In this document: positions 1-25,038 of the stretch, one piece after another | How the letters are laid out: every line of letters starts with the position of its first letter | Numbering within the stretch: the first letter of the stretch is position 1 | IMG/VR virus record: IMGVR_UViG_2671180444_000002 | Length of the DNA: 25,038 nucleotides | From: a virus | Taxonomy: Duplodnaviria; Heunggongvirae; Uroviricota; Caudoviricetes | Strand: one strand, 5' to 3' | Notes under the pieces: generated by a model | Seen by the model: the letters and a program-made list of their open reading frames with translations, nothing else | What the model was told of the DNA's origin: nothing | Databases searched by the model: none | Program-made: the position numbers and the translations under genes

Positions 1-83
1 AGGGACAGCTGATAGAAACAGAAGCCACTGGAGCACCTCAAAAACACCATCATACACTAAATCAGTAAGTTGGCAGCATCACC
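1..83 (-). mobile_element. IS1 terminal end (inverted repeat plus adjacent sequence); the rest of the element lies left of the window
   Basis: Reverse complement of 1-83 reads GGTGATGCTGCCAACTTACTGATTTAGTGTATGATGGTGTTTTTGAGGTGCTCCAGTGGCTTCTGTTTCTATCAGCTGTCCCT, which I recognise as the IS1 end. Match stops at 83. Confidence 0.75.
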
Positions 84-465
84 AGCCTTCTTGAGGCTAC
101 CACCTGTTTTCAGGTGTCATTCAGACGTGATTTGCCCCAGATTGGGAAAGCACGCTTTTTTCTCAGCTATCGTCCTCTTATTTTGCCGTTACATTTCTTT
201 TTGCATTCTAATGATTAATTTACAATAATAATATCGGTAATTATTGAGTAATAATAAATTAATTATTGCAAATGTAATTTAATTCCATCTTCGCGTTATA
301 TTCCAATCTTTAATCTCCGCATGGAACAAGTTGCATGCGTGACTATATTAAGACGACTTATAACCACCAAAACATTTGCTTTGCAAGCAAAAACAGTGAC
401 CATTGACTCTAAGAAAATTCCGATCTATTGTTAGGGTCATCAAAGTTACTTAACAGTATTCCGAA

Positions 466-567
466 ATGAAAATACAAAGCAAGCTAATTGTCTTATTAAA
501 CATTATTATTGCATTTATATTATTTGAGCTTTTAGCTCAAAAATTTGGTTTGAGTACATTATTTTAA
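466..567 (+). CDS. Hypothetical 33-aa hydrophobic peptide (MKIQSKLIVLLNIIIAFILFELLAQKFGLSTLF)
   Basis: ATG-to-TAA ORF in the AT-rich island; lysines at the N-terminus followed by a single predicted transmembrane stretch. No clear Shine-Dalgarno. Below the 60-aa cutoff of the ORF track. Confidence 0.2.
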   Translation: MKIQSKLIVLLNIIIAFILFELLAQKFGLSTLF

Positions 568-715
568 AGCAAGATAAACAATATCGGGCACTCTAGTTTT
601 TATAATTAACAATTAAACGTCCATAAAATGTTATTTACTTTTCTTCGCTATTGTCATATCTTAATATAGTGGCTTACGCCACTCTACTTTCATCACATTT
701 TGTACGTTTATGTAC

Positions 716-746
716 TCGCCATGAAGCTCTTTCATGGCGATTTTTT
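716..746 (+). terminator. Rho-independent terminator (9-10 bp stem, 5-nt loop, T6 tail)
   Basis: TCGCCATGAA-GCTCT-TTCATGGCGA followed by TTTTTT on the plus strand. Confidence 0.5.
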
Positions 747-832
747 ATTCTTAATCCAAGAACATACTCCCTACCTATAGCAAAATCACTTTTTTAACAA
801 AAGAATAACGTATTTAGGTAATCATTACGAAT

Positions 833-1429
833 TTACCCTATAGGTGCTACTGGCCATTCAATATCCGGTGCAGTTGATGTATCAACACGGTTCAGCAACA
901 CCCGATACTTTTTCCAAGCTTCCAGCAACAAGGTTTCTTTCTCCGTTGCGATCTCCAGATCCACAGCATCCTGAAGCGGCGCTATATGCTCACTGGCTAC
1001 CTGCATCAGGCTGTTTTTTGTTTCTTCCGCCTCCCGGATCCGGAACAGTTTTTCTGCTTCCGTATCCTTCACCCAGGCTGTGCCGTTCCACTTCTGAAAC
1101 NNNNNNNNNNNNNNNNNNNNNNNNNNNNNNNNNNNNNNNNNNNNNNNNNNNNNNNNNNNNNNNNNNNNNNNNNNNNNNNNNNNNNNNNNNNNNNNNNNNN
1201 NNNNNNNNNNNNNNNNNNNNNNNNNNNNNNNNNNNNNNNNNNNNNNNNNNNNNNNNNNNNNNNNNNNNNNNNNNNNNNNNNNNNNNNNNNNNNNNNNNNN
1301 NNNNNNNNNNNNNNNNNNNNNNNNNNNNNNNNNNNNNNNNNNNNNNNNNNNNNNNNNNNNNNNNNNNNNNNNNNNNNNNNNNNNNNNNNNTTTTATGGTC
1401 CGTGCTTGTTCACTCATTCTGAATGCCAT
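833..1429 (-). CDS. tfa: Tail fibre assembly protein Tfa; interior hidden by N-run
   Basis: N-terminus [13 protein letters not shown] and C-terminal half ([25 protein letters not shown]...) match lambda Tfa. Start overlaps the stf stop by 1 nt (TAATG). Confidence 0.9.
1101..1390. other. N-run (unsequenced or masked), inside tfa
   Basis: 290 consecutive n. Confidence 1.
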
Positions 1430-4400
1430 TATGCGAGCCTCACAATATAGTTAAATGCGATGTTTTTGACGGTGTTTTCCGCGTTACCAGCAGCGTTAAC
1501 GGTGATGGTGTGTCCATGTGAACCAATCGCAACAGAGTGCGTATGAGCACCAATACCGACAGTATGCGCGTGTGCACCCGCAGATGCTGCTGTGCCGGAC
1601 AGTGAGTGTGTATGGTTTCCTTCTGAAGATGATTTACCTACCCATTGGGAGGTGCCACTGGTTAATGAGCCACTGATACCAACCTGATTAGTCCCGCTAA
1701 CTTGAGTACTCCCTGCCGGAAACATTCCAGTAGGTTGACTCCCGCTATTCGTTCTGGGCCCAGTCTGACTATGTTGGTGGGCCCCAGCTGAACTTGTAGA
1801 GCCGCTCAGACTGTGCGTATGCGCCCCGGTGTTATTCGTGGATTTAGTGCCGTAATCAAACGACGATGTGGTTTTCGTCCCCAAATCCGTACTGGATGCG
1901 CTGGCGCTGTGGGTGTGCGATTTAATGCCATCCTGTTCCTGAGACAATACGGCACGACCACTGGCGGGCTTGCCCTTAATCGTCCAGCCACGCATATCAG
2001 GGATCACGCCTGACGGATAAGCGGCTGCAAGTTTCGGGTAAGCAGATTTGTCAAAAGTCTGCCCCTGCATCAGGGCATAACCAGACGGAACGGTATCTGA
2101 TGGCCACGGGATTGGTGCACCGACTGGATAAAACTCTGCAGGAGGATGAGCCGAGGTGTAAAGCTGCGCCCACGGCGACCAGTTTGCGTCGGTCGTATCC
2201 CGTCGTGAACGAATAAATGCCGGAGCATGAGCACCGCTTGTACCACTCCAGCCGATGAGTAACTCACCTTCGCCAACGGCTGTCATCCCTTTCAGGTGAA
2301 TGATATTTCCATACGCTGTTGGATATCCGTTGTTATACACCTCGTATAACTCAAGACCTGCTGCCCCCTGCGTATTGTCTGTCAGCGCGGCTACCCGACC
2401 TTTTGAAGCCAGATTAACTGATGATACTGCTGTTCCACCTGACGGTAGCGCCCCGATCTCTGATGCCGTTGGCTTATTTCTGGAGTTATAGTCCCTTCGC
2501 CAGCCAGGTGAATAATCTGTTCCGTGATTAATATAGGTAAACTGGGCGTTGGTTGTTCCGCCACCGCTGGATGTGGTCGGAGTGGTAATGCGGATCGTCA
2601 TCGCTGACTTTATCCCCATTACTTCAATGACAGCTCCGGCGAGATGAATATTACCGCAGCCAGTATCAGTAATGATTTTATTATTGCCATAAGACCAGGA
2701 ACCCTTGCACATCCAGTATGGATGGTTAAATGCTCCCTGAGAATCCAGCCACTCGATAAACTGTGCAGTCGTCCAGTTTCCTGTTGTTGTGCTTACTGAC
2801 CCACCGAAGGCACGGCAGGCACCAATATTTTTCGTAAAGGTGTCTTTGCCAGGGATATCCGCACCGTTCTGATCTTTCTGCAGACGTTTCTCAGCATTGT
2901 CATTGGCTGCTTTTACTGCCTTTGGCGTTGCCGCCAGCGTTTCAGACGTGCTGTTGGTCGCGCTGCTTAGCTGGATTATCCCTTTCTGTGCTGTCGTTGC
3001 ATCCTGTGCGGTGTATTTCCCGTTAGCCAGGTCATACGCGGCCTTAACGGCTTTTGGTGTTGCCGCCAGTGACTCGGAAGTGCTGTTAGTCGCACTACTG
3101 AGCTGTACTATCCCCTTTTTCGTCGTGCTCGCATCCTCAAGCGCCACGGCGGATGCAATATCCTCTGCCCGTTTTGCCGCTGTCTCAGCGCGCGTTGCTG
3201 CAGATTCCGCCGTACTTTTGCTCTGAGCTGCTGCCGTCGCACTACCAGCAGCCTCTGTCGCCTTCGTGGATGCCGTCGTGGCGCTGCCCTTCGCTGCTGA
3301 CGCCTGTCTGGTCGCCTCATCTTTTGAAGCAGACGCCGATGATGCCGATGACGCCGCCGAACTGGCGGACGATGCGGCAGCCGTTTTTGAGGATTCTGCA
3401 CGGGTTTCCGACGCTTTCGCGTTCGTTTCGGATGTCTTCGCTGCGGAAGCTGACCTCGCTGCTGCCGTGGCCTGCTCAGTGGCTTCGCCAGCCTTCGTTG
3501 TGGCTGTTGAAGCGGATGATGCGGCGCTTTCTGCCGATTTTCCGGCGGCGGTGGCACTGGCTGAGGCCTGCCCGGCACTTGTTGACGCGGCGCTGGCAGA
3601 CGACGCAGCCGCTGTTTTTGAGCCTGCCGCAGCTGAGGCACTCTGTCCCGCTGCCGTTTCAGAAGACCTGGCGTTCGTCTCGGACGTTTTGGCCGCCTTC
3701 GCAGAATTTGCAGCCGCCGTCGCCGAGGAAGCTGCGCTACTGGCGCTTGATGATGCGTTCGTTTCTGATGATTTTGCCGCCTCTTTTGAAGCCGACGCAT
3801 CCCGGGCTGAGGTGGCAGCTTCTGACGCTTTCGTGGTCGCGGTGGATGCAGAAGTGGCTGCTGATTGTTGTGACGCTGCCGCATTCGTTTCTAACGTTTT
3901 CGCCGCACCGGCACTGGTAGCCGCCGCGCTTTTTGAGGACTCTGCAGCGGCAGCACTTTTTGAGGCTTCAGTGGCCTTTGTTGATGCCGTTCCTGCGCTG
4001 GAAGACGCTGACTGAGCCGACGAAGCGGCCTGTCCGGCTGACGTGCTGGCTGCACGTGCTGAATCTGCAGCATCAGTCGCATGGGTTGCCGCCTCACGGG
4101 CTGATGTGCTGGCATCGCTGGCTGATTTCTTCGCGGCTGCCGTGTTCTGTGCCACCGCGGACGCGTTACGCGCCACCTCTTCCACCATCAGCTCAAAACG
4201 GCGCAGTGCCTCCGGACGGGCATCATCCTCCGTCATGGCACCGAGAAAATCATTCAGCGTACCGGGTCGGGAATCTTCATACACGGTGATGGTCCCGGCA
4301 TGTGACGGCGGGAATCCTTCCACCAACAGAATAACGCTGTACTGACCGTACTCAACGTCCATGCTGTAACGCCCGGCTTCATCCGGATTTTCTGAGGCCA

Positions 4401-4512
4401 GCGTGTTCACCACCACCGTGGTGCTGTTACGTTTTGCTTTCAGCTGGATTGTGCAGTTCTGTACCGGTTTTCCTGTGCCGTCTTTCAGTACACCTGAAAT
4501 CTTTACTGCCAT
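1429..4512 (-). CDS. stf: Side tail fibre protein Stf, long mosaic form (about 1027 aa)
   Basis: N-terminus [31 protein letters not shown] and C-terminus ...[31 protein letters not shown] match lambda Stf. The ORF track begins 6 nt upstream at a GTG; ATG at 4510-4512 gives the lambda-like start. Confidence 0.9.
2900..3130 (-). repeat. Tandem nucleotide repeat inside stf encoding two copies of the phage tail-fibre repeat motif
   Basis: Two near-identical units of about 90 nt encode [29 protein letters not shown] and [29 protein letters not shown]. Coordinates approximate. Confidence 0.6.
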
Positions 4513-4523
4513 ATTCACCCCAC

Positions 4524-4550
4524 AAAAAAGCCCGCCTGAACCGGCGGGCT
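4524..4550 (-). terminator. Rho-independent terminator between lom and stf
   Basis: Minus strand reads AGCCCGCC-GGTTCA-GGCGGGCT followed by TTTTTTG; lies 27 nt after the lom stop and 12 nt before the stf start. Confidence 0.6.
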
Positions 4551-4576
4551 GTCATAACACTGTGTTACCTGGCTAA

Positions 4577-4671
4577 TCAGAATTTATAACCGACACCCAC
4601 GATGAAACCGTCAGTGCGCCAGAGACGTGTTGCTGTGGCGACCGTCATCACTTCCGGTCAGCACATCGTGC
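4577..4671 (-). CDS. lom: Outer-membrane beta-barrel protein Lom (Ail/OmpX family), 3' end only; rest hidden in N-run
   Basis: Minus-strand translation ends ...WRTDGFIVGVGYKF*, matching the lambda Lom C-terminus and the aromatic-x-aromatic ending typical of beta-barrels. Stop codon at 4577-4579. Confidence 0.7.
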
Positions 4672-4884
4672 NNNNNNNNNNNNNNNNNNNNNNNNNNNNN
4701 NNNNNNNNNNNNNNNNNNNNNNNNNNNNNNNNNNNNNNNNNNNNNNNNNNNNNNNNNNNNNNNNNNNNNNNNNNNNNNNNNNNNNNNNNNNNNNNNNNNN
4801 NNNNNNNNNNNNNNNNNNNNNNNNNNNNNNNNNNNNNNNNNNNNNNNNNNNNNNNNNNNNNNNNNNNNNNNNNNNNNNNNNNNN
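4672..4884. other. N-run covering the J stop, the J-lom spacer and most of lom
   Basis: 213 consecutive n. Confidence 1.
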
Positions 4885-7800
4885 TACTGATGCCGGAAGC
4901 CGCTTTTTTGGTCACAATCACCGTACAGTCGGTGATATTGCCTGCCCCCTGATTGCCTTTCTGGAAAATCTTAAACTCCAGAGTGACGCTACCACCACCA
5001 CTAGGCATATCAATAACTGCACTGTAACTACCGGGAATGGCACCTTTAGTTTCTCTGGATGCGATTAATACGCCGTTTTTGCGAACTTCAAAACCATAAC
5101 CCGTGTATCGCGTGCCTCCTGGGTTATTTCCGCTCCCCGGATCGTCATACGCTATACCGTTAAAAATAATGGGCGGAATAATAATCTGGCGGTCAAAGTT
5201 ATGATCATCGCTTATGGTGACTGTAACCGTCCCGTTTGGTGTTTCCGTGTTACCCCACGTACCAGCCTGTTTCGGAAATGATTTGGATACAGCTTTAACG
5301 AAGTCACCTCTGACCTGAGTCGCCTCCAGCATGCCCTTAATCGTACAGTTTTCATTTACCGTGACATTGTTGAGCGTCCCGGCGTTCGCATTCACACTGC
5401 CACTGATATCCGCATTTTTAGCGGTCAGCTTTCCGTCCGGAGTCAGGGAAAATGCCGATGGATTTCCACCGCTGGTAATGGTGGGGGCCGTCAGGCGTTT
5501 CAGGAACACGTCGTTCATGAATATCTGATCGCCCTGACCAACAAACATCGGTTTTGTGTTGCCATTCGCAGGATTAACCATCGCAATCCTGTCCGCCGCC
5601 AGCAGCACCTGACTCTGCATGCCGTCAGGGGTGTTCTCAATACCGGCACCAATACCCGCGATATAAAGGCGTCCGTCCTGCATCTGCTGCAGCTTCACAG
5701 CCCACATGCTGTTCAGGTTATTATTTGTATCAACCTGAACCTTCTGTATCTGCTGAATTGCCGCACTCTGGTCTTCCAGTTTCTTATTGACGGTCTGCGT
5801 GATTTCATTGCTGACATCCGTAATGGACGTCCTGATTTCAGCCAGGTCAGGCGCAAGCTGACCGTTATCAATCTGCGTCCACAGCTCCTGAGCCAGATGG
5901 GTTTTCCCTATCTCGCCTTTGAAAAAATCCAGATAACCGGATGCATCATCACTCGGCTGACCAACAGCCTCCACGAATGCCGATTTGCCAACGGTGTTCA
6001 CACTGCGGATATAAAAGTAATAATCATGGCCCGGTTTGATATTGATACTGGCGGCTATCCAGTACAGCGCCGTGCCAAGATAGCGTGCTGTGGTTTCAAC
6101 CTGCCTGATATCCGCAATCCGCTTTTCCGAGAACCAGAACTCAAACTGTACCGTCGGATCATAAACCGCAAGATGCGGCGTGGCGGTTATCTGAAAATAG
6201 CCCGGCGTCAGCTCAATCCGCGACAGCGCTGCCGGTGCGGCAATCCGGAACGATACCGACGCCGGATCGCCCTGCTGCCCCCACGCATTTACTGCCCGGA
6301 CTGTCAGCCTGTAGTTCCCCAGCGCCAGTTGTGTGAAGCGGTAAGTGGTTTCCGTCGTCCGGGCCGTGCTGACCAGCCGCTCACTGCCGTCATCCGCTGT
6401 TACGGTCAGACGGAGCAGGAAGCTCACGCCCTTCACCACCTTCGGCGTGTCCCAGCGCGCCAGCACCTGATATTCCCCGCTGTCTGCGGTGACTTCGGCA
6501 GTCAGGTGCTGCACCGCTGGCGGCGTGACACCATTCACCGTGCCGCTCTGGTCGCCGTCAAAGTGCGCCCCGTTATCCACGATGGCTTCTTTTTCCGGCA
6601 CATGCTGCACGGCGGTGATGGCATACGTGCCGTCGTCGTTCTCACGGATACTCACGCAGCGGAACAATCGCTGGTGCAGCGTCGGCAGCTTCAGCCCCCA
6701 CACGCTGTATTCAGCAACACCGTCAGGAACACGGCTCACTTTTACCTTCACGCCGTCGGTGACGGACTGGACCTCCACGCTGACCGGATTCCCCTGCCCG
6801 TCAACCAGGCTTATCAGCGTGGTGCCGGAGGATGGCAGCGTGATTTCACGGTCGAGCGTCAGCGTCCGGGTCTGGCTGTTCACCGCCAGCACGCGCCCGC
6901 CGGTGCGGATACCGGCATAGTCATCATCGCAGATTTCAATGACATCGCCCGGTACATGACGAAGCCCTTCAGCACCCACGCTGAAATCCACGGTCTGCGT
7001 CTCCAGCAGTTCCGTTTTAATCAGCCACAGCCCGGCGCGGTGTGCCTGCCCCCGGCTGGTACAGCCAAAGGCATCCATCTTCGTGACGTTACGACCGTAA
7101 CGGACAATGGCCTGCGTATCCTCCACAAGCTCTGTCGCCGTCTCCCAGCCGTTATCCGGGTCAATCCAGTTCACCTCAACGGCATTATGGCGGTCTTTCA
7201 GGGCGCTGAAACTGTAGCGGAACGGCGCGCCATCATCCGGCATCACCACATTACTGCGGTTATAGGCCCACACCTTATCCGACTGTCGGTCCTGCACGAA
7301 CGTCAGCGTCTGCCCGTTCCATACCGGCATACAGCGCATCGCCGAGCAGAAATCACTGAGCACATCCCACGCCTTGCGCTGTGTGGTCAGCCAGGCATTA
7401 CAGGTGATGCGCGGCTCCGTGCTGCCAAAGCCGTCCGGCACCGACTGGTCACAGTACTGGCCGATGACATACAGCGCCCATTTATCCACATCTGCCGCAC
7501 CAAGACGTTTCCCCATGCCATAGCGCGGATGGGTCAGCATATCCCACAGACACCAGGCCATGTTGTTGCTGTATGCCGGTTTTAACGTTCCGTCCCAGAT
7601 ACCGCTGTATTGCCGCGTCTGCGGATTATAGTTCGACGGCACCTGCAGAATGCGCCCGCGAAGATGATAATTACGGCTCACCTGCTGGCTGCCGAACTGC
7701 TCCGAATCCACCTGTACGCCGACCAGTGCCGTGTTCGGGTAGCACTGTTTCACATCGATGATTTCGGTGTATGACGACCAGAGCGTTTTGTTCTGCAGCT

Positions 7801-8376
7801 GGTCTGTGGTGCTGTCCGGCGTCATTCTGCGCATCCGGATATTAAACGGGCGCGGCGGCAGGTTATCCACCACCACCGAGGCCAGATACTGCGAGGTGGT
7901 TTTGCCCTTAATGGTGATGTCTTTTTCCGTCACCCAGCCACCGTTACGCTGTATCTGAACCAGCAGGCGAACTTCAGACGGATTCCTGTCTCCCTTTGAG
8001 GTGGTTNNNNNNNNNNNNNNNNNNNNNNNNNNNNNNNNNNNNNNNNNNNNNNNNNNNNNNNNNNNNNNNNNNNNNNNNNNNNNNNNNNNNNNNNNNNNNN
8101 NNNNNNNNNNNNNNNNNNNNNNNNNNNNNNNNNNNNNNNNNNNNNNNNNNNNNNNNNNNNNNNNNNNNNNNNNNNNNNNNNNNNNNNNNNNNNNNNNNNN
8201 NNNNNNNNNNNNNNNNNNNNNNNNNNNNNNNNNNNNNNNNNNNNNNNNNNNNNNNNATCCACCGGACCTTCAACCGGCCCTTCGCTGATGGCATCGATCA
8301 CACTCAGCAGCTGCGTGGACTTCAGGTTGTCCTTCGCTTCGCGCGGGGTATGCCCCTTACTGCTGCCTTTACCCAT
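4885..8376 (-). CDS. J: Tail tip / host specificity protein J (central fibre); two N-runs interrupt it and the 3' end is inside the 4672-4884 gap
   Basis: N-terminus [34 protein letters not shown] at 8376; body ([20 protein letters not shown]... through ...[13 protein letters not shown]) matches lambda J. ORF-track entries 7930-8376 and 4658-7933 are the same gene split by a gap whose length is not a multiple of 3. Confidence 0.9.
8007..8256. other. N-run inside the J N-terminal region
   Basis: 250 consecutive n; reading frame before and after differs by one position. Confidence 1.
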
Positions 8377-8436
8377 TCGTCATGCTCCATAAACGATAAA
8401 ACCGCCCGGAGGCGATTTCACATAAAACATTTTGCA

Positions 8437-9108
8437 TCAGCGACCAATCACCACAACCTGACCACCGTCCCCTTCGTCTGCCGTGCTGATCTCCTGAGAT
8501 ACCACACGTGACCCCACGCGCATTTCACCATACAGAACAGGCATAACATTGCCCTGGGCAACCATGTTATCCAGTGAGGAGAAATAGGTGTTCTGCTTAC
8601 CGTTATCCGTTGTCTGTGTGCGGGGAGTTCTGGCTTTCGGTGCCAGCATCTGAGCCACACCGCCGAGCACCATACTGGCACCGAGAGAAAACAGAATGCC
8701 GGTCATACCACCGGCACCAATGGCAGCCCCCCATGCTGCAAGGGTGGCTCCGGCGGTAAAGAATGATCCGGCAATGGCGGCTGCTCCCAGGACAATCTGG
8801 AATACACCACCTGACTTGGCCCCGGCGACTCTGGGAACAATATGAATCACAGCGCCGTCAGGCAGAGCCTCATGTAACTGTGCCGTTAATCCGGACGTGC
8901 TAACATCCTGCCCGGCAATACGCACCTGATACCAGCCGTCGCTCAGCTTCTGACGAAACGCAGGGAGCTGTGTGGCCATCGCCCGGATGGCTTCGGCACC
9001 CGTTTTCACACGAAGGTCGATGCGGCGGCCAAATCGTTGCAAATCCCCGTAAAGGCAGATGCGTGCCATGCCCGGTGACGCCAGAGGGAGTGTGTGCGTC
9101 GCTGCCAT
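8437..9108 (-). CDS. I: Tail tip assembly protein I
   Basis: 223 aa, MAATHTLPLASPGMARICLYGDLQRFGRR..., same length as lambda I with the ubiquitin-like N-terminus; 60-nt spacer to J as in lambda. Confidence 0.9.
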   Translation of the reverse strand: MAATHTLPLASPGMARICLYGDLQRFGRRIDLRVKTGAEAIRAMATQLPAFRQKLSDGWYQVRIAGQDVSTSGLTAQLHEALPDGAVIHIVPRVAGAKSGGVFQIVLGAAAIAGSFFTAGATLAAWGAAIGAGGMTGILFSLGASMVLGGVAQMLAPKARTPRTQTTDNGKQNTYFSSLDNMVAQGNVMPVLYGEMRVGSRVVSQEISTADEGDGGQVVVIGR

Positions 9109-9749
9109 TTGTCGGTATACCTCTCTCGTTTGCTCAGTTGTTCAGGAATATGGTGCAGCAGCTCGCCGTCACCACAGTAAATGGCGGCATGATTCGGCAC
9201 CGATGAACCAAAACAGCACAGCAGCACATCGCCCGGCTGCGCCGCTGACAACGGCACCTGATACAGCCCTGTGGCCTCCAGATTATCCAGATAGAGATTC
9301 TGACCGTGACGCCACCAGTCATCCTCACGATGAAAATCCGGCATCTCAATCCCCGCCAGATGGTAAGCATCCCGGAACAGCGTGTAACAGTCCGTCACCC
9401 CGTGCTCAAAGCGCCGCCCGGTAAGATGTGGCACACAGCGGAACTTGTGAATCGCCCCCCGGCAGACCAGCCACCACGGCAAATCACTCTGCACCTGCAG
9501 CCGCCGGTCGGCCTCACTCAGCCAGGGCAGACCACCGGGGTGGCTGTGGACCAGTGCCACAATCTCACCCTGCATCTCTGCCTGCAGCCAGTCTTCCGGC
9601 GACATACGGAAATACGCCTCCGGCTCACCGGAGATATTCACGCAGGGGAAATATCTTTCCCCCTCCGGCGTTCTTACCACGAAGCCGCACGACTCCGCTG
9701 GAGCACATCGCCGGGCGTGCGCCAGAATCGCTGATTCTGTCTCTGTCAT
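9006..9749 (-). CDS. K: Tail tip assembly protein K (JAMM/MPN plus NlpC/P60 domains)
   Basis: MTETESAILAHARRCAPAESCGFVV...; JAMM motif HSHPGGLPWLSEAD; NlpC/P60 Cys (GVTDCYTLF) and His (PNHAAIY). Overlaps I by 103 nt as in lambda. A shorter 199-aa form would start at the internal Met at 9605. Confidence 0.85.
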   Translation of the reverse strand: MTETESAILAHARRCAPAESCGFVVRTPEGERYFPCVNISGEPEAYFRMSPEDWLQAEMQGEIVALVHSHPGGLPWLSEADRRLQVQSDLPWWLVCRGAIHKFRCVPHLTGRRFEHGVTDCYTLFRDAYHLAGIEMPDFHREDDWWRHGQNLYLDNLEATGLYQVPLSAAQPGDVLLCCFGSSVPNHAAIYCGDGELLHHIPEQLSKRERYTDKWQRRTHSLWRHRAWHASAFTGICNDLAAASTFV

Positions 9750-9754
9750 GGGAT

Positions 9755-10453
9755 TTACTGCGAAAGTTTGTTAATGGAAAGGAAGCCGCCAAAGTTGCCG
9801 ACGTTATTGCGAAACTTACAGCCACTCAGGCATTTGCTGCATTTATCCTTCGTGATGTCGGACGTTGGCTGGTCATATTCATCCGCGACCGCCGGACCGT
9901 GATAACCGCACTCATCGCCGCGATAGGTCCAGGTGCAGGTGTTGGCCAGCATGATACGTCCCGGAAAAACAGCGCCATCTGTTTCCGTCGGCGTGGACAG
10001 TACAAAAGAGGCACTCACCGCGCTCAGTTCGCTGCACTGCTCAATGCGCCAGCGGCTGATCACCTCCTGCTCCGGATCGGCGTCACTGTTTCCGTTGACG
10101 AAGTTCACCGCATCCAGAAAACGGGCGTAAACCTTACGCCGGACCACCGTTCCGCCGACCAGACTCTGTAGATCTTCCGCCATCCCGGTGACCATACCGT
10201 ACAGGTTAGAAACCATCAGCGTGGGGCGCGTACTGGTGCCTTTGCCATTCAGTTCAAAACCACTCCCCTGAATGGGATACGGCTGATACTGTCGCCCCTG
10301 CCAGGTGACCGGCTCACCTTTTTCGTTCTGCTCATTACAGAAAAAATAACGTTCTCCACCGACCTCTGTCAGATCGATTTCCCAGAGCACCACGCTGGCC
10401 GACTGCTCCGCACGGGTGCATTCATTCAGTGTTTCCTGCCGGATATCCTGCAT
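9755..10453 (-). CDS. L: Minor tail protein L
   Basis: 232 aa, MQDIRQETLNECTRAEQSASVVLWEIDLTEVGGERYFFCNEQNEKGEPVTWQGRQYQPYPIQGSGFE..., matches lambda L; C-terminal Cys cluster (CSKCLSGCKF). Confidence 0.95.
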   Translation of the reverse strand: MQDIRQETLNECTRAEQSASVVLWEIDLTEVGGERYFFCNEQNEKGEPVTWQGRQYQPYPIQGSGFELNGKGTSTRPTLMVSNLYGMVTGMAEDLQSLVGGTVVRRKVYARFLDAVNFVNGNSDADPEQEVISRWRIEQCSELSAVSASFVLSTPTETDGAVFPGRIMLANTCTWTYRGDECGYHGPAVADEYDQPTSDITKDKCSKCLSGCKFRNNVGNFGGFLSINKLSQ

Positions 10454-10782
10454 CAGTTCACCACCTGTTCAAACTCTGCGCTGAACTCAACACGCAGCAT
10501 ACTGACCCGCGACGACCATTTTGCGCAGGTCACCTTTATCTGCCGCCACTCATAAGGCGGCGTCCACAGAAAGGCTTTCCAGCCCCCGTGCTCTTCCAGA
10601 AACGACTCCAGTACCATGGCCTCCTCACGGGGGACAGAAAGCGTCACGCTGTACGTTTTCAGGTTGGCATTCAGCCCGGCAGGCGCTCGCTGGGAATAGC
10701 CATCACCAAAGCGCACCTTTCTTACAGAAGGGGCCGAAGCCACATCCATACCGGGTTTCACTTTCCAGCGGAAGGTTTTCAT
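10453..10782 (-). CDS. M: Minor tail protein M
   Basis: 109 aa, MKTFRWKVKPGMDVASAPSVRKVRFGDGYSQRAPAGLNANLKTYSV..., matches lambda M; 1-nt overlap with L and 4-nt overlap with H. Confidence 0.95.
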   Translation of the reverse strand: MKTFRWKVKPGMDVASAPSVRKVRFGDGYSQRAPAGLNANLKTYSVTLSVPREEAMVLESFLEEHGGWKAFLWTPPYEWRQIKVTCAKWSSRVSMLRVEFSAEFEQVVN

Positions 10783-13340
10783 CGTCCACCTCCGGAGAAC
10801 AGGCCACCATCACGCATCTGTGTCTGAATTTCATCACGGGCACCCTTGCGGGCCATGTCATACACGGCCTTCATCATCTGTGGACCTGGCAGACCATTCG
10901 TACCGTCGTTCTGAATCACCACGTGATTGTTCTGATTAAAATTAATGCCTTCAGCCCGCCGCATCTGCGCCGGACTTCCGGCACCGCCCACATAACCACC
11001 TTCCGCATAGCCGCGCATCAGCCGGTAGAGATTCCCCACGCCAATCCGGCTGGTTGCCTCCTTCGTGAAGACAAATTCACCACGGTGAACAATCCCCGCT
11101 GGCTCATATTTGCCGCCGGTTCCCGTAAATCCCCCGGTTGCAAAATGGAATTTCACCGCAGCGGCCTGAATGGCTGTACCACCTGACGCGGATGCGCCGC
11201 CACCAACAGCCCCGCCAATGGCGCTGCCGATACTCCCGACAATCCCCACCATTGCCTGCTTAAGCAGAATTTCTGTCATCATGGACAGCACGGAGCGGGT
11301 GAAGCTGCGCCAGTTCTGTTCACTGCCGGTCAGCATCGCCGCCATATTCTGTGCAATACCATCAAAGGTCTGCGTGGCTGCACTTTTAACCTGTGACATA
11401 CTGTCCGTGGCGCTCTCTTCCCACTCACTCCAGCCGGACTTCAGGCCTGCCATCCAGCTCCCGCGAAGCTGGTCTTCAGCCGCCCAGGTCTTTTTCTGCT
11501 CTGACATGACGTTATTCAGCGCCAGAGGATTATCGCCATACTGTTCCTTCAGGCGCTGTTCCGTGGCTTCCCGCGCTGCCTGCCGGTCAGTCAGCCCCCG
11601 GTTTTTCGCATCAATGGCTGCCCGTTTTGCCCGTTGCTGCTGTGCGAATTTATCCGCCTGCTGCGCCAGCGCATTCAGGTGCTCCTGATACGTAACCTTG
11701 TCACCAAGTGCAGCCAGCTGGCGTTTGTACTCCAGCGTCTCGTCTTTATGCGCCAGCAGGGATTTCTCCTGTGCGGACAGCTGGCGACGTTGTGCCGCCT
11801 CCTCCAGTACCGCGAACTGACTTTCTGCCTTCCACAAATCCCGGCGCTGCTGGCTGATTTTCTCATTCGCTCCGGCATGCTTCTCCAGCGTCCGGAGTTC
11901 TGCCTGAAGCGTCAGCAGGGCCGCATGAGCACTGTCTTCCTGACGATCGCCCGCATACACCTTCACGCCGGACTGTTTCGGCTTTTTCAGCGTCGCTTCA
12001 TAATCCTTTTTCGCCGCCGCCATCAGCGTGTTGTAATCTGCCTGCAGGATTTTTCCGTCTTTCAGTGCCTTGTTCAGTTCTTCCTGACGGGCGGTATATT
12101 TCTCCAGCGGCGTCTGCAGCCGTTCGTAAGCCTTCTGCGCCTCTTCGGTATATTTCAGCCGTGACGCTTCGGTATCGCTCTGCTGCTGCGCATTTTTGTC
12201 CTGTTGACGCTGTTGATCTACCCTCTTTTGGGCTGCATCCCGCTCCAGGCGTTTTTTTTCACGATCATCCCAGTAACGCGCCCGTGCTTCATCGTTAACG
12301 AAATAATCATCCTTGCGCAGATTCCAGATGTCGTCTGCTTTCTTAAACGCAGCCTCTGCCTTAATCAGCATCTCCTGCGCGGTATCAGGACGACCAATAT
12401 CCAGCACCGCATCCCACATGGATTTGAATGCACGTGCAGTCCTGTCTGCCCAGGTCTCCAGCGTGCCCATGTTCTCTTTCAGGCGGCGGGTCTGGTCATC
12501 AAACCCTTTCGTTGCGGCCTCGTTCGCCGCCTGCAATGCCCCGGCTTCATCGCCGGAACGCTGCAACTGAGCAACATACGCAATCTGCTCCGCCGTCACG
12601 TTATGGAACTGGCGTGCCATCGCCGTCAGCCCCGACGTCGGGTCTGTGGTCAGCTTCCCGAAGGCTTCAGCGACCTTGTCCACCTCCACGCCGGATGCAT
12701 AGGAGAAACGCGCCACACTCTGGCTGATGGACGCAATCTGAGCCTCACCGCTTACCCCCGCCTTAACCAGTGCGCTGAGTGACTCGCTGGTCTGGTTAAA
12801 CGTCAGCCCTGCCGCCTGCCCGGCTCTGGACAGGACCAGCATACGATCTGCCGTCAGTCCCGCCTGATTACCGGAAAGGACCAGCGTTTTGTTGAAATCG
12901 GACAGGGTTGAGTTGCCCTGATACCAGGCATACGCCAGCGCACCGGTCGCCACCGCCAGCGAGGTGGCCCCCACCATCGGCAGGGTGATCGCGCCGGCAA
13001 GCCCCCTGAACATGGGGATCATCCCGCCGAAGGAGTCCTTAACCTGACCACCCTGTTGCAGCAGGATCAGCCAGGGATTCTGCCCCCCTGCAAGCTGCGT
13101 GGCCACGTCGGTGAACTGTGCAGGCAGCATACGCATGGCGGCTTTATACTGCCCGACGGAAATCCCCGCTTTCTGTGCAGCCAGCGCCTGTCGGCTCAGC
13201 GACTGTTCAACGACTGCCGCTGTTTTTTTCGCATCACTTTCCGTACCGGAAAAATGACGCCTGACTCTGGCCATCTGCTCGTCAAATCTGGCCGCATCCA
13301 GACTCAAATCAACGACCAGATCGCCTACCGGTTCAGCCAT
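10779..13340 (-). CDS. H: Tail tape measure protein H
   Basis: 853 aa, same length as lambda H; MAEPVGDLVVDLSLDAARFDEQMARVRRHF..., long coiled-coil middle and Gly-rich C-terminus. Confidence 0.95.
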   Translation of the reverse strand: MAEPVGDLVVDLSLDAARFDEQMARVRRHFSGTESDAKKTAAVVEQSLSRQALAAQKAGISVGQYKAAMRMLPAQFTDVATQLAGGQNPWLILLQQGGQVKDSFGGMIPMFRGLAGAITLPMVGATSLAVATGALAYAWYQGNSTLSDFNKTLVLSGNQAGLTADRMLVLSRAGQAAGLTFNQTSESLSALVKAGVSGEAQIASISQSVARFSYASGVEVDKVAEAFGKLTTDPTSGLTAMARQFHNVTAEQIAYVAQLQRSGDEAGALQAANEAATKGFDDQTRRLKENMGTLETWADRTARAFKSMWDAVLDIGRPDTAQEMLIKAEAAFKKADDIWNLRKDDYFVNDEARARYWDDREKKRLERDAAQKRVDQQRQQDKNAQQQSDTEASRLKYTEEAQKAYERLQTPLEKYTARQEELNKALKDGKILQADYNTLMAAAKKDYEATLKKPKQSGVKVYAGDRQEDSAHAALLTLQAELRTLEKHAGANEKISQQRRDLWKAESQFAVLEEAAQRRQLSAQEKSLLAHKDETLEYKRQLAALGDKVTYQEHLNALAQQADKFAQQQRAKRAAIDAKNRGLTDRQAAREATEQRLKEQYGDNPLALNNVMSEQKKTWAAEDQLRGSWMAGLKSGWSEWEESATDSMSQVKSAATQTFDGIAQNMAAMLTGSEQNWRSFTRSVLSMMTEILLKQAMVGIVGSIGSAIGGAVGGGASASGGTAIQAAAVKFHFATGGFTGTGGKYEPAGIVHRGEFVFTKEATSRIGVGNLYRLMRGYAEGGYVGGAGSPAQMRRAEGINFNQNNHVVIQNDGTNGLPGPQMMKAVYDMARKGARDEIQTQMRDGGLFSGGGR

Positions 13341-13767
13341 ACCGGACTCCTCCTGCGATCCCTTCTGATACTGTCATCAGCATTACGTCATCCTCCGTCA
13401 TGTCCGCCACATCCGGGGAAGCGGGGATAACTTCATTCCCGTCCGGGCCAAAGCGGACACCTCCGGCAAGCCCTGCCGCTTTCTGCATCAGCACATCATC
13501 TTCAGGCTCTTCGTCAGCCTCGCGCCGGTTCAGCAGACTGAAATCCAGCGGATGCATCTCCGGATCGCTGAAAAACAGGCTGAGCACGGTGTACGTCAGC
13601 CCGGAAAAGTGCATATCCAGCAGAACATCATGAAAATAATGGGTACTGTAAAAGCGGTGCCAGTCGGCATACTCCGTGGATGACATCCCGGCAAGCATGG
13701 CGCGCCAGTCGGGTCGCCCCATCTCACGCGCCAGTTTCAGGGCAAAACTCAGCTCACCGTCGAACAC
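13333..13767 (-). CDS. T: T segment of tail assembly chaperone G-T, expressed as a G-T fusion by -1 programmed frameshift
   Basis: 435-nt ORF in the -1 frame overlapping the G 3' end and overlapping the H start by 8 nt, exactly as in lambda; slippery heptamer at the overlap. Confidence 0.85.
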   Translation of the reverse strand: MFDGELSFALKLAREMGRPDWRAMLAGMSSTEYADWHRFYSTHYFHDVLLDMHFSGLTYTVLSLFFSDPEMHPLDFSLLNRREADEEPEDDVLMQKAAGLAGGVRFGPDGNEVIPASPDVADMTEDDVMLMTVSEGIAGGVRYG

Positions 13768-14171
13768 TTTCCCGCAGAAACAGGCTCTGCAGGCCCGGCG
13801 TCCTCTGCCTGTTCAGGAGCATCATTCACCACAAACTCATACATACCGGACAGCCGGTACACCACGTTTTCAGCATGAGAAATTGCCTCTGTGGGCCAGG
13901 TGGTAAGCACTTCCTGCTCAATCTGTTTAACGGCTTCATTCATGGACGGCATCTGCGTCTTCTTCGGATGGTTATGCCACAGGGACATCGCAACCACAAA
14001 AGCGCCGGTTCTGATGGCGTCTTCCACAGTAAACTTCCGGTTGCTGTCTGACTCCGCCTGTTCTGCCTGCCGTTTCATCAGGTCGAGATGCTCAATACGC
14101 TGCAGGGCTGACAGTTCAGAAAGCGTGACGGTCACACCGTTATGTTCAAATGATTCGGTTTTCAGGAACAT
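13749..14171 (-). CDS. G: Tail assembly chaperone G
   Basis: 140 aa, MFLKTESFEHNGVTVTLSELSALQRIEHLDLMKRQAEQAESDSNRKFTVEDAIRTGAFVVAMSLWHNHPKKTQ..., matches lambda G. Confidence 0.95.
   Translation of the reverse strand: MFLKTESFEHNGVTVTLSELSALQRIEHLDLMKRQAEQAESDSNRKFTVEDAIRTGAFVVAMSLWHNHPKKTQMPSMNEAVKQIEQEVLTTWPTEAISHAENVVYRLSGMYEFVVNDAPEQAEDAGPAEPVSAGKCSTVS
13767..13773 (-). promoter_or_regulatory. Programmed -1 ribosomal frameshift slippery heptamer GGGAAAG (G to G-T)
   Basis: Plus strand CTTTCCC at 13767-13773 is GGGAAAG on the minus strand, inside the G/T overlap. Confidence 0.8.
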
Positions 14172-14186
14172 CGCTGACTCTCCGGA

Positions 14187-14927
14187 TTAACTGGCGGTGA
14201 CGTTGATTTCTGCAACCGCAGCAAACTCACCATTACCAGATACGACCGGAATGTTGACCTTGCCTGCAGCAACACCTTTCACGGTGATGGTCATACCACT
14301 GACCGACACGGTGGCTTTTGTTTTATCCGCAGACACCGCACGGAAGCTCTTGTCGGTTGCGCCATCCGGCTGGAATGCCACGGTCAGCGTGGTGCTCTGC
14401 CCTTTCACTACGGAAGCACTGGCGGGTGTCACCGTCATGCCGGTCGTCGCCGTCACCGTGCTGCGATCTTCTGCCATCGACGGACGTCCCACATTGGTGA
14501 CCTTCACCGTGCGGGTAATCACCTCCTTCGCCGTCACCGCCTTACCGATACTGCTGACCCAGCCACGGAACACATCGACCGTGCCGTTCGGGAAGCGGAT
14601 TTTATAGGCACGGGTATCACCTTCATTAAACCACGCCAGCAGCGCCTGCTGCCCCTGCTCTCCGGGCATCCACGCCAGCGTGAAGCTGGTATCTCCGGCA
14701 GATTTCTGCCCCTGCCCGGTCGCAGTCCAGTCTGCATCTTCATCATCGAGATAGCTGTCGTCATAGGACTCAGCGGTCAGTTCGCCGGGCGTCAGGTCTT
14801 TAACTTTTGCCAGACGCGACCAGTCAACGTCTGAAAGCGGGTTCGCATAAGGGTCACCGCTCCCCTTATAAACCCACAGGGTGGTCCCGGCACCTTTCAC
14901 CGGCATTGTAGGATTTGGTACAGGCAT
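14187..14927 (-). CDS. V: Major tail tube protein V (with C-terminal Ig-like domain)
   Basis: [30 protein letters not shown]... matches lambda V; 741 nt as in lambda. The ORF track extends 10 codons upstream ([10 protein letters not shown]); the lambda-like start is the ATG at 14925-14927. Confidence 0.93.
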
Positions 14928-14934
14928 AGCGTCC

Positions 14935-15330
14935 TCACATTTCATAGATAATGACATAAGTCAGATCGGCTGAACTCCACAGGCCCGCATCATCGTCGCG
15001 CCGGTAGTCATAGCCGCTGGCCACCATACTGGTGATCAAATCTGACAGTGCCGGGATATCGCTCATCACAGGATAAATCCGGGACTCCATCCACGAATCC
15101 AGCTCTGAATCCGGCACCTGAGCAGGCAGGAAAACTTCAATATGCAGCTCCGCCTGCCAGGTATCGCTGTCCAGCTCTTCGCCCGTGTATTCAGCGCCGG
15201 TGAGATAAACGGCAATTGCCGGAAAATCTTCCTCATCAAAAACAGCGGGGCGACCATCAAAAAGCGTCGCCCCGGTGTCATGCTTCTCCAGTGCATCCAG
15301 TACGGCTGCACGGAGTTCAGTATGTTTCAT
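14935..15330 (-). CDS. U: Tail terminator protein U
   Basis: 131 aa, [68 protein letters not shown]..., matches lambda U. Confidence 0.95.
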
Positions 15331-15905
15331 CGCTTTATTACCATTCTCAGTTGATGCTGCAGCGCATAGCCCAGCTCTTTCGGAAGACGTTCACGCCGTA
15401 TCCGTTCAATATTCTGTTTAAACGCCGTGGTCAGCGGCACCGCCATCGGGATTTTCACCACATCAATGGGGTAACGGTTTTTCCCGGCCACACGCTGCAT
15501 AACATGCCACCGGCCGTTTTTCAGTTGCTGAATAAACGCGCCGGGAATACGACGGTTACCCACCACAAGCACGCTGCCGCCACCTTTCAGGGATGAACGC
15601 TGCCCCTTTTTATGACGCCTGCGGCGGGACAGGACAACCCGCGCATTACCCAGCTTGATTACGGGCAAATCCCCCCGGTTAACTTTGATTCTGGCCTGCG
15701 GATTTTTGACCGTGGCCCTTTTCAGCCTGGCCCTTTCCTTTACCAGTTTCCGGCGTACCTTTGTCTCACGGGCAACCTGTGACGCAGACTGCGATATCGC
15801 GGATGAAGCAACGCGGTTAATGGCCATTGCGGCGGCACCGGGCACCGCCGTTTTGCTGATACGGCTGAGGTTTTCAACGGCCTGCTCAAGACCTTTTATG
15901 GCCAT
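15327..15905 (-). CDS. Z: Tail completion protein Z
   Basis: 192 aa, MAIKGLEQAVENLSRISKTAVPGAAAMAINRVASSAISQSASQVARETKVRRKLVKERARL..., matches lambda Z; 4-nt overlap with U. Confidence 0.95.
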   Translation of the reverse strand: MAIKGLEQAVENLSRISKTAVPGAAAMAINRVASSAISQSASQVARETKVRRKLVKERARLKRATVKNPQARIKVNRGDLPVIKLGNARVVLSRRRRHKKGQRSSLKGGGSVLVVGNRRIPGAFIQQLKNGRWHVMQRVAGKNRYPIDVVKIPMAVPLTTAFKQNIERIRRERLPKELGYALQHQLRMVIKR

Positions 15906-15916
15906 ACATCCCCCTT

Positions 15917-16270
15917 TCAGCGGCGACGGTTAACGGCAGGCGGTACGCCCCGTCCAAGCCAGAGATGACAACTTCCGCCATCATCCGGCGAAACCCGATC
16001 TACCCAGAAATTTTCCTCACCGATGGTCAGCGTGTCTCCACGCCGCAGCTGCCGCACCTCATCAGTCCGGACAAACAGGGACGGGCTGGAGCCTTCAACG
16101 CGCACGCCCTGTCCGGCATAGCTGATATTTTCAGGGTCATCAAAAACACCACGTATCACCTCACCTGACTGCTCACCGGATGTCATGGTGGCTGACGTTC
16201 CCATGTACCCGCGTATCGTTTCATCGGCGCGGGCAATGGCAGCATCGAACAGGTTATCGAAATCAGCCAC
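15917..16270 (-). CDS. FII: Head-tail connector protein FII
   Basis: 117 aa, MADFDNLFDAAIARADETIRGYMGTSATMTSGEQSGEVIRGVFDDPENISYAGQGVRVEGSSPSLFVRTDEV..., matches lambda FII. Confidence 0.95.
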   Translation of the reverse strand: MADFDNLFDAAIARADETIRGYMGTSATMTSGEQSGEVIRGVFDDPENISYAGQGVRVEGSSPSLFVRTDEVRQLRRGDTLTIGEENFWVDRVSPDDGGSCHLWLGRGVPPAVNRRR

Positions 16271-16281
16271 AGCGCCTCCCG

Positions 16282-16680
16282 TTATTGCATTCTGGCCAGG
16301 CCGCGCTCTGTCATTTCGGCTGCCACACCGGCAGAGACACGAAACGCCGTTCCCGGCAGCACAAATGCCACAGGTTTATCCCGCGTGGCGTGAAGTGCAT
16401 CAGTATGCAGCGTCACCAGTGCCACGACCGTGACCAGTTCAGCCGTATCCTGAATCACGGTATCCGGCTGCGCTGATACCACCTCATTTTCATGCCCGGT
16501 CAGCACATTTTCCCGGCTGAGAGGGGTGTCCTGACCGGCAGTTTCATCCGTGTCATCAAGCTCTTCTTCCAGCTCTGCCACACGAAGCGCCAGTTCTTCT
16601 TTCGTTCCCGTCAAACTGACATCGCGGTTCAATTGCTCACCCAGCTCCTGAAGACGGGCAATCAGTTCATCTTTCGTCAT
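16282..16680 (-). CDS. FI: DNA packaging protein FI
   Basis: MTKDELIARLQELGEQLNRDVSLTGTKEELALRVAELEEELDD... matches lambda FI (132 aa). The ORF track's 13-codon N-terminal extension is probably not translated. Confidence 0.9.
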   Translation of the reverse strand: MTKDELIARLQELGEQLNRDVSLTGTKEELALRVAELEEELDDTDETAGQDTPLSRENVLTGHENEVVSAQPDTVIQDTAELVTVVALVTLHTDALHATRDKPVAFVLPGTAFRVSAGVAAEMTERGLARMQ

Positions 16681-16721
16681 GAACTCCTCCACAGAGAGAA
16701 AATGGCCCCGAAGGGCCATGA

Positions 16722-17747
16722 TTACGCCAGTTGAACGGACACGAACTCATCAGGATCAGCCAGCAGCATCAGCGGTGCTGACTGAATCATGGTGAACTCA
16801 CGCGCCGGATCGCCGGTGGTCACCCAGTTTTTCGGGTAACGGGCAGAAGCGTTAATGCCTTCGCGCTGTGCGTCCGCATCCTGAATGCAGCCATAGGTGC
16901 GCAGACCGCGAGCCTGAGTGTTCCCCAGCACCATCGTGTTGTCCGGCAGGAAGTTCTTTTTGACGCCGTTTTCCACGTACTGTCCGGAATACACGACGAT
17001 GGCCACATCGCCATACATTCCCTTATAGGACACCGCTTTGCCCAGGTCTTTTACCGCTGTCTCCAGCTCGGAATGAGAGCCGCGACGGGTATCCAGCTTC
17101 TCCTTGACGGCTTTGAAGGAACGGAACAGCGCCCAGCCTTTCGGGTCAAACACGATGATATTCACCACACCGCTGGCGTTCAGCGCGTAGGCTTCGATAT
17201 CGTCGGTCGGGTCATACGTGGACTTGTCACGCTTGCTCCACTCCGTGACGCCGGACTGTGTGATGTTGTTCGCCGCACTGCGGCCCATATCCACCTCAAC
17301 CGGATCGAAGGCTTCACCGGTCATGGTGTATTTGCCCTTGAGCACGGCAGAAACTGCCTGCATCTCTTCGACCTGAGCAATGGCCAGCTCTTCGTCACGC
17401 ATGTTCTGCATGATGATGCGACGGCGGCGGTAAGCCGGGTCCGCCAGATTCTGCGGATCTTCATCCGGCAGGCGACGCAGGGTCATCTGCGGATTCACCT
17501 CATGCTTGGGTTTGACATATCCCGGCGTAAATTCAGAGGTGGAGCCGCCACGGGAACGGATAACCTCACCGGAAACAATCGGCGAAACGTACAGCGCCAT
17601 GTTTACCAGTCCCGGAATTTGTGAGAGATAGACTTTCTCCGTAGTGAAGGGATAGCTCTCACGGAAAAAGAGACGCAGAAACAGCGGATCAAACTTAAAT
17701 TTCTGCTCATTTGCCGCCAGCAGCTGGGCGGTTGTGTACATCGACAT
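16722..17747 (-). CDS. E: Major capsid protein E
   Basis: MSMYTTAQLLAANEQKFKFDPLFLRLFFRESYPFTTEKVYLSQIPGLVNMALYVSPIVSGEVIRSRGGSTSEF... matches lambda E (341 aa). The ORF track starts 9 codons upstream. Confidence 0.95.
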   Translation of the reverse strand: MSMYTTAQLLAANEQKFKFDPLFLRLFFRESYPFTTEKVYLSQIPGLVNMALYVSPIVSGEVIRSRGGSTSEFTPGYVKPKHEVNPQMTLRRLPDEDPQNLADPAYRRRRIIMQNMRDEELAIAQVEEMQAVSAVLKGKYTMTGEAFDPVEVDMGRSAANNITQSGVTEWSKRDKSTYDPTDDIEAYALNASGVVNIIVFDPKGWALFRSFKAVKEKLDTRRGSHSELETAVKDLGKAVSYKGMYGDVAIVVYSGQYVENGVKKNFLPDNTMVLGNTQARGLRTYGCIQDADAQREGINASARYPKNWVTTGDPAREFTMIQSAPLMLLADPDEFVSVQLA

Positions 17748-17802
17748 AAAAAAATCCCGTAAAAAAAGCCACACAGGCGGCCTTTAGTGATGAAGGGTAA
17801 AG

Positions 17803-18135
17803 TTAAACGATGCTGATTGCCGTTCCGGCAAACACGGTCCGTTTTTTCGTCTCGTCGCTGGCAGCCTCCGGCCAGAGCACATCCTCATAACGGAACGTGC
17901 CGGACTTGTAGAACGTCAGTGTGGTGCTGGTCTGGTCAGCAGCAACCGCAAGAATGCCAACGGCAGCACCGTCGGTGGTGCCATCCCACGCAACCAGCTT
18001 ACGGGTGGAGGTGTCCAGCATCAGCGGGGTCATTGCAGGCGCTTTCGCACTCAATCCGCCGGGCGCGGTTGCGGTATGAGCCGGGTCACTATTGCCCAGC
18101 GGCTGGTAATGGGTAAAGGTTTCTTTGCTCGTCAT
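17803..18135 (-). CDS. D: Head decoration protein D
   Basis: [43 protein letters not shown]... matches lambda D (110 aa). The ORF track starts 2 codons upstream. Confidence 0.95.
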
Positions 18136-18144
18136 AAACATCCC

Positions 18145-18540
18145 TTACACTGGTGTGTTCAGCAAATCGTTAACGGCATCAGATGCCGGGTTACCTGCAG
18201 CCAGCGGTGCCGGTGCCCCCTGCATCAGACGATCCAGCGCAGTGTCACTGCGCGTCTGTGCACTCTGTGGTGCTGCGGCCAGAATACGGCGGGCCGTTTC
18301 CACGGTCATACCGGGGGTTTCGGCCAGCACGCGTGCCTGTTCTTCGCGTCCGTGAGCCTCCTCACAGTTGAGGATCCCCATAATGCGACTGTTTTCTGCC
18401 GCAACCGCTGCGGTGATCTGCGCGTTCACGTCCGGCTGCGCCGCGCTGGCGTTCTCGCCCTCCGTCGCTTGCACCACGCCAGTAACGTCAGCCTGCGAAG
18501 CAGTGGCTGAAACAGTTGTTGATTGAGTCTCTTTGGTCAT
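18145..18540 (-). CDS. Nu3: Scaffolding protein Nu3, nested in-frame in the 3' part of C
   Basis: Internal ATG (MTKETQSTTVSATASQ...) preceded by a strong Shine-Dalgarno (AGGAGGGCGA-ATG) inside C; 131 aa sharing the C stop. Confidence 0.75.
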   Translation of the reverse strand: MTKETQSTTVSATASQADVTGVVQATEGENASAAQPDVNAQITAAVAAENSRIMGILNCEEAHGREEQARVLAETPGMTVETARRILAAAPQSAQTRSDTALDRLMQGAPAPLAAGNPASDAVNDLLNTPV

Positions 18541-19444
18541 TCGCCCTCCTGAGAGACGGGATTTACGTGCATCCAGTGCATCACGCATGACGGTGATCGC
18601 ATCGGTACTGTTAACAAGTTCATCAGCCAGTCCGGCATCAATGGCCTCCTGACCGCTGTACACTGCAGCCTCGGTATCCAGCACAGCCTGCACGGACAGG
18701 CCGGTATATGCCGACACCTTCTGTGCAAACATCCGGCGGGTTGCATCCATCCGGGACTGCAATGTTTCCCGGACATCATCCGGTAGATGGCTGTAGGGGT
18801 TGCCATCCACCTTATGGCTGCCGCTGTAAATCAGCGTGATTTCCACGCCCTGTTTCTCCAGTGCAGCGCCGTAATTACTGTGAGCCATCATGACGCCGAT
18901 GGAGCCTGTCCGGGCGGTCTGCGTGACCAGACGCCGGGAGGCGGCACTGGCAAGCAGCTGACCTGCGCTGCAGTTCATGTCATTGGCCAGCGCCCATACC
19001 GGCTTTATGTCACGCACACGGGCGATGATGTCAGCGCAGTCAAATGCTCCCGCCACCATTCCGCCCGGTGTGTCCATATCGAGCAGAATGCCGTCCACCA
19101 TCGGGTCGCTGGCAGCCTGTTGCAGACGGGCGATAATGCCGTTGTAACCGGTCATCCCCGAGTACGGCTGCAGCGCCCGCGTCCGGCTGACCAGCGTGCC
19201 GGACACCGGCAGCACGGCGATGCCGTTCATTACCTGATAACTGCGGGCCTGTCGTGGTCCGTCATCATCACCGGATAACGCCAGCGCCGCGGGTGCCTCT
19301 CCGGCAGTCAGGCTGTCGCCGGATACTGCATCCGTCAGGCAGCTGATCCCAAGCTGGCCTGCAAGCGCACAAAAGAAAACCCGCGCATAGGCGGGTTCAA
19401 GCATCAGCGGCTCATTAAAAGCCATGCTGGCAATATGCGGGAGA

Positions 19445-19464
<20 letters not shown>
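18145..19464 (-). CDS. C: Capsid assembly protease C, GTG start
   Basis: Lambda-like C begins (V/M)TAELRNLPHIASMAFNEPLMLEPAYARVFF... at a GTG (19462-19464), overlapping the B 3' end by 20 nt; 1320 nt as in lambda. The ORF track's upstream ATG lies inside B. Confidence 0.9.
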
Positions 19465-23145
<3,681 letters not shown>

Positions 23146-23171
<26 letters not shown>

Positions 23172-23691
23172 TCAGCAACCCCGGTATCAGTTCATCCAGC
23201 GCGGCTGCTTTGTTCATGGCTTTGATGATATCCCGTTTCAGGAAATCAACATGTCGGTTTTCCAGTTCCGGAAAACGCCGCTGCACCGACAGGGGGATCC
23301 CGTCGAGAATACTGGCAATTTCACCTGCGATCCGCGACAGCACGAAAGTACAGAATGCGGTTTCCACCACTTCAGCGGAGTCTCTGGCATTTTTCAGCTC
23401 CTGTGCGTCGGCCTGCGCACGCGTAAGTCGATGGCGTTCGTACTCAATAGTCCCTGGCTGGAGATCTGTCTCGCTGGCCTGCCGCAGTTCTTCAACTTCC
23501 CGGCGCAGCTTTTCGTTCTCAATTTCAGCATCCCTTTCGGCATACCATCTTATAACGGCGGCAGAGTCATAAAGCACCTCATTACCCTTGCCACCGCCTC
23601 GCAGAACGGGCATTCCCTGTTCCTGCCAGTTCTGAATGGTACGGATACTCGCACCGAAAATGTCAGCCAGCTGCTTTTTGTTGACTTCCAT
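23146..23691 (-). CDS. Nu1: Terminase small subunit Nu1
   Basis: 181 aa, MEVNKKQLADIFGASIRTIQNWQEQGMPVLRGGGKGNEVLYDSAAVIRWYAERDAEIENEKLRREVEEL..., matches lambda Nu1. Confidence 0.95.
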
Positions 23692-23900
23692 TGTTCATTC
23701 CACGGACAAAAACAGAGAAAGGAAACGACAGAGGCCAAAAAGCCCGTTTTCAGCACCTGTCGTTTCCTTTCTTTTCAGGGGGTGTTTTAAATAAAAACAT
23801 TAGGTTACGGCGAAGAAGAACGGAAACGCCTTAAACCGGAAAATTGTCATAAATAGCGAAAACCCGCGCGCCTTCCGCCCCGTAACCTGTCGGATCGCCG
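23692..23900 (-). promoter_or_regulatory. cos: cos site: cosB (R1, R2, R3 Nu1-binding repeats with an IHF-like A/T tract), cosN (cohesive-end core about 23869-23880) and cosQ-equivalent flank
   Basis: Just upstream of Nu1, colinear with the lambda left end. R elements (plus-strand text): GAAAGGAAACGACAG at about 23716-23733, CTGTCGTTTCCTTTC at about 23757-23776, GAAGAAGAACGGAAACG at about 23811-23830. Minus strand reads ...ACAGGTTACG GGGCGGAAGGCG CGCGGGTTTTCGCTATTTATGA... Confidence 0.8.
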
Positions 23901-24079
23901 GAAAGGACCCGCAAAATGATAATAATTATCATCTACATGTCACAACGTGCATCTACGCCATCAAACCACGTCAAATAATCAATTATGACGCAGGTATCGT
24001 ATTAATTGATCTGCATCAACTTAACGTAAAAACAACTTCAGACAATACAAATCAGCGACACTGAATACAGGGCAACCTC

Positions 24080-24313
24080 ATGTCAACGAAGAACAGAACC
24101 CGCAGAACAACAACCCGCAACATCCGCTTTCCTAACCAAATGATTGAACAAATTAACATCGCTCTTGTTCAAAAAGGGTCCGGGAATTTCTCAGCCTGGG
24201 TCATTGAAGCCTGCCGCCGGAGACTGTGCTCAGAAAAAAGAGTTTCGCCTGAAGCAAACAAAGAAAAGAGTGACATTACTGAATTGCTCAGAAAACAGGT
24301 TAGACCAGATTGA
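24080..24313 (+). CDS. Hypothetical 77-aa protein, probable ribbon-helix-helix DNA-binding fold
   Basis: MSTKNRTRRTTTRNIRFPNQMIEQINIALVQKGSGNFSAWVIEACRRRL...: basic N-terminal tail, short beta-strand (RNIRFP), then two helices; fold assignment is by pattern only. Confidence 0.45.
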   Translation: MSTKNRTRRTTTRNIRFPNQMIEQINIALVQKGSGNFSAWVIEACRRRLCSEKRVSPEANKEKSDITELLRKQVRPD

Positions 24314-24370
24314 AGCAATTTAGATAATCGTGCAGACTACGCCCCCTCATATCACATGGAAGGTACTACA

Positions 24371-24781
24371 ATGGCTCAGGTTGCCATTTTTAAACAAATA
24401 TTCGATAAAGTGCGAAATAATTTAAACTATCACTGGTTTTATTCTGAACTAAAACGTCACAATGTCTCACATTACATTTACTATTTAGCCACAGAGAATA
24501 TTCATCTTGTTCTTGAAAACGATAATACGGTTTTAATAAAAGGACAGGGTAAGGTTGTAAATGTAAGATTTTCAAAAAATAAATGCCTTATAGAAGCCAC
24601 CTTAAAAGGATTCAAATCAGGAGAGTTATCATTTTACGAATACAGGAAAAATCTTGCTACAGCAGGGGTTTTCAGATGGATTACAAATATCCACGAAAAC
24701 AAAAGGTATTACTATACCTTTGATAATTCATTACTCTTTACTGAGAACATACAGAACACTACACAAATATTTCCGCACTAA
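24371..24781 (+). CDS. Hypothetical 136-aa protein, possibly DUF1398 family (YbcV / lambda 'putative envelope protein'-like)
   Basis: AT-rich ORF. Shine-Dalgarno GGAAGG lies 7 nt before the ATG at 24371 ([17 protein letters not shown]...). The ORF track starts 5 codons earlier at 24356. Family assignment is from memory of size and position, not a search. Confidence 0.45.
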
Positions 24782-25038
24782 ATCATAACGTCCGGTTTCT
24801 TCCGTGCCAGAACCGGACTCGCTGGCATGATGAAATATGTGTACCCGGTAACCCCGGTGTGCATCGTTTTTGATTATTCCCGCACACTCGCGCAGAAGGA
24901 GTTCCCCGTCGGGCTACGGTCTCTGTTAATACGGGAATACGGCGACGATTGGATTTGCCCCTATATTTCCAGACATCTGTTATCACTTAACCCATTACAA
25001 GCCCGCTGCCGCAGATATTCCCGTGGCGAGCGATAACC

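Follow-up and report, generated by a model that had tools for sequence, protein, structure and literature searches.

An IS1 terminus and an apparent adjacent deletion beside the tail fibre genes of a lambda-like prophage in Shigella sonnei

The window (the whole 25,038-nucleotide stretch of viral DNA analysed here) begins inside an insertion sequence and passes through AT-rich phage DNA into the tail fibre genes. The features at its left end are as follows.

1..83, minus strand: left (IRL-proximal) 83 nt of IS1, the remainder of the 768-bp element lying off-window, leftward.
61..83, minus strand: IRL, 23 nt, GGTGATGCTGCCAACTTACTGAT, an exact string and the same as the IRL of K-12 IS1A.
49..76, minus strand: promoter-like site over IRL, CTGCCA-16-TATGAT, directed leftward into insA (consensus scan).
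1..28, minus strand: first 9 codons of insA plus 1 nt, MASVSISCP, with the GTG at 28-26 (direct reading).
84..92, no strand: flank adjoining IRL, AGCCTTCTT, with no partner copy at the IRR end, which has CACCCAATT.
84..832, no strand: AT-rich non-essential ('b-region') phage DNA, 749 bp, 27-34% G+C.
833..1429, minus strand: tfa, tail fibre assembly, from the RefSeq annotation of relatives and Pfam Caudo_TAP, with its stop codon at 833-835.

Window 1-83 is 100% identical to nt 83..1 of K-12 IS1A (NC_000913.3 19796-20563); its reverse complement reads GGTGATGCTGCCAACTTACTGATTTAGTGTATGATGGTGTTTTTGAGGTGCTCCAGTGGCTTCTGTTTCTATCAGCTGTCCCT. An exact match of 83 nt is far beyond chance, and a search of 4,963 complete E. 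coli genomes returned this IS1 end at 100% identity in approximately 9,300 records. Similarity to IS1 has its boundary between positions 83 and 84, and IS1-free genomes begin aligning at window 84. The start of insA is placed identically in a relative (L001), where the RefSeq IS1 transposase CDS ends at 8028, equivalent to window 28. The structure and regulation of IS1, including insA and insB' with their A6C -1 frameshift, have been described, and its promoter, P_IS1, partly overlaps IRL (PMC12903888). The site at 49-76 sits where P_IS1 belongs and is thus a putative promoter, its function being judged from position and consensus. A preliminary description of this DNA had read positions 1-83 as a reverse-oriented IS1 terminus that includes the terminal inverted repeat and stops at 83, and each of these points held. 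It had also placed the terminus directly flanking the tail fibre end of the prophage; that wording is loose, given the 749 bp that intervene before tfa.

These 749 bp (84-832) align collinearly and without gaps to E. coli NCTC9008, to phage mEp332 and to a serU-site prophage. No RefSeq relative has an annotated gene in the interval, and the small ORFs scanned against PHROGs gave no matches. An unannotated hydrophobic ORF of 33 aa at 466-567 on the plus strand (MKIQSKLIVLLNIIIAFILFELLAQKFGLSTLF) resembles NF000537, the small stress-response membrane protein YncL of NCBIfam. The match (E = 1.3e-5) covers profile positions 1-28 of 30 and scores 25 bits, below the curated cut-off of 35. On the same strand, a promoter-like site lies at 403-431, and a terminator-like hairpin at 716-740 is followed by a T-run. 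Across five prophage and phage contexts, window 400-830 is almost invariant, while 255-400 diverges in a Qin-site prophage; within the ORF itself the sole variation is a synonymous ATT/ATC. Positions 466-567 may hold a phage-borne yncL-like small gene. A second secondary observation concerns 873-1071 on the minus strand, where Rfam IS009 (RF02111) matches at 218 bits against a gathering score of 117. Since this match falls wholly within the tfa coding sequence, the family was probably built on tfa DNA of prophages, and a separate RNA gene is unlikely here.

The nearest sequenced lambda-like phages, mEp332, PhiR70_1 and ev099, have in common with the window the gene order J-lom-stf-tfa, followed by AT-rich accessory DNA in the b region, the arm from tfa to attP. 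Unlike the S. sonnei prophage discussed below, they lack IS1 at this position and retain 741 bp that the latter has lost. A further difference is one of integration site, as the S. sonnei arm abuts intS and the tRNA-Arg gene argW, while E. coli relatives have the bio-side lambda attachment site.

Several properties of the window itself bear on how it may be compared. Three runs of N are masks: 1101-1390 in tfa, 4672-4884 in the lom region and 8007-8256 in a tail gene. The first of these is 290 N long where identical S. sonnei genomes have 275 real bases, so ORF lengths read across masks, such as 198 aa for tfa, are artefacts. Compared as a whole with complete E. coli genomes, the window reaches a best identity of 96.7-97.1%, from which it follows that it does not derive from E. 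coli proper. An exact-pattern scan for the IS1/flank junction returned 0 hits among GTDB species-representative genomes, where S. sonnei evidently has no representative of its own. Draft contigs which share an identical Stf (25,057-25,131 bp) stop at window 87 or 88, and for this reason the window is probably a whole short-read contig ending in the IS1 repeat. Multi-copy insertion sequences break short-read assemblies, which probably accounts for a window that starts inside IS1. At the opposite end, a gene for a DUF1398 protein (24356-24781, plus strand) was found in 7,942 assembly-collection blocks, mostly contigs under 2 kb; it is multi-copy prophage sequence, compatible with a right window end that also lies in repeated DNA but uninformative as to the contig end there.

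The window itself contains 83 nt of the element, and the sequence to the left of position 1 is read from closed genomes which are identical over the shared part. Exact look-up of Stf (window 1432-4512, minus strand, 1027 aa) identified 3,688 assembly-collection blocks, mostly contigs of 20-50 kb. The extent of the element was read in six closed genomes with identical Stf, two of which are the named S. sonnei strains 75/02 (CP019689) and 53G (HE616528) (PMC5447701). The unmasked part of window 1-14227 is 100% identical to CP104423.1 and to CP019689, and 99.6-100% identical to HE616528. In all six genomes a complete 768-bp IS1 lies leftward of window 1. At its far end is IRR, GGTAATGACTCCAACTTATTGAT, which matches IRL at 18 of 23 positions. 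The junction on the IRR side of the S. sonnei-type element reads ...CCACCCAATT/GGTAATGACTCC, or with a longer left flank ...CATATCATCCACCCAATT/GGTAATGACTCC, and that on the IRL side ...GCATCACC/AGCCTTCTT, or in longer form ...GCAGCATCACC/AGCCTTCTTGAGG, the oblique marking the joint.

The copy in 75/02 is 766/768 identical to K-12 IS1A, with 2 differing positions. In this strain (locus L016) InsA is open over 91 aa, the A6C site is present at nt 307, and the InsAB' product of the -1 fusion is open over 232 aa; Pfam detects Zn_ribbon_InsA, HTH_Tnp_IS1 and DDE_Tnp_IS1 in the product. Length, IRL, IRR, insA and insB', the frameshift site and the DDE domain identify the element as IS1, and it is already annotated as such in public closed genomes. 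It shares with K-12 IS1A its 768 bp, the 23-bp repeats, insA, insB', the A6C site and DDE_Tnp_IS1, and judged by its sequence the copy is complete, of the IS1A type and apparently functional. Transcription of both insA and insAB' runs to the left, away from tfa and out of the window. The preliminary description had located the body of the element off-window to the left, and had proposed that leftward extension would reveal a full 768-bp IS1 with insA and insB' and, at its other end, the second inverted repeat; the identical closed genomes bear this out, A6C site included.

A further check that it had proposed, for a target-site duplication, was negative in the same closed genomes. No 9-bp duplication borders the IS1 of S. 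sonnei, in which the IRR flank is CACCCAATT and the IRL flank AGCCTTCTT, and in this the copy is unlike typical IS1 insertions. The target duplication of IS1 is typically 9 bp (8-11 bp) and marks simple insertion; it is not a definition of the element. As a control, TACCTAATG stands on both sides of the next IS1 in the same genome, approximately 7 kb distant, as an exact 9-bp duplication. A simple insertion with duplication was rejected as an account of the locus on the grounds that the two flanks differ. Missing target duplications usually result from adjacent deletion or from recombination between insertion sequences (PMC11708052), and we ascribe the absence in S. sonnei to an associated deletion.

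The DNA involved in that deletion can be read from genomes which lack the element. Approximately 190 E. coli genomes with window 84-830 have no IS1 at position 84; the IS1-free allele was examined in one of them, NCTC9008 (locus L002). Here 741 bp (5260-6000) lie between the two points which abut IS1 in S. sonnei. The phages mEp332, PhiR70_1 and ev099 also have this IS1-free arrangement, each as a single uninterrupted match of 1505 bp at 99.1-99.6% identity, and mEp332 has the segment flanked by the tail assembly gene on one side and a 'transcriptional regulator' on the other. Because it is present in isolated phages, the IS1-free state is the native phage sequence, and that of S. sonnei is IS1 plus a deletion of approximately 741 bp. 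The segment absent from S. sonnei holds the 3'-terminal 60 nt of the tRNA-Ser gene serU (L002 5829-5888), found by BLAST with a serU query; ARAGORN detected no complete tRNA in the IS1-free segment. It also holds everything upstream of a gene for a 247-aa AraC-family regulator.

This regulator, annotated in its source just as 'AraC family', contains the Pfam domains HTH_AraC and HTH_18. In S. sonnei, 15 bp separate IRR from the ATG of its gene, a proximity due to deletion of the upstream DNA. The gene (L016 15198-15940 in 75/02) additionally bears a 1-nt deletion, G409, which shifts the frame in all three S. sonnei genomes checked and leaves a pseudogene called as pieces of 167 aa and 58 aa. 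E. coli relatives and phage mEp332 have an unbroken copy of 247 aa. With its promoter region gone and its frame broken, the AraC-family cargo is dead in S. sonnei.

Further left in S. sonnei are IS3-family remnants, intS, tRNA-Arg(CCT), a formate/nitrite-transporter gene (yfdC in E. coli), mlaA and a second IS1. In the arm of NCTC9008, an 84-nt gene-end fragment beyond the serU piece adjoins IS3-family remnants; in S. sonnei and in the E. coli strain ETEC1746 the same position runs on as full-length intS beside tRNA-Arg argW. The serU fragment, the gene-end piece, the IS3 remnants and intS/argW make the 'b region' of these phages look pieced together from remains of other integrated elements.

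The IRL junction of the window is also found beyond S. sonnei. In approximately 79 complete E. coli genomes the IRL/flank junction is identical and a full-length IS1 runs on from it without interruption, this figure being the 80 hits at ≥80% coverage less one multi-piece join at another locus. Left partners were read in nine of them, and the single IRL junction was found paired with at least six, namely five nested deletions of 550-1559 bp and the chromosomal gene htrE. One of the nine IS1 copies read is 767 bp long and frameshifted. The left junctions are listed below in coordinates of NCTC9008 L002, with the right anchor at 6001.

Left junction at 5450: 550-bp deletion; the AraC-family gene and 206 bp upstream of it are kept; three genomes read, the commonest type.
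Left junction at ~5259: 741-bp deletion, the S. sonnei type; Res13 pig E. coli, six strains, one read.
Left junction at 4769: ~1231-bp deletion; AraC-family gene truncated; JKHS016.
Left junction at 4495: ~1505-bp deletion; AraC-family gene removed; ETEC1746.
Left junction at 4441: ~1559-bp deletion, running into an IS3 remnant; AST198.
Left junction in htrE: a chromosomal fimbrial usher gene, involving a large rearrangement; STEC409.

In STEC409 (L004 4277-5044), the tfa-side IS1 junction is joined to a truncated htrE (Yad fimbria usher) next to pcnB-folK, which would mean a large-scale rearrangement of the chromosome in association with IS1. In 89 genomes IS1 has the commonest left junction, ...CAGCCAATAAG/IS1, in some of them with different right partners; one such alternative right end, at the window-equivalent position 763, corresponds to a deletion of 679 bp toward tfa. 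Because each junction pairs with several different partners, this IS1 copy has repeatedly anchored deletions and rearrangements in the phage's non-essential arm. The preliminary description had suggested that an IS1 here might have truncated, rearranged or mobilised the cargo distal to tfa. Truncation is borne out by the approximately 741 bp missing and rearrangement by the six or more left partners, htrE included, but no evidence of mobilisation was found.

Taken jointly, we consider it very probable that the window starts in the IRL end of a complete IS1, beside which approximately 741 bp have been lost from the non-essential arm of a lambda-like prophage of S. sonnei, the element lying between tfa and the AraC-family gene. 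As to how the loss came about, IS1 would have inserted at AGCCTTCTT in AT-rich phage DNA, and intramolecular replicative transposition by its transposase would then have produced a one-ended adjacent deletion starting at IRR. An event of this type would keep the element and its IRL junction, while the flank and one copy of the duplication would be lost. The same IRL-anchored process may have recurred in E. coli, yielding the nested deletion series. Deletions promoted by IS1 were reportedly first described, by Reif and Saedler in 1975, in the gal region. The arrangements found here resemble such adjacent deletions in several respects. Firstly, IS1 is retained, DNA beside one of its ends is missing relative to the IS1-free allele, and there is no duplication. 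Secondly, the IRL junction is fixed while the left endpoints vary and are nested, at 5450, ~5259, 4769, 4495 and 4441 (L002). They differ from selected series of IS1 deletions in that natural genomes are compared, and recombination between two IS1 copies yields the same product.

The order of these events is inferred, since the simple-insertion ancestor was not found. Its hypothetical sequence, AGCCTTCTT-IS1-AGCCTTCTT, did not occur in one piece in any of the 5,426 E. coli genomes searched. The sole match at 100% coverage (H131) was rejected as a three-piece join elsewhere, with IS1B in a cytochrome-b gene beside a serU-site prophage. Both IS1 junctions of the S. sonnei type also occur separately with other partners, which leaves the original insertion point ambiguous.

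The same element and the same loss could also have arisen by a RecA-dependent crossover, if a second, directly repeated IS1 had once stood 15 bp upstream of the AraC-family gene; the 741 bp between the two copies and one IS1 would then have been removed together. Such recombination is one of the two usual causes of an absent duplication (PMC11708052), and copies were hardly in short supply. S. sonnei carries very many IS1 copies, two of them in the same orientation within 7 kb here, and some carrier E. coli have IS1 in up to 40 or more places. IS1 copies with different left junctions show 4-7 differences, all of them within the 642 nt nearest IRR and none in the 126 nt nearest IRL, a pattern expected of chimeric copies, and the htrE junction of STEC409 is most simply read as an IS1 x IS1 rearrangement. 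However, five nested endpoints fall within 1.1 kb, and by a crossover each would require two insertions and a recombination event. Genomes in which IS1 occupies just 2-5 places, moreover, include some with the 550-bp type, and none of the genomes searched had an IS1 copy on each side of the segment. For these three reasons we lean slightly toward transposase-mediated adjacent deletion as the route, and regard recombination between IS1 copies as a possible but less likely one.

Two further accounts fare considerably worse. The 83 nt could be a truncated relic, or a chimera assembled at a contig end, in a source genome that lacks a complete IS1; 83 nt is all that is visible, and the window probably starts at a contig end. 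Breaks of short-read contigs at a multi-copy insertion sequence are expected, though, and the junction is followed by a complete 768-bp IS1 in the six closed chromosomes, of which two match the window at 100%, and by a full-length IS1 in the approximately 79 closed E. coli genomes. We consider a chimera highly improbable, and a truncated relic was rejected on the basis of the complete copy in identical closed genomes. Least credible of all is a plain insertion of IS1 without loss, with the 550-741 bp of IS1-free genomes gained later: the serU fragment is the kind of sequence able to arrive by recombination, but the IS1 has no target duplication, the extra DNA is bounded precisely by the two points where IS1 joins and is present in three isolated phages and approximately 190 E. 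coli genomes, and a gain was rejected since the nested left breakpoints cut into or remove the AraC-family gene, which loss alone fits.

Abundant IS1, the formation of pseudogenes and deletions anchored on insertion sequences are well known in Shigella. The finding is thus one of known IS1 biology, and involves no new mechanism or element. In the Res13 pig E. coli, the S. sonnei-type junction is accompanied by an intact AraC-family gene; IS1, in the same orientation as that gene, has taken the place of all its native upstream DNA up to 15 bp from the ATG. Readout from IRR, or a hybrid promoter, could there be the sole driver of the prophage regulator; we think this doubtful, but, if true, IS1 would act as an IS-rewired switch of a prophage-borne regulator. 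The element also explains the position at which the contig, and with it the window, starts. For S. sonnei, the locus offers a textbook case of the IS1-associated decay of prophage accessory DNA. The nested deletions built on one IS1 junction in approximately 79 E. coli genomes provide a natural illustration of how insertion sequences erode a prophage arm. This copy of IS1 may be a hot spot at which deletions recur, with nested endpoints that distinguish lineages, and the deletion series could serve as a lineage marker.

Follow-up and report, generated by a model that had tools for sequence, protein, structure and literature searches.

A probable tfa-linked, moron-like unit with a YncL-related small ORF and a conserved RNA tail in an AT-rich prophage island of Escherichia coli

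Morons and small RNAs of prophages, like small membrane proteins, are kinds of element that are already known. Among the small membrane proteins, the one most relevant here is YncL, a 31-aa protein that is induced upon heat shock or growth in minimal medium. Production of YncL leads to sublethal membrane depolarisation, nucleoid condensation, sensitisation to pore-forming peptides and lower viability (PMC12542507). YncL is also a substrate of RseP and is cleaved in vivo (PMC10470546). Small RNAs that derive from prophage 3' ends and are bound by Hfq likewise form an established class (PMC12711010). Below we describe a short island next to a prophage tail fibre assembly gene (tfa). What is new in this island is most likely an unannotated, tfa-linked paralogue of YncL with a conserved RNA tail, as predicted from comparison of its copies, that is carried by about 15% of complete E. 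coli genomes.

The window, that is, the whole stretch of DNA that we analysed, comprises 25,038 nucleotides of a Caudoviricetes virus (IMG/VR record IMGVR_UViG_2671180444_000002). The island occupies positions 84–832, between the end of an IS1 element and an ORF that is identified as the tail fibre assembly gene by the annotation of relatives (Table 1). Beyond tfa lie the side tail fibre gene (stf), which encodes 1029 amino acids, and then a lambda-like morphogenesis cluster. A first-pass annotation had described an AT-rich stretch of about 750 bp between IS1 and tfa, and its composition bears this out. The GC content is 31.5%, compared with about 55% elsewhere (55% in stf, 50% in the readable part of tfa and 56% in the remaining window). 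Because GC is 48% at 84–168, the AT-rich portion truly starts at 169. The ORF list also agrees with the earlier statement that there is no ORF of 60 aa or more, as the longest ORFs that touch the island have 52 aa (70–228, starting within IS1) and 48 aa (651–797).

A sensitive blastn search of 50,697 phage records returned just four matches, to phages mEp332, PhiR70_1 and ev099 (twice). Since lambda is missing from these matches, the island is not the lambda b region, just as had been suspected from the letters alone. The entire 749 bp align over their full length, with 98.5–99.6% identity, in 280 complete E. coli genomes and in the same three phages, and in the genomes these full-length copies belong to lambda-like prophages at the bio-ybhB (attLambda) site. 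No genome annotation covers the 749 bp. Two phage records place a "hypothetical protein" there, and the two are mutually inconsistent. The first-pass annotation had named an end-to-end match to a silent, non-functional spacer of related prophages as the observation that would count against any cargo. The alignment half of this is what we found, in that the island matches an unannotated spacer from end to end. However, absence of annotation for 84–832 does not equal absence of function here. A search of Rfam at a permissive E-value, also proposed at that stage, gave no match in 84–832, and its sole match (IS009) lies inside tfa.

The island is a mosaic whose pieces differ in their distribution across genomes. 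It is best explained as the short 'b-region equivalent' of a lambdoid prophage, made of two parts, an account that as a whole we hold to be probable. The coordinates of the features in both parts, and the divergence of the copy that differs most from the window (lineage L006), are collected in Table 1.

Table 1. Features of the AT-rich island and its borders, and divergence of the L006 copy from the window along the tfa-linked module.
Position	Strand	Feature	Remarks
1–83	-	IS1 end	Terminal inverted repeat 61–83; left boundary of the island
84–168		Last 85 bp of the 215-bp prophage-end module	48% GC; putative att arm
169–254		AT-rich linker	24% GC; present only in attLambda-type prophages
255–400		Left part of the tfa-linked module	No conserved ORF or structure
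403–431	+	Sigma-70-like promoter (putative), TTGACT-17-TATTGT	9/12 consensus match; predicted start about 438–440
466–567	+	33-codon ORF plus stop	YncL-related single-helix peptide, MKIQSKLIVLLNIIIAFILFELLAQKFGLSTLF
568–665	+	Variable spacer, presumed 3' UTR	35% divergent in L006; partly deleted in NCTC9064
666–750	+	Structured conserved block	Hairpin, single strand, small hairpin, terminator
668–683	+	Block hairpin 1	6 bp
684–701	+	Block single strand	Invariant CUCUACUUUCAUCAYAUUUUGUAC
702–715	+	Block small hairpin	
716–746	+	Block terminator	Stem 716–740, T-tract 741–746
751–832		Unconserved spacer, terminator to tfa stop codon	33% divergent in L006
833–1429	-	tfa, tail fibre assembly gene	Convergent with the small ORF; N-masked at 1101–1390
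365–402		L006 versus window	47% divergence
403–437		L006 versus window	14% divergence
438–465		L006 versus window	25% divergence
466–567		L006 versus window	20% divergence
568–665		L006 versus window	35% divergence
666–745		L006 versus window	6% divergence
746–832		L006 versus window	33% divergence

The left part of the island resembles the leftover of a prophage end. Positions 84–168 contain two short hairpins (AGCCTtcttGAGGCT and CACCTGttttCAGGTG) and on their own match many additional genomes. The complete 215-bp module to which they belong is found with 97% identity at the end of an O26 prophage, where it adjoins NleG-type (DUF1076) genes. In intact attLambda prophages the module directly adjoins a 340-bp piece that shares 97% identity with the yodB-serU region of K-12 and contains the 3' 62 nucleotides of the serU tRNA gene. 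Together, the 215-bp module and the serU piece carry the signature of a captured prophage end, consisting of an att arm, a tRNA core and host flank, that would derive from a serU-integrated ancestor. Past the serU piece, intact prophages carry an AraC-family regulator, IS fragments, and int/xis or host sequence. The regulator has 28% identity to AppY, and its top model match is YdeO.

The window shares the precise position of IS1, at 83/84, with 79 complete genomes, in which RefSeq lists an IS1A transposase at this junction. By comparison with an intact relative, the IS1 stands in place of 550 bp that include the serU fragment; no target-site duplication was found at IS1 when the window and this relative were compared. 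The gene for the AraC-like regulator remains 206 bp past the opposite IS1 end. We detected no feature in the linker at 169–254. The best reading of 84–254 is that it is scrap, namely an att-arm remnant truncated by an IS1-associated deletion, plus the AT-rich linker. Among the contents proposed for the island in the first-pass annotation, a recombination scar is supported by this att-arm remnant and by the 550-bp deletion.

The right part, at 255–832, is a module with a far wider distribution. It is present in about 830 of 5426 complete E. coli genomes (828 when counted by positions 400–760), in every case in the chromosome, without annotation and adjoining the 3' end of a tfa gene. Its settings include Qin-type remnants by ydfJ and prophage remnants by the sit operon. 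The prophages of K-12 lack the module, and their tfa homology stops at the stop codon; the module is therefore an add-on relative to related prophages. No relatives outside E. coli were found by scans of contigs with a DNA 23-mer and peptide patterns or by phmmer, searches whose reach is limited by the 33-aa length of the peptide. The module occurs as three sequence lineages, the main one, L040 (about 5% divergent) and L006/L032 (about 25% divergent), and the tests of constraint given below draw essentially on the one divergent lineage (L006/L032) plus the 5%-divergent one.

The L006 copy is Qin-like over 255–364 and divergent from 365 on. Conservation sets in again at about 401, at the -35 hexamer of the promoter-like site, and the three better-kept segments of this copy coincide with the promoter-like site, the small ORF and the structured terminator region, all on the plus strand. 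The site at 403–431 is the only promoter-like site on that strand near the ORF, and its L006 counterpart (TTGACT-17-TATCGT) is the single promoter-like match across the whole divergent copy. A consensus match makes 403–431 a putative promoter, and its use as one is presumed from the same match. At the other end, an intrinsic terminator is formed by an 11-bp stem followed by TTTTTT and is also found in L006. On the minus strand this stem has no U-tract. Therefore, the terminator serves the small unit and not the late operon.

The ORF at 466–567 shows the substitution pattern of a gene. The L006 allele encodes MKIQSKLIILLNIIFALILFKLLAQKFGLYTLF, with length and stop unchanged. Between this allele and that of the window there are 18 nucleotide differences and five amino-acid changes, with eleven synonymous versus seven non-synonymous differences (pN/pS = 0.158). 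When 18 substitutions were placed at random, a fraction of just 5e-5 of the trials stayed free of stops with at most five amino-acid changes. In addition, none of the 32 distinct copies examined has a broken frame, and polymorphisms within lineages are largely synonymous. Judged by its substitutions, the ORF evolves under purifying selection as a coding sequence.

Several other short ORFs of the module were considered and set aside. The 37-aa ORF at 321–434 (plus strand), which is annotated in PhiR70_1, lacks its ATG in Qin-type copies, and the ORF at 296–403 (minus strand) carries a frameshift in L006. The frame of the 48-aa ORF at 651–797 (plus strand) is shifted by length polymorphism of the T-tract, and all changes in the ORF at 661–735 (minus strand) are non-synonymous. 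We regard none of the four as coding. YnfT, a small K-12 protein encoded at the end of Qin, is unrelated to the 33-aa peptide.

The peptide is related to YncL. The NCBIfam model for YncL (NF000537) matches the window allele over positions 1–28 of 30 with an E-value of 1.3e-5 (25.0 bits), and the L006 allele with an E-value of 3.7e-5 (23.5 bits), whereas YncL of K-12 scores 68.6 bits. Because both alleles fall below the curated equivalog cut-off of this model, which is 35 bits, the peptide is to be seen as a homologue or paralogue of YncL rather than an equivalog. In BLASTP, the alignment with K-12 YncL is gapless, with 39% identity (11/28) and an E-value of 2e-7. The alignment score of 60 compares with 20 ± 4 for shuffled sequences, and as none of 20,000 shuffles scored as high, the match is not a composition effect of two hydrophobic peptides. 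The residues invariant in the comparison of the peptide with YncL are M1, S5, L10, N12, A16, L19, F20, L22, F27 and G28. The peptide has one predicted transmembrane helix, a hydrophobic core from L7 to L23 with K or Q residues on either side. Thus, of the options listed in the first-pass annotation, a mini-protein gains support from both the substitutions and the homology of this ORF.

Other searches with the peptide added little. Comparison of the peptide and the other short ORFs with Pfam, PHROGs, PADLOC and the PDB gave nothing useful, and no phage matched the peptide in tblastn, an outcome that probably reflects its short length. A phmmer search of 1.84 billion representative proteins recovered nothing beyond the peptide and a 43-aa variant with a frameshift, and the exact peptide is represented in databases by just two unnamed metagenome predictions. 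Literature searches with the sequences of the peptide and the 3' block found nothing relevant. No Shine-Dalgarno sequence was found ahead of the ATG (UUCCGAAAUG), and this counts against translation of the ORF.

Downstream of the ORF, the block that ends the unit is the best conserved part of the module. L006 differs from the window at 5 of 80 positions in the block and at 65 of 190 positions in the noncoding flanks (Fisher p = 3e-7), so that the block (6%) diverges less than the ORF (20%) or the flanks (34%). Its predicted fold (666–745) has a free energy of -27.1 kcal/mol, with z = -6.1 relative to shuffled sequences. Changes in the stems retain pairing: C673U gives a U-G pair, A681G also gives U-G, and G726A turns G-U into A-U. 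Double compensatory changes were absent from the observed variants. No Rfam family matched the block, and the promoter scan detected no site directly upstream of it at the threshold used. Complementarity between the block and the mRNA of the ORF was not above chance (728 of 1000 shuffles were as good), and pairing with the leader of the AraC-like gene was no better than in shuffled controls. In the minimum-energy fold the leader pairs with the 3' UTR over a long range, a pairing that the lineages do not share.

Two strains carry natural rearrangements here. In NCTC9064 a 97-nucleotide deletion has removed hairpin 1, and strain A20 is a recombinant with its crossover within the block. The latter means that mosaic recombination acts at this place and could have made the patch of identity. 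However, the L006 block has private substitutions (677 and 740) and is therefore not a recent transfer; moreover, the patch stops abruptly, and its flanks are too divergent for crossovers. The block combines a Rho-independent terminator with a U-tail and a conserved single-stranded seed, as is looked for in small RNAs. These features may point to a function at the RNA level, for example as a stable, 3'-derived small RNA of the Hfq type. For the small RNAs that had been suggested for the island, the conserved structured block thus supports a candidate only.

We believe that the odds favour the interpretation of 401–750 as a moron-like accessory unit for a YncL-type membrane peptide, with 84–254 as scrap beside it. 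The unit would be a compact, autonomously transcribed moron on the plus strand, convergent with the late operon. It would consist, in order, of the sigma-70-like promoter, a short leader that has no Shine-Dalgarno sequence, the 33-codon gene, a variable spacer and the 80-nucleotide block, whose terminator would stop the transcript about 85 nucleotides short of tfa. As is typical of morons, the unit is present in some and absent from other related prophages and differs in composition from its surroundings (29% versus 55% GC). A terminator is clear in both lineages, and the candidate promoter, a match at 9 of 12 consensus positions, is conserved in both. By analogy with YncL, the translated peptide would enter the inner membrane and lower the membrane potential to some extent, and this depolarisation would shift the lysogen toward a state that is slowed as under stress; for the phage, conversion, exclusion or persistence might follow. 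In addition, the conserved 3' tail may give rise to a stable small RNA. An extended version of this proposal, to which we give little credence, is a dual-function transcript that would yield both a depolarising peptide of the YncL type and an Hfq-type small RNA from its 3' end, and that would reprogram the lysogen or block superinfecting phages that depend on the membrane potential.

The fact that the block is better conserved than the ORF raises the possibility, in our view a doubtful one, that the main product is instead a trans-acting small RNA of about 80 nucleotides (666–746), which could arise by 3'-end processing of the small-ORF transcript or by transcription from a weak promoter of its own. 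Such an RNA would use its terminator and U-tail for binding to Hfq and the invariant single strand for regulation of host mRNAs. The order of a hairpin, an AU-rich single strand and an 11-bp terminator with six U residues agrees with this, as do the retained pairing at 673, 681 and 726 and the lack of a coding signature in the ORFs that overlap the block. Against it, no Rfam family matches, no promoter-like site was detected directly upstream at the threshold of the scan, and the stems show no double compensatory change. The block has no significant complementarity either to the mRNA of the ORF or to the leader of the AraC-like gene, hairpin 1 is gone in NCTC9064, and the conserved patch could stem from recombination. 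A small RNA is compatible with the peptide, and the transcript could have both functions. It is unlikely that the island is a non-functional spacer, in which a decaying prophage-end leftover contains a chance ORF, the block is merely a terminator, and patches of identity come from homologous recombination among lambdoid prophages. The module is annotated in none of 828 RefSeq genomes, the ORF has no Shine-Dalgarno sequence, there are only three sequence lineages, recombinants are demonstrated (the switch of L006 at 365 and the A20 crossover in the block), and IS1 and deletions are tolerated close by. However, a spacer would not account for the bias toward synonymous substitutions in the ORF (p = 5e-5), for the match of both alleles independently to the YncL model, or for conservation that follows promoter, ORF and terminator with 35–47% divergence between and around them. 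A recombination patch would, in addition, need to end exactly at the structural boundaries, within flanks too divergent for crossover, and the private substitutions of the L006 block would have to be reconciled with it.

The remaining two explanations we consider very improbable. A small hydrophobic prophage peptide with a family member that depolarises membranes and lowers viability could be the toxin of a type I toxin-antitoxin system, repressed by a small RNA that is antisense to it or encoded close by. On the minus strand, a promoter-like site (ATGACA-18-TAACAT, 657–628) faces into the ORF and could drive such an RNA, and the weak ribosome-binding site is typical of tightly repressed toxins. 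Yet the Pfam, PHROGs and PADLOC searches gave no similarity to a known type I toxin, and the promoter scan of the divergent copy does not list the minus-strand site. There is no conserved minus-strand terminator (a hairpin at 374–390 is lost in L006), the block is not complementary to the ORF mRNA, and the pairing predicted for leader and 3' UTR is not kept between lineages. With similarly poor prospects, the island could act at the DNA level, as an H-NS-bound silencing or upstream regulatory region of the AraC/YdeO/AppY-like gene, comparable to tfaX-appY in DLP12. A GC content of 24–33% is typical of H-NS targets. In intact relatives tfa, 1.5 kb of AT-rich DNA and the AraC-family gene follow one another on one strand, the regulator resembles AppY and YdeO, and appY comes after tfaX in DLP12. 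Against this, module 255–832 also occurs without the regulator at Qin-type and sit-linked remnants, the captured serU piece separates module and regulator, and in the window IS1 and the 550-bp deletion lie between them. A role of the DNA itself would also leave the codon-level constraint unexplained. We therefore retain the moron-like unit for a YncL-type peptide as the preferred interpretation.

If this unit is real, annotation pipelines have missed a small-protein gene in about 800 complete E. coli genomes. The peptide would also be the first prophage-borne relative of YncL, and would tie the stress mini-proteins of the core genome to phage accessory cargo. In its conserved 3' block, the unit offers a candidate for a prophage small RNA that would be new, and a dual-function transcript, if true, would be a widespread unannotated conversion or defence element in about 15% of E. 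coli. Because mEp332 carries the unit and grows on K-12, it provides a simple test system. More generally, "empty" AT-rich spacers at tfa-distal junctions merit screening for ORFs of fewer than 50 codons.

The unit compares with described systems as follows. YncL of K-12 (b4598, 'stress response membrane protein YncL') has 31 amino acids and the peptide described here has 33, and both consist of a single hydrophobic helix. However, YncL is encoded at the chromosomal patD-yncL-ortT locus and the peptide by a prophage beside tfa, K-12 yncL has a strong Shine-Dalgarno sequence (AAGGUGG) that the ORF at 466–567 lacks, the C-termini differ, and the 3' regions are unrelated. The lambdoid morons bor and lom of lambda and cor of phi80/HK022 are, like this unit, extra genes in or next to the late region, low in GC relative to their neighbours and patchily distributed among related prophages. 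The unit is far smaller than these, with about 350 bp and a 33-aa product, is convergent with the late operon and has a putative promoter. The type I toxins Hok, Ldr, TisB, ZorO, Ibs and ShoB are likewise small hydrophobic membrane peptides encoded on horizontally acquired DNA; they have no sequence similarity to the peptide, for which an antitoxin RNA was not found. The position of the island between tfa and the prophage end is also that of the lambda b region and of the tfaX-appY end of DLP12, although lambda and the K-12 prophages have no sequence similarity to the island past tfa. Finally, the 3' block resembles prophage and 3'-UTR small RNAs that bind Hfq, such as DicF, IpeX, StxS and the EcOnc series, in its place at the end of an mRNA and in its build, with a conserved single strand between a 5' hairpin and a Rho-independent terminator that carries a U-tail; unlike them, it has no Rfam match and is known from its sequence.

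A search against Rfam returned a full-length match to IS009 (RF02111), a family described as a 'small RNA candidate' (218 bits, E 6e-55). The match lies entirely inside the coding sequence of tfa, and for this reason the family is probably a model of conserved tfa coding DNA. The adjacent side tail fibre protein (1029 aa) has a very long, low-complexity centre that is rich in Ala, Ser and Thr and carries repeated motifs. Its length differs between relatives, where the annotated stf CDS is about 2.0 to 3.4 kb. Three runs of N mask further stretches of the window, one of them in tfa.

Coordinates of features in the window and in the compared loci
Feature	Location	Strand or orientation	Remark
IS009 match	window 873-1071	minus	within tfa
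N run, 290 bases	window 1101-1390		masks part of tfa
Side tail fibre protein	window 1429-4518	minus
N run, 213 bases	window 4672-4884		masks region around start of J-like gene
N run, 250 bases	window 8007-8256		masks part of a tail gene
tfa 3'-end fragments flanking module	L006 (sit-linked prophage remnant) 4892-4991 and 5596-5754	direct
yodB-serU-like piece	L004 (compared locus) 5551-5890; L001 (phage mEp332) about 2050-2395		absent from window: deleted by IS1

In the sit-linked prophage remnant, fragments of the tfa 3' end are present on both sides of the tfa-linked module in direct orientation, an arrangement that hints at transfer of the module between prophages via recombination within tfa. 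Strain A20 is a natural recombinant, with a left side of the type found in the approximately 5%-divergent lineage (L040) and a right side of the type found in the sit-linked remnant (L006), and its crossover point falls within the conserved block. NCTC9064 carries a natural 97-nucleotide deletion (equivalent to window 587-680) that removes hairpin 1 and leaves the small ORF and the terminator in place. In P0018, a metagenomic variant of the small ORF product (43 aa), the reading frame shifts after residue 26 and a different sequence takes the place of the conserved FG...F C-terminus. At least one natural copy of the small ORF is thus disrupted.

The IS1 junction at window 83/84 (L059 6316-7083) is identical in 79 complete genomes. 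The insertion replaced 550 bp without a target-site duplication. One IS1 end is just 206 bp upstream of a gene for an AraC/YdeO/AppY-like regulator, whose expression could have been changed as a result. In E. coli O26 RM8426 (L007 4001-4253), the 215-bp prophage-end module adjoins three NleG-type (DUF1076) effector genes. A 55-aa ORF overlapping the edge of this module bears the annotation 'capsid protein', apparently in error.

The free phages mEp332 and ev099 and the attLambda prophages carry 340 bp with 97% identity to the yodB-serU chromosomal region of K-12, including the 3' 62 nucleotides of tRNA-Ser(CGA). This piece, a fossil att junction, shows that these phages and prophages took up host DNA from an ancestor that was integrated at serU.

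Follow-up and report, generated by a model that had tools for sequence, protein, structure and literature searches.

The side tail fibre gene (stf) in the window, by which we mean the whole 25,038-nt stretch of viral DNA analysed here (IMG/VR record IMGVR_UViG_2671180444_000002), encodes a mosaic protein whose middle is a swap: a second Phage_fiber_2 repeat followed by two modules, termed A and B (together aa ~500-794), stands in place of approximately 135 aa of phage lambda Stf. Modules A and B are probably structural knobs on the shaft of this mosaic lambdoid side tail fibre. The outcome is a precise module map of a side tail fibre that is very common in E. coli prophages, and its importance is mainly for annotation.

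The stf gene and its domain layout

The window is a lambdoid late (morphogenesis) region carried on the minus strand, and is approximately 96% identical over approximately 90% of its length to the isolated lambdoid phages PhiR42_1, PhiR26_1, mEp332, Kati and ev099. The stf open reading frame is intact across all 1027 aa and ends at a stop codon at 1429-1431; an in-frame GTG at 4518 is an alternative start (ORF 1429-4518, minus strand). The protein was assigned to PHROG 295, tail fiber, with an E value of 3e-244. The features of stf and of the adjoining chaperone gene are as follows:

1429-4512, minus strand: stf, side tail fibre gene, from the ORF list; 1027 aa from the ATG at 4512 (MAVKISG...)
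4111-4512, minus strand: N-terminal virion-attachment domain, aa 1-134; Pfam phage_tail_N (PF08400), E 1.4e-71, colinear with lambda Stf
3148-4110, minus strand: Ala/Ser-rich repetitive rod, aa 135-455; internal repeat matches in tblastn
2884-3129, minus strand: two Phage_fiber_2 repeats, aa 462-543; Pfam PF03406 in two stretches, E 6e-37
2443-2883, minus strand: module A, Cys-containing knob of the Mu S' / P2 H / P1 Sv' type, aa 544-690
2131-2442, minus strand: module B, predicted beta-rich knob, aa 691-794 (contains FIRSRRD)
1432-2130, minus strand: collar, His-x-His needle and distal tip of the lambda Stf / T4 gp37 type, aa 795-1027
833-1429, minus strand: tfa, tail fibre assembly chaperone gene, 198 aa; ORF directly downstream of stf, its middle N-masked at 1101-1390

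At the proximal end, aa 1-134 also matched a solved 94-residue tail-fibre chain (9E7M, E 1e-51), and at the distal end the Pfam Collar domain (PF07484) was found at aa 798-845, within a longer match of aa 794-1027 to the T4 gp37 tip (2XGF, E 1e-81). To judge from composition, aa 135-455 may form a coiled-coil rod. In the genomes and phages that match the window, the downstream tfa gene carries the annotation tail fiber assembly protein. The gene thus has the PF08400 N-terminus, the gene order J - lom - stf - tfa and the gp37-related Collar and His-x-His tip of a lambdoid Stf; colinearity with canonical lambda Stf throughout was not found, the stf gene here being a mosaic variant.

The segment singled out by the first-pass annotation, 2134-2853, corresponds to Stf aa 554-793 and contains the peptide quoted from it. 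In phage PhiR42_1 (PV340562) the Stf protein, annotated as side tail fiber protein Stf, is 93.5% identical to that of the window over its full length and 98.8% identical over this 240-aa segment, with the same domain order and with its gene in the same position (J - lom - stf - tfa). The same Stf protein is found in many E. coli prophages, and isolated phages carry near-identical proteins under the annotation side tail fibre. Of 5426 complete E. coli genomes, 800 (approximately 15%) contained at least 80% of the 720-nt segment, mostly at 95% identity or higher. Literature searches for the Stf diversity of the PhiR/mEp lambdoid collection returned nothing specific.

Sequence surrounding stf

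Three N runs (1101-1390, 4672-4884 and 8007-8256; 753 bases) mask parts of tfa, of the end of J and lom, and of another tail gene, and because of them a false 1091-aa ORF (4658-7933) appears, in which J is fused with downstream sequence. The lom gene at approximately 4577-4671 (minus strand) looks like a remnant, its visible part matching lom of PhiR42_1. A 77-nt internal deletion near its 3' end causes a frameshift, such that the read stops after ...NTSLAH and the C-terminus GFIVGVGYKF* is out of frame with it; what is left of a 600-nt lom and the end of J would together not fit into the 213 masked bases. Between the lom remnant and the start of stf, at approximately 4524-4549 (minus strand), there is a GC-rich hairpin with a run of T after it (agcccgccggttcaggcgggctttttt), resembling an intrinsic terminator immediately before the stf gene.

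Downstream of tfa, positions 1-832 are AT-rich (GC 0.31-0.37) and hold no ORF of 60 aa or more. In related prophages and phages (L002, L007 and L013) a pinQ/pinR-type invertase gene is located downstream of tfa, and the window is without one. In E. coli ST131 strain 4993 (L006) a gene for a macro domain-containing protein lies between stf and tfa (3965-4867), and next after tfa is a gene with a reverse-transcriptase domain; the macro domain annotation is also present in the matching genome H55. In E. coli 82.0312 (L010) a SMODS-domain nucleotidyltransferase gene, CBASS-like, is located just past tfa at the prophage end (5284-5920), which suggests that variable defence cargo may adjoin the fibre genes.

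Replacement of the lambda middle segment

For comparison with phage lambda, the Ur-lambda Stf reference (774 aa) was rebuilt from orf-401 and orf-314 of NC_001416 and compared with the window protein using tblastn and global alignment. Residues 1-303 are colinear with lambda Stf 1-303. They are followed by approximately 105 extra residues of Ala/Ser-rich rod (aa 304-408, window 3291-3605), opposite which the global alignment places a 105-aa gap in lambda, and this added rod length consists of further copies of the internal repeats. Rod length differs among relatives, with related Stf proteins ranging from 983 to 1025 aa. Residues 409 to approximately 500 then match lambda 304-395, including one Phage_fiber_2 repeat, and colinearity stops at approximately aa 500. 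The window Stf has two such repeats, the second at aa 503-543, whereas lambda Stf has one; approximately 251 aa after the second repeat (aa ~544-794) are without a lambda counterpart. The middle of lambda Stf (approximately 135 aa, 396-530) is in turn unrelated and has no counterpart in the window protein. From aa 795 to 1027 the two proteins align again, to lambda 531-774, with 70% identity.

These alignments bear on several earlier statements about the gene. The lengths previously given, about 1027 aa against about 774 aa, were both right, as judged from the ORF and from the rebuilt Ur-lambda Stf; the resulting 253-aa difference also covers the approximately 105 aa of rod and the second Phage_fiber_2 repeat. 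The N-terminus and the His-rich tip, which had been called lambda-like, are colinear and 70% identical, respectively, over the ranges given above. The first-pass annotation had further described a single Cys-containing domain inserted in the middle of Stf. Its absence from lambda Stf was borne out. The segment consists of two modules, not one domain, and "inserted" is inexact because lambda's own middle piece has been replaced. It had also been stated that a colinear copy of the segment in canonical lambda Stf would speak against the idea; alignment and BLASTP found no counterpart beyond the fibre repeat, since with Stf aa 501-800 as query against lambda Stf only that repeat was matched (E 2e-13) and all other matches had E values greater than 2. 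The second Phage_fiber_2 repeat, at which the non-lambda stretch begins, is likely to be the recombination joint. Base composition along stf gave no usable sign of foreign origin, as the N runs and the GC-rich codons for Ala and Ser dominate it.

Module A and its cysteines

Module A is the domain whose structure is known from the Mu G(-) fibre S' (8JU3). The module A region matched residues 179-362 of this entry with a phmmer domain E value of 1e-70 (query aa 6-189); as cited in PMC11821841, the entry is the Mu G(-) tail fibre S' (gp52) of Mori et al. (2024, Virology 593:110017). The module is also 73% identical to the start of the variable part of D108 S' and 82% identical to P1 Sv' 215-358. 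In an AlphaFold2 model of aa 540-800 the module A core, with pLDDT values of 82-91, is predicted as one helix packed on a beta-sheet, and its predicted three-dimensional fold is the same as that of the Mu S' / P2 H / P1 S' knob domain (8JU3). A search of a viral model library gave five structure matches at E ≤ 0.001, comprising four named phage fibre proteins, from Shewanella phages, a crAss-like virus and Goslar, and one unnamed entry. A weakly conserved stretch at aa ~565-580, between the conserved G564 and T581, is partly of low confidence in the model. By analogy with its family, module A would assemble as a homotrimer in the fibre.

Cysteines are found at Stf positions 20, 566, 602 and 619, the last three of which are in module A. 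Most relatives keep both Cys602 and Cys619; in some, Cys602 alone is replaced by A, S, Y, V or F, and in others both are replaced (M/V, V/L, G/F, M/I or T/L). At position 566, many relatives have A, G, S or P instead. Judged by these substitutions, the cysteines are most likely buried core residues. Because relatives substitute the Cys positions, 602 and 619 by hydrophobic residues singly or together and 566 variably, a functional disulfide or metal site is unlikely.

Module B

Module B is 64% identical to P1 Sv' 47-153, which lies upstream of module A in that protein, and over the last 257 nt it shows 100% identity with the Qin stfQ remnant of E. coli K-12. It is also found in Gifsy-2 Stf, in the jumbo phage Goslar and in a group of Vibrio phage fibres. 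Model confidence for this module was mediocre, with AlphaFold2 pLDDT values of 56-72 in context and a mean of 52 when it was modelled alone from a 14-sequence alignment, and a homologue search with the 111-aa module B query returned only fragments of up to 195 aa.

An hhalign comparison of module B with the gp37_C-type domain of Mu S' gave a probability of 93% (E 3.5e-7) over the last 33 C-terminal columns only, and the motif RSxRD...W...YT is common to the module B C-terminus and the second domain of Mu S'. The corresponding domain of Mu/D108 S' matches Pfam gp37_C (PF12604) with 24.8 bits against a cut-off of 22.5, and Stf gave no match to this family at E ≤ 0.1. Module A compared with the second Mu S' domain gave an unconvincing 62% over 33 columns. 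The idea that A and B diverged from a single ancestral domain was considered and rejected, the hhalign probability being 1.4%.

Shuffling of the modules among phage fibres

An exhaustive HMMER search found 1028 representative clusters at E ≤ 1e-3, 711 of them at E ≤ 1e-10. Architectures were counted in the best 150 of the HMMER representative proteins, which are 92 to 3594 aa long. Module A by itself accounts for 101 of the 150; order BA was seen in 16, B by itself in another 16, and order AB, that of the window, in 11, the remainder being BAA (three proteins), AA (two) and ABB (one). In these best 150 proteins the modules are nearly always internal, with a median of 183.5 residues beyond the last module, and close homologues carry at least three types of C-terminal Pfam domain (Collar, gp37_C and PF12571). 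A and B are two independent, portable modules that, to go by these arrangements, appear to be freely shuffled. With homologies elsewhere at E values of 1e-70 and better, far beyond chance, the earlier suggestion of a foreign module acquired through tail-fibre mosaicism holds, and the search for donors that went with it has an answer in donor-type fibres: Mu/D108 S', P2-type H, P1 Sv', Qin StfQ and Gifsy-2 Stf.

Variability of the distal tip

The Stf proteins of PhiR42_1 and the window differ at 67 positions, of which 40 are in aa 901-1000 and 3 in aa 551-800. Among nine lambdoid Stf proteins with A-B, which were picked by their similarity to the A-B segment and in which the near-invariance of A and B is thereby inflated, the mean pairwise difference per site was 0.010 in module A and 0.020 in module B. 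In the same nine proteins it was 0.037 in the N-terminal domain, 0.365 in aa 891-1000 and 0.586 in aa 901-950; this selection does not act in the same manner on the contrast of the tip with the remaining regions. The hypervariable stretch sits between two His-x-His arrays, within the match to the T4 gp37 tip (2XGF). In that structure, reportedly the work of Bartual et al. in 2010, the chain is said to form the distal receptor-binding head at this place. It is probable that aa ~900-1000 are the part of Stf that reads the receptor, and for differences in host range this is the region to watch, not the Cys-containing middle.

Role of modules A and B

The working model is as follows. Stf would form a trimeric fibre that is fixed on the tail tip by its N-terminal domain, with the Ala/Ser-rich part as the rod and the fibre repeats and knobs A and B as a beta-structured distal shaft. 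The knobs would hold the trimer in register and determine fibre length and geometry, and could travel with any tip that is recombined, while receptor specificity would be located in the hypervariable tip (aa ~900-1000), the folding of which may be aided by Tfa.

It had been proposed beforehand that the middle segment could be an extra receptor-binding or carbohydrate-binding domain. We regard it as unlikely that A and/or B form such an additional domain on the side of the fibre, giving the phage two receptors, for example LPS core/O-antigen there and a porin at the tip. In Mu/D108 S' and P1 Sv' (also in P2) module A does lie in the variable, host-range-associated part of the fibre, the stretch at aa ~565-580 could be a surface loop to judge from the model, and for Ur-lambda Stf an interaction with O16 O-antigen besides OmpC has been proposed, which would be more than one binding activity in one Stf (PMC11990801). 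Against this, the only matches to the predicted fold are phage fibres, the Mu fibre 8JU3 among them, with no fold or sequence similarity to a lectin or carbohydrate-binding module detected for the segment; the modules are internal in nearly all of the 150 proteins, in either order and with varied C-terminal Pfam domains; they are near-invariant where the tip is hypervariable; and the cysteines give way to hydrophobic residues in relatives. A narrower form of the same proposal, in which the A-B pair is a second, lateral glycan site (LPS core/O-antigen) derived from LPS-binding fibres of the Mu S'/P2 type, with a porin bound at the tip, seems quite unlikely. If it were true, the cassette would spread by way of a generic first-contact function, and glycan binding by A-B would bear on the passage of lambdoid phages through O-antigen; nothing in the present data supports this.

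Very unlikely, in our estimation, is that A and B act mainly as folding or trimerisation nuclei that set the three chains in register, by analogy with the C-terminal trimerisation domain of T4 gp34. A match to Pfam Gp34_trimer (PF21446) runs across the A-B junction (aa 654-713), this family is precomputed on many close homologues, and T4 gp34 structures are among the weak Foldseek matches; however, the PF21446 match is weak (E 0.058) and below its cut-off (14.3 against 27 bits), the gp34 structural matches are not significant (E 0.16 or worse), and a dedicated chaperone, Tfa, acts on the C-terminal tip. That the extra middle is an artefact, such as a misassembled chimera or a cryptic-prophage pseudogene undergoing decay, might be thought of in view of the three N-masked runs in the window and the damaged lom beside stf, but it is scarcely credible given the intact 1027-aa ORF and the same architecture in hundreds of complete genomes, and it is refuted by intact homologues in isolated, plaque-forming lambdoid phages such as PhiR42_1. 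Structural knobs on the shaft are the role we favour for A and B.

Comparison with known fibres

Stf mosaicism of this kind is already known, and for module A a structure has been determined. In 1992, Haggard-Ljungquist et al. and Sandmeier et al. reportedly described mosaicism for the fibres lambda Stf, P2 H, Mu S/S', P1 S and T4 gp37. With Ur-lambda Stf the window protein shares the N-terminal attachment domain, the Ala/Ser-rich rod and a downstream Tfa. The stf gene may have arisen by recombination at the conserved fibre repeats, which would have joined a lambda-type proximal half to a P2/Mu-type distal cassette.

Mu is a myovirus with a baseplate fibre encoded in an invertible segment, whereas the Stf of the window is a lambdoid side fibre; in Mu/D108 S' the second domain is Pfam gp37_C, and the protein terminates with its own short distal domain, without the collar, needle and tip of the Stf type. 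In the variable part Sv' of the P1/P7 fibre S both modules are present in reversed order (B at 47-153, A at 215-358), separated and followed by other sequence, and the P1 Sv' segment is invertible by Cin. P2-type H proteins have a different N-terminal baseplate-attachment domain (Pfam PF12571). Residues 180-483 of P2-type H align with Stf aa 384-687 at 68.5% identity, and the H protein of one P2-like prophage (710 aa) has the entire distal half, Stf aa 460-1027, in common with the window protein at 76% identity; the distal half is therefore a cassette that occurs both in the side fibre of a siphovirus and in the baseplate fibre of a myovirus.

An engineered counterpart exists in the functional lambda-P2 Stf chimera of Brodel et al. 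(2024, PMC11338833), in which lambda Stf 1-393 (R393) was fused to the distal part of P2 H. The chimera joint lies just past the fibre repeat, so that the natural joint at the Phage_fiber_2 repeat in stf coincides essentially with the point of fusion chosen by the engineers. The chimera is man-made and bears the LPS-binding tip of P2, whereas the Stf of the window bears a tip of the lambda/T4 gp37 type.

Follow-up and report, generated by a model that had tools for sequence, protein, structure and literature searches.

The canonical lambda cohesive end, GGGCGGCGACCT, is found in phages lambda, 21, 434 and phi80. Variation in bp 7–12, the right half of cosN, is frequent among lambda-like phages: N15 and phiD326 differ from lambda at positions 9 and 12 and Gifsy-1 at positions 8, 9 and 11, and the CG pairs that flank the site are highly conserved, as is cosQ (PMC4669245). 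A further natural allele, GGGCGGCGCGCT, has been reported for LLS and mEp213 (PMC12315714). In the cosN survey of Vahanian et al. 2017, as it is cited in PMC9303873, high conservation was seen at the first four positions and at the two bases flanking either side. According to the account given in PMC4669245, many mutations in bp 7–12 have a minimal phenotype and symmetric changes in the left half are severe (Xu & Feiss 1991), this left/right asymmetry depends on closeness to cosB (Hang et al. 2001), and terminase gauges the position of its cut from the R site, at a distance of 47 ± 2 bp (Higgins & Becker 1994). In experiments, lambda TerL cleaved cosN-N15 with the same efficiency as cosN-lambda (PMC4669245). 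Natural variation of the cosN right half is thus a class known from the work of the Feiss laboratory; the allele described below, AAGGCG, is apparently undescribed in the searchable literature. A search of that literature for the string GGGCGGAAGGCG, in the forward orientation, returned no relevant paper and a single match, to an unrelated Ginkgo paper; Vahanian et al. 2017 (Virology 509:140) lies outside the literature covered by this search.

The window cosN and its neighbouring subsites

The window analyzed here is a 25,038-nt stretch of DNA from a member of the Caudoviricetes (IMG/VR record IMGVR_UViG_2671180444_000002) and is of the integrated-prophage type. To locate its cosN we aligned the reverse-complemented window with MAFFT to the lambda end junction, in which the right end of NC_001416 is joined to its left end. 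The alignment contains zero gaps across cos and places the counterpart of GGGCGGCGACCT at window positions 23880..23869 on the minus strand, where the sequence reads GGGCGGAAGGCG. The two 12-mers are the same at bp 1–6 and bp 11 and are mismatched at bp 7, 8, 9, 10 and 12, with AAGGCG replacing the lambda CGACCT in the right half; the five changes in the second half of the 12-mer that were recorded in the initial annotation are hence confirmed. Because the 16 bases to the left of the 12-mer and the 22 bases to its right (bp 13–34) match lambda exactly, the 12-mer is correctly placed, which excludes the misplacement that the same annotation had allowed for. Five substitutions within a single hexamer form an unlikely cluster under the local divergence: at 7.7%, about 0.009 such cases are expected over all windows of that size.

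The 16-bp cosN, CG + GGGCGGAAGGCG + CG, occupies positions 23867..23882 (minus strand) in the gap-free alignment to the lambda end junction, and the predicted 12-nt cohesive end within it occupies 23869..23880. By homology, the top-strand nick would fall between 23881 and 23880 and the bottom-strand nick between 23869 and 23868. The CG pairs beside both nick positions and the left half GGGCGG are conserved, giving the arrangement ACG/GGGCGG....../CG. Eight of the 16 positions of the variant cosN obey two-fold symmetry; the lambda site has 10 such positions, a count that agrees with that of Murialdo and Feiss (PMC9026076). The predicted end has the same GC content as that of lambda (10/12), and the nearest-neighbour annealing energies of the ends are −17.8 kcal/mol for the variant and −18.2 kcal/mol for lambda.

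The variant end is neither the canonical end, from which it differs by five mismatches, nor the N15-type end GGGCGGCGTCCG, from which it differs by four. The N15/phiD326 cosN is, like that of the window, a natural right-half variant and shares with it the G at bp 12, but it has only two differences from lambda (at 9 and 12), and the cosB of N15 is of the simple kind, with R3 only, whereas that of the window is complex. The Gifsy-1-type and mEp213/LLS-type sites are likewise natural right-half alleles with bp 1–6 conserved; their hexamers, however, differ from that of the window, and neither alters bp 7.

The cosQ heptamer GGGTCCT, which serves in packaging termination and lies at −30..−24 in lambda, is found at 23904..23910 (minus strand), identical to lambda and at the same distance from the nick. 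Its position is that expected of a cosQ, preceding the top-strand nick by about 17 bp (20 bp + ACG), and agrees with the curated cosQ annotation of phage 434 (OL657226). On the other side of cosN, the TerS (Nu1) binding site R3 (lambda bp 50–65; 23816..23831, minus strand) is identical to lambda at 16/16 positions with exact cosN spacing. The IHF site I1 (bp 74–86; 23795..23807, minus strand) was placed from the phage 434 annotation and shows one change, reading AAACATTAGGTTA in the window versus the annotated AAACATTAAGTTA in phage 434. The TerS binding sites R2 (bp 108–123; 23758..23773, plus strand), inverted relative to R3 and R1, and R1 (bp 151–166; 23715..23730, minus strand) are also identical to lambda, and the coordinates of R3, R2 and R1 agree with the curated cos subsites in the GenBank record of phage 434. 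A single base near lambda bp 137 is deleted between R2 and R1 (window ~23744), as it is in phage 434, and because of this deletion R1 and the Nu1 start, at bp 190 in both, are displaced by 1 bp relative to lambda. The window therefore has a complete complex cosB, with R3, I1, inverted R2 and R1 followed by the TerS gene. The initial annotation had described the flanking cos sequence as near-lambda, and this description holds; cosQ (23910..23904) lies just outside the range that it had considered.

The hexamer AAGGCG (23869–23874) also occurs as lambda bp 49–54 at the start of R3 (23827–23832; TTTAAGGCGTTTCC). A templated origin from the R3 start was considered and set aside, a 6-mer match within 200 bp having a chance probability of about 5–10%.

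Adjacent genes for a Nu1-family TerS and a lambda-type TerL follow cosB. Nu1, the terminase small subunit (181 aa; 23146..23691, minus strand; Pfam Phage_Nu1, PF07471, E = 2e-101), is identical to its lambda counterpart at 178 of 181 residues (98.3%; K48R, A75T and L132I). Gene A, the gene for the terminase large subunit (641 aa; 21246..23171, minus strand), encodes a protein identical to lambda gpA at 637 of 641 residues (99.4%; T151S, D185E, L404R and T466I), and W is identical at 68 of 68. These values bear out the earlier description of Nu1 and A as near-identical to lambda. Within the lambda-type set, no residue of Nu1 or gpA co-varies with the cosN allele. T466I is more frequent in carriers of the variant (11/14) than in the others (7/28), but is not exclusive to them. 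L404R (window 21960–21962) lies three residues from the catalytic D401 and is shared with two IMG/VR loci, L007 and L015. It is presumably harmless because arginine is the usual residue at gpA 404 in related TerLs (AGIDSQRNRYE/F in 55 loci), and it is probably a benign marker of a sub-lineage. Neither T466I nor L404R was accordingly retained as a candidate for a compensating terminase change.

Upstream of cos, two small plus-strand genes (24080–24313 and 24356–24781) are transcribed away from it. They encode a DUF3950 protein, homologous to lambda p79/YlcI, and a DUF1398 protein without a lambda counterpart; the pair is common beside cos in E. coli prophages.

Occurrence of the allele in genomes, plasmids and metagenomes

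We searched for the allele with a 44-base probe (16 + 12 + 16 bases). Because each possible 28-base megablast seed covers the whole 12-mer, every match of this probe contains the exact 12-mer. Among 5,426 complete E. coli genomes, the variant GGGCGGAAGGCG was found in 158, at 169 places, and the lambda-type GGGCGGCGACCT in 4,474, at 8,393 places. Sixteen of the variant places and 20 of the lambda-type places are on plasmids, such that the variant makes up about 2% of lambda-type cos sites overall versus 16/36 on plasmids (odds ratio ~44, shared descent uncorrected). A terminus prediction that searches for GGGCGGCGACCT would thus miss about 2% of the lambda-type cos sites of E. coli and nearly half of those borne on plasmids. 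Many of the chromosomal copies of the variant could reside in defective prophages.

Deposited phage records contain the variant twice and the lambda-type end 67 times. The two variant-bearing records are YDC107_1 (CP025712), classed as Ravinvirus, and PhiR46_1 (PV340565), with ECOR13 as its listed host and telL annotated at its first 22 bases. The status of PhiR46_1 as a propagated phage comes solely from its GenBank metadata, as no study describing it was found in the searchable literature. The ~46 kb plasmid pEC21Z151-46K, the sole such record inspected, combines a protelomerase and an N15-type replication gene with a lambda-type virion module. These N15-like phage-plasmids share with the window the exact 12-mer, a lambda-type cosB and a gpA about 99.5% identical to that of lambda, but, as prophages, they exist as linear plasmids and possess a protelomerase and telL, and their upstream flank and Nu1 haplotype are unlike those of the window.

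Variant carriers also include chromosomal prophages. That of E. coli strain 582 is annotated as intact save for an internal stop in ren, and that of APEC E14033 lies beside ybhC, near the lambda attachment site. In the APEC E14033 locus (NZ_CP126948, ~26.4–37.7 kb), the major capsid gene E is interrupted by an inserted island that carries an integrase, an Icd-like protein, a primase, its own capsid and decoration proteins and regulators, and that looks like a capsid-forming satellite.

Outside the complete genomes, we found the exact 12-mer in 41 distinct contexts in IMG/VR and in 31 contigs from metagenomes. Upstream of it, these contigs have at least 15 different sequences, and cosQ is at the unchanged distance in nearly all 31. 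Three kinds of sequence follow the variant in the metagenome contigs: a lambda-type R3 and Nu1, a TerS 93.4% identical to phage 21 gp1, and a divergent Nu1-family gene that has no following TerL and is satellite-like. As the variant occurs with lambda-type, 21-type and satellite-type genes, it has been retained across several packaging specificities. Among the IMG/VR and metagenome matches, which are mostly from cellular assemblies, no contig starts or ends at the predicted nick. The canonical lambda-type cos was also encountered in Raphidiopsis brookii, Aeromicrobium, Archangium violaceum and Alicyclobacillus plasmid assemblies (L151–L154), where it is most likely cosmid or fosmid vector or lambda DNA contamination.

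Probable function of the variant site and alternative readings

The possibility raised in the initial annotation that the site is a genuine alternative cos is the one that our data support. We put at roughly 0.85 the probability that the window contains a working lambda-type cos in which the naturally circulating right-half allele AAGGCG stands in place of CGACCT; read from its sequence, the allele is probably an ordinary alternative sticky end and not a defect. This reading is favored because cosQ, the CG flanks, bp 1–6, the cosN–R3 spacing and R3, R2 and R1 are all intact, and because all five changes sit in the tolerant bp 7–12. It is favored further by the wide occurrence of the exact 12-mer in E. 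coli genomes, metagenomes and IMG/VR, by the presence of the allele beside intact packaging modules, in the deposited PhiR46_1, in N15-like phage-plasmids and in the apparently intact prophage of strain 582, and by the lack of co-variation of Nu1 and gpA residues with the allele together with the full-length genes B to I of the window. The fall in two-fold symmetry from 10 to 8 of 16 positions counts against it. We know of no prior experimental test of this five-change combination, which includes bp 7, 8 and 10.

A mechanism modeled on lambda would account for such a site. Nu1 dimers would bind R3, R2 and R1, IHF would bend the DNA at I1, and the resulting assembly would hold gpA in place over cosN. 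Distance from R3 would be the main determinant of the bottom-strand nick, between bp 12 and 13, which would be largely indifferent to bp 7–12, and the top-strand nick would rely on the unchanged left half GGGCGG and the flanking CG. Mutagenesis in the literature, together with the natural N15 and Gifsy-1 sites, shows that the right half tolerates substitution because the cosB-anchored terminase places the bottom-strand nick, and the window allele fits this established picture, in which the cosN right half is left free to vary. The premise of the initial annotation that nicking depends on the cosN sequence thus stands for the left half and the flanking CG; it does not extend to the right half, which is experimentally tolerant according to PMC4669245. 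By homology we infer that the site is cut, and cut at the predicted positions. The virion chromosome would then be expected to bear 12-nt 5′ overhangs, GGGCGGAAGGCG and its complement, and no compensating change in terminase would be needed.

Of the other readings, the one that survives best holds that the site is a recombination joint, a hybrid cos arising from packaging between cos types or from crossing-over, with the hexamer marking the junction of two lineages. The flanks lend it some support. The 180 bp on the cosQ side (window 23881–24060, minus strand) show 100% identity both to phage 434 (OL657226), whose cosN is lambda-type, and to the prophage of strain 582, whose cosN is the variant, so that a common left flank is borne with either allele. 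In this flank, the cluster of differences from lambda at 23949–23956 (CCTCCACG to CGTAGATG) corresponds to the 434 haplotype. On the right, the Nu1 gene of the window is lambda/434-like (538/548), whereas the remaining variant carriers share another Nu1 haplotype (497/548). Because neither the left-flank nor the Nu1 haplotype tracks the allele, the hexamer assorts independently of both flanks, and recombination at or near cos has evidently moved the allele among backgrounds. Chromosomes with mismatched ends, which can cyclise and then segregate either cosN allele (Feiss et al., PMC4669245), may offer one route for moving it. The window is, however, collinear with lambda on both sides of the hexamer, with no indel or loss of homology, and the hexamer is a fixed, widely shared allele and not novel junction sequence. 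A joint would explain how the allele has moved, but neither its identity nor its function, and we judge it improbable that the hexamer is itself one. What endures of this proposal, which the initial annotation had also entertained, is the movement of the allele between backgrounds.

Less probable still, to the point of being very unlikely, is that the cos of the window is defective and the prophage decaying, with the hexamer as mutational damage in an element that is no longer packaged. Five of the 12 positions do depart from the canonical end and the symmetry of the site is lowered. The window also has an apparent break in J, which is seemingly split between two frames. This break proved to be an artefact and was discarded as a sign of decay: the window contains masked runs of N at 1101–1390 (290), 4672–4884 (213) and 8007–8256 (250), and the last of these, 250 bases long, stands where lambda J has 248 bases, which makes J seem frameshifted between residues 40 and 124. 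The packaging, head and tail genes are intact, those from B through I being full length and 94–99% identical to lambda, and we found no private lesions, broken packaging or morphogenesis genes or lost critical cos subsites. Decay would moreover not spare all of the critical positions while altering only the tolerant hexamer, nor does it sit well with the repeated appearance of an identical 12-mer in hundreds of independent contexts that keep cosQ and the flanks, with its presence in phage-plasmids as well as in a deposited phage, or with the annotation as intact of relatives that carry it. The initial annotation had listed a decaying prophage among its explanations; the working cos with an alternative right half is the reading that these observations favor. 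Finally, a sequencing or assembly error at this GC-rich site, and with it the suspected misread of the canonical end, can be dismissed despite the masked N runs in the window, as 158 complete E. coli genomes contain the exact 12-mer, as do metagenomes and IMG/VR contigs from unrelated projects.

Diversity of the cosN right half

To place the AAGGCG allele among other right halves, we carried out six scans of IMG/VR, each anchored solely on cosQ, ACG, GGGCGG and the distal CG and each excluding a single position. Together they give a complete enumeration of the non-lambda right halves; alleles were counted as distinct 350-bp contexts. The commonest non-lambda form is the N15-type CGTCCG (58 contexts), followed by the window allele AAGGCG (41 contexts), CAGCGT (34 contexts), which differs at positions 8, 9 and 11 as Feiss describes for Gifsy-1, and GAGCGG (13 contexts). 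Beyond these four commonest forms there are more than 25 rarer right halves, for a total of at least 30 alleles in IMG/VR. Of the Gifsy-1-type and mEp213/LLS-type alleles, GGGCGGCAGCGT occurs 34 times and CGCGCT four times in the same database. The window site belongs to this class of natural right-half variants, its changes being confined to bp 7–12 with bp 1–6, the CG flanks and cosQ conserved. We had considered that AAGGCG might have arisen as a block change without intermediates, but this is contradicted by the full enumeration, which contains rare intermediates between the lambda form and AAGGCG, namely CAACCT, CAGACT, CAGGCT, CAGGCG and AAGGCT. The catalogue of at least 30 alleles provides a natural series with which to study mismatch tolerance in cyclisation and the limits of exchange among lambdoid elements and their satellites.

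The right-half alleles might also define compatibility groups of cohesive ends and so restrict productive exchange among co-resident elements, an idea that we regard as speculative and rather doubtful. It is conceivable because lambda and AAGGCG ends mismatch at 5 of 12 positions and a 2-bp end mismatch already lowers yield about 4-fold (PMC4669245). If it is correct, a chromosome with one lambda end and one AAGGCG end should fail to cyclise, and a differing hexamer would give a phage, phage-plasmid or satellite partial isolation from recombination and cross-packaging with the abundant lambda-type cos in the same host. The enrichment on plasmids, of which at least some are N15-like phage-plasmids, together with the existence of several discrete common alleles whose intermediates are rare, would then reflect selection and not drift or clonal descent. 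As it stands, the plasmid enrichment could be due either to such a compatibility effect or to clonal descent of one successful phage-plasmid lineage.

The IMG/VR scans also returned five satellite-like loci (L197, L229, L221, L226 and L233) that have two directly oriented cos sites, separated by about 2.5 kb. The paired sites bracket an ORF for a ClpP-protease::capsid fusion (PF00574 + PF25209), and a short Nu1-family gene follows the second of them. The cosN alleles of the pair are unlike each other in L197, L229 and L221, as for example GGGCGGGAGCGG and GGGCGGCAGACG.

Follow-up and report, generated by a model that had tools for sequence, protein, structure and literature searches.

The window, a stretch of 25,038 nucleotides, carries on its minus strand the late region of a lambda-like prophage, in which tail genes (a gpJ homologue and genes for side tail fibres among them) lie to the left of the TerL gene. 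On the plus strand, beyond Nu1 and a cohesive-end site, are two small genes, the first of the DUF3950 family and the second of the DUF1398 family (Table 1). The DUF1398 gene is an orthologue of E. coli ydfO in the Qin prophage, of ybcV in the DLP12 prophage, and of phage lambda gene p78. It is therefore already known and catalogued, under these names and through the protein structure 2HH8, and is an ordinary prophage gene.

Table 1. Features of the DUF3950-DUF1398 region and of the adjacent part of the late region (positions in the window)
Feature	Position	Strand	Remarks
TerL	21246..23171	-	Late region
Nu1	23146..23691	-	Late region
cosN equivalent (12 bases)	23869..23880	.	End of the linear virion chromosome; 12-base extent inferred from lambda
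Fur box, perfect 7-1-7, TGATAATAATTATCA	23917..23931	.	Between cos and the DUF3950 ATG; one match vs 0.01 expected
FNR box, perfect, TTGATCTGCATCAA	24006..24019	.	Centre 67.5 nt upstream of the DUF3950 ATG; one match vs 0.03 expected
DUF3950 (YlcI-YnfO) family gene	24080..24313	+	77 aa, pI 10.9; PF13132 E=2e-20, NF041551 E=9e-9
5' module of the DUF1398 gene	24296..24328	+	GGTtAGACC palindrome (PdhR-box type), weak -35 TAGACC overlapping it, then -10-like GATAAT
Longer form of the DUF1398 frame	24356..24781	+	141 aa, through an alternative upstream in-frame ATG at 24356
Shine-Dalgarno sequence GGAAGG	24358..24363	+	7 nt ahead of ATG 24371; invariant in the Qin, DLP12 and HK629 copies
DUF1398 coding sequence	24371..24781	+	136 aa, stop TAA 24779-24781; orthologue of E. 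coli ydfO/ybcV and lambda p78
Hairpin GTCCGGTT(N13)AACCGGAC	24790..24818	+	After the stop codon; fold -15.2 kcal/mol, z=-0.70, no T run

The DUF1398 open reading frame is a real gene rather than a chance occurrence, and it is under purifying selection. At its base composition, 141 codons free of stops have a probability of ~9e-6, and its open frame of 153 codons was reached in none of 2000 shuffles (maximum, 128 codons). Comparisons with ydfO, ybcV, and the lambda-type copy give dN/dS values of 0.21-0.35, with dS as high as 0.67; the full range of dN/dS values is 0.12-0.35. A preliminary description of this DNA had proposed a frame of 136 amino acids (141 if started at the upstream ATG), far more AT-rich than the structural genes and equipped with a good Shine-Dalgarno sequence, and all three points stand. 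The GC content is 0.314 for the gene and 0.318 for positions 24401-24800, versus 0.53-0.63 for the structural genes of the window. Between the two potential start codons, the one giving 136 amino acids is the favoured prediction, because all distant homologues start at the alignment column of ATG 24371, because K-12 ydfO and ybcV are annotated in RefSeq as 411 nt, and because the spacing of the Shine-Dalgarno sequence fits this ATG.

The family that the preliminary description had guessed is correct: a Pfam search gives a full-length match to PF07166 (DUF1398), covering profile positions 1-119 of 119 with E=3.3e-43 and 147 bits, against a cut-off of 22. Proteins 100% identical to it are encoded in six phage records and in the best 80 IMG/VR loci. 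The window protein is 76% identical to the product of lambda 47048-47452 (lambdap78, minus strand) and falls within 76-78% identity of lambda p78 and DLP12 YbcV. YdfO of Qin (K-12, b1549) is ~76% identical, and the residues that differ, about one fourth of the total, are mostly located at positions 57-90. Four copies (window, ydfO, ybcV, and lambda-type) share a GC content of ~0.31-0.32. The lambda protein (NC_001416, 47048-47452; PHROG 413) has been given the names "head protein", "putative envelope protein", "protein YbcV", and "hypothetical protein" in different records.

The structure of the homologue YdfO was solved in solution by NMR (2HH8), and the window protein matches it at E=1.4e-69. 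It has the YdfO fold, an internal duplication in which each unit consists of two helices and a three-stranded sheet. A single-sequence AlphaFold model was unusable (pLDDT 47.9), and the prediction was redone with a 35-sequence alignment. The DUF1398 fold matches only 2HH8, and profile searches with both families found no further DUF1398 or DUF3950 relatives in the PDB. No capsid-like fold was matched in the PDB or BFVD. Within the 35-sequence set, which includes the window protein, 15 residues are invariant (M1, V14, R15, Y35, I36, Y37, N43, L95, A98, G99, V100, W103, R112, Y114, and E125), and they remain so even between branches of the family that are only 30-36% identical. The protein is basic (pI ~9.4), so a role as a DNA mimic is unlikely. 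A hydropathy scan, in which the maximum over 19 residues was 0.39, revealed no stretch that is both hydrophobic and long enough to be a signal peptide or to span a membrane; the protein is therefore probably cytoplasmic.

Lambda (J02459) ends on the right at position 48502, which aligns to window position 23881 and places the cohesive-end site immediately to the left. At its right end, the virion chromosome consequently finishes with the DUF3950 and DUF1398 genes. The pair is located 200-900 bp from cosN, and the DUF1398 gene 490-900 bp from the right end. Both genes are directed away from cos, antisense to the late operon; the DUF1398 gene is thus on the strand opposite to the structural genes, which corrects the preliminary description. 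In the nearest phages, Kati, PhiR49_1, and ev099 (98-99% DNA identity), the Rz, endolysin, and holin genes occupy the opposite strand a few hundred bases beyond the DUF1398 gene. The idea that the gene sits in an accessory slot between the lysis cassette and cos holds in that the interval from Rz to cos is variable, but the cassette itself lies outside the window, and we infer its position past the right edge from near-identical phages such as Kati.

The hairpin that follows the stop codon was rejected as a terminator, given its z value and its lack of a T run. The terminator scan did not report it and found no canonical intrinsic terminator after the DUF1398 gene. Similarity to lambda, Kati, and other phages stops at ~24950, and the last 88 bases (24950-25038) match elsewhere. 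In E. coli LR-71-1, these 88 bases are found ~460 bp farther from the DUF1398 gene, near a frameshifted IS3-family transposase gene, so the region downstream of the DUF1398 gene is rearranged among strains. Two observations concern other parts of the window. A 148-aa frame at 7930-8376 (minus strand), between the gpI and gpJ homologues, has no Pfam match and lies where GC content falls to 0.207 (8001-8400), and the match of the gpJ frame begins only at position 68 of the FNIII-A domain. This frame may be another inserted accessory gene, or it may represent a replaced N terminus of J. Also, an Rfam match to the IS009 RNA family at 873-1071 (minus strand; 218 bits, E=1.3e-53) overlaps a tail fibre assembly gene (833..1429). 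The DUF3950-DUF1398 region has no Rfam or PADLOC matches.

The gene upstream of DUF1398 scores 72.8 bits against PF13132 (cut-off 25) and 35.2 bits against the NCBIfam model NF041551 (cut-off 30). It had been called RHH-like, and its protein is possibly an Arc/Mnt-like ribbon-helix-helix protein. With the Arc and Mnt repressors it has in common a basic N-terminal tail and then an N-[IL]-R-[FW]-P strand motif, followed by two predicted helices with a G-x-x-x-S turn, and the register found by hhalign agrees with this arrangement. The motif and register therefore make the label plausible, but the similarity is not significant: hhalign gives probabilities of 1.8% (Arc) and 0.2% (Mnt), a search of Pfam with 15 members found no RHH family at E values up to 10, and sequence and profile searches found no matching RHH structure in the PDB.

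Because the upstream frame belongs to the DUF3950 (YlcI/YnfO) family, the window has the Qin-type ynfO-ydfO arrangement. Qin also keeps DUF3950 adjacent, in the order nohA, cos remnant, ynfO (77 aa), a 57-nt gap, and ydfO. The layouts are the same, except that Qin is a cryptic remnant and the window copy belongs to a lambda-like structural module that appears complete. Among near-identical IMG/VR loci with enough upstream DNA, all 77 have a DUF3950 gene 59-60 nt upstream. The constancy of the pair within the lineage of the window is linkage by descent.

The preliminary description had regarded the two genes as a two-gene cassette. Synteny upholds this as a local arrangement, constant in the 77 loci and in Qin, but not as an obligate pairing. 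In lambda, HK629, and DLP12, the DUF3950 and DUF1398 genes are separated by ybcW/lambdap79, which has the opposite orientation, and bor is found downstream; ybcW and bor are both absent from the window. Phage records with DUF3950 number 155 and those with DUF1398 only 43, a gap that is mostly due to Stx-converting phages, many of which have DUF3950 alone. At 29 species-level loci, a DUF1398 gene occurs with no DUF3950, Nu1, ybcW, or bor-like (at least 90% identical) gene within 3 kb, and these loci include every one with <55% identity except a prophage-borne copy (L158). Homology between Qin-type and lambda/DLP12-type loci begins at GGT(C/T)AGACCAGATTGAAGC, ~75 nt before the DUF1398 ATG, and runs on through the GATAAT element and the Shine-Dalgarno sequence; a 5' region of its own thus accompanies the DUF1398 gene. 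In lambda p78 and DLP12 ybcV, the orientation relative to cos is as in the window, and the 5' module is kept from the PdhR-type box onward. The pair is thus not an obligate cassette, but a local synteny of two separable conserved hypothetical genes.

The two frames are in the same reading frame (24080-24781), and a single TGA (24311-24313) is the only stop between them. Natural TGA-to-TGG variants yield a 233-aa fusion (P0014), but these occur on six contigs only, and in about half of the near-identical loci the spacing between the two frames differs by 1 nt. Programmed read-through of the TGA was rejected, since both the shifts in spacing by one base and the rarity of the fusions make it unlikely.

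DNA similar to 24000-25038 (1,039 bases, comprising both genes and their flanks) is present in 5121 of 5426 complete E. coli genomes (~94%), and the median genome with any such DNA has three places. Among GTDB species representatives, genuine DUF1398 carriers are found only in the Enterobacteriaceae, in the genera Escherichia, Shigella, Citrobacter, Klebsiella, Kluyvera, Pseudocitrobacter, and Salmonella. Matches of 76% identity in unrelated phyla have the lambda-type order of DUF3950, ybcW, DUF1398, and bor, on contigs of ~3.5 kb or ~48.5 kb. They are filed under Pseudomonas, Kitasatospora, Flavobacterium, a Brevibacillus "plasmid", and others (loci L112-L133, L135, and L144-L148, and many 3.5-kb ENA contigs). 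On the basis of this gene order, the lambda-like identity, and the contig sizes, these are almost certainly lambda control DNA in the assemblies. The ~3.5-kb size fits the 3.6-kb Nanopore lambda control strand.

Orphan DUF1398 genes, including those of the E. coli ycgX type and copies in Kluyvera, Pseudocitrobacter, Klebsiella, and Salmonella, belong to the same Pfam family and are 34-53% identical to the window protein. They keep R15, Y35-I36-Y37, N43, G99, W103, R112, Y114, and E125, but have no DUF3950, Nu1, ybcW, or bor gene within 3 kb. Instead, their neighbours are chromosomal, and the copies whose surroundings were looked up are beside icd/dinI and ymg genes, ttcA, or add. In Salmonella-type IMG/VR contigs (L096, 1535-3336), a distant copy (37% identical) is located ~680 bp from a 240-aa frame that we take to be the effector gene sopE2, and a PP2A-type phosphatase gene and a HigB-like toxin gene are also nearby.

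Potential regulatory sites occur both upstream of DUF3950 and directly upstream of DUF1398. The 5' module of the DUF1398 gene includes a promoter-like site (24301-24328) that was found by a promoter scan; its match to the consensus is weak, and the scan returned 4 sites where 3.2 were expected. Judged from its sequence, the module may function as a promoter. The K-12 equivalents of this element, AAcaGGTcagACCAgaT, were recovered in vitro by genomic SELEX with PdhR, and ybcV mRNA is down 10-fold in a pdhR mutant (PMC7660256).

Qin, DLP12, HK629, and Kati all keep the Fur and FNR boxes that lie upstream of DUF3950. Overlapping the Fur box is a promoter-like site on the minus strand, GTGACA-16-TATCAT, that is directed to cos and Nu1. 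Experiments show binding to the K-12 copies of both boxes: of Fur at "nohA", by gel shift and in vivo titration (PMC2189734), and of FNR at "nohA/ydfO" and "nohB", by ChIP-chip and EMSA (PMC1802558). There is also a K-12 FNR ChIP-seq peak, which was classed as Fur-repressed (PMC3688515). Deletion of fnr had only marginal effects on a promoter fusion (PMC1802558). Judging by its primers, that lacZ fusion extended from inside ynfO to the start of nohA and would have faced nohA rather than ynfO, so only the nohA direction was tested. The FNR box is near position -41.5 of a putative promoter with the -10 element GACAAT (24041-24046), which would correspond to class II geometry for DUF3950 and not for nohA. 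Perhaps, then, the Fur and FNR sites that the literature assigns to nohA are part of the divergent ynfO-ydfO unit, a point that is only mildly new.

Expression data from K-12 papers concern ydfO and ybcV transcripts from cryptic prophages. The ydfO transcript is up 117-fold by qPCR after ionic-liquid shock (PMC4077768), and it changes on induction of DicC. Expression of ybcV is raised in an evolved strain that tolerates solvent, along with that of bglH/bglF, kilR, and ybcK (PMC7181518). The passage on ydfO in PMC4077768 also cites, at second hand, a finding that overproduction of YdfO raises resistance to oxidative stress. Wang et al. 2010 was rejected as the source of this claim, as ydfO is not mentioned there. 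A clone overexpressing ybcV is viable and had a glycogen phenotype in a screen. A TraDIS study called ydfO "essential", and this call was left out as evidence because the paper offers no account of it that would inform function. The AT content of the gene and the identity of co-regulated genes suggest silencing by H-NS.

On balance, the best overall explanation is that the DUF1398 gene is an accessory gene of the lysogen that is autonomous and conditionally expressed. By its GC content, and by its presence in 43 phage records rather than the 155 of the adjacent DUF3950 gene, it resembles a moron, the term used in the preliminary description. CRISPRi knock-down of lambdap78 leaves plating at 1.3-1.9, which indicates that the gene is non-essential (PMC10695390). 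We consider it highly probable that the gene is non-structural, an accessory gene of the moron type that the phage does not need for lytic growth and that works for the lysogen, as does its neighbour bor in lambda. Like lambda bor and lom, it is a non-essential extra gene of the late region with deviant composition, is variably present, and is antisense to, or independent of, late transcription. Its sequence is unrelated to both. Bor and Lom are exported outer-membrane proteins with roles in serum resistance or adhesion, and expression from the prophage is documented for bor.

Whether the gene is usually poorly expressed and turned on by way of host regulators seems to us an evenly balanced question. 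Two routes might serve. First, the conserved 5' region of the gene, with its PdhR-type box, could drive DUF1398 directly. Second, transcripts could read through from the DUF3950 promoter, with its FNR box in the class II position and the Fur box farther upstream. As for the protein, a tentative suggestion, which we would not press, is that it is neither an enzyme nor a toxin and instead binds a host macromolecule through the sheet residues Y35, Y37, W103, R112, and Y114, thereby shifting stress physiology.

An alternative, which we judge unlikely, is that the gene encodes a single-gene phage-interaction factor, acting either in superinfection exclusion or defence by the lysogen, or early in infection as counter-defence from the first-injected end. 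The right end of lambda enters the cell first, and the DUF1398 gene is within 1 kb of this end, in a variable accessory region between Rz and cos. Loss of ydfO is listed once among the changes in phage-resistant APEC mutants, and the adjacent gene in lambda, lambdap79, is what the Vulcan defence system senses (bioRxiv 10.64898/2026.09.04.749371). However, among 5027 defence models in PADLOC-DB the only match for DUF1398 is a chance match to Csx23 (E=0.025), and DUF3950 matches none. Moreover, orphan copies are beside ordinary chromosomal genes rather than in defence islands, the basic character of the protein is not that of a DNA mimic, and the literature examined reports no experimental phage phenotype.

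Regarding lambdap79 itself, it is reported to be the trigger of the Vulcan NADase defence, and escaper phages are suggested to have lost it by recombination with Qin (bioRxiv 10.64898/2026.09.04.749371). The window has no ybcW/lambdap79 gene (24314-24370; compare L087, 3596-4251), and this is the arrangement that such recombination would give.

It is improbable that the gene is a functionless hitch-hiker, a remnant that is kept through its linkage to cos. Its dispensability in lambda would be explained in this way, as would low expression in standard conditions, which is implied by its conditional induction. Nevertheless, the dN/dS values were obtained over substantial synonymous divergence (Qin, DLP12, and lambda-type copies), the fifteen invariant residues persist across deeply diverged branches, intact orphan copies are maintained in several genera, and the Shine-Dalgarno sequence and 5' module are conserved, all of which count against this reading.

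Very improbable is a toxin-antitoxin or abortive-infection cassette of two genes that opens with an RHH antitoxin or repressor and continues with a small toxin. In its gene order, in its 57-nt spacing, and in the small size of its genes, the pair does resemble type II toxin-antitoxin loci. The basic N terminus of the DUF3950 protein, its N-x-R-x-P motif, and its hhalign register with Arc and Mnt are suggestive of an antitoxin, and both the retention of the pair in 77 of 77 near-identical loci and the rare natural fusions of the two proteins are consistent with a joint function. In contrast, DUF1398 occurs alone at the 29 species-level loci and in every orphan context that was looked up, the pair is split by an opposite-strand gene in lambda and DLP12, and >100 phage records have DUF3950 without DUF1398. 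There is no PADLOC match, and the RHH assignment is not significant (1.8% by hhalign, with no RHH match in Pfam or the PDB). A toxin role specifically is unlikely because lone copies exist in many genomes, because YdfO could be made in the amounts needed for NMR (2HH8), and because the clone overexpressing ybcV is viable.

Finally, a virion or envelope component, as would follow from the label "head protein" (PHROG 413, RefSeq lambda, and several phages) or "putative envelope protein" (GenBank and older lambda records), deserves almost no credence: the first name is unsupported because the gene is antisense to the late operon, is non-essential in lambda under CRISPRi, and encodes a fold unrelated to any capsid protein in the PDB or BFVD, the second because the protein is basic and has no hydrophobic stretch that could form a signal peptide or membrane segment, and the gene is moreover absent from most lambdoid phages with the same packaging genes and occurs as a chromosomal orphan.

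An accessory gene that is autonomous, conditionally expressed, and of use to the lysogen thus remains the preferred reading. A more far-reaching form of it, which we offer as a long shot, is that the genes at the first-injected end make up an environment-sensing module that reads the oxygen, iron, and pyruvate status of the host and alters stress tolerance or phage susceptibility. DUF1398 would then be a previously undescribed macromolecule-binding fold, and the "nohA" FNR and Fur sites would control the divergent ynfO-ydfO unit.

The gene is found in textbook phage lambda, DNA similar to the two-gene region is present in ~94% of complete E. coli genomes, and the structure of a close homologue has been available since 2006. 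The public names of its protein, "head protein" and "envelope protein", are contradictory and unsupported. The gain for annotation is a description of DUF1398 as an autonomous, cytoplasmic, non-structural accessory gene. The Fur and FNR boxes upstream of DUF3950 and the PdhR-type box upstream of DUF1398 would focus experiments.
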